From Candidatus Multivoradales bacterium (GTDB lineage: Bacteria; Acidobacteriota; Thermoanaerobaculia; Multivoradales; Multivoraceae): a DNA stretch of 64,000 bases. The DNA lies in NCBI GenBank assembly GCA_965223325.1, contig CBDCWI010000002.1, forward strand, positions 632,881 to 696,880. The letters are read 5' to 3'. The notes beneath the pieces were generated by a model that worked only from the letters and a program-made list of their open reading frames with translations, searched no databases and was not told where the DNA came from. Positions 1-64,000 of the stretch are shown in pieces. Position numbers and translations under genes: made by a program. Positions within the stretch are counted from its first letter, which is position 1; each line of letters begins with the position of its first letter.

Positions 1-1851
1 CAGCCAACCGGCACCCTGATTCGCTACCGCGCAACCGCCGAGGGGGCCAACGGTGGCGCGAGTACGCCGCGTGTCGACGACACCATCACCTGGCGCGGCA
101 CGATGATCGAGTACGAGATCGCCACCGCTCTGCCGGTTTTTCACTGGTGGATCGAAGCCGGCGACTATCAGGCGGCGGTCGACCACAAGTTCAGCGACGA
201 AACCGAGCCGGCATTGCTCTACTACGACGGCGAGCTCTGGGACGGCGTGCGAATCCGCGTTCGAGGTGGGACCTCGCGACAGTGGGACAAGCTGCAGTGG
301 AAGTTCATCATGCCGCAGGGGCACGACTTCGTCGCGCCCGACCTCCTGCTCGGGCCAGTCGACCGCCTCAACCTCAACAGTGGCTACTCTGACAAAACCC
401 ACCTGCGCGAAACCCTGGGCTGGGAAACTGTCGCCGCCGCTGGCCTCCCCGCCTCACTGGCGTTCCCGATCAGGCTCGAACGCAACGGCTCGTTTCATGG
501 GCTCTTTACCTTCATCGAACAACCCGACGGTGAATGGTTCGATCGCATCGAGCTCGATGGTGACGGAGCACACTACAAGTCGGGCAGTGACTGTCGCGCG
601 TTGCCGATCATCGACCTCGAGTTCTTCTACGAGAAGAAGACGCGCGAAGACGAGGGGCACGACGATCTCAAGGCCTTTCTCGACGGCATCGCGGCCGCCG
701 AGGGCGACCCCGAGGCGCGCACTGGCCTGCTGCGGGAGCACTTCGACCTGCCAGCGCAGATCAACTACATGGCGGTGATGACGCTGTTGCATAGCAACGA
801 CCATGTGGCCAAGAACTTCTACCTCTATCGCGACACCGAAGGTACCGGCCGCTGGCACACGCTGGCCTGGGACCTCGACCTGATTCTCGGCCGTAGCTAC
901 CAGGGTGAGGTTCTCAACGATCGCATGTTCGCCGCCGACGACATCATCGAGGGGCGCCCTGATGTCAGCCCGAGCCATCCCCTGTTCGGCGACCGCACCC
1001 ACCAGAAGTGGGACTTTTTCTGGAATCGCTGCATCGACATCGTGCTTTCAGACGACGAGACACGGAGCCTGTACTACCGTCGCCTCCGCACCTTGATGGA
1101 CTCTCTCCTCACCGCCGGGGTCTTTGAACAGCGCCTTGACGAACTCGCGGCATTGATCGCGCCCGAAGCCGCGCTCGATCGCTTAGAACCGTGGGGCCAG
1201 TGGGGCGAGGCGCAGACCCTGGCCGAGGCCGTCAGTATTCTCAAGGACGAGCATCTGACGCCCCGCCGCCAGCATCTCTTCGTCTCCCATCGCACCGCGG
1301 GCGAGATCCCACCCGCCCAGACCGGCGATGACGAGGAGCGCGTGCGCATCGTCGAGATCATGTACGCCCCCGCCTCGGGCAGCGACGCCGAGTTCGTCGA
1401 GTTGTGGAACGGAGCGGACACCGCAGTCGACCTCAGTGGTTGGACGCTCGAGGGGACCGACACGGTCCTGCGCGGCGGCACGGTCATTCCCGCCAAGGGA
1501 ACCCTTCTCCTGGTGCGCGCCGACACAGTCTTTCGCACCATCCATGGAGGCACACTTCTCGTCGGCGGCGAAACCGAAGACGAGCTGGCCGACTCAGGGG
1601 TCGAGCTCATCCTGCGGAACGCGGACGGCCTGGAGATCGACCGGGTGCCCTACCTCGCGACCGCACCCTGGCCGACCGCGGCCGGCACTTCGCTGGTGCG
1701 TCGCCATCCCGACCTCGCGGGCGCCGACCCCGCGAGTTGGGCGGCCAGTGAAGAAGAGGGCGGTAATCCCGGGACGCTGTGGGTCGAATCGCTGTTCGAA
1801 GACGGCTTCGAGTCGGGCGGAGTCAACCAGTGGTCCTTTGCCCGCCACTGA
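1..1851 (+). CDS. CotH kinase-family protein with a C-terminal lamin-tail domain (LTD). The 5' end lies outside the window.
   Basis: The frame is open from nt 1 (no stop upstream of the ATG at 103) and ends at TGA 1849-1851. The translation shows CotH-like motifs (VRIRVRGGTSRQ, NLNSGYSDKTHLRETLGW, NGSFHGLFTFIEQPD). The C-terminal part (EIMYAPASGSDAEFVELWNG...LSGWTL) matches the lamin-tail domain signature. GC3 is high. Confidence 0.75.
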   Translation, partial: QPTGTLIRYRATAEGANGGASTPRVDDTITWRGTMIEYEIATALPVFHWWIEAGDYQAAVDHKFSDETEPALLYYDGELWDGVRIRVRGGTSRQWDKLQWKFIMPQGHDFVAPDLLLGPVDRLNLNSGYSDKTHLRETLGWETVAAAGLPASLAFPIRLERNGSFHGLFTFIEQPDGEWFDRIELDGDGAHYKSGSDCRALPIIDLEFFYEKKTREDEGHDDLKAFLDGIAAAEGDPEARTGLLREHFDLPAQINYMAVMTLLHSNDHVAKNFYLYRDTEGTGRWHTLAWDLDLILGRSYQGEVLNDRMFAADDIIEGRPDVSPSHPLFGDRTHQKWDFFWNRCIDIVLSDDETRSLYYRRLRTLMDSLLTAGVFEQRLDELAALIAPEAALDRLEPWGQWGEAQTLAEAVSILKDEHLTPRRQHLFVSHRTAGEIPPAQTGDDEERVRIVEIMYAPASGSDAEFVELWNGADTAVDLSGWTLEGTDTVLRGGTVIPAKGTLLLVRADTVFRTIHGGTLLVGGETEDELADSGVELILRNADGLEIDRVPYLATAPWPTAAGTSLVRRHPDLAGADPASWAASEEEGGNPGTLWVESLFEDGFESGGVNQWSFARH

Positions 1852-1972
1852 GCCACGGAGATCCTCAAACCTAGTTTTTCGGCATATTTCTTGCAAATCT
1901 ACGGGCGGAGCCGTGCGCTTACCCCTCGGTCCTTTCGGCCTCCCTTGACTCTCGGCGCACAAACCTCTTGCC

Positions 1973-2695
1973 ATGAGTGATTTGCCCCCATCGCCCCAAC
2001 GCGACGACTCGCTCGTCCTGCCGATTCGTGATGAGCGACTGCCCGCCGCTGGTTTACGGGGTTCGCTGCCGCTCACTGCGGCCGGGACTCTGGTTGATCT
2101 GAGCCTCGAGGGCCTCGGCCTCGACACCTCTGAGGCCCTGCCGGTCGGCGAAAGCTACCGTCTCGACCTCAACTGCCAGGGTGACCAGCTGACAATCGAC
2201 GGCACTTTGCGGTGGCAGCAGTTGTCGGCGCTCGACACCGGAATCGACGGCCAACAGCTACCGCGCTACCGAACGGGCATCCAGCTTCCTCCGTCCACCA
2301 GCGAGCGGCGCTCGGTGTCGCGGTTTCTCGATCGTCACGCCGGCCCGCAAAATGGCGAACGGGTTCCCCCACGCTGGCACCTCAGGCGCCCCGCCGTGCT
2401 CGCGCTGCAGGCCGAGTTTCCGTTCGAGGTCTCGACGGTCAGTCGGTCCGGCATGCTGATCGATGTTCCGGTTCGATTGGGTCCTGGAGAACCCGTCGAG
2501 CTGGCGCTCGTACTCCCCGAGGAGGCGAAGCGCGATACCGACAGGCTTCGGGTTCAAGCGGAGACCGTCGAGGCGCACCTCTTGCGCACCGACGGCGGCG
2601 CCGAACGTCGCCTGGCTCTGCGCTTCGTGCAGCGCGGCGAAGGTTACGCCCGGTTGCGGGCCTGGATCGACCACCGGCTTCAGGTCGAAGTCTAG
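1973..2695 (+). CDS. Tandem PilZ-domain protein (c-di-GMP receptor-like)
   Basis: Two PilZ-like halves each carry an R-rich motif followed by D/N-x-S-x-x-G (RDERLPAAG...DLSLEGLGL and RRPAVLA...STVSRSGMLIDVP). The gene sits upstream of the RNA methylase on the same strand. Confidence 0.55.
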   Translation: MSDLPPSPQRDDSLVLPIRDERLPAAGLRGSLPLTAAGTLVDLSLEGLGLDTSEALPVGESYRLDLNCQGDQLTIDGTLRWQQLSALDTGIDGQQLPRYRTGIQLPPSTSERRSVSRFLDRHAGPQNGERVPPRWHLRRPAVLALQAEFPFEVSTVSRSGMLIDVPVRLGPGEPVELALVLPEEAKRDTDRLRVQAETVEAHLLRTDGGAERRLALRFVQRGEGYARLRAWIDHRLQVEV

Positions 2696-2846
2696 GTGAG
2701 GGGCAAGCCACGGGCCGCGGCATCAGGGCGCCCCGGGGCGGTCCCCATCTTGTAGCCTCCAGGAGCCCGTTAGCGCCTCCCGACGCTCGACATCGACTTC
2801 TGGCTCTGGTGCCACGTGCCGGCCATCCACCCGGGAACCCTCCCCC

Positions 2847-3620
2847 TTGCCCCCGACCGATTTCAGAGACCCACTTCACACCGAAACCGCGCTCGCGGAT
2901 CGGGTTCAGTCGCTCGCCGCACGCTTGCGGGCGATCGACCCTCTAGCCAGCGAGTTCACCGACCGTCGTCTCGAGCGCATGCTCGAGGTCGCGTGTCGGC
3001 GCCTGGTTTCGATCACGCTGATCCTCGAAGATCTCTGGGACCCCCACAACGCCTCGGCGATCATCCGAAGCGCCGAAGGCCTGGGTCTCGACTCGGTTCA
3101 CTTTGTCGAAGCCGGCAACCGCTATCGCCGCAACCGCGGCGTGCTCAAAGGAGCCGATCGCTGGCTCAGCATCGAGCGCTACACCGCCACCGAGGACGTG
3201 TTCTCGGCATTGCGTCAGCGTGGTTTCAGAGTCGCGGTCGCCGACGCCAGCGAAGATCCCGTCCGCCAACAGTCGGCGCGAACTCTAGAAGAGCTCCCGG
3301 TCGATTCTCCCCTAGCGATTGTCATGGGCGCCGAAAAGAATGGACCGTCACAAGCCGCGCTCGAGCTTTCAGACCACACGTTCACCGTGGCGATGGCCGG
3401 CTTCACCACCAGCTTCAACGTTTCGGTGAGCGCAGCGATCGCGCTCTTTGACGTCACCCGGCGACGACGAGACCACCTGGGTGCAATGGGTGAGCTCGAC
3501 GACAGGGAGATCCTCGACCGCGTCCGCGACTGGATGGAGGCGACGATCAACCGACGGACTCCGCCCGGACTGCGGCCACGCAGTCGACACCACGGTTCAG
3601 AATCGGCCCCCGAATCGTGA
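2847..3620 (+). CDS. SpoU/TrmH-family RNA 2'-O-ribose methyltransferase
   Basis: Motifs LILEDLWDPHNASAIIRSAEGLG and AIVMGAEKNG are typical of the SpoU methylase family. The stop overlaps the next gene start (ATGA at 3617-3620), which indicates translational coupling. Confidence 0.8.
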   Translation: MPPTDFRDPLHTETALADRVQSLAARLRAIDPLASEFTDRRLERMLEVACRRLVSITLILEDLWDPHNASAIIRSAEGLGLDSVHFVEAGNRYRRNRGVLKGADRWLSIERYTATEDVFSALRQRGFRVAVADASEDPVRQQSARTLEELPVDSPLAIVMGAEKNGPSQAALELSDHTFTVAMAGFTTSFNVSVSAAIALFDVTRRRRDHLGAMGELDDREILDRVRDWMEATINRRTPPGLRPRSRHHGSESAPES

Positions 3621-5950
3621 GAAAGCGGATTGCCGCCTGGCTCGCCGGCCTCGCTGCACGGCGCCCGGTTCTCTTGCTGGCCGTTGCAACCGTCCCGGCC
3701 CTCCTGGTCGTCACTGCGCTCCCGGGGCTGCCCGTCGACATGAGCTTCGCCGGCATGATGGACCGCCAGGATCCCGAGGTCGAGCGCTACTTCAGGACCC
3801 TGGGCGAGCTCGAGATGGGGGGCGAGGTTCTGCTCCTGCTCGAGGGGCCCGACGAACTGCTCGACGACGCCGCCCGCCGCGTCATGACGGCGGCGGCCGC
3901 AAACCCCGACGTGGTGGGCACGGATTCGGGCGTGCCGGCCGAATGGCTAGAAGAGAACGCCGCCTGGCTCGCTCCGAGAGACCTCTTCGACCAGTGGCTG
4001 GCCTGGGTCGAGGGTTCCGAAGACATCGCCGAGGGTATGAAGCTCCTCGCGCGCTTTCGAGAGCTCCAAGAGTCGACGCGCACCGAAGGGTCGCGCCTGG
4101 TCACCATTCGCCTACGGCGACATCCACTCGAAGTCGACTTCGGAGGCAGCGAGTTTCTTCGCCTCGAAGAACAGATCCTGGCGTCCATCGACGACCACCG
4201 CATCTCCGCTGGGCTCTCTGGGCTGCCGGCCGTTGCCGCCCAGGACCAGAGCCGCACCATGGGTTCGATCAAGCGACTCACCCCGGTCAGCCTGTTACTC
4301 GCTCTCCTTCTGTTTCGCTTCCTCGAACCGCGGCTGCTCGGCCTCTTGGCGGTTCTCGCACCGCTTGCTCTGGCCGTTGTGGTCACGCTTGTTCTGACCG
4401 GATGGATTCTGGGCGGCATCACTGTGATGGAGACCTTCTTTGGCATCATGGTCTTCGGTCTCGGCATCGATTTCGGCATTCACCTCTTGAGCCGGCTGCA
4501 GGAAGAACAAGCAGCCGGAAAGCCCTTCGAAGTCGCGTTGTCGAACGCTCTCGCCCTCTCGGGCGCAGGCGTCGCCGCCGGCGCCGTCACCACCGGTGGC
4601 GCCTTCCTGATCGTCGCCATGGCTCCCGAGCCGGTTGCCAGGCATCTCGGCTTCCCAGGTGGCATCGGACTGCTCCTCTGCCTTGCGCTCACCTTCACGG
4701 TGCTTCCCGCACTGTGGGCCTTACTCGAGCGACTGCCCAACAAGGTGCCCCCGAGAGCGTTCTCGCGATCGGATGCAACGGGCTCGGCATCCAAGAGACC
4801 CCTCGGCCCACTCGAACGCATCGCCGCCGCGGCGACCGAGCGCGCCAACCTGACGATCGCTATGGCCGGAGTCCTCGCCGTCACCGCGATGCTCGGGACT
4901 GCTCGCTGGGAATTCGAAACCGACCTGACCAAGGTCTTCAATCGACAGGTTCCCGCCCTCGCGGTGGTCGAAAGGGTCCAGGAACTCCACGGTCTGAACG
5001 GAGCTCCATGGTTCGTCGCAGTCGCTGATGAGGCTGCGGCAGCGCAGCTGGTCGAGAAGTTCGAAGCGCACCCGACCTTTGCCCGCGTCATGAGTCTGAG
5101 CAATCTCCTGCCCGCCGACGTCACGGAGCGCCAACGCGCCCTGGCAGCCTGGTCTGGCAGAGCACCGGCCGGTTCTTCTCCGATGTGGTCGCTCGCAGCG
5201 GCGCCACTCTTATCGGCGAAGCAGAACGGACCTCCAGGCATCGAAGATCTTCCTCAGGTCCTTCGCAAACGCCTGGTGGCGCCAACGGGAGAGCTCATCG
5301 TCTACGCCTGGGCAACGCGCTCTCCGCTGTCGGGCGAGGAGGCACTTGGGCAGCGCATCGCGGCGCAATCGATTGCTCCTCGGGCCACCTCACTCGGCGT
5401 CCTGATCGAGAACATTCTCGGAGCCGAGCGCCCCTGGCTGTGGCGCCTCCTAACGGCGATCCTGGCCTTCGTCGCTCTCGTGCTGTGGGTCGATTTCAGG
5501 TCTCTCTGGCTCTCGGTGCTCGCCCTGGTCCCGGTGACCCTCGGCGTCATCGGAACGATCGGGATTCTCTGCTGGACGGGCACCGCCTTCAACGTCATGA
5601 CCGTGATGGTCGTGCCGCTGATCCTGGGCCTCGGCGTCGACGACGGGATTCACGTCGTGCACCGGCTGCGTGAGGACGGCGGACACGATCCGGCGGCGGC
5701 AGCCGCAGCCGTGGGACGAGCCATCACCATGACAACCGCCACGACCTGCTCGAGCTTCTTCGTCCTCTTGTTCGCTGATCACCCCGGGCTCGAGTCGATG
5801 GCCTGGGTCATGCTGATCGGCCTACCGCTCTGCCTGTTGACCTCGATCACCGTCCTGCCAGCACTGGCTCGAAAGCTCGGGTCAAAGGTCTTCGCGCCAT
5901 CGCCCGAGGTCGCCAGGGAGTCGGCGACGGGAAATCCGGCTGTTCTCTGA
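3617..5950 (+). CDS. MMPL/RND-superfamily membrane exporter (HpnN-like)
   Basis: A 777-aa polytopic membrane protein with two bundles of TM helices separated by soluble loops, the topology of MMPL/RND proteins. It is translationally coupled to the upstream methylase. Confidence 0.65.
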   Translation: MRKRIAAWLAGLAARRPVLLLAVATVPALLVVTALPGLPVDMSFAGMMDRQDPEVERYFRTLGELEMGGEVLLLLEGPDELLDDAARRVMTAAAANPDVVGTDSGVPAEWLEENAAWLAPRDLFDQWLAWVEGSEDIAEGMKLLARFRELQESTRTEGSRLVTIRLRRHPLEVDFGGSEFLRLEEQILASIDDHRISAGLSGLPAVAAQDQSRTMGSIKRLTPVSLLLALLLFRFLEPRLLGLLAVLAPLALAVVVTLVLTGWILGGITVMETFFGIMVFGLGIDFGIHLLSRLQEEQAAGKPFEVALSNALALSGAGVAAGAVTTGGAFLIVAMAPEPVARHLGFPGGIGLLLCLALTFTVLPALWALLERLPNKVPPRAFSRSDATGSASKRPLGPLERIAAAATERANLTIAMAGVLAVTAMLGTARWEFETDLTKVFNRQVPALAVVERVQELHGLNGAPWFVAVADEAAAAQLVEKFEAHPTFARVMSLSNLLPADVTERQRALAAWSGRAPAGSSPMWSLAAAPLLSAKQNGPPGIEDLPQVLRKRLVAPTGELIVYAWATRSPLSGEEALGQRIAAQSIAPRATSLGVLIENILGAERPWLWRLLTAILAFVALVLWVDFRSLWLSVLALVPVTLGVIGTIGILCWTGTAFNVMTVMVVPLILGLGVDDGIHVVHRLREDGGHDPAAAAAAVGRAITMTTATTCSSFFVLLFADHPGLESMAWVMLIGLPLCLLTSITVLPALARKLGSKVFAPSPEVARESATGNPAVL

Positions 5951-5999
5951 CTCCCTTTGAGACAAGCCCCCTCTGGGGCCTCTCATTGTTCTCCTTTTC

Positions 6000-6335
6000 T
6001 TGGAACCCCCGTTCATGAATCACCTGCTTCAACAGGTCGGCCAGCACATGGTCGACGTCGCACCTCCCGACTTCGCCGCCGCTCGGCTGATCGTCACCGT
6101 CCACGAAGGCAACGTCGAAGTGCTCTCGCGCTTCGAGGACGAGAACGGCGAGAGCTCGGACCTGCCCATCGACATTCTGCTCGTCGCTCCTCTCTGGCTC
6201 GAGATCCGCAGTCATCTCGCCAAGGAAACGGGGCGCGAGCCCTTTGAGGCGGCGACCTTCACGCTCGCCAACGATGGCCACTTCGACCTCGACCTGCGCT
6301 ACGAAGATGACGAGCCGCAGGACGAGGGCAGGTAG
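6000..6335 (+). CDS. Small acidic hypothetical protein (111 aa); candidate inhibitor or immunity partner of the downstream nuclease-domain protein
   Basis: Clean GC3-biased coding frame. The product is D/E-rich (EDENGESSD, RYEDDEPQDEGR). Its stop at 6333-6335 lies only 6 nt before the start of the next gene. Confidence 0.5.
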   Translation: MEPPFMNHLLQQVGQHMVDVAPPDFAAARLIVTVHEGNVEVLSRFEDENGESSDLPIDILLVAPLWLEIRSHLAKETGREPFEAATFTLANDGHFDLDLRYEDDEPQDEGR

Positions 6336-6341
6336 TCCGTC

Positions 6342-7619
6342 ATGGCCTGGCTTCCCTATCCCACGCTCTCGCGTCTCCCATCGAGGCCCACCGCGAACGA
6401 TTCGGTTGCTGCCGCCCCGGCAGAGGGCCCGGACCGCGAACATTCATCGCCGAGCTCTCTTCCTGGTGACGTCATTGGCGATGTCTTCGAGAGTGCCGCC
6501 AACGACAACCCGGACCGCTCCCTGTTCGACGGCCGCCTCGACCTGCGTAGGTCCGCACAAGCGCAAGCTGTCGACCCCGAAGACGGGTGCAGCTGTGAGA
6601 ACGAAGGCGAACAGGCATCCGTCGCAACGGCAAGGCAACAGCGGCGCCCCGAACCCAACCGTCTCTACCGAGTGGGTGACTACATCTACCGGACCGACAC
6701 GTTCGGCCGGGTGACCTGCGCTTCGGGCAAGCTGCGACTCGAGAAGGGGGGCCGCTCAGCCTACTGGCAGAAGAAGGTCGGTGACAGCGGTTACTGGCAC
6801 GACGACGGCGGCCACCTGATCGGCGATCAGTTCGGCGGCAAGTCGACGCCGCTCAACATGCTTCCCCAGCACTGGGGTCTCAACCGCGGAGCCGGCAGTA
6901 CCTGGCGATTCGAGATCGAAGACAAACTCGCCGGCCTGCTCGAAGACGGGCACGAGGTCTGGCTGAAGGTTCGCCCGCAGTACGCGCCGGTCGCCGCCGC
7001 AGATTCAGTCGCCGCTACGCGTCCGATCGCCTACGCAGTCGAATACCGAGTGGTCCTCCATGGCGAAGCTGCCAAGACCGCCCCGGAAGCCGACTACGTC
7101 GTGCGCCACTACCTCTACAACACTCGCGACGGGAAGCTCGCCCCGGCGGCCGAACCGGCCGAGCGTTCCGACCTGAGGCGGCCGGAACCCAACGCGCACT
7201 ACCTGGTCGGTTCTCTCGTCTACACCACCGACCACCTCGGCCGTGTCTCGAGGGTCAGCGGCCAACTCGCGCTCGACAAGCAGCGTGACTCCTACTACTA
7301 CCGCCGCAAGATCGGCAAACTAGGCAACAAGGGCGACGAGGGGGCTCACCTCATCGACCGTCGCTTCGGTGGCAAGAGTGTGCCGCTGAACCTGGTGCCG
7401 CTCGACCGCGACTTGAACCGCGACAAGGCCAGTGAGTGGATGGCGATCGAGAACCAGATTGCCGAGGCACTCGAGGAAGGGCGCGAAGTCAACGTCGATT
7501 TCGAGGTGCGCTATCCCGCGGGCTCCACCTCACATCGACCAGACGAGATCCTGGCGGCCTGGGGTATTGACAAGGCGTCGTACCAGCGCCGGGTCGAGAA
7601 CGAACACGGCGACGACTGA
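6342..7619 (+). CDS. Protein with two tandem His-Me-finger (NucA/Endonuclease_NS_2-like) endonuclease modules
   Basis: Two ~150-aa repeats each begin with RRPEPN. Each contains GHLI(G/D)xxFGGKSxPLNxxP...LNR...W...E...AL(E)(D/E)G.EV...Y. Compare GGHLIGDQFGGKSTPLNMLPQHWGLNRG with GAHLIDRRFGGKSVPLNLVPLDRDLNRD. The N-terminal ~100 aa is low-complexity and there is no signal peptide. Confidence 0.7.
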   Translation: MAWLPYPTLSRLPSRPTANDSVAAAPAEGPDREHSSPSSLPGDVIGDVFESAANDNPDRSLFDGRLDLRRSAQAQAVDPEDGCSCENEGEQASVATARQQRRPEPNRLYRVGDYIYRTDTFGRVTCASGKLRLEKGGRSAYWQKKVGDSGYWHDDGGHLIGDQFGGKSTPLNMLPQHWGLNRGAGSTWRFEIEDKLAGLLEDGHEVWLKVRPQYAPVAAADSVAATRPIAYAVEYRVVLHGEAAKTAPEADYVVRHYLYNTRDGKLAPAAEPAERSDLRRPEPNAHYLVGSLVYTTDHLGRVSRVSGQLALDKQRDSYYYRRKIGKLGNKGDEGAHLIDRRFGGKSVPLNLVPLDRDLNRDKASEWMAIENQIAEALEEGREVNVDFEVRYPAGSTSHRPDEILAAWGIDKASYQRRVENEHGDD

Positions 7620-7752
7620 ATCCCGGGCACCGGCGCTGCGGTGGTGGTGTGCCAGGGAAAACACACTGGGCTCGATGCGCTTAGACTGAGACCCCGCGAC
7701 CGCAGAGATCGCGCGATGACGAATCGGTCCACAGCCTTCGAACGGTGCCCGC

Positions 7753-9213
7753 TTGAGTCTCCATCCTCCCGCTCCCCACAGAAGGACGCCTGCCGCGGCA
7801 GCGTTCACCGCCAGCCTTCTGTCTCTGCTGGCCGCCTCGGTGCTGGCCGGCTGCCGGCCGACCGCCGAGCCGCCGCCGGGCGCCTCCGCGTTGCCAAAGC
7901 CGGCGCCAAAGTCGGCGCTCGAGACTCCGGCGCCGTTCGAGAACCTGATCATCCTGATGATCGACACCCTGCGCGCCGACCATCTTCCCTGCTATGGCTA
8001 CGAGCGCAACACCGCCCCTTTCGTGTGCCGCCTCGCAGAGGATGGTCTTTCCTTCGAGTCCTACTCCGCCTCGTCGTGGACGCGGCCGTCGGTCGCCACC
8101 CTCTTGACCGGTCAGCCACCACCGGTGCACCAGACAATCACCCGCAGCGACTCCCTGCCGGCCGCGATCCCGTACCTGCCTGAACTCCTGAGCGAGCAGG
8201 GTTTTGTGACCGCGACGTTCGTCGGCAACCTCAACAGCGGTCGGCGCTTTGGTTTCGCGCGTGGCTTCGAGCACTACCACCAGACTCGGCCGACCGGCAA
8301 GGTCGATGGCGCCAAGGTCACCGATCGCGGCATCAGCCTCCTCCCGATGCTCAGCGGGCGCTACTTTCTCTACCTGCACTACGTCGACCCGCACGACCCC
8401 TACCGTCCTGCGCGCCCGTGGCAGAGCGCAGGAAGAGAAGCACGAGAACACTCCTGGACGCAGCCGCGAAAGATCGGGTCCCGCCCCCCCAACCCGCGAG
8501 AGATCACCAGCCTCATCGATCAGTACGATGGCGAAATCCGCGAGATGGACAGCGAGATCGAGCGCTTCCTGGCGGCTGCCGACGCGGCCGGGCTGCTCGC
8601 CGACACTCTCGTGGTGATCACTTCCGATCACGGCGAAGAGTTCGGTGAGCACGGCGGCCTCACCCACGGTCGGACCCTGTGGGAAGAAGTTGTAGCGGTA
8701 CCACTCGTTCTGTGGTCCGCCGACGGTCGGCTCAGGCCATCGGCTGGCCGCCCGGTCCTCGACCACATCGATGTCCTCCCGACGCTCCTCGAAGCACTGG
8801 CGCTCGAGGTCCCCCAGGGCCTGGCCGGCGACTCGCGCTGGTCCAACCTCGAGGCGCCGCGAACAGGTTCCCGCTGGTTGCATCTCGACCTCGATGATCG
8901 CGCCCTTCTGGCTTCGCGCAACGGCGACCAGAAGACCATTTGGAGCCCGCAGAGAAGCCTCACCTTCGACCTGGCGAGTGATCGAGAAGAACAGGCGCCG
9001 CGCCCGGCCAAGCGCCAAGCGACACTCCACATCCTCGAGCACTACCTGGCAATCGTTACCTCAACGCCACCGCAGCAGGCGCCACTGGATGACGAGGCAC
9101 AGGCGGCGTTGACGGCGCTGGGCTATCTGGATCCAACCGAAGACACCACCGACCTCGGCCGGCGACAACTCACCCGCGAGTCGATCGAGCGCGCCCTCGA
9201 TCAACTGCCCTGA
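7753..9213 (+). CDS. Sulfatase-like (alkaline phosphatase superfamily) hydrolase, lipoprotein
   Basis: Lipobox-type signal (LLAASVLAGC), then ILMIDTLRADHLP and later ITSDHGEEFGEHGG, both typical of sulfatase/AP-superfamily enzymes. It is paralogous to the CDS at 41012-43117. Confidence 0.8.
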   Translation: MSLHPPAPHRRTPAAAAFTASLLSLLAASVLAGCRPTAEPPPGASALPKPAPKSALETPAPFENLIILMIDTLRADHLPCYGYERNTAPFVCRLAEDGLSFESYSASSWTRPSVATLLTGQPPPVHQTITRSDSLPAAIPYLPELLSEQGFVTATFVGNLNSGRRFGFARGFEHYHQTRPTGKVDGAKVTDRGISLLPMLSGRYFLYLHYVDPHDPYRPARPWQSAGREAREHSWTQPRKIGSRPPNPREITSLIDQYDGEIREMDSEIERFLAAADAAGLLADTLVVITSDHGEEFGEHGGLTHGRTLWEEVVAVPLVLWSADGRLRPSAGRPVLDHIDVLPTLLEALALEVPQGLAGDSRWSNLEAPRTGSRWLHLDLDDRALLASRNGDQKTIWSPQRSLTFDLASDREEQAPRPAKRQATLHILEHYLAIVTSTPPQQAPLDDEAQAALTALGYLDPTEDTTDLGRRQLTRESIERALDQLP

Positions 9214-9219
9214 CGCTTC

Positions 9220-9957
9220 GTGCCCGACAAGCGCCGACAACGTGGCCCGCACCCGCGCGACAGCAGGGACTTCTCCCTCGCGGGGGTCGCGACTCTGAGA
9301 ACGGCGGTCAAGGAGCTCTCGACCCTCCTGAGCTGGGGCTACTCGCACAAGGCGGCAGTGACGCTGGTTGGTGACCGCCACCTGTTGCGGGTGCGTCAAC
9401 GCAAGGCTCTGAGTCGCTGCGCGGCTTCTGATGCGGCGTGCCAGGACCGACTCTCTCGACGGGTGAAGCTCCAGGCCATCGCCGGCGAACAGCTCTGGAT
9501 CGATGGCTACAATGCGTTGTTGACCGTCGAAGCCGCCATGTCGGGAGGCGTCATTCTCATCGGGCGCGACGGCGCGGCGCGCGACCTGGCCTCGTTGAGC
9601 CGCCACTATCGCGACGTTCTCACTACCGGGCCAGCACTCGAAGCCATCACCGCCATGCTCCACCGGGCAGAGGTGGGAGGAGTCCGGTGGTTGCTGGACC
9701 GCCCGATCTCGAACAGTGGCCGGCTGGCCGCTCGGATCCGAGCGATCGGTGAGGCCGCCGGCCGAAGCGACGACGTCGATCTGGTCGCCAGTCCCGATCG
9801 TCTTCTCAAAGAGACCTCCCACCCGATCGCCACCGCCGACAGCGCGATCCTCGACCGCTGCCAGCGCTTCGTCGACCTGGCTGGTGAGACCATCGAAGAG
9901 CACGTACCCAATGCCTGGGTGATCGACTTCTCGGGCCAGGAGGAAGAGCCGGTGTGA
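9220..9957 (+). CDS. Hypothetical protein (possibly DUF434-like)
   Basis: 245-aa GC3-biased ORF located 6 nt after the sulfatase stop. I see no recognisable catalytic motifs and the family assignment is only from memory. Confidence 0.45.
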   Translation: MPDKRRQRGPHPRDSRDFSLAGVATLRTAVKELSTLLSWGYSHKAAVTLVGDRHLLRVRQRKALSRCAASDAACQDRLSRRVKLQAIAGEQLWIDGYNALLTVEAAMSGGVILIGRDGAARDLASLSRHYRDVLTTGPALEAITAMLHRAEVGGVRWLLDRPISNSGRLAARIRAIGEAAGRSDDVDLVASPDRLLKETSHPIATADSAILDRCQRFVDLAGETIEEHVPNAWVIDFSGQEEEPV

Positions 9958-10111
9958 AGATCGGTAGACGAAACGCCTCCGAGAGCGAATCGTAGGCCAG
10001 ATATGATTGAGACTCTCCACCCGAGAAACCGATCGATCGCCGGTCTCCGGCCCGACCCAGCGGGACGGGCGCCAAACGGCCGTATGTTCCAACAACAGAG
10101 AGTCATGCCCG

Positions 10112-11287
10112 ATGTCCGAGACCTTTTCCCACGCGCCATTGTCCGTCGGCCAGCAGCTGCTGTTTCGCGCCCTGTTCTTCGGTTTCGGCTTCATGCTGCC
10201 GGTAGTCTTTGTCGCCGGGACGTTTGCCGCCGGACCGGCCGGTGCCGCTGGAGAGACCGCCGCTGGCGGGTCATCGCAGACCGAGCAGGCCGGTGAGACC
10301 TGGGCCGAGCGCCTCGGCTTTCCCAAAGGCACCCGCGCCGCCATCCTGCACGTCGACGACGTGGGCATGTCGCACGACTCGAACGTCGGCCTGTGGCGCT
10401 CGGCACTGGAGGGAGTCGCCAATTCCGCCTCGATCATGATGCCCTGCCCCTGGGTTCCCGAGTTTTTTCACTGGCTCGAAGACCACCCCGACTTCGACGC
10501 TGGCCTCCACTTGACGCTGACTTCCGAGTGGTCCGAGTACCGTTGGGGGCCGCTACTCGGCAAAGACACCGTACCCGGCCTGGTCGACAGCGAGGGCGCG
10601 ATGTGGAGCAGCGTCGCCGAGGTCGTCGCGAACGCCACCGCCGACGAGGTCGAGCAAGAAATCCGCGCCCAGGTCGAACGGGCGCGCGCCTTCGGCTGGG
10701 AGCCGACCCACCTCGACTCGCACATGGGCACTTTGTTTGCCACCGATGAGTTTCTCGAGCGCTACATGAAGGTCGGTATCGAGCTCGGCATCCCCGTGAT
10801 GATCCCGGCCGGTCACAACACTGCTCTTGAGAACCAATACCGCGACGAGGCCATCGAACAGCTCAAGCGAGCCGGCAAGTACGAAGAAGGCATGAAGGTC
10901 CCGCTGCCTGAGAACCTCTCACGTTCCGGACCCGCCGGCCAGTTGCTCTGGCAAGCCGGGCTGCCGGTCATCGATGACCTCCACAACACCAGCTACGGCT
11001 GGAGGCTGCCCGAAGGCGAGGACTTCTCGGTTGAGGCCATTCGCGAGCTCAAGGTCAAGAACTACCAGCAGGCGATTCGCGAGCTCGAGCCCGGCGTCAC
11101 CATGATCATCATGCACGCCACCGTCCCGAGTGAGAACTTCGAGTTCGTCTCGACATCAGGACCCACCCGTCACGGTGATGCGCTGGCGATGATGGATCCC
11201 CGCCTTCGTAAGACCATCGAAGAAGAAGGCGTCGTGCTCACCACCTGGCGCGAGCTCTACGAACGACGCAAGGCGATCGATCGCTAG
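10112..11287 (+). CDS. YdjC/ChbG-family carbohydrate deacetylase (HpnK-like) with an N-terminal membrane anchor
   Basis: ATG at 10112, an N-terminal hydrophobic segment, then LHVDDVGMSHDSNVG...HLTLTSEW...THLDSHMG, which is characteristic of YdjC-like deacetylases. Confidence 0.6.
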   Translation: MSETFSHAPLSVGQQLLFRALFFGFGFMLPVVFVAGTFAAGPAGAAGETAAGGSSQTEQAGETWAERLGFPKGTRAAILHVDDVGMSHDSNVGLWRSALEGVANSASIMMPCPWVPEFFHWLEDHPDFDAGLHLTLTSEWSEYRWGPLLGKDTVPGLVDSEGAMWSSVAEVVANATADEVEQEIRAQVERARAFGWEPTHLDSHMGTLFATDEFLERYMKVGIELGIPVMIPAGHNTALENQYRDEAIEQLKRAGKYEEGMKVPLPENLSRSGPAGQLLWQAGLPVIDDLHNTSYGWRLPEGEDFSVEAIRELKVKNYQQAIRELEPGVTMIIMHATVPSENFEFVSTSGPTRHGDALAMMDPRLRKTIEEEGVVLTTWRELYERRKAIDR

Positions 11288-11293
11288 ACCTAT

Positions 11294-12631
11294 CTACTTG
11301 ACGAGCAGAATCCGCTCGTTGACCGGGTAGAGCCACTCGACGCCGCGGGCGGTCACCAAGGCGTCATCTTCGAGCGGTATCCGGACCTTCTTTCCGCCCC
11401 ACTCGGGGGCCGCCGTGTAGGCGAACAGCTCGATCGACAGGAGGTTGCTGGCCCGCAAGGTGTATCCCCGACGGACCGGGTTGAAGGTGGCGATCGACGG
11501 ACCGATGCCGTGACCGGTGTTGCCGACCGAGTGGCAGCCGATCACCACATCGGTCGAAAGAGGGTCATCGGTGGGCTGGTTGAAGCCGATCTGCTTGAAG
11601 CCGCCTTCGGAGAGTGCTTCGTAGATCGCCGCCTCCGCTTCTCTTGCCGTGACATTCGGTCGGATGGCGCCACGCACGATGGCGCGCGCTTCCTTGGCGC
11701 GATCGAAGGCGTTTCGTATGCCAGCCGGCGCCTCGGTCTCGCCATCGCGCAGCACGTAGGCGATGCGCTTCATATCGGTATAGAGATTCATCAAGCCAAC
11801 GCCCCAATCGATCATCAACAGATCGCCACGCGCGATGATGTGCTCGTTCGAAAGGTGCGCAATGCCCTCGGGACCGGTGACGTAGATCGACGGCATGCCG
11901 AACGAAAGCCCCAGGCCGCGTTGGAAGAGCTGATCCTGAAGCCACCAGGCGACATCCTCGAGCGTCGTGACGCCAGGTGTGATCACCTCGTTCGAAAAGG
12001 CCCGCTCGGCAAGCTGGCGCGAAATCTCACCGGCCTCGGCAAACGCGGCGATCTCACTGGTGACCCGACGTGAACGGAAGTCCGAAACCAGCTTCTCTGC
12101 CGACACCAGGCGTGATGCATAGGGCTCGCCGAGGGTCTCACGAAGCTGCTCCCAGGCGCTGTAGGTGAGGCCGTCGGCGGCACCGAAGTTGCGCGAGATG
12201 TTGACGCCGATACGCTCTGGATCGCGCGAGCGGACAACCTCGGCCAGATCTCCAGACGGGAGAAACTCGTCGTAGGCCAACGACCGTTCGAGCATGTAGC
12301 CGGTGATACCGAGAGCCAGGCGTTCGATGCGACCGGAACCGTTGTCGAAGAAGACGTAGTAGCCGTCCTTGCCTACGTAGCCCTGGCCCAGATCGAGCCA
12401 CAACGGATCGTGATAGCCCTCGCGCAGCGCCACAATCCACAGATCGATCTGGTTCTCGCGCATGGCCTCTGGCAAGACGAGATCGAACTTGTCGCGCCGG
12501 ATCTGCGCCATCGTCTCCCATCGACGCTTGGCTTCGTTCGCCTCAGAAGAGTCGGGCAGAGCCAGAGGAAGAACGAGGGCCATCGCAAGCGAAGCGCCGA
12601 GAGGAAAGCGAAACGTTGGGTGCATGCTCAT
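11294..12631 (-). CDS. M24-family metallopeptidase (Xaa-Pro aminopeptidase/creatinase-like), secreted
   Basis: ATG at 12631 is preceded by an AGGAGA RBS on the minus strand. The product has a signal peptide (MSMHPTFRFPLGASLAMALVLPLALP) and shows the M24 pita-bread fold pattern (creatinase-like N-terminal domain, HGIGPSIA...). Confidence 0.75.
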   Translation of the reverse strand: MSMHPTFRFPLGASLAMALVLPLALPDSSEANEAKRRWETMAQIRRDKFDLVLPEAMRENQIDLWIVALREGYHDPLWLDLGQGYVGKDGYYVFFDNGSGRIERLALGITGYMLERSLAYDEFLPSGDLAEVVRSRDPERIGVNISRNFGAADGLTYSAWEQLRETLGEPYASRLVSAEKLVSDFRSRRVTSEIAAFAEAGEISRQLAERAFSNEVITPGVTTLEDVAWWLQDQLFQRGLGLSFGMPSIYVTGPEGIAHLSNEHIIARGDLLMIDWGVGLMNLYTDMKRIAYVLRDGETEAPAGIRNAFDRAKEARAIVRGAIRPNVTAREAEAAIYEALSEGGFKQIGFNQPTDDPLSTDVVIGCHSVGNTGHGIGPSIATFNPVRRGYTLRASNLLSIELFAYTAAPEWGGKKVRIPLEDDALVTARGVEWLYPVNERILLVK

Positions 12632-12686
12632 CAGATCTCCTGCAGCTTGAAAGCAAAGAGGCACATCGGGCCGGTTCTCTAGCGGC

Positions 12687-13379
12687 TCACTGTGCGTGGG
12701 CTTTTCGGTGAATCGACGCCAGCTGGCGGCGGAGGCGTTTCTCCTTCACCTGGCCGGAAACGATGCGCCGGTAGCGCTCGGAATCCGCAACAAAACGGCC
12801 GATCTCGGTCAGCACGCCGATCTTGTCCATCGACTCCGCCTCCCGATCGAGAGAAAGGAGAGCCGCCGCAAGGTCGACCTCGTCACGAACGACGTGGCGC
12901 CTGATGCGGTCCCGCTCATCGTTCATGAGAACGACCCCGCTCTTTGTGTCTGCCACCAGGTGGCCTTCTTCGGTCTGCCAGGCCAGGACCTTGACCGGAT
13001 CACCACTCCGCCAGGTCTCGATCAACGCGGTGCGCTCGAATCGAGTCGCTTCGCACACCGACGCCTCGGGATCGCGACGCTCGACCAGCACCAGGTCGTA
13101 CTCACGCCGACGCGTCGGCAGGTGGATCGGATCGAGTACCTCGACCGACACCGCCCAGCCGCCCTCGATCGGCACCGCAGGCACCACCACCCGGCCGATG
13201 AACAAGAAGGCACCAGGTAAGAAGGTGTCTGGCCGCGCGTCGAACTCGGGCAGGCCGCACGGCGACTCGCCCAAGGAGGGCAGAGCGGCGACGGTGGTCA
13301 GGAGAAGGCCTGCCACGACCGCCCACCGAGCACTGCCGCGGCCGCCACTGCGGCGGGTGCGAGGTTTCATTCCCGCCAA
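12687..13379 (-). CDS. Hypothetical secreted protein
   Basis: 230-aa ORF with a basic N-terminus followed by a hydrophobic stretch (signal peptide). No known motifs. Confidence 0.45.
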   Translation of the reverse strand: MAGMKPRTRRSGGRGSARWAVVAGLLLTTVAALPSLGESPCGLPEFDARPDTFLPGAFLFIGRVVVPAVPIEGGWAVSVEVLDPIHLPTRRREYDLVLVERRDPEASVCEATRFERTALIETWRSGDPVKVLAWQTEEGHLVADTKSGVVLMNDERDRIRRHVVRDEVDLAAALLSLDREAESMDKIGVLTEIGRFVADSERYRRIVSGQVKEKRLRRQLASIHRKAHAQ

Positions 13380-13403
13380 GCTACCACCGGCACCCGGGAC
13401 CCT

Positions 13404-15680
13404 CTAGCGGCCGCCGAAGACGTCGATCAGGTGGCTGTACTTGATGATCAGGGAGCGGTCAGGGCGTAGGAACTGCCGCCCACGGCCGAACTCGTCGATC
13501 TCGTTGTAGACCACGAACAGGCCGGTATTCGCGCCCTGCAACCAGCTGAAGCGCAGATTCGTCGAGATGGCATCGGTAACGTCGTTGTACTGCACCAGGG
13601 TCTGCACCAACATACGCGGTGTGATCGCAAACGAGACCCGGGCCCGACCGAGGTTGATCTCGAAGTCGCCGAGCGGCAGGTTGACGTTGTCGTGACGCCA
13701 GGTGAGCTGAGACGTCAGCTGTTCTCCCCAACGTAGTGCCACCGTGTTGCTCATCGACACCCGATCACCGCCGAAGAAGCCGCCTATCGTGATGCGGTTG
13801 GAGTAACTGTAGGGGGCGCCCTGGTTGGTGAAGAAGACGATCTGGGCCTCGTCGTGGCTGTACTCGCCGGCTGGTACGAAGACATCGGGCGCGATTTCGA
13901 ACGTTTCGCGCACCCCCTCGTAGGTGAAGTTGATCCCAGTGTGAATCTCCATACCACTGCGCCACTCCCAGTGGTTGTCGACGTGAATGAACTCGGACTC
14001 CTGCTCGTCGTCGAGGTAGTCCCAATAGCCGGTGTACGACACGTGCGGCCGGAGCTCCTGCAGGCCCCAGCGATCTTTGGGCCTGATGGTGCGCATGACG
14101 AAACCTGAACCCTTGTGAAAGGCCGAGCGCGACAGGAAGCCGACTTCCGGGTTGAAGGCGTCACCGGTCTCGGTGTAGTCGAGAAAGCCGCGCCACTTCG
14201 GCGAGGCATGGGAGTAGTTGAGCTGGAAGGCGTGGTCATCGCCGTCGAGCCCCGGGGTGTCGGTCTGGGCAACGAAGCCGCGCAACGTGTGGTACTCGCC
14301 AATGCCGGCCTGGAAGTCGAGGCCATAGGTGCGGTTCGAGTCGCCGGCGGGCGAAAAGGAACCCGACCCGTCGCGCGATATCGCGATGACGCCGATGTTC
14401 GAACGGTTCGGCAGGTCACGGCTGACTCGCGCGACACCGAACGCGTTGGCCTGTACGGCTGCGTTGTCGCCCTTGGCACGCAGCGAATCGGTGCGCATGC
14501 CGAGAACACCGACCGACGTCCGGCCGACGCGACCCGAGAGACGCAGGCCGCCTGCGATCGGAATCTGTTGACCGGCCGGTCCCAGTCCGATCCGGCGGCT
14601 GAAGAAGAGATCGACCTCGCCGGAGCTACCGACGGCGAACAAACCGGCGTTCTCGAGAAAGAAGGGGCGCTTCTCGGGAAAGAACAGATTGAAGCGATCG
14701 AGATTGACCTGCTGTTCGTCGACCTCGACCTGGGCGAAGTCGGTATTGATGGTGGCGTCGAGCGTCAGGCTTGGGGTAATGCCCCACTTGGCGTCGATGC
14801 CAACCTCGGCATCGTCACTTTCACCTCGAGCCTCCGCAGGATCCTGGCGCACCGTACCGAGTGCATAGGGGATCAACTGAAGATTGCGCTGCGGAGGTAC
14901 CTCGAGACCACTGATAGTGCCCGCCTCGGTCAAGCGATCGATACTCATCTGTCGATCGAGCGGCGCCCAGAACGCTGTCTCGTTGCGCCGCCGGATGTTG
15001 CGCTGGAAGTTGATCCCCCAGCTCTGCACTCGACCGGGCGGGTAGCGCAGAGTGGAGAACGGAATGGCCATCTCCGCCGACCACCCGTCGGCGCTCTGCT
15101 GGGCGGCCACCAACCAGTCGCCGTCCCAGTTCAAATTGAAGCCGCCGCCGGCGCCACCGCGGAAACGCCCGCCGCCACCGAGGGATCCGAACGCTCCCGA
15201 GCCGCCGCGCACGACCTGGCCGTCGTACTCGATGCCTGCTGGGTTGGTGCCGAAGAGAAAGCCGTTCTGCCCGTCCTCGAAGGTGTCGAAGATGACCTGA
15301 AAACTGTCGCCGTCATTGAGCGAGGCATCGCGCCGTGCATCGGAAACGATGATCGCATCAGGCTCGCGGTCATACGCCATGAGACCGATATAGAGCGTGT
15401 CCTCGGTGAAGGCGATGCGCACCTCGGTCTTCTCCGACGCGGCCTGACCTGCGAATGGACTGGTCTGGAAGAAGCCGGTCGCCGGCGGCACATCTGCCCA
15501 CACCGGATCGCCCAGGACATCGCCGTCGACCGTCGGTGGTCCGTCCACGGCCATCGCGGTCATCGACGGGCGCGGGCTCGAGGCGTCTTCGGCCATCGCC
15601 GGAGGCGCCAGCACCACCATCGCAACGGCCACCGCGGCGAAGCAACAGAGGAAAGGTCGACCAAGGGGGAAGCGCAACAT
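13404..15680 (-). CDS. DUF5916/CBM9-like secreted outer-membrane-associated protein
   Basis: ATG at 15680 (cat on the plus strand, verified). The product has a signal peptide, then DGxLxDxxWxxV...F motifs typical of CBM9-like/DUF5916 proteins, and is 758 aa. The antisense 572-aa ORF is Arg/Gly-rich and I discount it. Confidence 0.6.
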   Translation of the reverse strand: MLRFPLGRPFLCCFAAVAVAMVVLAPPAMAEDASSPRPSMTAMAVDGPPTVDGDVLGDPVWADVPPATGFFQTSPFAGQAASEKTEVRIAFTEDTLYIGLMAYDREPDAIIVSDARRDASLNDGDSFQVIFDTFEDGQNGFLFGTNPAGIEYDGQVVRGGSGAFGSLGGGGRFRGGAGGGFNLNWDGDWLVAAQQSADGWSAEMAIPFSTLRYPPGRVQSWGINFQRNIRRRNETAFWAPLDRQMSIDRLTEAGTISGLEVPPQRNLQLIPYALGTVRQDPAEARGESDDAEVGIDAKWGITPSLTLDATINTDFAQVEVDEQQVNLDRFNLFFPEKRPFFLENAGLFAVGSSGEVDLFFSRRIGLGPAGQQIPIAGGLRLSGRVGRTSVGVLGMRTDSLRAKGDNAAVQANAFGVARVSRDLPNRSNIGVIAISRDGSGSFSPAGDSNRTYGLDFQAGIGEYHTLRGFVAQTDTPGLDGDDHAFQLNYSHASPKWRGFLDYTETGDAFNPEVGFLSRSAFHKGSGFVMRTIRPKDRWGLQELRPHVSYTGYWDYLDDEQESEFIHVDNHWEWRSGMEIHTGINFTYEGVRETFEIAPDVFVPAGEYSHDEAQIVFFTNQGAPYSYSNRITIGGFFGGDRVSMSNTVALRWGEQLTSQLTWRHDNVNLPLGDFEINLGRARVSFAITPRMLVQTLVQYNDVTDAISTNLRFSWLQGANTGLFVVYNEIDEFGRGRQFLRPDRSLIIKYSHLIDVFGGR

Positions 15681-15874
15681 GAAGAAAACCTCGTGGGTAC
15701 TTATTCGGGCCCGCTGGCGCAGCCGGTGCTGACAACGCTCACGGCGCTTTCCACGAGAATGCGGCCGAGGACCAGTGCGAGGGACTATCCCAGGCTACTG
15801 GCCGTCCGGTCAATAGCTCGCTTCTTCTTCTAGCTCTTCCAGGCGGCTCCGGGTCTTACGCCGCGGGGCATAGG

Positions 15875-16471
15875 ATGCCCGCCATGGAGCAGTTCAGAAA
15901 AGCCAAACGGGTCGCCGACATCGATTGGGCGACCTGGCGGGCGGTCGAGCGCGCCACCCTCGTTTTCGTCACCCGAAAGGTCCGTCGAAAGCGCGAGGTC
16001 CTCTTGATTCGCAAGAAGCGCGGCCTCGGCGCCGGCAAGATCAACGGCCCTGGCGGCAAGCTCGATCCCGGCGAGAGCGCCCGCCAATGCGCAGCCCGCG
16101 AGACCCAGGAAGAACTGCGAATCGAAGTCTCTGACCTAGAACTGATGGCCGAACACCGTTTCCAGTTCCAGAACGGCCACTCGATCCACGTGCTCGTCTA
16201 CACCACCGAACGCTTCTCTGGCACCCCGACGGAGACCGATGAAGCCGTCCCGCTGTGGACCGATACCAGAGAGGTCCCGTGGTCAGAAATGTGGGCCGAC
16301 GACGAACTCTGGCTGCCCTATCTGTTCGAAGGCCGCACGGTGCGGGCGGAGTGGATCTTCGACGGCGAAGCAATGTGTGACGGTGTCATCGAGGTCGCGG
16401 TTGCACTCGACGAGGATGCGCTTGCTGACGGCTACTGCGACAGCCATGCGGAGAATGCCAACCAGCCTTGA
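15875..16471 (+). CDS. NUDIX hydrolase (MutT-like)
   Basis: Nudix box GPGGKLDPGESARQCAARETQEELRIE (GX5EX7REUXEEXGU). Confidence 0.85.
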   Translation: MPAMEQFRKAKRVADIDWATWRAVERATLVFVTRKVRRKREVLLIRKKRGLGAGKINGPGGKLDPGESARQCAARETQEELRIEVSDLELMAEHRFQFQNGHSIHVLVYTTERFSGTPTETDEAVPLWTDTREVPWSEMWADDELWLPYLFEGRTVRAEWIFDGEAMCDGVIEVAVALDEDALADGYCDSHAENANQP

Positions 16472-16502
16472 GGCTGGTTGGCACCTTTCGATCCGCGATC
16501 GG

Positions 16503-17279
16503 CTAGGGAGCCTGGATGTTGCTGAGCTCGGGCACGAAGGCCATGATCGAACGACGCGAGGCGATGGCACTTGTCGCATCCATCATGCGAGCCGCCTCTG
16601 CCGCGCCGTACTCCTCCGCTAGAACTGCGGGCACACCGGGAAAGTCGTCGATGGCCGCGAACGAGTCGATACCCGTAAAGAAGCCGTACTCCGCACCCTG
16701 CCCACCGATGGTCGTCTGCAGGCACAGGACCGGGTCGACGTCGTCGTTCTTGCGGGCCGCCTTGACCCAGGCTCCGGCGCCCTTGGCAAAAGTCTCCATC
16801 TGATCCGGCGCGGGCCTGAAGCCTGTGAAGTACAGGTAGGCCGGAGGTGCCATCGAGGGCGTTTCCGAGGGCTTCGACCATTGTTGACACTCGGTCACTA
16901 CCCGCGTCTCGCTGGCCGAATTCGCCGCCAGGGCGGCGCCGACTTTGGCAGCCTTCGCGGCTCCCAAGGACTCCGTCAGCACCTCTTGCGGCTGTGCCCA
17001 GCCATCCATGTCGCCCATCTTCTGGATCGGCACGAAGAAGACGAAGCTGGTTCCCTCGCCGGTGACATTGGTGTAGGTCGCCCAGCTGTTGCCGTTGTCA
17101 TGCTTCTTGTGGGCCTCAACCACGGAGGCCAGGGCCTCGGTGTAGGCCGCTTCGCCACCGGGGTGGATATCGGCCGAAATGACGTAGAACATGGAACCGG
17201 GCGCCTCGTCTTGAGCGAGGCCAGGCATGGCGATCAGGGCCATACTGAGTCCAAGCAGGAATGTCAGGACGTACTTCAT
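16503..17279 (-). CDS. Hypothetical secreted protein
   Basis: ATG at 17279 is preceded by a GGGAGG RBS. The product begins with a signal peptide (MKYVLTFLLGLSMALIAMPGLAQ). Confidence 0.55.
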   Translation of the reverse strand: MKYVLTFLLGLSMALIAMPGLAQDEAPGSMFYVISADIHPGGEAAYTEALASVVEAHKKHDNGNSWATYTNVTGEGTSFVFFVPIQKMGDMDGWAQPQEVLTESLGAAKAAKVGAALAANSASETRVVTECQQWSKPSETPSMAPPAYLYFTGFRPAPDQMETFAKGAGAWVKAARKNDDVDPVLCLQTTIGGQGAEYGFFTGIDSFAAIDDFPGVPAVLAEEYGAAEAARMMDATSAIASRRSIMAFVPELSNIQAP

Positions 17280-17509
17280 TGAGAAACCTCCCTGAGTTTG
17301 TGGAACGGTACGGATCAATTGCACGTTGAGTGCACGAGCGTCAGCCGGCCAGAGTCCGAACCCGCTGGGCACTTCCGGAGGAACCGCCAGCGGAGTAAGG
17401 AGGAGAGCGTTCTTGGTTGTCGTGGCTTGCAGACAGGGTAGAGCGCCAGCAAGAAATCGTCAAGTGCGGATCGTCTGGAAGGGGTGCCCATGAAAGCGCC
17501 CGCTATCCC

Positions 17510-18010
17510 CTACTCCTCTTCGTCAGCCAAGACGCGCAGCAGGTCGGAGGCGGTGATGATGCCGACCGGTGCGTTGTCATCGGTCACCAGAACCCGGCGA
17601 ATGTGGGCGCTCTGCATCATGCGGGCGACTTCGGACAGTGACGCGGTCACCGGGACGGAGTAGATGGCGCGGTTCATGATGTCGTTGACGTCTCGCGACA
17701 CGTCCTCGAGGTGAAAGCCGCCCTGAGCGGGACCATCGAGGGACTCGTTCCACTCGCGTACCCAGTAGTCCGGCAGGGCGTAGTTCCAGCCCGGGGCGGC
17801 GCGCTCGACGGCGACCCCGGCGAGATCGTAGAGCGACACAACGCCGACGAGATCGCCAGCCTCATCCTCAACGAGGGCGCCGCTGATCTCGTGCTCGATC
17901 AGAAACTCGGCAAGGGCAGAGACCGGCATGTCCGAGGGCACGATACGCAGGTCTGTGGTCATCAAGTCGGCGATCTTCGTTCTGCTTCGGGCGGCGGTCG
18001 AGGTCTTCAT
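17510..18010 (-). CDS. CBS-pair domain protein
   Basis: Start at ATG 18010 (verified). The product has two CBS motifs (ADLMTTDLRIV...GALVEDEAGDLVGVVS and DIMNRAIYSV...RVLVTDDNAPVGIITASDL). Confidence 0.7.
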   Translation of the reverse strand: MKTSTAARSRTKIADLMTTDLRIVPSDMPVSALAEFLIEHEISGALVEDEAGDLVGVVSLYDLAGVAVERAAPGWNYALPDYWVREWNESLDGPAQGGFHLEDVSRDVNDIMNRAIYSVPVTASLSEVARMMQSAHIRRVLVTDDNAPVGIITASDLLRVLADEEE

Positions 18011-18151
18011 GCGTGGCCCCTCTGGTAGCGGTCGGTTTCGAGCTTCACGCAGCGAGTGTGTTGCGGTTCGCCGGCGGCGGGCACCCGGGTTTATGGCCAG
18101 TCGACCACGTGGAATCCGCAGCCGGGACACCGCCCTACCGCCGATGACCGA

Positions 18152-18964
18152 TCAAGAGCGCCTGTTCCAACGATTCATCCCCGCGCGCGCAACGAAGCCT
18201 GCGGTGATGAAGCCCGCAAGCATGAGCCAGTTCCAATTGTGACCGTAGGAGATGATCGGAAAGTGGTTGCTCACCATGATGAAAATGAGGGGCAAAGCCA
18301 TGAAGGTGTTGTGGGTCGAGCGCTCTTTGGCGCGAAGGCCCAGGCTCAGGTCGGGTTCTTCACCCGCTTTTAGGCTTTCGACCATCGCCCGCTGCCCAGG
18401 AAGAATGCGCATCCAGACGTTGGCCGTCATGATCGTTCCCATGACCGCACCGACGTGGATGTAGGCGGCGCGGCCCGAGAAAACCCGACTCATCGCGTAG
18501 CCAAGGGCAAAGAGGGCAAGCGTCGAGACCACGCTTCCGAGCGCTTCTCGCTCTACGAAGACCGTGTTCCATAGGAAGTCGTAGACCAACCAGCTGAACG
18601 CCAGTACCGCCAGTGAGATCATGATCGCAACGCCGAGGCTCGCTTCGGAGCTGAAGTCGAGAAGAGCGCCGCCGTAGTAGTAGACCAGCGCCAGCATCAG
18701 GATTCCACTCAGCCAGCTCGCCGCCGCCTCCCACTTGAACCAGTGCAGAACCCTGGGTAACGGGTCCGGAACTCCCAGCTTCTCGACCCGATAGAAGCCG
18801 CCGCTGTGCACCATCCACACGCGCTCGATGCCCTGGTCGTCCTGCTCGATCCTCATCCGGGTATCGAGCCAGGCAAAGAAGGCAGTCTGCCCGATCCACA
18901 GCACGCCGGCCACGACATGAAACCAGCGGGTCGCAAGATGAATCCAGTTGTAGAGCGTATCCAT
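18152..18964 (-). CDS. Urate-hydroxylase (PuuD) N-terminal-like membrane protein; it lacks a cytochrome c domain
   Basis: N-terminus MDTLYNWIHLATRWFHVVAGVLWIGQTAFFAWLD resembles the Urate_ox_N membrane domain. The product is a multi-TM protein of 270 aa. Confidence 0.5.
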   Translation of the reverse strand: MDTLYNWIHLATRWFHVVAGVLWIGQTAFFAWLDTRMRIEQDDQGIERVWMVHSGGFYRVEKLGVPDPLPRVLHWFKWEAAASWLSGILMLALVYYYGGALLDFSSEASLGVAIMISLAVLAFSWLVYDFLWNTVFVEREALGSVVSTLALFALGYAMSRVFSGRAAYIHVGAVMGTIMTANVWMRILPGQRAMVESLKAGEEPDLSLGLRAKERSTHNTFMALPLIFIMVSNHFPIISYGHNWNWLMLAGFITAGFVARAGMNRWNRRS

Positions 18965-18975
18965 GCGCCTCCTGA

Positions 18976-19003
18976 CGAGGTAGCGAGGTAACGAGGTAAC
19001 GAG
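18976..19003. repeat. Tandem octamer repeat CGAGGTA(A/G) x3.5 in the 5' UTR of the PuuD-like gene
   Basis: Direct reading gives cgaggtag cgaggtaa cgaggtaa cgag. On the minus strand these become ACCTCG repeats immediately upstream of the GGAGG RBS. Confidence 0.5.
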
Positions 19004-19092
19004 CCTACCCGCTTCGATCGACCGCTCGCCGAGCGCGACGAAACACGCTCAGCCCCGCCGCGCTAGGATCGCCGCTCCCAACTGGAGTCACC

Positions 19093-20439
19093 ATGGCCAA
19101 TCACCACACCAGAGTCTACGAAGGCATCCTCGAGATGCTCTCCAGCGCGGAGAACCCCACCCCCATGGTCCGCTTGAACCGGACCGTTCCCTACCAGCAA
19201 ACCACGGTGTACGCCAAGCTGGAGTGGTACAACCCGTTCGGGTCGGTCAAAGACCGCGTCGCCCACAACCTGCTTCGGGATGCCCGCGAGAAGGGGCTCC
19301 TGGCCGACGGGCAGCAGCTGGTCGAGCCAACGAGCGGCAACACCGGCATGGGACTCGCCATGATGGCCAACGCCGCCGGCTACCACCTGACGACCCCGCT
19401 GTCGAACAAGGTCCCGGCAGAAAAGCGGGTCATGTTGAAGGTATTCGGTTCCAACGTCGTGGAGCTGGACGACGATCTGTGACCCGCCCCCGGGTCCCCG
19501 GAGGGGGCCATCGCACGCGCCAGGGAGCTTGCCGAACAGCCCGCGTTCCACATGCCCAACCAGTACGAAAACGAGGCGAACATCGAGGCTCACGTTCGCA
19601 CGACCGGGCCTGAGATCTGGCGGCAGACCGACGGCCAGGTCACCCATTTCGTCGCCGGAACAGGCACCTGCGGCACGATCACCGGCAACGGACGCTTCCT
19701 CAAGGGTCAGAACCCTGAGATCCAGGTCATCGGTGTGCATCCGCAAGAGGGGCACGACATTCCGGGCGTCCGTTCTTTGCGTCAGCTCGAGCTCACCAAA
19801 CTCTTCGTTCCCGAGGAGTACGACCAGATCGTCGAGGTCAGCGACGCCGAGTCGTTCGAAATGTGCGTGCGTCTCAATCGTGAAGAAAGCCTGATCGCCG
19901 GTCCCAGCTCGGCGATGGCACTCGTCGGGGCCCTCAAGGTCGTCGAGGACCAGCCAGACGCTGTCGTCGTGGTGATCTTCCCAGACAACTCGTTCAAATA
20001 CGCCTCCACCTTCGAGCGACACTTTCCAGAACTTCGCGCTTCTCGTCCGGGCGGCGATCCCGCGGTCTCGAGCGACAAGGAGCTGCTCTTCGACAGGCTG
20101 GTTGAAAACTCCCGCAATGCCCACAACACCTTGGAAGTAGAGGACCTCGTCGCGGCGCTCGCAAGCGACCGACCACCCCTGCTGGTCGATGTGCGCTCAC
20201 CTGAGGTCCACGCGCGCCAACACATCACGGGGACCCTCAACCTTCCGGTCGCCGAGCTCGGCAATCGTCAGGGCGTGCTGCCAGAACGGCGCGACCACCC
20301 GATCGTCACCGTGTGTACCGTCGGCAACCTGTCGGTCTCGGGCATGCTCGTTCTGCAATCGCTCGGCTATCGGAACGTGCGCAGTCTGAACGGTGGCACC
20401 GTGGCGTGGGCAAAAGAGGGGCTGGCGACGAATCCATAG
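19093..20439 (+). CDS. Cysteine synthase (CysK/CysM-like PLP enzyme) fused to a C-terminal rhodanese domain, interrupted by one in-frame TGA at 19480-19482
   Basis: ORFs 19093-19482 and 19552-20439 are in the same frame, and the 69 nt between them are open. Together they align across CysK (EPTSGNTG...; TTGPEIW.QTDG.V..FVAGTGTCGT). The C-terminus carries a rhodanese active-site loop (TVCTVGNLS). The disruption is either recoding or readthrough, a pseudogene, or a sequencing error. Confidence 0.65.
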
Positions 20440-20480
20440 GATCGAGGGCGACACCGAGGCTTCCACTCACCACCTCTGGC

Positions 20481-20510
20481 TTGACTCTCTAAAACAATTT
20501 TGCTATTGTT
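20481..20510 (+). promoter_or_regulatory. Sigma70-like promoter upstream of the GAF gene: TTGACT, then an 18 nt spacer, then TATTGT
   Basis: The only strongly AT-rich island of the region contains a near-consensus -35 and -10 pair about 45 nt upstream of ATG 20553. Confidence 0.4.
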
Positions 20511-20552
20511 TTACTGGGTTGTGGGGTTATCCCATTCCAACAGGAGATTGCC

Positions 20553-21395
20553 ATGGCGAAACCGAGCTCCGACCTCGCAAGAATCGAGAAACTTCGCGCC
20601 GGACTGCTTCAGTTCCTGATCGTCGTTGTCATGTGCCTCCTGGGCGGCATCATTGCGATCGCCTTCCGGGACGCGATTGGCACACAGATCCCCGGACTCG
20701 CCATCCTGGCTCTTGCAACGTGTCTCTATGTTCTGGGCCGCGAGCGCTACCTCAAGAGGGCCCAACAGGAACTTGTCGAGGGTGCCATGGCTGTCCAGGC
20801 ACGGGCCTCGGCGCTCGAGAACATCACGCGCCGAGAGCGCTCCGACAAGGCCGACCTCGGCGTTCGGCTGAGCGAATTGACCGCGCTCTACCGCGCGATC
20901 AGCACCGTGCGGGCGGTGATGGACCACGAGCAGACCTTCGACACCACCCTGCGCTCCGTCCTCGACCTCGTCGAGGGCGATGTTGGCTCCGTCATGTTGG
21001 TCGACGACCAGCAGCAGACCCTGCGCATCGTCGCAGCGCACGGCCTGACCAACGTCCCAGTCGGCCACACCGAAAGTCTGGAGCAGGGAGTCGCCGGCTA
21101 CGTCGTTCGAACCGAAGAGCCCCTCCTGCTCCAGGGAGACGCCAAAGACGACGAGCGCTTCGAGGTCTCGCATGAACGCAGTGAAGCGCTGGCGCTCTCG
21201 ATGTGCGTACCGCTCGCGCTCCGCGGGCGGGTGCTTGGGGTTCTCAGCATCGGATTGTCGGTGAACAACGAGAAGCAGCACTTCAGCGACGACGATCTGC
21301 GCTTTGCCACCCTGTTCGCGCAGCACGCGGCGATCTCGGTCGAGAACGCCAGCCTGCTCGAGCGGCAGTCCATCTACGAGGTCCAGGCTATCTAG
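20553..21395 (+). CDS. Membrane-anchored GAF-domain protein
   Basis: An N-terminal TM helix followed by a GAF-like fold (LVDDQQQTLRIVAAHG...GVAGYVV...PLALRGRVLGVLS). Confidence 0.65.
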   Translation: MAKPSSDLARIEKLRAGLLQFLIVVVMCLLGGIIAIAFRDAIGTQIPGLAILALATCLYVLGRERYLKRAQQELVEGAMAVQARASALENITRRERSDKADLGVRLSELTALYRAISTVRAVMDHEQTFDTTLRSVLDLVEGDVGSVMLVDDQQQTLRIVAAHGLTNVPVGHTESLEQGVAGYVVRTEEPLLLQGDAKDDERFEVSHERSEALALSMCVPLALRGRVLGVLSIGLSVNNEKQHFSDDDLRFATLFAQHAAISVENASLLERQSIYEVQAI

Positions 21396-21441
21396 CAGGC
21401 GGATAGTCTGTGCACCCCGGCTCCAGCCAGGACCTCACACG

Positions 21442-22377
21442 ATGACCGCACCTCCTCCAACCTCGTTACCCGAGCTGCATCTCCACCTCGACGGCTCGTT
21501 GCGCCGCACAACGCTCGAGGAGCTGGCGGAACCGCTGGGGGTCGAGGTGCCGGCGGTTCTCGAGTTCCGTGCGGGCATGGGACTGGAGGCGGCTCTCGAA
21601 CTCTTCTCGGTGACGCTCGCGGTGTTGCAAACGCCCGATCGGGTCCAGCGCGTCGCGTCTGAAATCTGCGAAGACGCCCAGGCCTGTGGCGTTTCGACGC
21701 TCGAGGTGCGCTTCGCACCGCAGCTCCATCGTGGCGCAGCGGTCGAAGAGATCGTCGACGCGGCACTCTCTGGTCTCGAGCGCTTCGGCGAGCTGACCGG
21801 CGAAGAAGCGGGCTTGATTCTCTGCGGGCTCTACGGCGAGGATCCCAGCGTCTATGACAGGTTCCTCGAGGTGGCGGTGGGGCGTCCGGGCGTAGTGGCG
21901 ATCGACCTGGCCGGTGGGCCGCAAATGGGACACAGCTTCTCGATGGAACACTACGCTCCCGCCTTCACTCGGGCGCGCGACCTCGGTCTCGGCCGCACAG
22001 TGCATGCCGGCGAGGGGCGGCCACCTGCCGAGATCGGTCAGGCGATCGAAACCCTGCACGCCCAACGCATCGGTCACGGCACCAGCGTCCTCCAAGACCC
22101 TCGGGTCACCGATCTGGTCCTCGAGCGCGGTGTGCGACTCGAGGCCTGCCCGACCTCCAACGTCCACACCAGCGCCATTGCCAACGTCGAAGAGCACCCG
22201 CTGCCCCGTTGGCTCGACCTCGGCATTCAGGCGTCGATCAACTCCGACAACACCTTGTTCTCGCAGGTCAACGCCGCCAGTGAACACCAGGTGGCACTAG
22301 GGATTCCCGGCATGAGCCAGGCCAAGCTCGAAACCGCCATTGCCGCCGGACACGCCAGCCGCTTCGAGCGCCGCTAG
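21442..22377 (+). CDS. add: Adenosine deaminase
   Basis: LPELHLHLDGSL, the HAGE motif (TVHAGEG) and the SINSDN motif (SINSDNT) are diagnostic of adenosine/AMP deaminase. Confidence 0.85.
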   Translation: MTAPPPTSLPELHLHLDGSLRRTTLEELAEPLGVEVPAVLEFRAGMGLEAALELFSVTLAVLQTPDRVQRVASEICEDAQACGVSTLEVRFAPQLHRGAAVEEIVDAALSGLERFGELTGEEAGLILCGLYGEDPSVYDRFLEVAVGRPGVVAIDLAGGPQMGHSFSMEHYAPAFTRARDLGLGRTVHAGEGRPPAEIGQAIETLHAQRIGHGTSVLQDPRVTDLVLERGVRLEACPTSNVHTSAIANVEEHPLPRWLDLGIQASINSDNTLFSQVNAASEHQVALGIPGMSQAKLETAIAAGHASRFERR

Positions 22378-22423
22378 CGGCAGATTTTTTGACGAATCAA
22401 AATCTCTGCTATCGTCTCCGGCC

Positions 22424-23059
22424 ATGGACCTTCTCCCGACCATGACCGACGGGCTGGCGCGCACTCTTTTCGCCGCAGTGTGGATCCCCTTCGTCGCCGT
22501 GCGGGTTCACTTCCACCGCCTCGCCGGCGCCCACAAACAGCGCGGCCCCAGCGCCTGGGAAGGGCGTGGAATGCACTTCGTGCGCGTCTTCATCGCACTC
22601 CCCTGGACCGTCACCCTGCTGGCCTGGCTCCTCCACCCGCCGGTCCTCCGCTTCGCCTCCTTTCCGGTGTCCACGGGCTGGCGATGGTTGGGGCTCCTTC
22701 TTCTCGCCGCCGGGGCGCTCTGGGTTGCATGGGTCAACAGCACCCTCGGCCGGAACTTCTCCGGCTCGCTGATCCTGCAAGACGACCACCAGCTGGTAAC
22801 CGGCGGTCCCTACCGCTTCATGCGCCACCCGATGTACCCGGGTTTTCTGGTGATGAGCGTCGGGATGCTGCTGCTCACCGCGAATCTCTGGCTGGGGCTT
22901 CCGGTCCTACTCGCCGTGGCGTGGGTGATGTGGAAGCGCACGCCGCGCGAAGAGGCGATGCTGCTCGATCGTTTCGGAGACGAGTACGTGGACTACTGCG
23001 CTCGTACTGGAAGGTTCCTGCCCCGGCTCGGTGGTCGCCAGGCCAACGAGCCAAACTGA
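22424..23059 (+). CDS. ICMT/PEMT-family membrane methyltransferase
   Basis: ATG at 22424 (verified). The product is multi-TM and carries the RHPMYPGFL motif of isoprenylcysteine carboxyl / phospholipid methyltransferases. Confidence 0.7.
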   Translation: MDLLPTMTDGLARTLFAAVWIPFVAVRVHFHRLAGAHKQRGPSAWEGRGMHFVRVFIALPWTVTLLAWLLHPPVLRFASFPVSTGWRWLGLLLLAAGALWVAWVNSTLGRNFSGSLILQDDHQLVTGGPYRFMRHPMYPGFLVMSVGMLLLTANLWLGLPVLLAVAWVMWKRTPREEAMLLDRFGDEYVDYCARTGRFLPRLGGRQANEPN

Positions 23060-23084
23060 GGCCGGCGCCAAGCAGCAGCGGGAC

Positions 23085-24128
23085 TCACGCATGGCGGTGC
23101 ACCAGGTCGACACACTGCTCGAGGGCAGCGGTGCGTTCGTTCCAGGTTTCACCGGCCGGGTGTAGCCGTAGGGTGTCAACACCCGCGTCGCGGTACTCCG
23201 CGAGGCGCTCGAGAATCATCTCTTCGGTGCCCAAGAGGTTGGTTTCGAGCACCATCTCATCGGGCACCCGCGCGACCGCCTCCTCTTTCTTGCCGGCAAC
23301 CCACAGGCGCTGGACTTCTTCGGCCGGCTCGACGTAGCCGGCGCGCCGGAACGCATCGTTGTAGAAGTTGGTCCTGGCCGAACCCATGCCACCAAGGGTA
23401 AACGCTAAGGCTGGGCGGCGCGCATCGATCATGCGCTCGACATCATCGCCAACTTCGATACTCACCCCGATCTGCACGTCGATCTCTGCGAGCGAACGTC
23501 CACGGCTCTGGGCACCGCGTCGCATCGGGTCGAGAAAGATCTCCGCGTGGCGCGGCACGAACGACGTCCCCAGCCAACCATCGGCCACCTCGCCGGTGAA
23601 CTCGAGTGACTTCGGCCCCAGGGTCGCCAGGTAGAGCGGCAACTCGGGACGTGCGGGCTGCGACAGACGAATCGGCTTGCCTTCACCACCCGGTCGCGGG
23701 AACTCGTAGTGCTGGCCGCTGAACTGGATGCGCTCACCCCGGAGCCCCATCTGAATGACTTCGACACACTCGCGCAGGCGACCGAGAGGGCGCGCGAACG
23801 ATGCACCGTGCAGGCCTTCGACGACCTGTGGCCCGCTGACTCCGAGACCGAGACGAAAGCGACCGCTCGAAACCGTCGACAGGCTCTGCGCGGTCATCGC
23901 GATCATCGACGGAACACGCGAACTGATCTGCATGATCCCGGTCCCCAGGCCAATGCGCTCGGTGCGCGCCGCTAAGAAGGCGAGCGGAACGACCGCATCC
24001 ATTCCCCAGGCCTCGGCCGACCACACCGAATCAACGCCCATGCGTTCGGCTTCGATCACATAGGACACTGCCTCCGGCCAGTCCTCGCCGTTGTAGTAGG
24101 CGCTGCCAATTGAAACCGATGTCTTCAT
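23085..24128 (-). CDS. Luciferase-like monooxygenase (LLM-class, F420/flavin-dependent oxidoreductase)
   Basis: ATG at 24128 is preceded by a strong GAGGAGAGAGG RBS. The product shows LLM TIM-barrel motifs. Confidence 0.75.
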   Translation of the reverse strand: MKTSVSIGSAYYNGEDWPEAVSYVIEAERMGVDSVWSAEAWGMDAVVPLAFLAARTERIGLGTGIMQISSRVPSMIAMTAQSLSTVSSGRFRLGLGVSGPQVVEGLHGASFARPLGRLRECVEVIQMGLRGERIQFSGQHYEFPRPGGEGKPIRLSQPARPELPLYLATLGPKSLEFTGEVADGWLGTSFVPRHAEIFLDPMRRGAQSRGRSLAEIDVQIGVSIEVGDDVERMIDARRPALAFTLGGMGSARTNFYNDAFRRAGYVEPAEEVQRLWVAGKKEEAVARVPDEMVLETNLLGTEEMILERLAEYRDAGVDTLRLHPAGETWNERTAALEQCVDLVHRHA

Positions 24129-24254
24129 CCTCTCTCCTCGCGCAAGTTCTGGAAGCACTCCTTCTCGCCGTTCAGCGAGGCGTCACTTTACAGCGCACGG
24201 CGCTCCGACCCCGTGCTAGCTTTGCCCCACGAGTCCCCAAGCAAGGAGCCAACG

Positions 24255-25373
24255 ATGACCACCCGCCGCCTCTTTCGGACCGCCTTCCTCGCCCTCGCCG
24301 GCACCGCACTCTTCGCCGCCCCGCCGCTGGCCGCCAACGACGTTGAACTGGGTACGGGCACACAAACCGGCGCAGTACCCTTGCGCTCGATTGGTCCGAT
24401 GACCTTTGGCGACGACGGAGTGCTCTTCGTCGGCGATTCAACCGGTGCCGCAGTCTTCGCAATCGACACCGGTGACCAACGAGAAGGCCCAGCCAAACCA
24501 CTCGCGGTCGAGAACCTCGAGCGCAAGCTCGCCAGCTTCCTGGGCACGACCCCCGATGGAATCGAAATCCACGACCTGGCAGTCAACCCGCTCTCGAAGA
24601 CGGTGTACCTGTCGATCACCCGTGGGCAAGGTGACGTGGCGCAGCACGTCATCGCGTCGGTCAATACCGAGGGTGATCTCGGCCTCCTCGACCTGACCGA
24701 CGTCCGCTATGCACGCGCCGACCTCTCAGATGCCCCGGCAGAAGACGCTAGAGATCGCCGCGGCCGGCCCATGCGTCGTGAAGCGCTGACCGATCTCGAG
24801 TACCAGGACGGTGCCCTCCTGGTCACCGGCCTGTCGAACGAAGAGTTCTCCTCCAAACTCCGCAAGTTCACCTTCCCGTGGACCGGCGTCGCGGGAGGCA
24901 CCAGCGTCGAGATCTTCCACGGCGCACACGGCAAGTGGGAGACCCACGCACCGGTGCGCACCATGACCTTCTACGACGTTGCCGGCGACCCCAATGTCCT
25001 GGCGGCCTACACCTGCACTCCGTTGGTGCGCTTTCCGCTTTCCGACCTCGCCAAGAGCAGCAAGGTCACCGGCTCGACGATCGCCGAGCTCGGCAACCGC
25101 AACCGGCCGCTCGACATGTTCGTCTACCAGGACGACGGCCGCGACTTTCTGTTGATGGCCAACTCGAGCCGTGGAGTGATGAAGGTCGATCTCGCCCGCA
25201 TCGGTGAGGTTCCCGAGATCACCGAGCCGGTGGCAGACAAGGCCGGCCTCCCCTACGAGACCATCGAGGAGCTCGAAGGCGTCGTCCAGCTAGCGCGCTA
25301 CGGCAAGGAGAACGCCGTCGTCCTGTCAGCGAGTGACGACGGCTCCGCCCTCCGTAGCATCGCGCTGCCCTGA
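24255..25373 (+). CDS. Hypothetical secreted protein (Tat/Sec-like signal)
   Basis: ATG at 24255 after an AAGGAG RBS. The N-terminus is MTTRRLFRTAFLALAGTALFAAPPLAA. Confidence 0.55.
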   Translation: MTTRRLFRTAFLALAGTALFAAPPLAANDVELGTGTQTGAVPLRSIGPMTFGDDGVLFVGDSTGAAVFAIDTGDQREGPAKPLAVENLERKLASFLGTTPDGIEIHDLAVNPLSKTVYLSITRGQGDVAQHVIASVNTEGDLGLLDLTDVRYARADLSDAPAEDARDRRGRPMRREALTDLEYQDGALLVTGLSNEEFSSKLRKFTFPWTGVAGGTSVEIFHGAHGKWETHAPVRTMTFYDVAGDPNVLAAYTCTPLVRFPLSDLAKSSKVTGSTIAELGNRNRPLDMFVYQDDGRDFLLMANSSRGVMKVDLARIGEVPEITEPVADKAGLPYETIEELEGVVQLARYGKENAVVLSASDDGSALRSIALP

Positions 25374-25374
25374 C

Positions 25375-26511
25375 GTGATCCGCGACTGGATCGCGGCTGG
25401 CAGAGCCGCGGCCTTCCTTGTCGCTGCGGTCGTATCGCTGGCCGCGGTTGCCGCGACCGGTGAGTCACCCTCGATCGTGCTGGTCGAAGGTCGGCTCGAG
25501 GTAGAGGGCCTGGTTTCCAGCGCGCCTGATGCCCTACCGCCCTTCGACGTCTTCGTCGAGTCAGAAAACCAACCAGCGATCGCGGGCACCGTCACAAGAA
25601 GCGACTCCGGAAGCGTGGTCTTCGAACCGCGGTTTCCCTTCGTGCCCGGCGTTTCCTACCTTGCCGTCCTCGCCGCACCGGGGCGCGACACCGTCCGGCA
25701 CCCGTTCTCCGTCCCAGACACGAGAACACCTGGCCCACCTACGCGGGTCGAGGCGATCTATCCCTCGGGGCCCGAGGTGCCACCGAATCTCTTGCGCTTC
25801 TATTTGCACTTCAGTGCTCCGATGACCCGCGGGCGCGCCTACGACTTCATCCAGCTGCGCGACCATCGCGGCGAGCCGGTCGAAGACGCGTTCCTGGTTC
25901 TCGATGAAGAGCTCTGGGACCCTTCTGGTCGCCGCTTCACGCTGCTCTTCGACCCCGGGCGCATCAAGTCGGGCCTCGTGCCCAGAATCGAGCTCGGCGC
26001 GGCCCTCAACCAGGGTCACCACTTCGAGCTCATCATCGACGGGGCCTGGCCGGATGCCACCGGCAGGCCGCTCGTGGGCGCGTTCCGACACCGCTTCCGC
26101 GCCGGTGGGCTCGACGACGCGGGCACCGACCCACAACGCTGGCGTCTCACTCCGCCCAGTGCCGGCACCCGTGATGCGCTCCTGGTGCAGTTCGACGAGC
26201 CCCTCGACCGGGCGCTCGCCCTGCGGCTGATCGACGTGGTCCGGAGCGGCCAGTACATCGACGGCTCGAAGAGCGTCGGCGAACAGGAAACGCAGTGGCA
26301 GTTCACACCGACCGAGCCCTGGTCGGCCAACCGCCATGAGCTGATCGTCGATGTTCGGCTCGAAGACCGCGCCGGCAACCGCATCGACCGCCCGTTCGAG
26401 CGACTCGTCACCAGCGAGTCGCCTGACCCAGCCGGGCCAGGTAGCGAGCGGACGGATCAGGTCGACGGAAGCGCTGGCCCCATCGCAGTACCTTTTACTC
26501 CCGGAGGGTGA
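25375..26511 (+). CDS. Hypothetical secreted protein; start codon uncertain (GTG at 25375 or GTG at 25333)
   Basis: There is no ATG until about 150 codons in. GTG at 25375 lies 1 nt after the upstream stop and gives a signal-peptide-like N-terminus. Confidence 0.45.
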   Translation: MIRDWIAAGRAAAFLVAAVVSLAAVAATGESPSIVLVEGRLEVEGLVSSAPDALPPFDVFVESENQPAIAGTVTRSDSGSVVFEPRFPFVPGVSYLAVLAAPGRDTVRHPFSVPDTRTPGPPTRVEAIYPSGPEVPPNLLRFYLHFSAPMTRGRAYDFIQLRDHRGEPVEDAFLVLDEELWDPSGRRFTLLFDPGRIKSGLVPRIELGAALNQGHHFELIIDGAWPDATGRPLVGAFRHRFRAGGLDDAGTDPQRWRLTPPSAGTRDALLVQFDEPLDRALALRLIDVVRSGQYIDGSKSVGEQETQWQFTPTEPWSANRHELIVDVRLEDRAGNRIDRPFERLVTSESPDPAGPGSERTDQVDGSAGPIAVPFTPGG

Positions 26512-26569
26512 GGGCGCAGGTGGCCGCTGACAGAGAGGCTCACCGCGAAGAAAGCACCGGCTCGCCCGC

Positions 26570-27034
26570 CTACCAGTCGAGCCTGACCTCCAGCGACTTC
26601 GCCTGTTCGAGGCCGTAGATCAACGTCGACTGGGTCATTGTCGTGATGTCGTGGCGCTCCTCGTCGTCGAGCTCTTCCTCGTCGTCGTAGCCGTCGATGA
26701 CGTTGCCTCTCGCGTCTTTCCAGACCACGTAGGTGTTCATGTCGATATCGCGAGTCGAGTCGTTGGTGTACTCGACCTCGATCACCACGGTCTTGGTGAA
26801 GTCAGGGTTGTGCGGCCGAATGATGCGCGACTTGACGTTCCTGGCGGTCTCGACAACCCGCACTCGATGGATGGTGACCGGACCATCGGTCACTTCGAGC
26901 TCGTACCACTTGCCGAGTTCGAAATCGAAGGTGCGGTCGATCTTGTCGGCCGCAGCTGGTATCGCCGTAGCCAGAAGAAGGGTCAGCGCCGCAATCAGAG
27001 GGAGCATGCGCGACAGAGCTATTCGGGACTTCAT
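26570..27034 (-). CDS. Small secreted hypothetical protein with an acidic patch
   Basis: Signal peptide MKSRIALSRMLPLIAALTLLLATAIPAAA. The DGYDDEEELDDEERHD acidic patch lies about 35 aa from the C-terminus. Confidence 0.5.
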   Translation of the reverse strand: MKSRIALSRMLPLIAALTLLLATAIPAAADKIDRTFDFELGKWYELEVTDGPVTIHRVRVVETARNVKSRIIRPHNPDFTKTVVIEVEYTNDSTRDIDMNTYVVWKDARGNVIDGYDDEEELDDEERHDITTMTQSTLIYGLEQAKSLEVRLDW

Positions 27035-27130
27035 GAACGTTCCTTCCAGTCGAGTTTCAGGATTCGGTAGCCGACCGAGATTCTACAAAGGAACGCAACC
27101 AGGCGTTCTGCGCCTCCAGGCTCCGAACCG

Positions 27131-28294
27131 TCACGCCACCCGGTCACGACCGACGAGCTCGCCGATCGATACCAGCCCCTCGGTGGCCAGCCGCGCCACC
27201 AGGCCACGTTCGAGACGCGCGATGAGACCAGGCCCCTGGAAGACAAGCGCCGAGTACACCTGAACCAGTCGAGCGCCCGCAGCCAGTCGCTCCCAGACAT
27301 CCGAAACGCTCGCGATTCCACCAACCGAGATCACCGTGCCCTCGCCCGCCAACTCGCTCGTTACGACCTCGAGAAGCCGTCGCGACCGCTCCCGCAAAAG
27401 ACGACCGCTGATTCCGCCCGCTCCCAGACCTGCAGCATGCCGCGCGAGCAACTCCGGTTCGTTGGTGGTATTGGAGGCCACGATCCCGGCCGCCCCCGAT
27501 GAAAGCGCCGCCCGCACCAACTGACCGGCAACGGCCGCCTCGAGATCCGGCGCGAGTTTGACCAGAACCGGCCTCGCAGTGCGCTCACGAACGGCGGCCA
27601 GTGTCTCCGAAAGGAAGACCTCACTCTGCAGATCGCGCAGTCCCGGTGTGTTGGGAGAGCTCACGTTGAGTACGACGTAGCTTCCGAAGTCACCGAGCAG
27701 GGCGGCGAGCTCGGCATAGTCATGGATGGCGCGGTCGTCGGGGGTGTCCTTGTTCTTTCCGAGGTTGATGCCGAGCGGAACCGGTGACGCGCCCAGGCGT
27801 TCGAGCTCGCGGTGAAAGGCCTGGCCACCGCGGTTGTTGAAGCCGAGGCGATTGAGCAGGCTTTCGTCTTCGACCAGGCGAAACATGCGCGGCCGAGGGT
27901 TCCCGCGCTGCGGCCGAGGCGTCACGGTCCCCAACTCGAGGAAGCCGAAGCCCAGGGCAGCCATTCCCCGAACCACTCGCGCGTCTTTGTCGAAGCCTGC
28001 CGCCAGCCCGATCGGCGACGGAAAGACCGTGCCGCCATCAGGCCCTTCGACGAACAGCTCCTGGGCGAGACAGTGATCACGCACGCGAGCGAGCGCTGCC
28101 AGAACATGTGTCACCCCGGTCGCCTGGGCAACGCGCAGGCTCGCCATGGCCAGGCCATGTGCACGCTCCGCGTCGAGGGCAAAGAGAACGGGACGTATCG
28201 CGCGATAGAGCGCGCTCGGCTTCGAGTCGGGCGGGTTACCAGGCGATGCCGTAGTCCTCACCAAAGTTCGACGCCCCACCTCGGAAGGTGCCAT
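27131..28294 (-). CDS. pyrD: Dihydroorotate dehydrogenase (quinone), class 2
   Basis: Aligns along its length with E. coli PyrD (LFALDAERAH, GFLELGTVTPRPQRGNPRPRMFRL, NVSSPNTPGLR, GVGGI). The start is uncertain: ATG at 28294 or GTG at 28342, and either overlaps the 3' end of ggt. Confidence 0.85.
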   Translation of the reverse strand: MAPSEVGRRTLVRTTASPGNPPDSKPSALYRAIRPVLFALDAERAHGLAMASLRVAQATGVTHVLAALARVRDHCLAQELFVEGPDGGTVFPSPIGLAAGFDKDARVVRGMAALGFGFLELGTVTPRPQRGNPRPRMFRLVEDESLLNRLGFNNRGGQAFHRELERLGASPVPLGINLGKNKDTPDDRAIHDYAELAALLGDFGSYVVLNVSSPNTPGLRDLQSEVFLSETLAAVRERTARPVLVKLAPDLEAAVAGQLVRAALSSGAAGIVASNTTNEPELLARHAAGLGAGGISGRLLRERSRRLLEVVTSELAGEGTVISVGGIASVSDVWERLAAGARLVQVYSALVFQGPGLIARLERGLVARLATEGLVSIGELVGRDRVA

Positions 28295-30167
28295 GTTCGC
28301 GGTCGAACAGAATCGCAGTGATAGGTCCCGAGGTGCGCGCACTGGTCTGGACCCGGTAGCCCATGCGGCGCAGCTCGGCGATGACCCAGGGCGACGTATC
28401 GGAGCGCACAGTCAAACGGCCCGGCTGGCGGCCGTGCTCCCCGAAGCTCGACATCATCTGGTAGCTCGTGATGTTGGCGGCCTCTGCTGCCTGCTGTACG
28501 TCCATGCCGAACTCGACCACGTTCAAGAAGAACTGCAACAGGTTCTGATCCTGCGTATCGCCACCCTGAACGGCAAACGAAAGGTACGGCTCGCCTTCCT
28601 TGAGCGCCATGCCGGGGGTCAACGTCGCCCGCGGTCTCTTGCCCGGTTCGACGACGTTGTAGGGGTTGATGCGCGGGTCGACGACGAAGCTCTGCATGCG
28701 CTGCGACAGGCCGATCCCCGTGTCACCGGCGATATAGGCCGGAATCCAACCACCCGAAGGGGTCACCGAGACCACCCACCCCTCCTTGTCGGCGGCCTGG
28801 ATCGACGTCGTGCCGGCGGTGAAGCCGCGGTCGAAGTCGTTTTGGTCGGCCAATGCCTCTGGAACACCCAGGTCGGAGACCTCGTACTCGGCACCGCGCT
28901 CGCCACCCGCAGCCGGTGGCCATTCTTCGAGTAGATCGAGGAACGGGTTTTCCCCTCTCTGAAAACCGTAGGGGTCTCCTGGCTTGACCCCAGGATCGTT
29001 CTTCTCCCAATCGATCGCCTCGGCGCGCGCCCGGGCGTAGTCTTTCGACAACAAACCCTCGAGCGGTTCGGCCGGCGGAAAGTAGGGATCGCCGTAGTAG
29101 AAGTCTCGGTCGGCGAAGGCGTGGTTCATGACCTGGTAGAGGGCGTGCATGTAGCGTGCGCTGTTGTAGCCCATCGCTTGGACGTCTAAGTCTTCGAGCA
29201 TGTTGAGCGCCTGCAACATGACCGGACCCTGCACCCAGCTGGTGAGCTTGTAGACGTCGATACCCTTGTACGACGTCTTGACCGGCTCTTCGACGTAGAC
29301 CTGCCACTGGTCCAGGTCTTCGCGGGTGAACAGACCGCCGGCGTCGCGCGTCGCCTCGACGATCGCCGCGGCAATGTCGCCGCGATAGAAGCGGTCGTAG
29401 GCCGCCTGGATCGCCTCTTCGCGGGTCCTGCCGGCAGCGAGTGCCTGGGCTTCCGCTTCAACCAGCTTGCGCAAGGTCTGGGCCAGCTCAGGCTGCCGAA
29501 AAACCTCGCCGGCCGCCGGTGCGGCCCGCTTCGAGGCATCGTCTGGGTCGTAGTGCGGCAGAAAGACCCGGGTTGACGACTCCCAGCGCAAGAGAATGTC
29601 GCGTCGTCGCTCCATATTGTCGGCCTGCGACTGCTCGATTGCGTAGCCGTCGGCGAGCGCGATCGACGGCGCCAGCACCTCGGCCAGCGACATGGTGCCG
29701 TAGTCGGCGAGCATCTTCATCAGGCCGCCGGGTGTTCCCGGAGTGACCGCGGCCAGAGGACCGTACTCGGGCGGATAGGGCATTTTCTTCTCGGCGAAGA
29801 AACCGGCCGTCGCGCCGGTGGGTGCAACACCCAGCGCGTTGATGCCCACCACCCTGCCGGTGTTCGGGTTGTAGATGAGCGCCTGGGTTTCCCCGCCCCA
29901 TCCCAGGGTGTCCCACATCGTGCAGGTGGCCGCGAGCATTGCGGCCGTCGCATCGACGGCGTTGCCGCCCTGCTGAAAGATCTGGGCGCCGGCCGTGGCC
30001 GCCAGGGGCTTGCCAGTAATCGCCACCCATTCCTTGCCGTAGAGGGCCGGCTTCTGGGTGCGCTGGGCAACAGCGGGCAGGGCCACCAGCACCAGAAAGG
30101 TGAGCCCGGCCAGCGCAGCGGCCGCCGCCCGGCGGTGGTGACCATACGCCACGGCGATCTTCCGCAT
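28236..30167 (-). CDS. ggt: Gamma-glutamyltranspeptidase
   Basis: ATG at 30167 (verified). The product has a signal peptide and the catalytic Thr motif TAGTTSIQAADKEGWVVS, with GGT family conservation throughout. Confidence 0.85.
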   Translation of the reverse strand: MRKIAVAYGHHRRAAAAALAGLTFLVLVALPAVAQRTQKPALYGKEWVAITGKPLAATAGAQIFQQGGNAVDATAAMLAATCTMWDTLGWGGETQALIYNPNTGRVVGINALGVAPTGATAGFFAEKKMPYPPEYGPLAAVTPGTPGGLMKMLADYGTMSLAEVLAPSIALADGYAIEQSQADNMERRRDILLRWESSTRVFLPHYDPDDASKRAAPAAGEVFRQPELAQTLRKLVEAEAQALAAGRTREEAIQAAYDRFYRGDIAAAIVEATRDAGGLFTREDLDQWQVYVEEPVKTSYKGIDVYKLTSWVQGPVMLQALNMLEDLDVQAMGYNSARYMHALYQVMNHAFADRDFYYGDPYFPPAEPLEGLLSKDYARARAEAIDWEKNDPGVKPGDPYGFQRGENPFLDLLEEWPPAAGGERGAEYEVSDLGVPEALADQNDFDRGFTAGTTSIQAADKEGWVVSVTPSGGWIPAYIAGDTGIGLSQRMQSFVVDPRINPYNVVEPGKRPRATLTPGMALKEGEPYLSFAVQGGDTQDQNLLQFFLNVVEFGMDVQQAAEAANITSYQMMSSFGEHGRQPGRLTVRSDTSPWVIAELRRMGYRVQTSARTSGPITAILFDREHGTFRGGASNFGEDYGIAW

Positions 30168-30497
30168 ACCGGTGACTCGGGGCCGATTCTTCGTGCGCTC
30201 ACACTGCATCCTGGTCTCCTCTACGGACAAACCCCTCTTTCGAGTCACCGTTGAACGGGCTCTGGGGAACGTCTCCATCATAGAGGAGGCCGCGCGGGTC
30301 TCCGGCCTCTCGGCTCTGCCCCGCGAAGATGCCCCTCGAGGAGACCGAGCACTAGAATCGCCGAAGCAAGAATGAAACACAGCCACCCCGCGTAGAGCAA
30401 CCAGGATCGTAAGAACGGCCGCCCCAGCTTCGCCGGAGTCTCTCTCGGTCCCTTCTCGAAACCTCGCGTTTCTCTACCCTGGCCACGAAGGGAATCT

Positions 30498-31058
30498 ATG
30501 GACGGCTTCAGTCTCCTTACTCTCTACCTCGGATGCGCCGCGCTAGGCGGTGGCGTCATGCTGCTCCAGACCGTGCTGACGCTGTTCGGCGGTGGAGTCG
30601 ACGCCGACGGTGACTTCGACGCCGATGTCGACTCGGTCGATGCCGACCATGGCACCGGTTTCAGCCTGCTTTCGGTGCGTTCGGTAGCCGGCTTTCTGCT
30701 GTTTTTCGGCCTGGTTGGCTGGGGCGGACACTCTGACGGCTGGGGGACGTTCCCTACCCTCCTGGCAGCAACCGCTGCCGGCGCCAGCGTCATGCTGTTG
30801 GTGGCCTGGGCGCTGGCGTTCTTCCGGCGCCTGACCGAATCTGGAACTCTCGATCTCGAGGACACCGTCGGTGCCACCGCCCGGGTCTACCTGCGGGTTC
30901 CTGGCAAGCATGCCGGGCGCGGCAAAGTCACCGTGGCGGTCGACGGCCAGAGCGTCGAGCTGCAGGCGGTAACCGCCGGCCCGGAGCTCGCCACCGGCAG
31001 TGCCTGCCGGGTCGTACGGCTGGTCGAAGGCGACACCGTCGAGGTCGAGCCCGCTTGA
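30498..31058 (+). CDS. NfeD-family membrane protein (flotillin partner)
   Basis: N-terminal TM helices and a C-terminal OB-like beta domain. The gene sits directly upstream of the flotillin gene, which is the classic NfeD-SPFH pairing. Confidence 0.65.
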   Translation: MDGFSLLTLYLGCAALGGGVMLLQTVLTLFGGGVDADGDFDADVDSVDADHGTGFSLLSVRSVAGFLLFFGLVGWGGHSDGWGTFPTLLAATAAGASVMLLVAWALAFFRRLTESGTLDLEDTVGATARVYLRVPGKHAGRGKVTVAVDGQSVELQAVTAGPELATGSACRVVRLVEGDTVEVEPA

Positions 31059-31168
31059 GTAGAACAGCCAAAGGCACGGCACTCCGTTCGTCGATCCAGG
31101 TTCGCGCCTCGAGGCGGTTCACGTTCCACGGTGCTCGACGATGAGCACATCCTCCAAGGAGATCTGAC

Positions 31169-32833
31169 ATGGGCACACTGGCCTGGCCACTCACAATCCT
31201 CGCGCTGGTCCTCGTTGCCGGCAGCCTTCTCCTCGCCCTGGCGAAGCGCTACAAGCGGTGCCCCTCGAACCGCGTGCTGGTGATCTACGGCCGCACCGGT
31301 TCGGGGCGCGCCGCCCGCGCCTTGCATGGCGGCGGTGCCTTCGTCTGGCCCCTGATCCAGAACTACGACTACCTGTCACTCGACCCGATCAAAATCGACA
31401 TTCCGCTCCAGGGAGCGTTGTCGCTCGAGAACATCCGGGTCGCCGTGCCCAGTGTGTTCACCGTCGCCATCGGCACCGACAACCAAACGATGAACAACGC
31501 CGCGGTGCGTTTGCTGGGCCTCAAGACCGGTGAAATCATGAAGCAGGCCGAAGACATCATCTTCGGTCAGCTCCGCCAGGTGATCGCCTCGATGCGCATT
31601 CAGGAGATCAACCGCGACCGCGACGTTTTTCTCGAGAAGGTCCAGACCTCGCTCGAGCCCGAGCTCAAGAAGATCGGCCTGATTCTGATCAACGTCAACA
31701 TCAAGGACATCACCGACGACTCGGGCTACATCGAAGCCATCGGCCGTAAGGCAGCATCCGAGGCCATTCAGCAGGCGCTCGTCGACGTGGCGCAGCAGGA
31801 GAAGCTCGGAGCCGTCGGAGTTGCCGAAGCCGAACGCGAGCAAGACATTCTGGTCGCCAACGCCGGCCGCGAGCGCGAGATTGGCACGACCACGGCCGAG
31901 CGCGACCGGGCAGTCAAGGTCGCCGACCTGAGCAAAGAGCAGCTCATCGGAGAGAAGCAGGCCGAGTTCGAAGCTGAGGCAGCGGTGCGCGAAGCCGACC
32001 GGCAAAAGCGCATTGCCGTCGCCGCTGCCGACGCCGCCGCAGTCCAGGGCGAGAACGAGTCGCGCGCCGTGATCGCCGCTTCGAACGCCGAGCTCAAGGT
32101 GCGCGAGGCGAACGCCTACCAGGAAGGTGAAAGTCGGCACCGCCAGGCGCAGGCCGCGGTCCTCGAAGCGCAGTACGTTGCCGAGGCCCAGGCGGCGATC
32201 GCCGAGGCCCACAAAGTCGAAGCCGAGAAGCGGGCCGAGCTCGAAGCGCTGTCGAAGGCGCAGAAGGCCCAGACCATCGTTCAGGCCGAAGCCGCTGCGG
32301 CCAAGAAGCGCATCGAAGCCGAAGGCGAAGCGGCCGCGATCTTCGCGCGCCTCGACGCGGAGGCGAAGGGAAACTACGAGATCCTCGCTCGCAAGGGTCA
32401 GGGCATGCGCGAGATCATCGAGGCCTGCGGCGGCGCACAAGAGGCATTCCAGATGCTGATGCTCGAACACCTCGACCAGCTGTCCGAAACCGCCGCCAGC
32501 GCGATCTCGAACATCAAGTTCGACAAGGTGGTGGTCTGGGACGGTGGGGCGGCCAACGGAGGTCCCGGTGGCACGGCCGGCTTCCTGAGGAGCCTGGCGG
32601 GTTCCCTACCCCCGCTCACCGAGATCATGAAAGACATCGGTGGTGTCGACATGCCGGACTTCTTCGCCCAGATGGCCAGCGATGCCTCGAACGGAGGCGC
32701 CGAGGGCGAGAACGCGGAGAGCGAGGACGGAAAAGACGTCGTGGCCGCAGCGATCGCGGCACAGGCGACCGAGAAGAAGATGCTCGCCGAGGCCGATCAG
32801 GCGGCCGAAGGAAGCGACACGCCCGAAGCCTAG
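31169..32833 (+). CDS. Flotillin (SPFH/band-7 family, FloA/YuaG-like)
   Basis: An N-terminal TM, an SPFH domain, then a long Ala/Glu-rich coiled-coil (AEAEREQDILVANAGRERE...). Confidence 0.85.
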   Translation: MGTLAWPLTILALVLVAGSLLLALAKRYKRCPSNRVLVIYGRTGSGRAARALHGGGAFVWPLIQNYDYLSLDPIKIDIPLQGALSLENIRVAVPSVFTVAIGTDNQTMNNAAVRLLGLKTGEIMKQAEDIIFGQLRQVIASMRIQEINRDRDVFLEKVQTSLEPELKKIGLILINVNIKDITDDSGYIEAIGRKAASEAIQQALVDVAQQEKLGAVGVAEAEREQDILVANAGREREIGTTTAERDRAVKVADLSKEQLIGEKQAEFEAEAAVREADRQKRIAVAAADAAAVQGENESRAVIAASNAELKVREANAYQEGESRHRQAQAAVLEAQYVAEAQAAIAEAHKVEAEKRAELEALSKAQKAQTIVQAEAAAAKKRIEAEGEAAAIFARLDAEAKGNYEILARKGQGMREIIEACGGAQEAFQMLMLEHLDQLSETAASAISNIKFDKVVVWDGGAANGGPGGTAGFLRSLAGSLPPLTEIMKDIGGVDMPDFFAQMASDASNGGAEGENAESEDGKDVVAAAIAAQATEKKMLAEADQAAEGSDTPEA

Positions 32834-32900
32834 TGCTCCAGGCGCGATCCCTCTCACCAAGACGAGCAGCGGCTTCGAACGGTCTCGGGTGCGGTGTGCC

Positions 32901-35144
32901 TCAATATCTCGCAGCGAGGATGCGTCTAGCCCTCTCGACCATCTGCTCGAACTCGAGGACCCGTTCTGCGGCCTCTGGCCGGAAAGCCCCCTCGAGAGCC
33001 GCGAGGCCCTTTTGGGCTTGCACCAGCACCTTCGCTTGCTCGCCCCCGTCTTGCCCATCGCGAAGGGAGTCGGCGACCAGAGCGACGGTCCCGGCAAGCC
33101 GCAGATCGGCGTTGGCGCTCTCCCAGTCCTCTGTCAGCTCGCGGCGAGTGACTTCCTTTTCGATCTCTTCGAACGAACCGGTCTTCTTCGACCTGTAGCG
33201 CAATCGTACGTCGGCCAGTTTCGGAATGTCCGCGCTGCCACGCAACAGCTCGACTTCGTAGAGCACGGTGACCTGGTGACCGGCGGCGACTTCGCCAGCG
33301 TCGGTCTGGGGGTCCCTGAAGGCCTCGGGGGGTAGTTCACGGTTCTCGTAGCCGAGCTGGCGGTAGCGCAGGACCGCATCGGCATTCCACTCCACCTGCA
33401 CCCGGGCATCCGAGGCGATGGTGGGCCGTAGCCCGGTGAGTTTCTCGCCGAACACGCGCGTGGCCTCGCGCAGGTCGTCAACGTAGGCATACGATCCGTC
33501 ACCGCGATCGGCGAGTTGCTCGAGGAGAGCGTCGTTGTAGTTGCCCATTCCAAAGCCCACCGCCACCATCTCGATTCCGGCCGATGCGGCGTCGGCAACG
33601 GTTTCGAGAATGCTGCGGGCGTTGGTCGCACCGACGTTGGCGACCCCGTCGCTGCAGAGAATCACCCGACTGGTGACCCCTCGAGAAGCGTTGCGCGCTG
33701 CCATGGCGTAGGCGAGCCGCATGCCGTCTTCGAGGTTGGTCGACTGTTCGGGGTGTAGCCGCGCGAGTGCGACCCGCGTCGCCGCACGGTCTGAGGTCGG
33801 CTCGAGGACTTCGCGCGCCGTCGAGCTGTAGGTCACCAGGCCCACCTTGTCGTCGTCATGCAGTTCGTCGAGCAGCACGTCGAGTGATCGCTTGACCAGC
33901 TCGAGACGGTTCTCGCGCGCCATCGAGCCCGAGGTGTCGACCAGGAAGGTCAGTGTGACGGGCGGGCGACGCTCTGGTTTGACGTCGCGCGCTCGCACAC
34001 CGATGCGCACCAGGTGGCGCTGCCGCGCTGCGGTGGTGGCCTCACGGCCGGAAAGCATTCCGGCAGGGATTGGCGCGCCCGCAACCGTCAAGCGAAAGTC
34101 GCCGCGACGCGGTGGCCTCTCCTGGGTTTCGAAGTAGTTGACCCACTCTTCGATCCGAATCGACTGTGGGGGCGGCAACATGCCTTCTTCGAGCAGGTAA
34201 CGACGCGCCAGGGTGAACGACCCGGTGTCGACGTCGAGGCTGAAGGTCGAGAGCGGCTGGTTCGTCGGATCAACGAACCGGTGCGCCGCGCGTCGGTCGA
34301 AGAACATCGCGTCAGGCGCAGGACGGCGCCTTGGGAGATCAACCGGTGGAGCCATGACGATGCCCGGTGTCGCGCTGCTGGCGATGCGAAACGTATCAAC
34401 CATCGGCGCATCGCTGGTCACGGTGATGTTCTCGGAAACGCCGTCGCTCGAACCGACGATTCCCTGGGTCGCCTGCTCTTTTTGACGCAGGGATCTTTCG
34501 CCCCGAGGCGCCGGCAGGTCGACCCTCGGTTCCGCACCGGACAGTGGCCGCGCTCGCGCTTCGGAGTTGACGTGCTCGAGCTCGAGCTGGATTCTCTCCA
34601 TGTCCGCCTCGCGCTTCGGGTTGACTTCTTGAAACCAGGGGTCCGCGCTCGCCTGCTCATAGCGTAGAGGCTCGAGACCCGCGTCGTCTTCGGCACTCGA
34701 GACAGCCCCCACTGCGGAGGCGGCGACCTTCTGGCCGGTCACGACTTCGCCAGTAGGTGCAGTCACCTCTCCTACTTCGGCAGCCGAAGACGGCGGCATG
34801 CTGGCAGGCTGCGCGAGGACATCGGCCGCCCTCGAGCGAGCATCATCAGCATCGGCTTGCAGGACCTCCGATGGCGGTGCCTTGACGACCTGCTGGACCA
34901 GCAGAACGGGAAGAGCGGCGAGCACGAGCGCCGCCGCCAGCGCCCACGGGCGCCAGTGCAAGCTCTGCGGCACCGGCGCTTCCTCACTCGCAGGCGCCTT
35001 CTGGTTGGCATCTACGCCCGCCAGGGCCCTTAACTCCTCCGAAGAGGGCACATCGGCGAGCAGACGTGGCAGCAGATCAGGCGGAATCTCGACCTGCTCG
35101 GGGTGCTCGAGGGAATCGAGCCAGTCGTTGTTGTTGCCTACCAT
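32901..35144 (-). CDS. Anti-sigma factor-like membrane protein with an extracytoplasmic VWA (YfbK/DUF3520-like) domain
   Basis: ATG at 35144 lies 3 nt after the ECF sigma stop and has a GGAGAT RBS. The product has a short cytoplasmic N-terminus, one TM (WALAAALVLAALPVLLV), and a C-terminal VWA domain with a MIDAS-like motif (DTSGSM...). Confidence 0.7.
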   Translation of the reverse strand: MVGNNNDWLDSLEHPEQVEIPPDLLPRLLADVPSSEELRALAGVDANQKAPASEEAPVPQSLHWRPWALAAALVLAALPVLLVQQVVKAPPSEVLQADADDARSRAADVLAQPASMPPSSAAEVGEVTAPTGEVVTGQKVAASAVGAVSSAEDDAGLEPLRYEQASADPWFQEVNPKREADMERIQLELEHVNSEARARPLSGAEPRVDLPAPRGERSLRQKEQATQGIVGSSDGVSENITVTSDAPMVDTFRIASSATPGIVMAPPVDLPRRRPAPDAMFFDRRAAHRFVDPTNQPLSTFSLDVDTGSFTLARRYLLEEGMLPPPQSIRIEEWVNYFETQERPPRRGDFRLTVAGAPIPAGMLSGREATTAARQRHLVRIGVRARDVKPERRPPVTLTFLVDTSGSMARENRLELVKRSLDVLLDELHDDDKVGLVTYSSTAREVLEPTSDRAATRVALARLHPEQSTNLEDGMRLAYAMAARNASRGVTSRVILCSDGVANVGATNARSILETVADAASAGIEMVAVGFGMGNYNDALLEQLADRGDGSYAYVDDLREATRVFGEKLTGLRPTIASDARVQVEWNADAVLRYRQLGYENRELPPEAFRDPQTDAGEVAAGHQVTVLYEVELLRGSADIPKLADVRLRYRSKKTGSFEEIEKEVTRRELTEDWESANADLRLAGTVALVADSLRDGQDGGEQAKVLVQAQKGLAALEGAFRPEAAERVLEFEQMVERARRILAARY

Positions 35145-35146
35145 TT

Positions 35147-35737
35147 CTATCTCCTCTCGCCGAGCTGGCGACGCAGAATGCGCCGGGCCCTGGCCAGGCG
35201 CTTGCGAATCGCGGAGCGCGTGACCCGTTCGGTTCGCGCAATCTCGTGGGCACTGATGTCTCCCCAGTACCGCGCCGCAACCACCAGGCGGAGCTCGTCG
35301 GGGAGGGCGATCACCGAGCGACGTAGGAGCTCGCGCTCCTCGGCCCGGGTCAGTTCTTCTTCGGCGCCGACCGCTGGGTCGGCAACCTCTATCTCGTCTT
35401 CGAGTGGCGCCAAGAGGGCCGGCCGCCGGCACCGGTTGAGGAAGGTGTTGTAGGCGATGCGAAAGAGCCAGGTCGTGAAGCGCGACTGACATTCGAAGCT
35501 GTCGAGTGCACCCCAGGCCCGCCGGTAGGCGTCCTGCGTCAAGTCGGCGGCCAGCTCACGGTCGCCGCACATCCGTGTGACGGAGGTAAAGACCTTCGCG
35601 TAGGTGCGCCGCACGAGTTCCTCGGCTGCCTCACGATCGCCCGCCTGACAGGCGCGCACCAGCTCCTCTTCATTCCTCTTCCGAGGGCGATGGACGGCGG
35701 GCTTCAACCGTTCGGGCCTTTCGGCTTGCAGAATCAT
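35147..35737 (-). CDS. ECF-subfamily RNA polymerase sigma-70 factor
   Basis: ATG at 35737 (verified). The product shows sigma70 region 2 (DLTQDAYRRAWGALDSF) and region 4 (ISAHEIARTERVTRSAIRKRLARARR) signatures. Confidence 0.85.
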   Translation of the reverse strand: MILQAERPERLKPAVHRPRKRNEEELVRACQAGDREAAEELVRRTYAKVFTSVTRMCGDRELAADLTQDAYRRAWGALDSFECQSRFTTWLFRIAYNTFLNRCRRPALLAPLEDEIEVADPAVGAEEELTRAEERELLRRSVIALPDELRLVVAARYWGDISAHEIARTERVTRSAIRKRLARARRILRRQLGERR

Positions 35738-35899
35738 GTCGCTTCCCCTTCCTGCCCCTTTAGACACACGAAGCCAGCAAACGGGAACGGCTCGGCTGCT
35801 TTTCTTGACATTCTGATCCATGGCCCTGGTGAGCGAGCCGTGGGCTCCGGATCGCTATGATCGAGTCACGCCCTTCTTCACCGGGCGGAGGAGAAGACC

Positions 35900-36493
35900 A
35901 TGAGACGTTCACGAGTAGGCCAGCTGGTGTCGCTCTGGTGTAGCACTGCCTTCACGGTGGGCCTTGGCCTCATCACCCTCCTCCTTGTTGCGACCGGAGA
36001 GCCAGCAGGCGCGCAGCAGAGCACCGAGACCGGCACCGGACCGGCGCCGATCGAAGAGTCAGTGGCGGAGCTCGTCGAGCTGGTGCGCTCGTTGGTCGAG
36101 GCGCAGCACGACGAGCTTCTCCTGCGCCGACTCGAGCTCAAGCAGCGCCAGATCGAGCCCATGGAGGCTTCGCTGCGCTCCCAGCGCCAGAACTACCGCC
36201 GCCAGGAATCGCAGCTCGAGATGATGGAACAGCAATTCGAGACCCAGCGCCAGCAACTGCGCGACCTGCGCGATTTCGGCAGCACCGAGCTCGATGCCGG
36301 CGATCTCGAAAGGCGCATCGAACAACTCGAGGCTGAGATCCGCCAGCAGACGGAGTATCGCGCGATGGCGGAAGGCCAGCTCCAGCAACTGGCCGCCCAG
36401 ATGGCCGAGTTGGAGGCCGATATGGCGCAGCCACTGGCCGAGTTCAGGACCCTCGAGGCGGAGGTCGACGACCGCCTGTTCGGGCAACGCTGA
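35900..36493 (+). CDS. Secreted coiled-coil protein (hypothetical)
   Basis: A signal peptide followed by heptad-rich Q/E/R/L sequence. Confidence 0.5.
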   Translation: MRRSRVGQLVSLWCSTAFTVGLGLITLLLVATGEPAGAQQSTETGTGPAPIEESVAELVELVRSLVEAQHDELLLRRLELKQRQIEPMEASLRSQRQNYRRQESQLEMMEQQFETQRQQLRDLRDFGSTELDAGDLERRIEQLEAEIRQQTEYRAMAEGQLQQLAAQMAELEADMAQPLAEFRTLEAEVDDRLFGQR

Positions 36494-36539
36494 CCGAACC
36501 AGAGGAGCCGTCCTCCTCCACGATCCCGCCTGACAATCC

Positions 36540-36556
36540 GGGGTTTCCGAAGCCCC
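36540..36556 (+). terminator. GC-rich hairpin (GGGGTTT-CCG-AAGCCCC) about 45 nt after the coiled-coil gene stop; no U-tract
   Basis: A 7-bp stem with a 3-nt loop, read directly from the sequence. Confidence 0.3.
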
Positions 36557-36661
36557 CCTAGGCGTCGACCACAGTCTGCGGTACACTGTTCTCTGTCGGA
36601 AACCAGTTTTGACTCGGCCGGACTGACCGGTCGACCAGTTACATCACCAGGAAGGATCAGC

Positions 36662-38086
36662 ATGCGCACCTCGAGATCCCTTTTCGCGACTCTGGCGGTC
36701 CTCGTTCTTGCCGCCCCGCTCGCCGCCGCTCCGCCAAACAACGCGGACAAGACCGGCGAAGTTCCAACCTTCTACGGCGACGTTCTCCCGGTTCTGCAGG
36801 AAAACTGCCAGGTTTGCCACCGCGCGGGCGGTGCCAACCTCGGCGGCATGGTCGCCCCCATGTCGTTCATCAGCTACGAAGACACGCGGCCGTGGGCCAA
36901 GTCGATCGCCAAGCAGGTCGAAGCCCGCACCATGCCGCCCTGGCACGCTTCGACGCATCAGGCCGGGGTGTTTGCCAACGAGCGTGTGCTCGAAGAAGAG
37001 GAGATCGCGACCATCGTCGCCTGGGCACGCGCCGGCGCACCAGCGGGTGACGTGAGCCTCGCGCCCGACGCCGTCGACTGGCCGGTCTACGAAGGTGGCT
37101 ATGCCATCGGCAACCCCGACCTCGAGATCTACATGGGGCCGAAGTACTTCGTCGAAGACGACGTCGAAGACCAATACATCACGTTCGTGACGCCGATCAC
37201 CGAAGAGATGCTGGCCGAGCCACGCTGGGTGAAGGCGGTCGAGTTCCTGCCTGGCAGCTCGGTCGTGCATCACATCGTCGCGCCACCGCTCGGCGGCATC
37301 GCCCCCGGCAACCAGCCCAGCATCTACCCGGAAGGCTACGGCACCCTGCTCAAGCCCGGTGACACCGTTCGTTGGTCGATGCACTACCACAAGGAAGCCG
37401 GCGAAGGCACCGGCGTATGGGATCGTTCCAAGGTCGGGATTCGCTTCTATCCCAAGGGTTACACCCCGGACCGTCCGATCGTTGTCGACCCCATGGCACG
37501 CATGGACTTCGTGATTCCGCCGGGTGAGCCATCGGTGTCGTACAACACGAAGGTCAAGTTCGAACGGGACTCCTACTTGATGTCGATCCTGCCGCACATG
37601 CACCTGCGCGGGAAGTCAGCGGAGTACATTGCGCACTACCCCGACGGCAGCAAAGAAACGCTGCTCGAGGTGCCGCGCTACGACTTCAACTGGCAGACGT
37701 CGTACGAGTACCCGGCCGACAACCTGAAGAAGCTGCCGGCGGGCACCGAGGTCGAGTTCATCGCCACCTGGGACAACTCAGCCGACAACCCCTACAACCC
37801 GGATCCGACGGAGGAGGTTCACTTCGGCGAGCCCACCACCGCCGAGATGATGTTTGGTTTCCTCACCTACGCCGATGCCGAGGCTGGCTACATGCCGCAG
37901 GGCAATGGTTGGTTGACCAACCGGGAGAACCGTCCGAAGATGACCGGCGAGCGCATGCGCAAGATCCTCAAGGAGCGCATGGGTCTCGACTACGACACGC
38001 TTCCCGAAGACAAGAAGAAGGAAGTGCTCGAGCGCTTCGGCATGACCGCCGAAGAAGCGGCCATCGGAACGAGCGCCGGCGACTGA
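36662..38086 (+). CDS. Secreted cytochrome c (PSCyt1-like, CQVCH) fused to a copper type-II monooxygenase (PHM/DBH-like) domain
   Basis: Signal peptide, a CQVCHR heme-binding motif with a downstream MPPW. Then comes His/Met ligand spacing resembling the PHM CuH and CuM sites (VVHHIV, MHYHKE, HMHLRG, AEMMFGF). Confidence 0.55.
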   Translation: MRTSRSLFATLAVLVLAAPLAAAPPNNADKTGEVPTFYGDVLPVLQENCQVCHRAGGANLGGMVAPMSFISYEDTRPWAKSIAKQVEARTMPPWHASTHQAGVFANERVLEEEEIATIVAWARAGAPAGDVSLAPDAVDWPVYEGGYAIGNPDLEIYMGPKYFVEDDVEDQYITFVTPITEEMLAEPRWVKAVEFLPGSSVVHHIVAPPLGGIAPGNQPSIYPEGYGTLLKPGDTVRWSMHYHKEAGEGTGVWDRSKVGIRFYPKGYTPDRPIVVDPMARMDFVIPPGEPSVSYNTKVKFERDSYLMSILPHMHLRGKSAEYIAHYPDGSKETLLEVPRYDFNWQTSYEYPADNLKKLPAGTEVEFIATWDNSADNPYNPDPTEEVHFGEPTTAEMMFGFLTYADAEAGYMPQGNGWLTNRENRPKMTGERMRKILKERMGLDYDTLPEDKKKEVLERFGMTAEEAAIGTSAGD

Positions 38087-38153
38087 GTCACTGGCAGCAG
38101 GCGCTTGCGTGCTCGTAAGCGCTTTTCGAAGCGGCGAGGGATACGCTCGGGGT

Positions 38154-39158
38154 ATGAACACCCCGCGCGTCGTCCTCGCCGTTTTCGTTTTGCTACCCGC
38201 CCTCGCCTGCTCTCCGGAGGTGCCGGACTCCCCATCCACCACATGGCCCGAGGGCTACGAGGCGGCATGGCAGCAGTGGCGGTCGGATCGGGTTGCCGGA
38301 CTCACGGCGCGCGACGGCTGGCTCAACCTCGTCGGCCTACATTGGCTCGACTTCGGTGAGAGCACCCCGCAAGAGGGAGCCACCTGGAGCTTCGGCTATG
38401 GGCCGGACAACCAGGTGGTGTTCGAAGACCGACCCTCGGCTGACGGTGCTCCTCCGGTCCTGGGGACGCTCGAGATTCGTCTCCCGGATCACTTCCTGCT
38501 GACCTCCGCCGAGGAAGCCGGGCTCGCGATCGACGGTCAGCCGGCGGCGCCGGGGAAGCCGATCAGCCTCACCCGCATCGAGCCCGCCGAGGACCAGGCG
38601 CCGCTTGCCGAAGTCACCCGCGGGCCGATTGCCATCACCCTGATCAGTCGCGGTGGAAACTGGGCGCTGCGGGTTCGTGATCGCTCGATCGACAGCGCGG
38701 CCCTCCTCGAAGGCGGGATCGAAACCTGGGAACCACAACCTCGCTTCCTCATCGCCGCGCGCTTCGAGCCCTTCGACGAGGTGCGCCTGGCCGAAGTGCC
38801 CAATGTCACCCCCTTTGCCTACGGCGCCGAAGCCCTCGGTGAGGTCCTCTTGCCGCTCGCCGATGACCATGGCGTGGTGACCGAGCATCGCATTCTGGCG
38901 CTCGGAACCGACCGCAGCGAACCGCTCTTTCTCATCATCGCCGACCAGACCAACGGTAGGAACAGCTACGGCGGCGGTCGCTACCTCTATGCCGGACCGC
39001 CCGATAAAGACAACCGACTGACCGTCGATCTCAATCGGCTCTACAACCCCCCCTGCGCCTTCACCGGCTGGGCCACTTGTCCTCTCCCGCCGAGACAGAA
39101 CCGGCTGGAGGTAGCGATCGAGGCTGGCGAGAAAAGCTGGGACCATCACCTCGAGTAG
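38154..39158 (+). CDS. DUF1684-domain lipoprotein
   Basis: Lipobox (LPALACS). The C-terminal GGGRYLY...NRLYNPPCAF...ATCPLPPRQNRL...AGEK pattern is typical of DUF1684. Confidence 0.65.
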   Translation: MNTPRVVLAVFVLLPALACSPEVPDSPSTTWPEGYEAAWQQWRSDRVAGLTARDGWLNLVGLHWLDFGESTPQEGATWSFGYGPDNQVVFEDRPSADGAPPVLGTLEIRLPDHFLLTSAEEAGLAIDGQPAAPGKPISLTRIEPAEDQAPLAEVTRGPIAITLISRGGNWALRVRDRSIDSAALLEGGIETWEPQPRFLIAARFEPFDEVRLAEVPNVTPFAYGAEALGEVLLPLADDHGVVTEHRILALGTDRSEPLFLIIADQTNGRNSYGGGRYLYAGPPDKDNRLTVDLNRLYNPPCAFTGWATCPLPPRQNRLEVAIEAGEKSWDHHLE

Positions 39159-39164
39159 CAGGCG

Positions 39165-39632
39165 TTGAGCCCCGACAGCCTGGTCGAACTCGGCCTGCTC
39201 GGTCTTTTCGTCGCCGCCTTCCTCGCCGGATCGATCCTGCCCTTCGCCTCCGAAGCTGTTCTCACCGGGCTCCTGCTGGTGGGCGTTGGGGCCCCGTCGG
39301 CGGTGAGCACCGCCACCGCAGGGAACGTTCTCGGAGCGCTCACCGTGTACGCCATCGGCCGCTACGCGGGCGGCGGCGCACTCAGGCGGCGCTTCATGAG
39401 ACGCCTCGGCGCGAACGACCCGAAACGCGCCGCGGCGGCCGACGAGAGGATCGCACGCTGGGGACCACTGGTCCTTCTCTTCTCCTGGGTGCCGGTTCTC
39501 GGCGACGCGCTGGTCCTGGCAGCAGGCCTGGCAAAGCTCGACGCACGGCGAGTTCTTCTGTTTGTGGCGCTCGGTAAAGGAGCCCGCTACTGCTTTGTCG
39601 CCTGGGCGGTCTCGAAAGCCGCCGGCGGCTGA
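39165..39632 (+). CDS. DedA/YqaA-family membrane protein
   Basis: A small four-TM protein resembling the YqaA/SNARE-associated family. Confidence 0.6.
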   Translation: MSPDSLVELGLLGLFVAAFLAGSILPFASEAVLTGLLLVGVGAPSAVSTATAGNVLGALTVYAIGRYAGGGALRRRFMRRLGANDPKRAAAADERIARWGPLVLLFSWVPVLGDALVLAAGLAKLDARRVLLFVALGKGARYCFVAWAVSKAAGG

Positions 39633-40753
39633 GCGCGGTCGCCGCGATCGCCGATGGGAACCAGCCAACCACCGCCAGGCCGAAGAGCAACTCGAACCCG
39701 GTCACCGATCGCTGGTGCCTCGATGTCACCCAGCCCCCTCACCCTGAGCGTCGTGCCCTCGTCGAGCGCCACCACGTCGATTCGGTCGTGCCCATAGAAG
39801 CGACACCCGGTGACCACACCGGCCGGGCCATCGAGTCGATGAGGCGAGTCCTCACGGTGGAGTTCGATCTCTTCCGGCCGCACCACCAACATCACTTGGT
39901 CGCCGCGACGTAGACCACCCTCGTCACCAGGCCGCCCCACCTCGCCGAGCAGCGAGCTGAGCCGCGTCCCGCGCGCGGCCACCGGAAGGAGCTGGCCGTC
40001 GCCAACAAAGCGCGCCACCCAGGCCGAGGCGGGTTGCCGGTAGATATCTTGCGGATGACCGACCTGCAGCACCTCGCCGCCGTCCATGACCACCACCCAG
40101 TCTGCGACCGAGAGCGCTTCTTCCTGGTCATGGGTCACCAGAATCGTGGTCGTACCATAAGAGCGCAGGGTCTCGAGCACCTCGTCACGAACGGTGGCCC
40201 GCGAGGCGGCATCGAGGTTGGCGAACGGCTCATCCAGGAGCACCAGGTCGGGACGCGGTGCCAGCGCACGCGCCACCGCAACGCGCTGCCGCTGGCCGCT
40301 CGAAAGCTCGCCCGGGTACCGCTCCCTGAGCTCGGCCAGGCCGAGACGATCGAGAAGCTCCTCGACGCGGGCCGAGCAATCGCGTCTGGGAAGCCCGTAA
40401 GCGACGTTCTTGGCTACCACCAGGTGCGGAAAGAGAGCACCTTCCTGGAAGACCATGCCGACCCGGCGCTGCTCGGGCAGAACGAACCGCGAGGCGTCAA
40501 CCAGCACGCGACCGCCGAGCGCGATACTGCCGGTGGCCGGACGCTCGAAGCCGGCGATCGCTCGCAGGACGGTCGTCTTGCCACAGCCACTCGGCCCGAG
40601 GATCGCGGTGACCAGGCCCGCCGGTGCCACAAAGGAGACATCGCGCACCGCCACGACGTCGCCGTAGTGCAGGCGAAGGTTGGTCGCCCGGAGCTCTGGC
40701 GCTCGCTTCAAGACCGAACGCCCCCTTCTGGAAGGCACCACTCGAGAGAACAC
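39587..40753 (-). CDS. ABC transporter ATP-binding protein with a C-terminal TOBE-like domain (PotA/FbpC-like)
   Basis: Walker A GPSGCGKTT, signature LSGGQRQRVAVARAL and Walker B LLLDEPF. No permease or binding-protein gene is adjacent. Confidence 0.85.
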   Translation of the reverse strand: MFSRVVPSRRGRSVLKRAPELRATNLRLHYGDVVAVRDVSFVAPAGLVTAILGPSGCGKTTVLRAIAGFERPATGSIALGGRVLVDASRFVLPEQRRVGMVFQEGALFPHLVVAKNVAYGLPRRDCSARVEELLDRLGLAELRERYPGELSSGQRQRVAVARALAPRPDLVLLDEPFANLDAASRATVRDEVLETLRSYGTTTILVTHDQEEALSVADWVVVMDGGEVLQVGHPQDIYRQPASAWVARFVGDGQLLPVAARGTRLSSLLGEVGRPGDEGGLRRGDQVMLVVRPEEIELHREDSPHRLDGPAGVVTGCRFYGHDRIDVVALDEGTTLRVRGLGDIEAPAIGDRVRVALRPGGGWLVPIGDRGDRAQPPAAFETAQATKQ

Positions 40754-41011
40754 CTCACACGGAGGGATCGTCGACGGACGGGGGGAAGAATCCTGCGGCG
40801 AAAAGGCATGGAGTGGCTCCGGAGAATCGCCTGATGGAGGTGTCCATCAAGGACCATTCTGGTACGGATAGTTCTTGGATTGTGGGGTTCCCCGCTTCAG
40901 GTTGTCAACAAACCGAACCCGCGTACTTGCCGCAAGGCCCGGGATCCACGGCCTGACGCTACCGGGGCCCCGGGCTAGAGGCCCCCTGGTTGCCCGCTAA
41001 CATCCACTCCC

Positions 41012-43117
41012 ATGCCTCGCTCTCGGTTCCTCCACGTGACCCTCAACGCGATCCTGGCGATCAGTCTCCTCAGCTGTCGGCCGGAGCCGTCATCTCTTGC
41101 CAGCGCCAGCGAAGGGAACGGCTCAGACGAGGGTCGACCGGACATCCTGCTCGTGACCCTGGACACCACGCGCGCCGATGCCATGGACTGGGAATCGGGC
41201 GGCACCGCGACTCCCAACCTGGCGGCGCTCGCCGAGCGAGGAGTGCGCTTCGCCCACGCCTACACCACGGTGCCTACGACGCTTCCCGCCCACACCTCTC
41301 TCTTGAGCGGCCAGTATCCGGCCGAGCATGGAGTCCACGAGAACGCGCGCACACTCGACCCGGCGACGCCGCTGGTCACAGCAGAGCTCAGCGCCTCCGG
41401 ATACGAGACAGCGGCGTTCGTCAGCGCCGCGCCACTGGCGGCACGATTTGGCCTGGCGCGTGGTTTCGCGCTCTACGATGACGACTTCCCCACCGGCCAA
41501 GCCGAACGCTCGGCCACCCAGACGACAAAGCGCGCAGAGCACTTCCTGACGGCAGCCGATTCCACGGAGCCGATCTTCCTGTGGGTGCACTACTTCGATC
41601 CCCACGACCCCTACCAGCCGCCCGAGCCTTTCGCCTCGCGTTTCCGAGACCGTCCGTACCTGGGCGAAGTGGCCGCCATGGACGATGCCTTCGGCTCCCT
41701 TCTTGCGACGTTCGAGCAAGTCGCCAAGAGGCGTGGGAGGAGTCACCAGGTGCTGGTGGTCGGCGATCACGGTGAAGGGCTTGGCGACCATGGCGAGGTC
41801 CGGCACGGCAACCTGCTCTACCAGGGCACGATCCGGGTTCCGCTGGTGATCGCCGGCGAAGGCGTCACCGTTTCAGTACGCAAAGACGAGGTCAGCACAC
41901 GACGGGTCTACGACACCATCCGGGCCTGGGCCAAACTCGAGCGAATCGCCACGGAGAACTCCCTGCTCGACCCGGGAGTCGATGAAGTCGTCATCGCGGA
42001 GGCGATGAAGCCGTTTCTGCAGTACGGTTGGCAGCCCCAGGTAGCAGCCGTTGGTCCAACCTCCGCAGGCGCAACGTCGAAAGCCATCATGGCCGGCGAC
42101 TTCGAACTCTTCGACCTGACCCGTGATCCCCACGAGAGCCTCGACCTCTCCAAAGCCGGCGCGCGTCTCCCCACCACCCTGGCCGATGCCATCTCTTCCT
42201 ACCCGGTGGTCCCGCGGCTGAGACAAAGCTCGCTCGCCAACACCAACAAGCCGGCCCTCGACAACACCGAGAGGGCCGAGCTGGCGGCGCTCGGCTACGC
42301 AGATGCGACCGGCCCCTCGGTTCGGGTCGGCCTACGCGAAGACGCGCCAGCGCCGCGCGCGATGACTGGCCTCTTCGAATTGCTCGACCGCGGCTCGCTC
42401 CTTTTTGCTGCAGGTCGCTACCAGGAAGCTTCGGTGGTGTTCGAGAAGGTGCGCTCCTCGGACCCGAACAACCCGGCAGCCGTCATGCGGCTTGCCATCG
42501 CTGCCTCGAGCCTCGGTGAAACCAGAAAGGCCGATCGGCTCTTCGAGGAAGCACGCCGATTGGCACCGGACTCGCCAGATGTTCGCCACTACCACGCCAT
42601 GCACCTTCTGCGCAGCAACCGCCCGCTGCTCGCCGAACCCTTCTTCATGGCGGTGCTCGACCAAATGCCCAATCGCCTCCCGGCCCTCGAAGCCCTCAGC
42701 CGCATCCGTGAGCGCCAGGGGCGCCTCCCGGAGGCACGCGAGCTTCTCGAACGTGCCAACGCCCTGGGACTTGCGGACAAAACCACGCTCGTGCGTCTGG
42801 GAGGCCTTCGTATGATGATGGGCGACAGCCGTCCCGCGATCGACGCGCTAGAACGAGCCCGCGCTCTTCCCGGCCCCTTCCCCTCCGATCTCGAGTTGGG
42901 AGTGCTCTATCTCGCCGAGCGACAGTTTGAACAGGCGCGCCAGGCTCTCGACCGGGTCCCGCCGAATCACCCCGGCTGGCCCATGGCGGCCTTCAAGCGC
43001 GCCCAGGTCAGCGTCCTGCTCGACGAACCCGATCAGGCGGAGTACATCGAAAGGGCCCGCCAAGTCGCCGATGACACCACCCGCAAACTAATCGCCGGGG
43101 AGCGACTCTTTCAGTAG
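41012..43117 (+). CDS. Sulfatase-like hydrolase fused to a C-terminal TPR-repeat domain
   Basis: Lipoprotein-like signal. The N-terminal half is paralogous to the CDS at 7753-9213 (LLVTLDTTRADAMD, VVGDHGEGLGDHGE). The C-terminal ~280 aa has TPR-like helices. Confidence 0.75.
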   Translation: MPRSRFLHVTLNAILAISLLSCRPEPSSLASASEGNGSDEGRPDILLVTLDTTRADAMDWESGGTATPNLAALAERGVRFAHAYTTVPTTLPAHTSLLSGQYPAEHGVHENARTLDPATPLVTAELSASGYETAAFVSAAPLAARFGLARGFALYDDDFPTGQAERSATQTTKRAEHFLTAADSTEPIFLWVHYFDPHDPYQPPEPFASRFRDRPYLGEVAAMDDAFGSLLATFEQVAKRRGRSHQVLVVGDHGEGLGDHGEVRHGNLLYQGTIRVPLVIAGEGVTVSVRKDEVSTRRVYDTIRAWAKLERIATENSLLDPGVDEVVIAEAMKPFLQYGWQPQVAAVGPTSAGATSKAIMAGDFELFDLTRDPHESLDLSKAGARLPTTLADAISSYPVVPRLRQSSLANTNKPALDNTERAELAALGYADATGPSVRVGLREDAPAPRAMTGLFELLDRGSLLFAAGRYQEASVVFEKVRSSDPNNPAAVMRLAIAASSLGETRKADRLFEEARRLAPDSPDVRHYHAMHLLRSNRPLLAEPFFMAVLDQMPNRLPALEALSRIRERQGRLPEARELLERANALGLADKTTLVRLGGLRMMMGDSRPAIDALERARALPGPFPSDLELGVLYLAERQFEQARQALDRVPPNHPGWPMAAFKRAQVSVLLDEPDQAEYIERARQVADDTTRKLIAGERLFQ

Positions 43118-43130
43118 GCCTCCCTCGCCG

Positions 43131-43646
43131 TCACGCTTCGCCCCGCACCATGCGAGCGACCTGTTCGAGCAAGGCGTCGACCGCCACCCGGTGCTGCTCG
43201 ATCGGTGCAGAAGAAAGCTCTTCGGGCTCTCGCCACGACAACTCCGCCAGCTCGTCGCGTTTGGCCACCACCGCAAACCGGACCGACGGCTCACGGGACA
43301 GGTGCTCGAAGAGCAGCGCCTGCTCGAGCTCGATCAACATCTCGTGAAGACGGCGCATCACTCGGAAGACTTCGAAGATCTGCGTTCGCATTGACGGAGT
43401 GCTACGCCAGTCGCGGCCGCCGAAACTGTGCTGAGTGACCTTCTGGCCCGCACCGAAACAGTCGTAGACCACACAGCCCGAGAACCCATGGTCAGACAAA
43501 CGGTCGTGAATCGCACACCGAAACCCTTCGGTCAGATGACGACAGGGATCACCGGATGCCTTGTCGACGGCGAACTCCTCTGACTCAGAAAAGCCGGGAG
43601 CTACGCAGCACAGGCCACTGCACGCTTGGCAGTCGGCGACCAACAT
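43131..43646 (-). CDS. YkgJ-family CxxCxxCC cysteine-cluster protein (putative Zn/Fe-binding)
   Basis: CQACSGLCC motif plus further Cys residues. The start is uncertain and may overlap the crotonase stop. Confidence 0.55.
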   Translation of the reverse strand: MLVADCQACSGLCCVAPGFSESEEFAVDKASGDPCRHLTEGFRCAIHDRLSDHGFSGCVVYDCFGAGQKVTQHSFGGRDWRSTPSMRTQIFEVFRVMRRLHEMLIELEQALLFEHLSREPSVRFAVVAKRDELAELSWREPEELSSAPIEQHRVAVDALLEQVARMVRGEA

Positions 43647-43702
43647 CGAGTCGCGCTCGAGCAGTGCGGGGCGCCCGGTGTTTCTGGTCACCGCGCCGAT
43701 CT

Positions 43703-44362
43703 TCAGTCGAAGCTCGCTTCGATTGCCTCGACGTACGGGCGACGCACACCGAGCTTGTTCGCGGCGTAGGCGGCGGCATCGAGCTCCGCGAGTCGAGCGG
43801 CTTCGGTCAGGGCCTGCTCGTGAAGTTCTTCGGCCGCCACCGTTCGGTCGAGGTACCCCACCGCCCGAGCCTCTTCTGGACCGTAAAGCTCTGAACGCAC
43901 AGCCGCCGCCGGTAGATGATGCGAGGCCAGGCCGGCGCGTGCAATCTCGAGACCGAAGACCGGGAGCGCCATGCCGATCGCGGTCTCGTTGAGGCCGATC
44001 TTCCAATCACCCACCGCGCCCAGCCTGGTGTCGGATGCCAGGAGCAGAAGTGCCCCTGCCGCCAAGGCGTGCCCGGTGCAGGCCGAGACCACCGGCTGCG
44101 GATGCTTGAAGAGCCGCAGCAGCAGCCGCCCGCCGGCATCGACGAGTGCGCTCGCCTCCGCCGGCCCTTTACCGATTTCTTTGAGATCGAAGCCGGCCGA
44201 GAACACGCCTTTGCGGCCCTCGATCAGAACCGCCCTGGCCTCTCGCTCGGCTCGGTCGAGGGCCTCATGGAGGGCACCGATCAAACCATGACCGAGGGGG
44301 TTGGCCTTGCCGTCGTCCAGGCAGAGGACGGCAACCGAGTCGTTCAAGCTGAATTCCAACAT
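43703..44362 (-). CDS. Enoyl-CoA hydratase/isomerase (crotonase) family protein
   Basis: ATG at 44362 (verified). The product matches the crotonase fold (VFSAGFDLKE, ACTGHALAAGALLL). Confidence 0.75.
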   Translation of the reverse strand: MLEFSLNDSVAVLCLDDGKANPLGHGLIGALHEALDRAEREARAVLIEGRKGVFSAGFDLKEIGKGPAEASALVDAGGRLLLRLFKHPQPVVSACTGHALAAGALLLLASDTRLGAVGDWKIGLNETAIGMALPVFGLEIARAGLASHHLPAAAVRSELYGPEEARAVGYLDRTVAAEELHEQALTEAARLAELDAAAYAANKLGVRRPYVEAIEASFD

Positions 44363-44378
44363 CTGATCTGTTCCTGTT

Positions 44379-46118
44379 CTAACGTCTGTCGAAGCGTAGG
44401 CGACGAATTCGCGAACCCTCGTTGATGAACAACGCCTTGACCCGCCCCGTCCCGTCGCGCTCGAAGTGTACGACCCAGGGCACGGTGATCTGTTGTCGTA
44501 GCCGCCGCGGAAAGCGCGCATTGACGACATCCTCGAGCTCGAACGTATCGCTCCACAGCGGTGAGAGTTCCTGGGGCGGACGAAACGGTGCATCGAAGAG
44601 CAACCGGCCGCCTTCGACGGTGATCGAGTAGGAGACGTCGAGCTCGTTGCTGCTGAAGAGGCCAGTGTATTCGGTGAGCTCTGCGAGCGACGGCGTAGGC
44701 TCCTCCATGTGCACGAAGCGGCGCTCTTCTTCGAGCCCCAGGTCCATGAAACGGGCGCTCTGCCCTTCGGGTCCCGACGACGACTCGGAGAAGGCAACCT
44801 CAAAGGGCGGCCCCTCGAGCTCGAACCGGTTGTCCGCGCTTGCCCTGGCGGCGACTGCTCCGAGAACCAGGCCGTCGTCGTTGGCACCCACCCGAATCAC
44901 GCTGTGGTCGTCGAGACTTCGATACGTCCCGGCCCAACGGGTGAAGTCTGTGGCATCGCGACTCGGCTTTGTGGACCCTGGCCCCGGTGCTGACGGCGCC
45001 AGGGTCGGGGTCATTGCCGGGCCCAACACCGCATCGACCACCTGGTGCGCTAAACGCGTCGGGTTGATGTCACCGTCGTTGCACAAAAGGGCGATCGAGA
45101 GCCGGTCGTCTTCCGGGTATCGAGCAAGGTAGGCGCGGTAGCCGGCGGTGCCGCCGCTGTGGGCGACTTGGCGCATGCCCCGGTACTGGCCCATGATCAA
45201 GCCGAGCGCGTAGGCATTGACCGTACCGTTGTTGAGCCGCCCCTGGGTCTCGAGCGCCAGCGACAGGTCCTTACCGAGAACGGTTCCCAGGTCGAGTTCC
45301 GAGTTCCAGCGCTCGAGGTCACCCACCGTCGTCAACAGGCCGCCGTTGCCATGCACGTCGGTGTTCGACATGTTGGTGTGCCGCACGTCGCCAGGACCGG
45401 TTTCATAGGCAGTCGCACGACCAGCGATCACCTCAGTGAAGTCGTCTCGCCACTCGGTGTGTGACATTCCGAGCGGCTCGAAGAGTCGAGCATCGGTGAA
45501 ATCCTGGAGCGACTGGCCGGAGACCCGTTCGACGATGAGCGCCGCGAGGATGTAGCCACTGTTGCTGTACAGGTACTCCTCACCGGGCAGAAAGTTGAGG
45601 TCCTGCTGACGGGCGATGAGCGCCAGGATCTCGCTGTTGTCGTGCGCCGCCCGACCGTCGGGACGCCCCTGTAGCGCCACCAGCGCCCGAAAGGTACGCA
45701 ACCCGCTGGTGTGGTTGAGCATCTGTCGAATGGTGATCGGCACGCCGAAGTCGGGTACCTCGGGGAGGTAGGTCCGCACATCGTCGTCGAACGACAGCTT
45801 CGCGTCGGCAGCTAGGAGCACCACCGCTGCAGCGACGAACTGTTTCGACACCGAACCGGCTTCGAAAATCGTCTCGGGGGTGATCTTGCTCGGCTGCTCG
45901 AGATGTGCCATTCCGTAGCCGCGCGCGAAGACGTTCTGACCTCCGCGCGCGATCGAAACCGCGCAGCCAGGACTGTCGCTGCTGTTCCACGGAGCGAACA
46001 CGGAATCGACACGCCGCGCATCCGCTCGCGAGAGTTTCGCCGCCCCGGCGGGTAGGGCGACCAAGAGGCCTGACACCGCGAGGGTCACGAGCCCCTTCAG
46101 ATTCATCTGGATTCTCAT
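44379..46118 (-). CDS. Beta-lactamase-related serine hydrolase (class C/PBP-like), secreted
   Basis: Signal peptide, the SxxK motif (SVSKQF) and YSN, with a long C-terminal extension. Confidence 0.8.
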   Translation of the reverse strand: MRIQMNLKGLVTLAVSGLLVALPAGAAKLSRADARRVDSVFAPWNSSDSPGCAVSIARGGQNVFARGYGMAHLEQPSKITPETIFEAGSVSKQFVAAAVVLLAADAKLSFDDDVRTYLPEVPDFGVPITIRQMLNHTSGLRTFRALVALQGRPDGRAAHDNSEILALIARQQDLNFLPGEEYLYSNSGYILAALIVERVSGQSLQDFTDARLFEPLGMSHTEWRDDFTEVIAGRATAYETGPGDVRHTNMSNTDVHGNGGLLTTVGDLERWNSELDLGTVLGKDLSLALETQGRLNNGTVNAYALGLIMGQYRGMRQVAHSGGTAGYRAYLARYPEDDRLSIALLCNDGDINPTRLAHQVVDAVLGPAMTPTLAPSAPGPGSTKPSRDATDFTRWAGTYRSLDDHSVIRVGANDDGLVLGAVAARASADNRFELEGPPFEVAFSESSSGPEGQSARFMDLGLEEERRFVHMEEPTPSLAELTEYTGLFSSNELDVSYSITVEGGRLLFDAPFRPPQELSPLWSDTFELEDVVNARFPRRLRQQITVPWVVHFERDGTGRVKALFINEGSRIRRLRFDRR

Positions 46119-46120
46119 TA

Positions 46121-47113
46121 CTAGCCTTCCTCGACCGAGAACAGTTTGCCGCGCACCGCCCTACGGTACATCGACGGCGTCTGTCCCATGACCGCTCGGA
46201 AGACGGTGGCGAAGTAGGCGTTGTCGTCGTAGCCCACTTCGGCTCCAACCTGCGCAATCGAGAAGTTGGTTTTCGCCAGCAGCTCGCAGGCGAGGGCGAT
46301 GCGCAGATCGCGGTGGTAGTCGATCGGTGAAATGCCGGTGGCCTCGCGAAAGCGCCGGTGAAGCGTCCTGGGGCTGACTCCGAGCTCCAGAGCGAGGTCG
46401 CTGATACGCACCTTCTCCGCCAGGCGCTCGCTCAGCCACTGCTGCGCGTCGACGATCATTTCGTCGCGGTGGGGGTTGACCTCCCCTTCGATGAACCCCT
46501 GCGAGCGGTACGGCCGCCGGCTCTCAGGAGAAAACTGCACCGCCACGTGGCGTGCCATGCGCGGCCCGTAAAGGCGCTCGATGAAATGCGTCGTGAGATC
46601 GGCCAACGAGTTGACGCTCCCAGCACAGTAGTGATTGCCAGCGCGAGTGATCAGGTGGTCACGCTTGAGGTCGACTCGCGGGTAGCGCCGCGCAAACGCG
46701 TCGAGGTAGAACCAGTGCGTGGTCGCGGGCTTACCGTCGAGCAGACCCGCCTCGGCTGGGAAGAACGCCCCGGTGCCGGAAGAACAGATCATCGTCTGAC
46801 CGGCGGCGAGCTCTGAAAGCGCGGGCAGGACCTCGGAACACTCGCGGACCACCGGCAGGGGGTTGCGAAAGAAAGACGGGAAGAACAACAGATCGACCGC
46901 GCCGAGATCGGAGAACGCGCAATCCGCTTCAATCGACATGCGTTCGAAGGCCGGTACCGAGCGACCGTCGACGGTCGCAATCTTGATCTCGAGGTTCGAA
47001 ACCGCACGCCGACGGGCGCGGTCGAGCCCGTCGGCGGCGCGAATCATCTCCGCGGGAATCGTGATGCTGGTCATCAGGGCGCGCGGGTGAAGGAAGAAGG
47101 CAACGGTTGGCAT
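46121..47113 (-). CDS. GlxA-family (DJ-1/PfpI + AraC HTH) transcriptional regulator
   Basis: ATG at 47113 (verified). The N-terminal domain is DJ-1-like and the C-terminus carries an AraC HTH (ISDLALELGVSPRTLHRRFRE...FSIAQVGAEVGYDDNAYFATVFR). Its stop lies 2 nt before the hydrolase start. Confidence 0.8.
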   Translation of the reverse strand: MPTVAFFLHPRALMTSITIPAEMIRAADGLDRARRRAVSNLEIKIATVDGRSVPAFERMSIEADCAFSDLGAVDLLFFPSFFRNPLPVVRECSEVLPALSELAAGQTMICSSGTGAFFPAEAGLLDGKPATTHWFYLDAFARRYPRVDLKRDHLITRAGNHYCAGSVNSLADLTTHFIERLYGPRMARHVAVQFSPESRRPYRSQGFIEGEVNPHRDEMIVDAQQWLSERLAEKVRISDLALELGVSPRTLHRRFREATGISPIDYHRDLRIALACELLAKTNFSIAQVGAEVGYDDNAYFATVFRAVMGQTPSMYRRAVRGKLFSVEEG

Positions 47114-47250
47114 GGGGCGTTGGACCCTTCGTTTGCTTGGAGAGTTCGCGGTGTGGCGCAATCATTGAATAACTCGGCTCAATTTTCAAATAACACCCGC
47201 GAACGCCCGCCTAGACTGACCGCTCACAATCGCAACATCAGGTGAGAAAC

Positions 47251-49113
47251 ATGACCAGACTCGCCGTGGTCGCGGGATTCGGCGGCATCAATGCCGCCGG
47301 CCGCTCCTCAGGACATCACGGATACAGGCGCACCGTCATCGATCGCCAGAGTCCCGACCGGGCCGATGCCACCTGGCGCAGCCTGGCGGGCTTGATGGGA
47401 ATCGACTCCCCGATCGATGGGCCAACGCGCGAGTACCTCGCCGCCCACACCCTGATTCGGGGGCTCGAAGAACAGCACTTCGACCCTGGTGACGCCCCGT
47501 GGAACCGGCGCATGGAGGTCACCCTCGGGCCCGAGCAGTGGTTCGAAGTCAAGGCACGCGAGCTGCCCACGCCACTTCCTCCGGGTTGGCAGGTCGAGGC
47601 CCAAAACGGTTGCAACCTCGCCGACCCCGGCCGCTACGACCGGGTGCGGGTGCGCCTGAGCGCGCCCACCGAAGTCCTGGTCGAGAGCCGCCGTGCCCTC
47701 GGCGTCAGCGCTGCCGGTCAGCTGCCGACCGGCTTCGATCCCAAGGCGCTCTACGCCGCCCGCAGCCACCCGCGCGCCCTTCAGCTGGCGCTCTATGCCG
47801 CCAACGACGCCGTCGGCAGCCTCGGCATTCCGTGGGAGACCATCACCGAGCGAGTTCCGCCGGACCAGTTCAGCCTCTACGCCGGCAGCGCCCTCGGCCA
47901 GATGGACGATGAAGGCAACGCCGGCCTGCTCGGTTCGCGCTACCGCGGCGGCCGACCGACCTCGAAGCACATCGCGATGGGCCTGGCCGAAATGCCGGCC
48001 GATTTCGTCAATGCCTACGTTCTCGGCAGCCTCGGCAAGACCGGGCACAACATGGGCGCCTGCGCGACCTACTTTTACAACCTCAGACAGGGCCTGCTCG
48101 ACATTCAGAGTGGCACCTCACGCGTCGCCATCGTCGGTGGTGCCGAGGCACCGCTCAATCCTGACGTCGTCGAAGGTCTGGCCACGATGGGCGCACTCGG
48201 GCAAGACAAAGCCATCGCGGAGCTCGATCGTGCGCTCGGCCGCGAGGGACCTGACCTGCGCCGCGCCTGCCGCCCGTTCGCCGAGAACTGCGGCTTTACG
48301 ATTGCCGAAGGTGCCCAGTACATCGTGCTCATGGACGCGCAGCTGGCCGTCGAGCTGGGAGCCGCAATCTACGGCGCAGTCTCAGACGTTCAGGTACACG
48401 CCGATGGTCACAAGCGCTCGATCTCCTCACCCGGAGTCGGCAACTACGCGACAGTCGCCAAGGCGGTTGCCCGAGCCCGCCGGGACTTCGGAGATCAAGC
48501 GATCAAGAAGAGCTTCGTGCACGCACACGGCACCGGAACTCCACAGAACCGCACCACCGAATCACACATTCTCTCGACCGTCGCCAAGGCTTTCGGAATC
48601 GAAGCCTGGCCAGTCGCAGCGGTCAAGTGTTTCGTTGGCCACACCATGGCAACCGCGGGTGGTGACCAACTGGTCTCGGCGCTCGGCACCTGGACCGACG
48701 GGATTCTGCCCGGGGTCGCGACCATCGACCAGGTGGCAGACGACGTCTATCAAGACCACCTGCGCATCTCCCCCGAGCCGTTGGAAGGTGACCCTCGAGA
48801 GATGCCCATCGCCTTTCTGAACGCCAAGGGCTTCGGCGGCAACAACGCCACCGCCACCCTTCTCTCTCCCTACGAAGCACGAGCCCAGCTGCGGGGGGCC
48901 CTCGGAAGCGTGGCGATGTCAACGTGGGAAGATCGCCACCAGGAAGTCGCCCACCGCATCAGCGACTGGGACCTTGCCCAGACCGAAGGGCGAGCCGAAT
49001 TCATCTACCGCTACAACCACGAGGTCCGTGACGGCAGTCACGTGCAGCTCGATGAGAACACTCTCCGAATCGAAGGCCTGCCAGCGATCGCACTGCTGGA
49101 CCAGCAAGCCTGA
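47251..49113 (+). CDS. Beta-ketoacyl synthase-family condensing enzyme with an unusual N-terminal extension
   Basis: Cys-His-His triad context: GACATYF, HAHGTGT and GHTMATAGG. The N-terminal ~250 aa is not typical of FabF/FabB. ATG at 47251 follows an AGGTGA. Confidence 0.7.
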   Translation: MTRLAVVAGFGGINAAGRSSGHHGYRRTVIDRQSPDRADATWRSLAGLMGIDSPIDGPTREYLAAHTLIRGLEEQHFDPGDAPWNRRMEVTLGPEQWFEVKARELPTPLPPGWQVEAQNGCNLADPGRYDRVRVRLSAPTEVLVESRRALGVSAAGQLPTGFDPKALYAARSHPRALQLALYAANDAVGSLGIPWETITERVPPDQFSLYAGSALGQMDDEGNAGLLGSRYRGGRPTSKHIAMGLAEMPADFVNAYVLGSLGKTGHNMGACATYFYNLRQGLLDIQSGTSRVAIVGGAEAPLNPDVVEGLATMGALGQDKAIAELDRALGREGPDLRRACRPFAENCGFTIAEGAQYIVLMDAQLAVELGAAIYGAVSDVQVHADGHKRSISSPGVGNYATVAKAVARARRDFGDQAIKKSFVHAHGTGTPQNRTTESHILSTVAKAFGIEAWPVAAVKCFVGHTMATAGGDQLVSALGTWTDGILPGVATIDQVADDVYQDHLRISPEPLEGDPREMPIAFLNAKGFGGNNATATLLSPYEARAQLRGALGSVAMSTWEDRHQEVAHRISDWDLAQTEGRAEFIYRYNHEVRDGSHVQLDENTLRIEGLPAIALLDQQA

Positions 49114-49149
49114 GGAGCGAAGAGCGAGCAAATAGAGCAAGAGGAAACC

Positions 49150-50637
49150 ATGCAAACGATCGACCATCTGATTCATGGCCAGGCGAGGCCGGGATCCGGT
49201 GACCGTACGAGCCCGATCTGGAACCCTGCCACCGGCGAGCGCCTGCATGACCTCTCCCTGGCGAGCCTGCATGAGGTCGATGCGGCGGTCGACGCGGCGT
49301 CACAGGCCTTCCGCTCCTGGAAGACGTCGAGTCTGGCCCAGCGCACCAAGCTCATGTTCGCGTTTCGCAACCTGGTCGAAGCCAATGCGAGCGAGATCGC
49401 CAGTTGCCTCTCCCGCGAACATGGCAAGGTCAAGAGTGACGCTCTGGGCGAGGTCGCGCGCGCGGTCGAGAACATCGAGTTCGCCTGTGGCATTGCCGAG
49501 CTGCTCAAGGGCAGCTACAACGAGTCCGCTTCGAGCGGAGTCGACGTCTACACGGTGCGCCAGCCGCTAGGGGTCGTCGCAGGGATAACCCCGTTCAACT
49601 TCCCGGCGATGGTGCCGATGTGGATGATCCCCAACGCTGTCGCCTGCGGCAACACCTTCGTTCTCAAACCTTCGGAAAAGGACCCCTCGGCACCGCTCAT
49701 GCTGGCCGAGCTCTTTCACGAGGCCGGCTTTCCACCCGGGGTGCTCAACGTCGTCCATGGCGACAAGCTGGCCGTTGACCGACTGATCGAGCATCCCGAG
49801 GTTCGGGCGCTCAGCTTTGTGGGCTCAACGCCGATTGCGCGCTACGTACACCAAGAGGCCAGCCAGGCCGGGAAACGCGTACAGGCCCTGGGCGGAGCGA
49901 AGAACCACATGGTGGTGCTTCCGGATGCCGACATCGATCTCGCCGCCGACGCCGCGGTCTCGGCAGCCTTCGGCTCCGCCGGTGAGCGGTGCATGGCGAT
50001 CTCGGTGGTGGTGGCCGTGGGTTCCGCGGCCGATCCGCTGGTGGCCGCGATCCAGGAGCGCATGGCAAAACTGCGGATCGGCCCGGGCGACGACCCCCAG
50101 TCTGAGATGGGGCCGCTGATCACCCGCGAGCATCGAGATCGGGTCGCCGGCTACATCAACGAAGGGCAAGAAGCCGGCGCGCGGGTGGTCGTCGACGGGC
50201 GCGAGGCGCAGTTCCCAAACGGCGGCTTCTTCCTCGGCGCCACGCTCCTCGACCAGGTGACGACCGACATGTCGGTCTATCGCGACGAGATCTTTGGTCC
50301 CGTCCTCGCCGTGATGCGTGTCGAGAGCTATCCCGAGGCTCTCGCCATTCTCAACCAGAATCCCTTCGGCAACGGCACCGCGATCTTCACCCGTGACGGC
50401 GGCGCGGCGCGGCGCTTCCAAGAAGACGCCGAGGTCGGCATGGTGGGCATCAACGTACCGATTCCGGTCCCGGTCGGGTATCACTCCTTCGGTGGTTGGA
50501 AAGACTCGCTGTTTGGCGACGCCCACATGTATGGACCCGAGGGAATCCGCTTCTTCACCCGCGCCAAGGCGATCACCAGCCGCTGGCCCGACCCGGCCGA
50601 AAGCACGGTGGACCTGGGTTTCCCGCGCCTGTCGTAG
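49150..50637 (+). CDS. mmsA: Methylmalonate-semialdehyde dehydrogenase (CoA-acylating)
   Basis: Aldehyde dehydrogenase catalytic Cys context (GERCMA), GSTPIA, and overall MmsA-like sequence. Confidence 0.85.
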   Translation: MQTIDHLIHGQARPGSGDRTSPIWNPATGERLHDLSLASLHEVDAAVDAASQAFRSWKTSSLAQRTKLMFAFRNLVEANASEIASCLSREHGKVKSDALGEVARAVENIEFACGIAELLKGSYNESASSGVDVYTVRQPLGVVAGITPFNFPAMVPMWMIPNAVACGNTFVLKPSEKDPSAPLMLAELFHEAGFPPGVLNVVHGDKLAVDRLIEHPEVRALSFVGSTPIARYVHQEASQAGKRVQALGGAKNHMVVLPDADIDLAADAAVSAAFGSAGERCMAISVVVAVGSAADPLVAAIQERMAKLRIGPGDDPQSEMGPLITREHRDRVAGYINEGQEAGARVVVDGREAQFPNGGFFLGATLLDQVTTDMSVYRDEIFGPVLAVMRVESYPEALAILNQNPFGNGTAIFTRDGGAARRFQEDAEVGMVGINVPIPVPVGYHSFGGWKDSLFGDAHMYGPEGIRFFTRAKAITSRWPDPAESTVDLGFPRLS

Positions 50638-50656
50638 GCCGATGGACGGTCCACGA

Positions 50657-51334
50657 CTAGACCGGTCCAGCCTGCGAGGTGAACTCTTCTCCGTCGTCAT
50701 CTTCGGTGTGACTGGCGTCATCGAGCAGCGAGACCGTAAAGGGCGGCTGACCCTCGAACGCAGTGATCGAACTGTTGGTCCAGTGCGGTGGCAGGTCGCC
50801 TTCGGCAGAAAGGTGGTCTTCGACCATCGCTCGACAGACCAAACCATGCGCCACCAGAATGTGACAACGGGGAGGCGACAACCCACTCCAGCTCGGCGCC
50901 AGGCGCTCGAAGGTTGCGCCCACCCGCTGCCTGAAGACCGGCCAGCTCTCACCCGCCGGAGGCTCGTAGAGAGGCGCCATGATGTCGACACCGATGTCGC
51001 TGTAGGCGCGCCCCCGAAGGTCACCGAAGTCGCGCTCCCGTAGACCCTCGTCGATCTCGACCCGCGCCCCACAACGCCGGCCGATGACCAGGGCGGTCTC
51101 GTGGGCTCGCGCCAGGTCACTGGTCAGAAGGCGCTCGATCTGCCAACCCTCGCGGCGGATGCGCTCGGCCAGGAGCTCGGCCTGGCGGCGGCCACGGGCG
51201 TTGAGTGGTGTCTCGGGCGTTTGCACGATGCGATTGGCGTTGGAGGCCGTCTCGCCGTGTCGTACCAGGAGGACGGTCACCGGCGGGTTCTCCCACCCGA
51301 CCGTGGGTTCTCGATGGAGCTCATGCGCTCGAAC
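50657..51334 (-). CDS. Histidine phosphatase (phosphoglycerate mutase-like) family protein; start uncertain
   Basis: LLVRHGETASNANRIVQ (RHG motif) and the second histidine in ILVAHG (LVAHG motif). The long N-terminal part of the raw ORF overlaps the ndh start and is probably not translated. Confidence 0.6.
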   Translation of the reverse strand, partial: VRAHELHREPTVGWENPPVTVLLVRHGETASNANRIVQTPETPLNARGRRQAELLAERIRREGWQIERLLTSDLARAHETALVIGRRCGARVEIDEGLRERDFGDLRGRAYSDIGVDIMAPLYEPPAGESWPVFRQRVGATFERLAPSWSGLSPPRCHILVAHGLVCRAMVEDHLSAEGDLPPHWTNSSITAFEGQPPFTVSLLDDASHTEDDDGEEFTSQAGPV

Positions 51335-51403
51335 CGTATCCGAAACGGATATCCGATCTTCTCGGGTACGATCGACGCCAGACAAAGCGGGAGCAAGAGG
51401 AGC

Positions 51404-52819
51404 ATGTCCGAGGCAGTCCTTTCGCCTTCGGCCGAGATCGGTGCGGCCCAGGAGACCAGCGTCACCGTACCCTTCATCGGTGCCGTCGACCGCCCGCGAG
51501 TCGTGATCGTCGGGGCCGGGTTTGGCGGGCTCGAGTGCGCCCAACGGCTGCGTTCCGCACCGGCCGAAGTCGTGGTCATCGACCGCACCAACCATCACCT
51601 CTTCCAACCTCTGCTCTACCAGGTGGCAACTGCGGCCCTGTCACCAGCCGACATCGCGCGACCGATTCGCGCCATCCTCAGACGTCAGCGCAACGCGGCC
51701 GTGGTGCTTGCCGACGTCAAGCACATCGACACAGAACGGCGTGTCCTCGAACTCGACGGTGCCGACCCGATGCCCTACGACACCCTGGTCCTGGCAATCG
51801 GTGCGCGCCACTCGTACTTTGAAAACGACGACTGGGAGCGCCACGCGCCAGGGCTCAAGACCCTGGGTGATGCGCTCGCGATACGCCGCCGCATTCTGTT
51901 GTCCTTCGAACGCGCCGAGCGCGCCGCCCTCGATTCCCCAACGACGGTTCGCACCGGCAATCCGGACCTGACCTTCGTGGTGGTTGGTGCCGGACCCACC
52001 GGAGTCGAGCTTGCCGGTGCCATCGCCGAGATCGCTCACCAGACGTTACGGCGCAACTTTCGGGCGATCGATCCAACCCGCACCCGGGTCCTCCTGGTCG
52101 AGGCGGCCCAGGAGGTTCTACCGCCGTTTCCGAGCGACCTCGGCGAGAGCGCGCGGCGACAGCTCGAAGAGCTCCGGGTCGAGGTCCGCCTGGGAACGCG
52201 CGTCATCGGGGTCGATGCCGAAGGGGTCGATCTCTCTTCTGGTCAGGACTCTGAACGCGAAACCGAGCGCATCGCGTGCCGTAATGTCTTCTGGGCGGCC
52301 GGCAACGCAGTGTCTGGATTGTTGAAGGACCTCCATGCGTCCTACGACCGTCAGGGACGGGTCAAGGTTCTGCCGGATCTTTCGGTTCCGGGCCACCCCG
52401 AGATCTTCGTCATCGGCGATGCCGCCCACTGTAAGGACACCAATGGAACAGCGCTCCCCGGCGTGGCCCAGGTGGCGAAGCAGCAAGGTCGCTTCGTCGC
52501 CGAGTTGCTCGCGCGTGAGGGCTTTGCGCGCGACACCACATCGAAACGCAGCTTCAGCTATCGCGACCCCGGCACCATGGCGACGATCGGCCGGGCGCGC
52601 GCCGTGGCCTGGCTCGGCCGCTTCCGCTTCGGCGGCCTGGTTGCCTGGTTGCTGTGGAGTTTCCTCCACGTGTTCTTCCTGATCGGTTTTCGCAACCGCG
52701 TTTCGGTGATGCTCGAGTGGATCTTCTGGTACTGGAGCGGGCGGCGCGGTGCGCGACTGCTCTATCGCTCAGCCGAAGAAGAGACCTTCATCCCTCGCGC
52801 GCGCTCCCCCAAGCGCTAG
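51404..52819 (+). CDS. ndh: Type II NADH:quinone oxidoreductase (NDH-2)
   Basis: ATG at 51404 after a GAGGAG. The product has two Rossmann motifs (VVIVGAGFGG; TFVVVGAGPTGVELAG) and FVIGDAAH, with C-terminal membrane-anchor helices. Confidence 0.85.
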   Translation: MSEAVLSPSAEIGAAQETSVTVPFIGAVDRPRVVIVGAGFGGLECAQRLRSAPAEVVVIDRTNHHLFQPLLYQVATAALSPADIARPIRAILRRQRNAAVVLADVKHIDTERRVLELDGADPMPYDTLVLAIGARHSYFENDDWERHAPGLKTLGDALAIRRRILLSFERAERAALDSPTTVRTGNPDLTFVVVGAGPTGVELAGAIAEIAHQTLRRNFRAIDPTRTRVLLVEAAQEVLPPFPSDLGESARRQLEELRVEVRLGTRVIGVDAEGVDLSSGQDSERETERIACRNVFWAAGNAVSGLLKDLHASYDRQGRVKVLPDLSVPGHPEIFVIGDAAHCKDTNGTALPGVAQVAKQQGRFVAELLAREGFARDTTSKRSFSYRDPGTMATIGRARAVAWLGRFRFGGLVAWLLWSFLHVFFLIGFRNRVSVMLEWIFWYWSGRRGARLLYRSAEEETFIPRARSPKR

Positions 52820-54708
52820 GGACCGGGTCGACCCGGTCGTGGCGGCCCAGCGGCGCGAACGCCGCGACCTGGCCGTCGGCCGTTGGCCACCGCGTTCGAC
52901 CACAGTGAGGTTCCACCGCTCTCGAAACCGTCGCGAAAGAGCAGGTTGCGCAAGAGGCGGGTGCCTGAGATCACCAGCAAGTTGCCGACGTCGTGGAGAC
53001 TGCCGTTGTCTCCTAGCATCTCGTTGATGATCAGATCGGAACGACCGTCGCCATCGACGTCGCCCGCTGCCGCGCTGTAGGCGAGGGTGTCACCGGAGTT
53101 GCCGCCGGCGTTGTTGCCGCGCGCGCCGCGAATCTCGGCGACGAAGAGGTCGTCCGGGTCCGGAAGGTCGAAGAGCTCGACCACCGCGGGCCAGGCACCT
53201 TCCTGGCCGTAGGCAATGTGTACGACGCCGGCGTGGGTACGGCTCTGGGGGTTGCCGTGCGGTGAACTGAACATCAAGTCGCCCTGGCCGTCGCCGTCGA
53301 AATCGCCGTGCGCGGCGGTATCGGCTCCGATCGCTCCGGCGTTCGGGCCCTCGATCACCGTGAACTCCAACGAAGCGGGCGGCATGTCGAGATCGAAATC
53401 GAGCCCCTTGAGTTCGGCGGCGTCAAAGAACACATGCCCGATCCCTGCGTTTAGACCAGCCGGTCCAGCACCCGTCAGATCGCCAACGAACAAGTCCGCC
53501 TGTTGGTCGCCGTCGTAGTCGAGCCCACCCAGGATCTCCTCACCGAAGCTCACATTGCGGGTGCTCCCATCGATGACGGTCGACGAAAGAGCGTTTGCGC
53601 CGGCGACCAGCGAGAAACCGTCGACCCAGGGAGGCGCAGGGAAAGCGTCGTCCCAAACGATATAGAGCGCGCCGTCGGGCGAGCGACCCCCGGGACCGGC
53701 GTCGCCAAACCCCGAGGGTGGCGCCAGGAGACCACCGACCCGGTTGAGCGCCGCGCCTACGAGCACCTCGGCCTTGCCATTGCCGTCCAGGTCCGCCGCC
53801 TGGACGGTGGCGCCGAAGTGGTAGTCGCAGGCGGGGGAAGGAGGCCTGATCTCAGCCACCCGCCCCGCGAGACCGAAGCCCGGCGACCCGAAGTCGAGAA
53901 GGTCGTAGCGAGTACCACTGGCGAGTTCTGTACCGCCGAGGATGACCCAGGCCGTCCCCTGGTCGGCGGTCGCACTGCAGCCAACCCCGGTGTAGTGCAC
54001 GACGCGGTCCGCACCGACGACCAGGTCGTTGGTGCCATCACCATCGACGTCACCGGCGCGCGCCCACATGCAGAAGCGGTCGAACTCTGCGCCGCCCGTG
54101 ATCTCGGTAACGGTCAGGCTGGCCGGCGGCGAAGCGAGGTCGAGCACCGTCTCGGTCAAGGCGAAGTCACGGACGGCGGTGCCGCCGACGAGAATGGTCA
54201 GCTTGCCGGCCCCGGAACGCCCCGTGGCTGGCTCGTAGTTCTGGCTACAAATCAGCAGATCGCCAGTGCCGTCGCCGGTCACATCGTCAATCCAGATTTC
54301 GCTTCCCGCATGCTCACTCGAGTGCGCGCCAGCGATGCGCAACGTCCGCCCTGACAACACGGTGGTGTCGACCGTCCCCTCGATGGTCCCGGTCCCGTGG
54401 ATCAGGTAGACCAGACCATTCTCGGAGCGACCAAGTGAGCTGTTGGTCATCGCCGATATCGCCCAGTCCGCCAGACCGTCGCCGTCTATGTCATGGCCAC
54501 CGGCAACCGGTACGCCGTAGGTGCCGCCGTCTGGGTTCGAGCCCAGTGTGCGATGGATGCCTTCGTAGCTGTCGAGCAAGAGATCGATGACCAGACCGGC
54601 CTGGGCGGCAACGGGAACCGTACCGGTGGGAGCCATCAACGCGAGTAGAACGGGCGCGAGCCACCCGACAGTACATCTCAAGACATCTTCACCTCGGTGG
54701 TACACCAT
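52816..54708 (-). CDS. Secreted FG-GAP (integrin-alpha-like) repeat protein
   Basis: Repeated DxDGDGxxD calcium-binding loops (DIDGDGLADW, DVDGDGTNDL, DLDGNGKAEV, DFDGDGQGDL, DVDGDGRSDL). The product has a signal peptide and ends with an ...LFRDGFESGGTSLWS motif plus a Pro/Gly/Arg tail. Confidence 0.75.
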   Translation of the reverse strand: MVYHRGEDVLRCTVGWLAPVLLALMAPTGTVPVAAQAGLVIDLLLDSYEGIHRTLGSNPDGGTYGVPVAGGHDIDGDGLADWAISAMTNSSLGRSENGLVYLIHGTGTIEGTVDTTVLSGRTLRIAGAHSSEHAGSEIWIDDVTGDGTGDLLICSQNYEPATGRSGAGKLTILVGGTAVRDFALTETVLDLASPPASLTVTEITGGAEFDRFCMWARAGDVDGDGTNDLVVGADRVVHYTGVGCSATADQGTAWVILGGTELASGTRYDLLDFGSPGFGLAGRVAEIRPPSPACDYHFGATVQAADLDGNGKAEVLVGAALNRVGGLLAPPSGFGDAGPGGRSPDGALYIVWDDAFPAPPWVDGFSLVAGANALSSTVIDGSTRNVSFGEEILGGLDYDGDQQADLFVGDLTGAGPAGLNAGIGHVFFDAAELKGLDFDLDMPPASLEFTVIEGPNAGAIGADTAAHGDFDGDGQGDLMFSSPHGNPQSRTHAGVVHIAYGQEGAWPAVVELFDLPDPDDLFVAEIRGARGNNAGGNSGDTLAYSAAAGDVDGDGRSDLIINEMLGDNGSLHDVGNLLVISGTRLLRNLLFRDGFESGGTSLWSNAVANGRRPGRGVRAAGPPRPGRPGP

Positions 54709-54789
54709 CGACCCTGAGCACTACAAAAAGGGCTTTGAGAGCACCTCGTCGCCGACCAGAGTGCCCACCAAAAGTATAGTTCAGCCTCG

Positions 54790-55956
54790 ATGACATCTTC
54801 GCCGCATGAGCCGTCTGGCCCCGACTCCGATGCTCTTAGCCCTGGCTGGCAACGAGGGTTGCGCTGGCTGTTGATCGCGATGGTCTACCTGGCGGCGGCC
54901 GGAAGCACCCTCGACACCTTCATGGATCGCTGGGGGCTGGATAGCGCTTCACCGAATGCCACGTTCGTGCGCATGCTCGAGCGCAGTGCCGATCGGCCGT
55001 ATGTACACCGGCTGCTGGTCCCCGTCACCGCGAAGGCCATCGCCCTCAATATGCCTTCACCGATTCGCCGTCAGTTGGAGGCACCCCGCGGCGAGCGCGG
55101 TCTGTCATTGGCAGACCGGGTGGTCGAACGTTACGGCCACGGCCACGAGGACCCTCTCCTCTACGCTTCGACCTACGCTCTGGTGGGTATCGCCTGTCTT
55201 TTTCTGCCCTGGATCTGGCGCCAGGTGCTCCACGAACCTGCCAGCGGGTTGCCGACGGGTAGCCGGTGGTTGAAAGACGCGGCACCCGTTGGCCTGGTGC
55301 TCCTCCTGCCGCTCTGCTTCGGTCGCGGAGGCTACCTGTATGACCTGCCGGCGCTCGCTCTCTTGTCACTCGCCTTTCTCTTCTTCCAGAAGGAGCGCCC
55401 GCTTTTGTTCGCGCTCTGCCTCGGCCTGGCGGTCCTCAACAAGGAGGCTGCCCTCCTCGCCCTCGCCTGGCCAGCGGCGCGCATCGCAGCAAAAGAACGA
55501 CAGGAGGAACGGCAAGCGGCGCTCCGCTTCGCTTTTCCAGCCGTCGCTTCAGCCACCGCGCTGGCTACCGCGACGCTGTCCTTCTACCGTCATCACCCGG
55601 GCGGCATCGTCGAGCATCACCTCGCCGGCAACCTCGCGAGCTGGTTCGACGCCGGCACCTGGCTGCATGCGCGCGACGTCTTCGCTGCCGGCCTACCCAC
55701 ACCTCAGGGGTTCAACCTGCTCAACGTCGCCATGGTCGCTGGGCTCCTTGCTGCCGGCTGGAAGACCACGCGCCGCGAGACCCGCCTGGCTTTCACCTTC
55801 GCCGCTCTCTTGACGCTGCCGCTCTTTCTCGCCTTCGGCTATCGCGACGAGGTGCGGGTGTTCGACACCGCCTTGCCGCCCTTCCTGGTACTCGCCAGCC
55901 AGGCGCTACAGAACCTGTGGGGGACGGCTCGGGGTCGCACTCAGGAGGAGACCTGA
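54790..55956 (+). CDS. Hypothetical polytopic membrane protein
   Basis: A 388-aa protein with more than 8 predicted TM segments. No diagnostic motif. Confidence 0.5.
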   Translation: MTSSPHEPSGPDSDALSPGWQRGLRWLLIAMVYLAAAGSTLDTFMDRWGLDSASPNATFVRMLERSADRPYVHRLLVPVTAKAIALNMPSPIRRQLEAPRGERGLSLADRVVERYGHGHEDPLLYASTYALVGIACLFLPWIWRQVLHEPASGLPTGSRWLKDAAPVGLVLLLPLCFGRGGYLYDLPALALLSLAFLFFQKERPLLFALCLGLAVLNKEAALLALAWPAARIAAKERQEERQAALRFAFPAVASATALATATLSFYRHHPGGIVEHHLAGNLASWFDAGTWLHARDVFAAGLPTPQGFNLLNVAMVAGLLAAGWKTTRRETRLAFTFAALLTLPLFLAFGYRDEVRVFDTALPPFLVLASQALQNLWGTARGRTQEET

Positions 55957-56972
55957 GAGCCTCTGCGAGCCACCGCACGGTCAACCATCCGCCCGCAGAG
56001 TTCCGCGAATTCGATCCCCGCCACCGCCGCCGACTGCGGCAGCAGGCTGGTGACCGTCATACCTGGCAGAGTGTTGACTTCGAGGCAGAAGATCGACCCG
56101 TCACCGTCGAGGCGAAAGTCGACGCGGCTGAAGTCGCGCAGACCGAGGGTTCGATGGGCGAGGAGCGAGAGACGCTTCAGTTCCTGCGTCTGCTGGTCGG
56201 GAATCGCCGCTGGAAAGATCTCCTCGGCACGACCGGGAGTGTATTTGTCGTGGAAGTCGAAGATCTCACCCTGGGGGATGATCTCGCCCACTCCCAGTGC
56301 CTCATCCCCTAAGACCCCGACGGTCAGCTCACGTCCCGGAACGTAGCGCTCGAGAAGGACCTGACTGTCCCAGAGCATGGCGCGACCAAGGGCCTGGTCG
56401 AACTCGGCCTCGCTGTGCACCAGGGAGAGGCCCACCGTCGAACCGACCCGGCTCGGTTTGACCACCACCGGTAGACCGAGCGCCCGCACCTCCGACGCGG
56501 TCGGTACAGAACGCGTGGTCTGCAGTAACCAGGGCGCGGTCGGAACACCTGCCGCCCTGAGCAGACGTTTGCTCAGGTCTTTGTCCATCGCCACCGCGCT
56601 ACCGAGATGATCGCTGCCGGTATAGAGCAATCCTTCAAGCTCGAGGAGTGCCTGGACAGCTCCACCCTCGCCCTGACGGCCATGCAGCACCAGGAAGATG
56701 ACCTCCGCCAGACGCAGCTCGGGAAGACGAACGGTGGCGAGCAGGTCTTCCTGCTTCTCGAGGCGTCTGACCTCCGCTCTGCCTGGCGGCGCACTCCCCA
56801 CCGCTGCACCGAGCACTTCGCCTTCGCGCTCGCCAGCGAGCGAGCCCAGACAGGTGTCGACGACAGAAACCTCGTGTCCCAGGGACCGCAGGGCGGGCGC
56901 GACCTGGCCTGCTCCGGCCAGCGCGACGCTTCGTTCAGGGGTTGAGCCACCAGTGAGCACAGCGATTCGCAT
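55941..56972 (-). CDS. ddl: D-alanine--D-alanine ligase
   Basis: ATP-grasp motifs and Ddl conservation (MRIAVLTGGSTPERSVAL, PVVVKPSRVGSTVGLSLV, LEVNTLPGMT). Confidence 0.85.
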   Translation of the reverse strand: MRIAVLTGGSTPERSVALAGAGQVAPALRSLGHEVSVVDTCLGSLAGEREGEVLGAAVGSAPPGRAEVRRLEKQEDLLATVRLPELRLAEVIFLVLHGRQGEGGAVQALLELEGLLYTGSDHLGSAVAMDKDLSKRLLRAAGVPTAPWLLQTTRSVPTASEVRALGLPVVVKPSRVGSTVGLSLVHSEAEFDQALGRAMLWDSQVLLERYVPGRELTVGVLGDEALGVGEIIPQGEIFDFHDKYTPGRAEEIFPAAIPDQQTQELKRLSLLAHRTLGLRDFSRVDFRLDGDGSIFCLEVNTLPGMTVTSLLPQSAAVAGIEFAELCGRMVDRAVARRGSQVSS

Positions 56973-58234
56973 CAGCTTTGGCCTCCTGTCGCGGTCGACT
57001 GCACTTTGGCAGACATCCGACGGCTGAGATAGACGACGGCCACCAAGCAGGCAGCCAGCTCAACGGCACCGGCGAGCACGAACGCCGGGCCGGCACCCAG
57101 CCGCTCGTAGATCAAGGCGCCAGCCACCGGCCCGACAGCGAAACCCGCTGAACCCGCCAGGTTGAAGCCGCCCATCGCCGCCCCGCGGGTTTCTTCATGG
57201 CTCCAATGGCCGGTCAGAGCAATCGCCGGCGGGAACATGATCGACGCCAGGATACCCAGAGCCGCCATCACCCACCACAGAGCGTAGAGACCCGAGTAGC
57301 CCACCAGGCAAAGGCCGAGCCCGTAGAGAAACGACCCGACAACGAGCGGCCGCAGCGGCCCCCAGCGATCTGTCAAGCGCCCGGTAAACGCCTGCAGAAA
57401 CGCGAAGGGTAAGAGAAAGACGGCCAGATAGCGGCCGCGGACCGCCGGGTCACCGGCGCCGAGACTCTCGAGGTAGAGCGGAAACAGGACCACGAACAGG
57501 CCAACGGTGTAGCGGTCGGCGAAGTGAAAAAGGTAAGGCAGGAGCAAGCGCGGCCGCGACACCAACGCGTCGCGCACCGAAGCGAGGCGCAGCGCCGGCA
57601 GCCGCGTGCGCGGGTCACCGACGACCAGACTCATGGCGGCGAGCACCAGAAACAGTCCACTGGCCAGGAACAGTGGCGCCTCGGGACCGAAGTGAGACGT
57701 CAGGTAGGCACCGACCGGAATGCCCATCGAGATCCCGAAGATCAAGCAGGCGCCCATGATGCCCATGTTGCGGCCGCGGCCCTCTTGGGCAGGCTCGTCG
57801 ACCACGATGGCCATCAAGCTCGACCAACCCATCACCGAGAACACCCCCTGAACGAAGCGCAGAAGAAGGAGCACGCCAACGCTCGACGCGAAGGCGAAGG
57901 ACGCATAGAGGAGGGCGGAGACCAGGAAACCAACGATCACCAACGGGCGTCGACGACCCAGACGATCGCTCGCCACCCCCCAGACCGGAGCGAACAGCAC
58001 ATAGGCCACCATTTCGGTCGAAAAGAAGAGGCTGACCTGAAACAGGCTGCCACCGAGGCCGTCGACGATCAGCGCCTCGAGTCCGATCACCGGCAGGGTG
58101 AGATTGAACATCGCCACGCCCAGGAGAAGCGACGGCAGGATCACCGTCTGGAACGGCGCCCGCGCCGGAGCTCTGAGCCTCGAGGGCGGGGGGGCGGACC
58201 GGCGTGCCGGCGTTGGCATCTGGGAAGAAGACAT
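56972..58234 (-). CDS. MFS transporter
   Basis: 12-TM pattern with MFS motif A-like DRLGRRRPL. Its stop overlaps the ddl start by 1 nt. Confidence 0.75.
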   Translation of the reverse strand: MSSSQMPTPARRSAPPPSRLRAPARAPFQTVILPSLLLGVAMFNLTLPVIGLEALIVDGLGGSLFQVSLFFSTEMVAYVLFAPVWGVASDRLGRRRPLVIVGFLVSALLYASFAFASSVGVLLLLRFVQGVFSVMGWSSLMAIVVDEPAQEGRGRNMGIMGACLIFGISMGIPVGAYLTSHFGPEAPLFLASGLFLVLAAMSLVVGDPRTRLPALRLASVRDALVSRPRLLLPYLFHFADRYTVGLFVVLFPLYLESLGAGDPAVRGRYLAVFLLPFAFLQAFTGRLTDRWGPLRPLVVGSFLYGLGLCLVGYSGLYALWWVMAALGILASIMFPPAIALTGHWSHEETRGAAMGGFNLAGSAGFAVGPVAGALIYERLGAGPAFVLAGAVELAACLVAVVYLSRRMSAKVQSTATGGQS

Positions 58235-58408
58235 AGGCGAAGGGGCACGATGCGGACGGCTTTCGGTCGTGCGGCCGTACTGTATCCGCGATCGATGGCG
58301 AGAAAGTGGCCGTCGCGTGCTCTCCAGGATCGTTCATCGGCGGGCCCGTGAGCGCTATCGGCGGCGCCCAACCCGCGGTAGGCTGGTCCCAAAACGGAGG
58401 CACGAGCC

Positions 58409-60106
58409 ATGTTCTACCGCTCCATTTCGAAATCCGTCCCGGCGGGGCGCTCCCTGCGGCTGCTCGGCATGACGTTCCTTGCGCTGGCAGCAGTCCTCTT
58501 GCTGACCACCACACGCGCCGCAGCCGAGACTGAAGAGGTGCCCCTCGCACCGCGGCTGCAGGATCTGGGAACCCACACCCACCCGATCACCACGTCGGTG
58601 CCCGACGCCCAGCGCTACTTCGATCAGGGCCTGCGCCTGACCTACGCCTTCAATCACGCCGAGGCCGAACGTTCGTACCGCGAAGCCGCGCGCTTGGATC
58701 CCGAAGCGGCAATGCCCTATTGGGGAATCGCCCTGGCTCTCGGGCCGAATATCAACGACCCGATGCCCCGCGAGCGCGAGGAGCTGGCCCTCGAAGCCCT
58801 CGCCGAAGCCAAGAAGCGTCTCGACAACGAGACCAGGCTCGAACGGCGGCTCATCGAAGCGCTGGCTGAACGCTACTCCGAGAAGGACGCCTTGGAGCGT
58901 GGCGTCGACGGCCGAGCCGACCTTGACCAGGCCTGGGTCGACGCCACCGCTGCACTCAGGAAGGAGTTTCCCGAAAACGGAGACATCGCCACCCTGCACG
59001 CCGCGGCCCTCATGAACACCATGCCCTGGAAGTACTGGAAGCCTGATGGCTCACCGGCCCCTGGCACCCTGGAGGCGATCGCGGCGATCGAGAAAGTCCT
59101 CGAACGCTGGCCCGACCACCCCGGCGCCCACCACTACTACATTCACCTGGTCGAAGCGTCCGATGATCCCGACCGAGGAATCTCGAGCGCCGAGGCCCTC
59201 GGGCCCCTGATGCCGGGTGCTGGTCACCTCGTTCATATGCCCTCGCATATCTGGATTCGTACCGGCAACTACGAAAAGGCCGCTGAAGCCAACCGCCAGG
59301 CGATTCTTGCCGACCAGGACTACATCGCGCAGTGTCAGGCCCAGGGCCTCTACCCGGTGGGCTACTACCCGCACAACATTCATTTTCTGTGGGCCTCGAC
59401 CACCTTCGGTGGCCACGAAAAGGAGGCGATCGCCGCCGCCGACAAGGTGGCAGAAAAGGTGCCTCTCGACATGCTCGACGAGTTTGGCTTCGCGCAGCGC
59501 TACCTGGTCACTCCCCTGTTCGCGCGCGTTCGCTTCGGGCGCTGGGACGAAATCCTGAGAACACCCCTGCCGGCAGAAAAACCCTTCGTCCGCGGGATCT
59601 GGCAGTACGCGCGAGCCTCGGCCTTCCTAGGAAAGAACGACCTGCGCGCGGCGCGCCGCGAAGTGCGAGCGCTGCGCAAGACTCTCCGTAACCGCGCACT
59701 CGATTCGGTCTCGGTGGCGTTTGAAAGCGGGCGCGACCTCCTGGAACTGGCGCGTTTGACCCTCGAAGGCGAAATCGACGCCGCACGCGGCAAGGAACGA
59801 AGGGCGCTAGCGAAACTCGAACGTGCGGTGGAGATGCAAGACCGGTTTGCCTACTCCGAGCCTCCGACCTGGCACTACCCGGTGCGTCACACGCTCGGCC
59901 AGGTGTTGCTCGACTTCGAGCGTCCGCTGGCGGCCGAAAAGGTGTTCCGCGAGGATCTCGACGAGAACCGCAACAACGGTTGGGCAATGCTCGGTCTCGC
60001 GGAAGCGCTCGACCAGCAGGATCGCTCTGACGAAGCACGAGCCGTGCGGGCGAAGCTCCAGGACGGTTTTTCCGGCGGCAACGGGCCGCGCTCAGCCTGG
60101 CGCTAA
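58409..60106 (+). CDS. Secreted TPR-like helical repeat protein (hypothetical)
   Basis: A signal peptide followed by a helical repeat architecture. Confidence 0.5.
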   Translation: MFYRSISKSVPAGRSLRLLGMTFLALAAVLLLTTTRAAAETEEVPLAPRLQDLGTHTHPITTSVPDAQRYFDQGLRLTYAFNHAEAERSYREAARLDPEAAMPYWGIALALGPNINDPMPREREELALEALAEAKKRLDNETRLERRLIEALAERYSEKDALERGVDGRADLDQAWVDATAALRKEFPENGDIATLHAAALMNTMPWKYWKPDGSPAPGTLEAIAAIEKVLERWPDHPGAHHYYIHLVEASDDPDRGISSAEALGPLMPGAGHLVHMPSHIWIRTGNYEKAAEANRQAILADQDYIAQCQAQGLYPVGYYPHNIHFLWASTTFGGHEKEAIAAADKVAEKVPLDMLDEFGFAQRYLVTPLFARVRFGRWDEILRTPLPAEKPFVRGIWQYARASAFLGKNDLRAARREVRALRKTLRNRALDSVSVAFESGRDLLELARLTLEGEIDAARGKERRALAKLERAVEMQDRFAYSEPPTWHYPVRHTLGQVLLDFERPLAAEKVFREDLDENRNNGWAMLGLAEALDQQDRSDEARAVRAKLQDGFSGGNGPRSAWR

Positions 60107-60139
60107 CACCTATCCGTAACGTAGATCAGAGCGGCGCCC

Positions 60140-61387
60140 CTACGGGAACACAGCACGCGCCAGCTCCACCGCCAGACTTTCCGAAAGTGCACGACCGGCC
60201 AGGGTCGGCACGAGTTGCGACCCTCTAACCGTCAAGAGGCCATTGCGCAGTGCCTCATCGAGAACGGCGACCGCTTCTGCTGCCAGATCGACGCCGAGCC
60301 AGCTCCTGGTGATCTCGAGGTCAATGCCGGCTTTCAGTCGCAGTCCCAGCAACAGATGCTCGAGCAGGAGCGCTCCGCGGTCGGGCTCTTCGAATTCCTC
60401 GACGGCGCCGCTGCCGTCCTCGAGATGCTTCCTCCATGTCTCGAGGCTCCGCCAGTTCCACCACCGCCGGTACCCATTCCAGGAGTGCGCCGATGGACCG
60501 AGACCGAGGTACGGGGTGTGAAACCAGTACTTGGGGTTGTGTTGCGAGCGCGCCGACGGCGTGCGGGCAAAGTTCGACACCTCGTAGCCTTCGTAGCCCG
60601 CCGACTCGAGAAACTGATGGGTGAACTCGAAGCGTTCGGCGCGACCCTCCTCGGCGAGCGGCAGCAGTTGACCGCGCTCCCTGGCAGTGCCGAAGGGAGT
60701 GCCGTCGTGAAAGGTGAGCTCGTAGCAGGAGAGATGGTCGGGCGAGAAGCGAATCGCGCAGGCGAGGGTACTCGCCCACTCATCATTCGACTCCTCCGGC
60801 AGGGCGTACATCAGATCGACAGACACGGTGCTAAACCCAGCAGCCAGCGCCAACTCGACAGCCCGTTCCGCTTCGCCGCCACGATGCCGGCGCCCCAGCC
60901 TTTTGAGGGCATCATCGTCGAATGCCTGGACCCCGAGGCTGAGGAACTGGATTCCGAGCTCACGCCAGACGGCGAGTGAGGCATCGCTCACGTCTTCCGG
61001 GTTCGCTTCCAGGCCGATCCAGGGGTCACGGGTGAGGCCGAGTCGCGACACGTTGTCTAGCAGACGCTTCAGTTCATTCGCACGCAGCGCCGAGGGAGTT
61101 CCGCCACCGAGGTAGAGGGTGTCGAAGGGTACGTGCTCTGGTTCGCGTTCTGACCACGGGTCGCGGGCCTTGAAGCCACCGCCTCTCCGCCATCCCTCGA
61201 CCTCTGTTTCGAGACCGGCGAGGAACACCGCATGGTCTTCCTGACGATCGCGTCGTACCGCGAAGTCGCAGTAGGGGCACACCGCGGAACAGAACGGAAC
61301 ATGCACATACAACCCGGGACGGCGAGACGGTGCACCTTCTAAGGAGGCAGACGCAGCCGACGAGTCGTTCAGCGTCGCCGCGTCCAC
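60140..61387 (-). CDS. hemW: Radical SAM heme chaperone HemW / HemN-like oxygen-independent coproporphyrinogen oxidase family
   Basis: CxxxCxxC radical SAM motif (CSAVCPYC) and a HemN-like C-terminal domain. The start is GTG at 61387 or an internal codon. Confidence 0.8.
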   Translation of the reverse strand: MDAATLNDSSAASASLEGAPSRRPGLYVHVPFCSAVCPYCDFAVRRDRQEDHAVFLAGLETEVEGWRRGGGFKARDPWSEREPEHVPFDTLYLGGGTPSALRANELKRLLDNVSRLGLTRDPWIGLEANPEDVSDASLAVWRELGIQFLSLGVQAFDDDALKRLGRRHRGGEAERAVELALAAGFSTVSVDLMYALPEESNDEWASTLACAIRFSPDHLSCYELTFHDGTPFGTARERGQLLPLAEEGRAERFEFTHQFLESAGYEGYEVSNFARTPSARSQHNPKYWFHTPYLGLGPSAHSWNGYRRWWNWRSLETWRKHLEDGSGAVEEFEEPDRGALLLEHLLLGLRLKAGIDLEITRSWLGVDLAAEAVAVLDEALRNGLLTVRGSQLVPTLAGRALSESLAVELARAVFP

Positions 61388-61992
61388 CGTCGTTCGGAAG
61401 CCGCGCGCGGCTGACGGGGGGCCGCCACCTCACTTTCGCCGAGGCGCGACAACAGATACTCCTGGACCCCGCAGCGCAGGAGGTAGCAATTGTCGACCTC
61501 GAAGCCCGGCATGCTGCGCAGCAGCTCGGGCTCCTTGATGCGCGGGCTCGGCACGGTCGAGCCCGCCGGGTCTTCGTAGTCGACCTCTTCTCCATTGACA
61601 AGATAGAAGCGCCGAGGCGCCAACGGAATCTCCTCACGGTACGAGACCATGCAGAACACCCGACCGCCCGGCTTCATCAGCGCGCGCAAACGCGCGCCGA
61701 GCACCTTGCGGTCTTCCTTCTCCAGGTAGTCGAAGAGGTCCCAGACCAGAGCCAGGTCGTAGGGCGGCAGAGCGCCCGGTAGCAGGAGAGCCTCTTCGAG
61801 CTGCGAGCGAACTCCCCGATCGGCAACCGACGACCGCAAGTCGGCGATGGTGAGATTGGCGCCGAAGCGCGACAAGAAGTCGACGTTGGAACCGGTCGCA
61901 CTGCCCAGGTCGAGTACCTTCAGTCCGGGGCCACGTGAAAGCAGATCCACGACCTCGGCGAGGGCACGACTGGCGTTGCGTACCTTGTCCAT
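61369..61992 (-). CDS. Class I SAM-dependent methyltransferase
   Basis: ATG at 61992 (verified). The product has the SAM-binding motif I (VLDLGSATG). Confidence 0.6.
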   Translation of the reverse strand: MDKVRNASRALAEVVDLLSRGPGLKVLDLGSATGSNVDFLSRFGANLTIADLRSSVADRGVRSQLEEALLLPGALPPYDLALVWDLFDYLEKEDRKVLGARLRALMKPGGRVFCMVSYREEIPLAPRRFYLVNGEEVDYEDPAGSTVPSPRIKEPELLRSMPGFEVDNCYLLRCGVQEYLLSRLGESEVAAPRQPRAASERRWTRRR

Positions 61993-62065
61993 TGCTGGTG
62001 TATCAAACTCCTTGGCCGCGAAGCGGCATTTGGCCAGGGCGATCTGTGGCGATGACCCTCGCGAC

Positions 62066-62560
62066 TCAAGCCGTCGCCGGTGATGCCCCGGGCCGACCCG
62101 CATTCGCAGACGGTGCAGCGACTGCGTCGACTTTTTCCTTGGCCTTCTTCTGCGGTGCCTTCTGCGCGGTCTTCGCTTCGACGGGGCTCATGTCCACCGC
62201 TCCTTCGAAGCGCGCTCCATCGTCGAGCGCAACTCTCGGTGCTTGCAGTTCGCCGGCGACACGACCGGTGCGACGGATCGCCAGCCCGTCAGTGGCACGC
62301 ACGTTGCCATCGACCTGACCTTCGATCACCACAGTGCGCGCCTTGATGTCGCCCTCGACATGACCCGACGCGGCCACCGTAACGTCGTATTCGACGAGCT
62401 CGATCAAGCCTTTGATCCGACCTTCGACGATCAGATCTTCGGCACCGCGGACCTCGCCTTCGAGGGTCGTCGAGGCGCCGACTCGTGACGGAGAACCGCC
62501 GCGCGAACCTGCTCCACCGATGGACCCGGTGGCACTTTCATTTCCATCTTTCTTGAACAT
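62066..62560 (-). CDS. Bactofilin-family cytoskeletal protein
   Basis: A repetitive beta-helix pattern of G and hydrophobic residues (EGRIKG..., HVEGDIKA..., GQVDGNVRA...) with a disordered Lys/Ala/Pro-rich C-terminal tail. Confidence 0.7.
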   Translation of the reverse strand: MFKKDGNESATGSIGGAGSRGGSPSRVGASTTLEGEVRGAEDLIVEGRIKGLIELVEYDVTVAASGHVEGDIKARTVVIEGQVDGNVRATDGLAIRRTGRVAGELQAPRVALDDGARFEGAVDMSPVEAKTAQKAPQKKAKEKVDAVAAPSANAGRPGASPATA

Positions 62561-62846
62561 TGGACTGGACCTCCCTTGGGCGTCAGGATGAACGTTTCAC
62601 CGCGCTGGCGGTGACGGGGCAGAAAGAGATTTATAACAACAAGACTATGATCCCGGCACGCAGCCGCGTAACGTCAACGCTGGTGGGCGCTTGCGGCTCG
62701 ATCAGCCGAATCGTTCGAGTCTATAGCCGTTTTGTGCGCCGATGCCGCTCATCGTCGAAAAAGACGGATTTCTCCGGATTTCGCCGCTCCGAGAGGCAAC
62801 CGCACACCACGACTCTGGCCGGCGCCTGGCAATCCGCAGCCAGTCG

Positions 62847-64000
62847 TCAGTCGTCAGAGCGCAGAACGGCGACGAAGGCCTCCTGCGGAATCTCGATCGA
62901 GCCCACCATCTTCATGCGCTTCTTGCCTTCTTTCTGCTTCTCGAGCAGTTTACGCTTGCGGGTGATATCGCCGCCGTAGCACTTGGCGGTGACATCCTTT
63001 CGGAAGGCTCCGATGGTCTCGCGCGCGATGATCGTGCCGCCGATGGCGCCTTGAATGGCGATCTTGAACTGCTGGCGAGGAATCGTCTCTTTGAGCTTCT
63101 CGCAGTAGCGCAGCGCTCGCGGACGCGCCTTCTCCCGGTGCACCAGCTGGGAGAGCGCATCGACCTTGTCGCCATTGACCAGTATGTCGACCTTGGCGAT
63201 ATCGGTGCGCCGGTAGTCGAGCAGCTCGTAGTCGAACGAACCATAGCCTTGAGTCACCGTCTTCAAACGATCGTAGAAGTCGAACATCACCTCGGCGAGC
63301 GGCAGTTCCGCAGTGAGCTCGACGCGGCCAACCGACAGGTAGTTGAAACTGACGTTCTCACCTCGCCGGTCGTGGCAGAGCTCCATGATGACGCCGATGT
63401 AACGCTCGGGAATCATGATCGACGCTTCGATGAACGGCTCCTCGACCCACTCGATCTGGGATGGGTCGGGGTAGTGCGACGGATTGTCGACCTCCTGAAC
63501 GTCCCCGCCTTCGAGCTTCACGCGGTATTGAACCGAAGGTGCCGACAGGACCAACGACAGGCCGTGCTCGCGCTCGAGCCGCTCTTGCACGACATCGAGG
63601 TGCAGGAGACCGAGGAAACCGCAGCGATACCCGAAGCCGAGAGCACTCGAGCTGTCCTTTTCATAGGTCAACGACGCATCGTTCAGAGCCAACTTGTCGA
63701 GCGCCGCGCTCAGGTCTTCGTACTCATCGGTCGAGATCGGATACATCGACGAGAACACCACCGACTTGGCCTCGCGGTACCCCGGAATCGGTTCGGCAGC
63801 CGGGTTGGCCTGGGTAGTGACCGTGTCGCCAACTTCTATCTCGGAGATGTTCTTGATGCCCGAGATCACGTAGCCGACGTCGCCGGCGATCAACTGCTTC
63901 CTGGGTGAGCGCTCGAGGGTGAGAATGCCAAGTTCCTCGACGTCGTGGTCGCTGCCGGTGTGCATGAGCCGAATCGCCGAACCGGATCGGAGAGTCCCCT
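62847..64000 (-). CDS. lepA: Elongation factor 4 (LepA), C-terminal part; the N-terminus lies beyond the window end
   Basis: Near-colinear match to E. coli LepA domains III-V and the C-terminal domain (NDASL.YE..SSALGFGFRCGFLGLLH; KCYGGDITRKRKLLEKQKEGKKRMK). Confidence 0.9.
   Translation of the reverse strand, partial: GTLRSGSAIRLMHTGSDHDVEELGILTLERSPRKQLIAGDVGYVISGIKNISEIEVGDTVTTQANPAAEPIPGYREAKSVVFSSMYPISTDEYEDLSAALDKLALNDASLTYEKDSSSALGFGYRCGFLGLLHLDVVQERLEREHGLSLVLSAPSVQYRVKLEGGDVQEVDNPSHYPDPSQIEWVEEPFIEASIMIPERYIGVIMELCHDRRGENVSFNYLSVGRVELTAELPLAEVMFDFYDRLKTVTQGYGSFDYELLDYRRTDIAKVDILVNGDKVDALSQLVHREKARPRALRYCEKLKETIPRQQFKIAIQGAIGGTIIARETIGAFRKDVTAKCYGGDITRKRKLLEKQKEGKKRMKMVGSIEIPQEAFVAVLRSDD

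Follow-up and report, generated by a model that had tools for sequence, protein, structure and literature searches.

The window, by which we mean the whole 64-kb stretch of DNA that was analysed, belongs to the chromosome of a Thermoanaerobaculia-like Acidobacteriota, and its syntenic relatives are Acidobacteriota/Thermoanaerobaculia MAGs. The locus of interest consists of two genes on the + strand, a small ORF at 6000-6335 (111 aa when read from a TTG) and a nuclease ORF at 6342-7619 (425 aa from an ATG). In the sequence, the TAG stop codon of the small ORF occupies 6333-6335 and the ATG of the nuclease gene is found 6 nt further on. An earlier sequence-only reading had placed both ORFs and the 6-nt gap correctly, but its TTG start was not retained. 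The likeliest start of the small gene is ATG 6015, giving a product of 106 aa, since the 106-aa form is the NCBI/ENA entry (P0005) and the ortholog at the related locus L002 begins at the equivalent Met. The 425-aa protein is identical to the NCBI/ENA entry P0001, which lies on a 4.5-Mb contig. The two ORFs are in the same frame in the window, and a read-through fusion of both was considered; it was dropped because the frame differs in L002. The features of the locus are as follows.

6015-6335, + strand: putative immunity gene in its likeliest form, 106 aa, pI 4.3, predicted short EsaG/YezG/DUF600 (Imm36) fold
6336-6341, + strand: spacer of 6 nt between the immunity stop and the nuclease start, an operon-like coupling as read from the sequence
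6342-7619, + strand: predicted two-headed nuclease toxin gene, 425 aa, PF13930 in two stretches
6342-6638, + strand: leader, residues 1-99, A/S/P/D-rich, predicted to be disordered, without a known domain
6639-7121, + strand: nuclease module 1, residues 100-260, PF13930 alone 63.7 bits, E 2.6e-17
7122-7172, + strand: inter-module linker, residues 261-277, between the two HMM envelopes, with low pLDDT at residues 260-266
7173-7616, + strand: nuclease module 2, residues 278-425, PF13930 alone 76.5 bits, E 3e-21

When searched as a whole, the 425-aa protein matched the Pfam family PF13930 (Endonuclea_NS_2) with an E value of 2.7e-39 and 134.8 bits. The gathering score of this family is 27 bits and each module passed it alone, so that the family guessed from the letters was borne out for the whole protein and for either module. 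The motif RRPEPN is found twice, at residue 101 and at residue 279. In a pairwise BLASTP comparison, module 1 and module 2 were 46% identical over 114 aa (E 2e-32), a higher value than the approximately 35% estimated before. Module 2 also gave a sequence match to S. aureus EssD/EsaD with an E value of 8e-11.

The catalytic signature of Tox-NucA has been described as GH…N…N…E (Zhang 2012, PMC3482391). In module 1, the active site comprises H158 of GGHLI (nt 6813-6815), N172 of PLN, the Mg-ligand N181 of LNR (nt 6882-6884) and E193; in module 2, it comprises H336 of GAHLI (nt 7347-7349), N350 of PLN, the Mg-ligand N359 of LNR (nt 7416-7418) and E370. Both modules thus have the catalytic His and metal-ligand Asn noted earlier, and these are equivalent to the catalytic H528 and the Mg-ligand N551 of EsaD (PMC9616950). 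In the window protein as well as in its ortholog at the L001 locus, both modules retain the D/H/N/N/E columns, which are 97-100% conserved in the family. Ala335 in module 2 stands before the catalytic His where 98% of the family has Gly, and it does so in both orthologs. A charge difference between the two heads was considered as a conserved trait and dropped, as it differs between the orthologs.

In the structural model, module 2 reached a pLDDT >90 and was predicted to contain the ββα-metal fold on a central β-sheet. The fold match obtained for it was EsaD (8gun_B, E 3e-12, target-normalised TM 0.78), with Sda1, NucA, EndA and EXOG coming next and NucA 2o3b_A at E 1.7e-5. The finger of module 1 (residues 137-190) had a pLDDT <50, and the alignment rows covered module 2 only. 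This poor modelling was an artefact of alignment depth, because MAFFT had put all homologs on module 2; with the homolog rows aligned to module 2 alone, the full-length model is informative neither for module 1 nor for the packing between the modules. The structural check proposed by the sequence-only reading therefore came out in favour of an EsaD-like ββα-metal fold for module 2, and for module 1 it returned a finger of low confidence. Taken from its sequence, the 425-aa protein is predicted to be a Mg-dependent, sequence-non-specific His-Me-finger DNase.

The N-terminal part of the nuclease was found to be of a different kind. Residues 9-102 were modelled as disordered (pLDDT <50), no Pfam family matched residues 1-100, and the A/S/P/D-rich composition agrees with the low complexity ascribed before to the first ~100 residues. 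Nevertheless, an alignment of the three known copies revealed common motifs in this leader, namely the MxWLP(Y/F)P start, GRL and CxC, and its dN/dS was ~0.47 when compared with L002, at saturated dS. By direct reading, no hydrophobic stretch resembling a signal peptide was visible in the nuclease (residues 1-40 for Sec/Tat), and the Pfam search gave no domain of the LXG, RHS, PT-TG or MuF type and no other secretion or trafficking domain; on both points the earlier description stands. Of 78 short family members, almost all are likewise without a recognised delivery domain. Its lack, which had been taken as an unusual trait, is thus common among short members of the family. In a phylum that has been little studied, the conserved leader could mark an export signal not yet recognised.

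The small protein is acidic, with 24 D+E versus 7 K+R. Its score against PF04634 (YezG-like) was 24.1-24.4 bits, just over the gathering score of 21.7, while among its orthologs P0006 stayed below this cut-off with 20.5 bits and P0155 gave no match. The NCBIfam search yielded nothing useful, TIGR01741 scoring 16.2 bits versus a cut-off of 82. A profile built from the three small-protein sequences failed to recover EsaG from the PDB and gave only a weak local match, to Ros/MucR 2jsp (E 0.006), which was judged spurious, since both fold searches return EsaG/DUF600. The model of the small protein was confident, and its strong PDB matches in the two fold searches were limited to EsaG and the DUF600 protein BH3703, with a TM of only 0.41-0.46 when normalised to the target. 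A BH3703-like α+β fold, a four-stranded sheet packed by helices, appears to be present in the model. On the 146-position profile, the last strand (residues 90-96) corresponds to positions ~104-112, with nothing but the acidic tail beyond it. The protein stops right past the equivalent of EsaG β4', is without the C-terminal helices αD'/αE', and has 106 aa versus ~150-165 aa for the full-length Imm36/DUF600/EsaG architecture. In 8GUO, the EsaG helices αD'/αE' hold helix αB of EsaD (PMC9616950). Since these helices are missing here, the mode of inhibition may differ from that of EsaG.

The primary partner of Imm36/DUF600 is Tox-NucA (PMC3482391). The upstream acidic ORF had been proposed to be the cognate inhibitor, and its marginal PF04634 match together with the modelled EsaG/DUF600 fold points to an inhibitor of the type that goes with such a nuclease. 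It had also been supposed that the inhibitor mimics DNA and resembles NuiA or barstar. This supposition fails, because the predicted fold is EsaG-like and the family is known to act through deformation of the nuclease and not through mimicry of the active site or DNA (PMC9616950). NuiA was absent from the fold matches of the small protein, the significant ones being EsaG/DUF600 only.

Three loci of this kind are known, those of the window, L002 and L001, and in each of them the small gene and the nuclease gene are direct neighbours, with intergenic spacers of 6 nt, 1 nt and 11 nt, respectively. In L001, the gene order is reversed and the immunity gene lies downstream of the nuclease gene; the inhibitor-first order, which had been put forward as an expected feature, is therefore not conserved. 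The two-head architecture is kept in an ortholog of 61% identity, module 1 of the L001 ortholog retains GGHLIG and LNR, and the orthologous modules grouped together in 200/200 bootstraps. The dN/dS values were 0.29-0.47 across all parts, and the catalytic residues were all intact in the four modules of the window protein and the ortholog. A frameshift in a G-run, located on a 2x-coverage contig, was the single disruption among the copies. The pair is absent from the same site in the syntenic relative L003 and is hence dispensable there. Close relatives of the nuclease were found neither in the genome collection nor when the three-copy alignment was used to scan metagenome and viral sequences, and a profile search for relatives of the small protein returned the three known copies and no more.

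Within the 64-kb window, no secretion, injection (including contractile-injection and T7SS) or mobility genes were found; the flanking genes encode transporters and hydrolases (MMPL, sulfatase, YdjC). No convincing insertion signatures were seen around the pair, neither flanking direct or inverted repeats nor tRNA or mobility genes. A promoter/terminator consensus scan and an Rfam search of the window returned nothing, and neither protein matched the defence and TA models of PADLOC-DB at E ≤ 0.1.

The two-head architecture had been called unfamiliar, and it proved to be rare. Among 152 family representatives, with the best 150 of 1669 matches inspected, tandem heads occurred in the window protein and one ortholog and in no other. 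Among the plasmid and phage matches listed, there were no tandem heads, and the plasmid ones were haemagglutinin tips. The 64-67% coverage of plasmid and phage matches was discounted as a sign of tandem relatives, since the two query modules both fall on a single stretch of ~400 nt. The two heads of the window protein were not resolved as sisters (13/200 bootstraps), and each was nearer to different toxin tips. Among single-head relatives, the nearest have Fil_haemagg/DUF637, Tox-PAAR-like, PT-TG and PT-HINT domains.

We propose, with a probability of roughly 0.8, that the locus is a chromosomal toxin–immunity cassette in which a two-headed DNase of the Tox-NucA (EsaD/YeeF-like) family is paired with an Imm36 (EsaG/YezG-like) inhibitor. 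The analysis shows the family of both heads, with their catalytic residues intact, an EsaG-like modelled fold for the small protein, the linkage in three lineages and the rarity of the tandem. In the proposed mechanism, the 425-aa DNase would carry its two complete heads behind the disordered leader of ~100 residues, and the co-transcribed acidic protein of 106 aa would bind it in the producer cell and keep it inactive. By homology to EsaG, inhibition would most likely occur through an edge β-strand that joins the β-sheet of the nuclease and prises the ββα-metal finger apart, and not through a plug in the active site or mimicry of DNA. It counts against this explanation that one immunity gene would have to serve two heads sharing only ~45% identity, that the Pfam score of the small protein is marginal and its sequence profile misses EsaG, that the αD'/αE' helices are absent, that the finger of module 1 was poorly modelled, and that no delivery determinant was found within 64 kb. 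That the nuclease is exported, with the leader as recognition element, and acts as an antibacterial competition toxin has about an even chance in our judgement, since both heads have CdiA, PAAR-like, PT-TG and PT-HINT tips as their nearest relatives.

The lack of a signal peptide, a trafficking domain or nearby secretion genes would also be expected if the nuclease is never exported and the pair forms an intracellular toxin–antitoxin or abortive-infection-like module, in which a labile inhibitor sets the nuclease free upon stress or phage attack to degrade the cell's own DNA. In the window and in L002, a small acidic antidote is encoded first and in tight coupling to the nuclease, a layout that resembles type II TA, and the isolated two-gene island shows presence/absence polymorphism between relatives. 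However, L001 has the two genes in the opposite order, the EsaG fold is a well-ordered one, unlike a labile disordered antitoxin, and neither protein is matched by a defence model of PADLOC. Moreover, both families are known from secreted polymorphic toxins, the closest relatives of the heads being CdiA/PAAR/PT-HINT tips, and the conserved leader of ~100 aa would be left unexplained. We consider such a module rather unlikely.

If the nuclease were instead released as a public good for nutrient scavenging or turnover of extracellular DNA and biofilm, the inhibitor would protect the producer before export, as in Anabaena NucA/NuiA. The fold is related to those of NucA, EndA and Sda1, the neighbouring genes are transporters and hydrolases, and two heads could boost the activity on extracellular DNA. 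This explanation is nevertheless very unlikely, for residues 1-40 show no Sec/Tat signal peptide on direct reading, the predicted inhibitor fold is that of EsaG and not NuiA, the sequence relatives are toxin tips instead of housekeeping secreted nucleases, and the pair is dispensable in L003. The pair might also be a stranded orphan remnant, formed when two tips of a CdiA/Rhs-type array were fused (e.g., by loss of an intervening immunity gene), and no longer deployable. Heads that are not sisters and lie nearer to different toxin tips, as well as the missing delivery domain, would suit this origin, and Ralstonia has orphan tips with short immunity genes. However, the architecture, start codon and leader motifs have been kept across lineages ~40-50% apart in protein, the orthologous modules pair in all bootstraps, dN/dS is <1 with the catalytic residues of four modules intact, and the sole disruption is the G-run frameshift on the low-coverage contig. 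A remnant is therefore highly improbable.

Under the toxin–immunity reading, the kind of cassette is known; what is new is the combination of two complete heads in a short toxin with a single shortened immunity gene. The EsaD/EsaG-type pairing, which has been studied almost entirely in the T7SS of Bacillota, would thus extend to a stand-alone cassette in Acidobacteriota. In the crystal structure, EsaD and EsaG are bound 1:1, and two heads with one truncated immunity gene pose a stoichiometry puzzle for a mechanism based on toxin deformation. If one short protein handles both heads, it would reveal the minimal element for deformation-type inhibition; if it does not, one head must be controlled otherwise. 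It is conceivable, though distinctly unlikely, that the two heads act as an intramolecular pseudo-dimer (e.g., cutting both strands), that one minimal EsaG-like protein silences both (e.g., sandwiched between sheet fragments of different heads), and that export proceeds through a leader, MxWLPxP…GRL…CxC, matching no described trafficking domain.

EsaD (EssD)/EsaG (EssI) of S. aureus and YeeF/YezG of B. subtilis are T7SSb nuclease toxin–immunity pairs. Compared with EsaD and YeeF, the window nuclease has two heads instead of one, is without the LXG/WXG100 N-terminal domain and T7SSb context, and comes from a diderm Acidobacteriota host instead of Bacillota. Compared with EsaG and YezG, the putative immunity protein has 106 aa versus ~160 aa and is without the αD'/αE' helices, and its gene lies upstream with no array of immunity paralogues. 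Anabaena NucA/NuiA and barnase/barstar follow the same general logic, a non-specific nuclease whose small acidic inhibitor is made along with it inside the cell. NucA has the ββα-metal fold in common with the window nuclease, whereas the folds of NuiA and barstar are unlike the one predicted for the window inhibitor, which matches EsaG/DUF600 only. Furthermore, NucA has a secretion signal, and by direct reading the window nuclease is without one.

In diderms, Tox-NucA/Imm36 cassettes are found as CdiA/haemagglutinin tips of Ralstonia and Salmonella and in RhsA of Dickeya. They contain the same toxin head, 35-37% identical, with a small gene of 106-111 aa abutting after it. The Ralstonia small protein passes PF04634 (23.6 bits) and aligns end to end with the window small protein at 27% identity, so that the short immunity form recurs in the immunity position behind a haemagglutinin-type Tox-NucA tip. 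However, these cassettes have single heads on long "stalked" proteins or orphan fragments, with the immunity gene downstream, whereas the window toxin is short and "unstalked", begins at a start codon of its own, has two heads behind a disordered leader and belongs to a stand-alone cassette. Another "unstalked" PF13930 nuclease that lacks the classical secretion domains is Pne1, which at 496 aa is also short and which MAC, a contractile injection system of Pseudoalteromonas, delivers as its cargo (bioRxiv 10.1101/543298). It differs in having one head and eukaryotic targets, and the window is without contractile-injection genes within 64 kb. Compared with the "unstalked" class of polymorphic toxins (PMC3482391), the window nuclease is without a recognisable N-terminal secretion or trafficking determinant (T2SS, T5SS, T6SS, T7SS, PVC, MuF), but it shares the C-terminal toxin domain and the adjacent immunity gene; the leader aside, the locus would be an ordinary member of the polymorphic toxins.

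The best-supported reading of the locus is a toxin–immunity cassette, for which the identity of both proteins and the linkage of their genes are established. Both ORFs described in the sequence-only reading are present in the window; they are co-directional, with 6 nt between the TAG of the first and the ATG of the second:

6000-6335, + strand: small ORF, 111 aa from TTG, the maximal form
6342-7619, + strand: nuclease ORF, 425 aa from ATG

Since the publicly deposited small protein (P0005, 106 aa) begins at ATG 6015 and the ortholog in the related locus L002 begins at the equivalent Met, ATG 6015 is more likely to be the start than TTG 6000. In the window, both ORFs lie in one frame, separated by the TAG and 6 nt (6333-6341), and read-through would fuse them. 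Such a fusion of immunity protein and toxin was considered and rejected; the shared frame is probably a coincidence, since the 1-nt spacer of L002 puts the two ORFs in different frames.

The two tandem modules form an internal repeat of the large protein: residues ~100-220 align with ~279-400 at 46% identity over 114 aa (pairwise E 2e-32), closer than the ~35% first estimated. The motifs read from the sequence were all found, namely RRPEPN (101 and 279), GGHLI (H158), GAHLI (H336), PLN (N172/N350) and LNR (N181/N359). As shown by the Pfam search, the protein matched PF13930 (Endonuclea_NS_2; E 2.7e-39) in two stretches, and modules 1 and 2 scanned separately scored 63.7 and 76.5 bits, respectively, against a cut-off of 27; residues 1-100, scanned in the same manner, had no Pfam match. 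In a sequence search of the PDB, module 2 hit the nuclease domain of Staphylococcus aureus EssD/EsaD (E 8e-11). In the full-length AlphaFold model its pLDDT was above 90, and its top structural match was EsaD 8gun_B (E 3e-12, target-normalised TM 0.78, 29% identity), followed by Sda1, NucA, EndA, and EXOG. The ββα finger of module 1 was poorly modelled, which is an alignment artefact because MAFFT put all 77 homologs on module 2; the support for the module 1 fold thus comes from sequence homology only. In EsaD, H528 is catalytic and N551 is the Mg ligand (PMC9616950), and the equivalents of both align in both modules. Moreover, both modules of the window protein, and both of its ortholog at locus L001, keep all the columns (D, H, N, N, E) that are 97-100% conserved among 152 family domains. 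The sole consistent deviation is an Ala for the 98%-conserved Gly preceding the module 2 catalytic His.

The disordered leader ahead of module 1 (window 6342-6638; L002 672-990; L001 5514-5790) evolves fast yet keeps its motifs. GRL and a CxC ~15 residues before module 1 are kept in all available copies, and the start MxWLP(Y/F)P is kept in the window and L002. None of the three leader regions matched a known domain.

The small protein is acidic, as noted earlier (24 acidic versus 7 basic residues, pI 4.3). Its match to PF04634, 'Immunity protein YezG-like', was marginal (24.1-24.4 bits; cut-off 21.7), its orthologs scored 20.5 bits or had no match, and a PDB search with a sequence profile did not find EsaG. 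A model built from a three-sequence alignment was confident (pLDDT 85.7, pTM 0.75), with a predicted topology of α-β-β-β-α-β-β, and this predicted structure settles the EsaG-like identity that was marginal by Pfam. DUF600, or Imm36, is an immunity family of BH3703-like fold that pairs primarily with Tox-NucA (PMC3482391). The small protein of the window is a short form, ending directly past the strand equivalent to EsaG β4', and so has no helices αD'/αE', which hold nuclease helix αB in 8GUO (PMC9616950); according to the model, it is truncated and without part of the known EsaG interface. A weak local profile match to the regulator Ros/MucR 2jsp (E 0.006; residues 43-77, the stretch DLPxD…AP…E.RS.LAKE) was judged spurious given the EsaG fold.

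By sequence comparison, this short immunity form is not unique to the window. Small genes of 106-111 aa adjoin Tox-NucA tips of haemagglutinin-type toxins on replicons of the Proteobacteria Ralstonia and Salmonella:

L012 1294-2264 (CP052129.1): Ralstonia short immunity-type locus, annotated 'hypothetical', adjoining a Tox-NucA tip
L011 1944-2279 (CP053577.1): Salmonella short protein, annotated 'hypothetical', adjoining a Tox-NucA tip

The Ralstonia protein passed PF04634 (23.6 bits) and aligned with the small protein of the window over the full length of both (27% identity, same end point); it looks like a minimal Imm36/DUF600 form overlooked by current annotation. The Salmonella protein had no Pfam match.

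When 1.84 billion representatives were searched exhaustively with phmmer, 1669 relatives were found, among which only the query and the L001 ortholog reached E ≤ 1e-30. The same two were the only ones with two modules among the 152 best matches. The domain was found in 71 records when 72,556 plasmids and 50,697 phages were searched, and each of the matches listed spans one ~400-nt stretch. In neighbour-joining, orthologous modules paired in 200/200 bootstraps, so the tandem is older than the split of the two lineages; all four modules were united in only 13/200, and the tandem could have arisen by duplication long ago or by fusion of two distinct tips. Fil_haemagg/DUF637 (CdiA), Tox-PAAR-like, PT-TG, and PT-HINT domains occur in the nearest single-head relatives, and the heads therefore derive from the pool of polymorphic toxins of diderms. 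A recognised delivery domain is almost absent from the 78 family members of ≤320 aa, many of which have acidic low-complexity N-termini. The lack of such a domain is thus common and fits the 'unstalked' class defined by Zhang et al. (PMC3482391).

Relatives reached through the flanking MMPL gene were Acidobacteriota/Thermoanaerobaculia MAGs. Three matched records (L006, L008, L009) are titled 'uncultured Rickettsiales'; their MMPL is 42-44% identical to that of the window, as in the Thermoanaerobaculia MAGs L004, L005, and L007. These bins are probably taxonomically mislabelled. The window shares the gene order PilZ, SpoU, MMPL, sulfatase, DUF434, YdjC with the Acidobacteriota MAG L003, from which the cassette is wholly absent. 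The MMPL-sulfatase gap is 239 bp in L003 (12277-12517) versus 1.8 kb in the window (5950-7753), so the cassette is an insertion or deletion that distinguishes related genomes. Its GC content is like that of its surroundings, and a search of its junctions showed neither flanking repeats nor tRNA or mobility genes. A scan of ~40 larger ORFs across the 64-kb window found no secretion, injection or mobile-element functions. Other annotated features were:

103-1851: CotH kinase-like protein fused to a lamin-tail domain
9220-9957: DUF434+DUF5616 protein
41012-43117: second sulfatase, fused to TPR repeats, 32% identical to the cassette-flanking one

The orthologous pairs are syntenic in part. L002 is syntenic, with the small gene followed by the nuclease, whereas L001 lies in a different neighbourhood with the order reversed: both nuclease modules are kept, and an immunity homolog 34-37% identical to that of the window follows after an 11-nt spacer. 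The immunity gene thus precedes the nuclease in two lineages and follows it in the third. Within L001 4080-6056, on a contig of 2x coverage, the nuclease has a frameshift at a G-run near 5911-5924, and the upstream FAD-oxidase genes likewise appear fragmented; these are likely assembly errors, not pseudogenes. Directly after the L001 immunity gene lies a 294-aa protein (7303-8187), with no Pfam match and no counterpart beside the window cassette.

The nuclease/inhibitor interpretation was essentially correct. The large protein would be a two-headed, Mg-dependent non-specific DNase, and the co-expressed EsaG-like protein would neutralise it in the producer cell. A DNA-mimic inhibitor, as proposed from the acidity, or an active-site plug is not favoured, since, by homology to EsaG, the small protein would enter the β-sheet of the nuclease and unfold its ββα finger, the mode of EsaG (PMC9616950). 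An intracellular TA- or defence-like module had no PADLOC support. For a public scavenging enzyme of the NucA/NuiA type, a different inhibitor fold would be expected, and the nuclease has no signal peptide. That the locus is a stranded orphan fusion is argued against by its conservation, dN/dS being 0.29-0.47 across all parts with dS saturated. Export of the cassette nuclease as an antibacterial toxin, suggested by the origin of the heads and the conserved leader motifs, is a weaker proposal to which we give even odds.

The pairing itself, Tox-NucA/EsaD with Imm36/EsaG, is of a known kind. The locus is a new architectural variant of it, in which a nuclease with two heads is paired with a minimal immunity protein in a stand-alone cassette of an Acidobacteriota host. 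It raises a question of stoichiometry, as one immunity gene faces two heads with ~45% identity between them. S. aureus carries arrays of esaG paralogues, thought to track toxin variants (PMC9484751), whereas a single immunity gene is present here; and the EsaD–EsaG crystal complex is 1:1 (PMC9616950), whereas here there are two heads per immunity gene.
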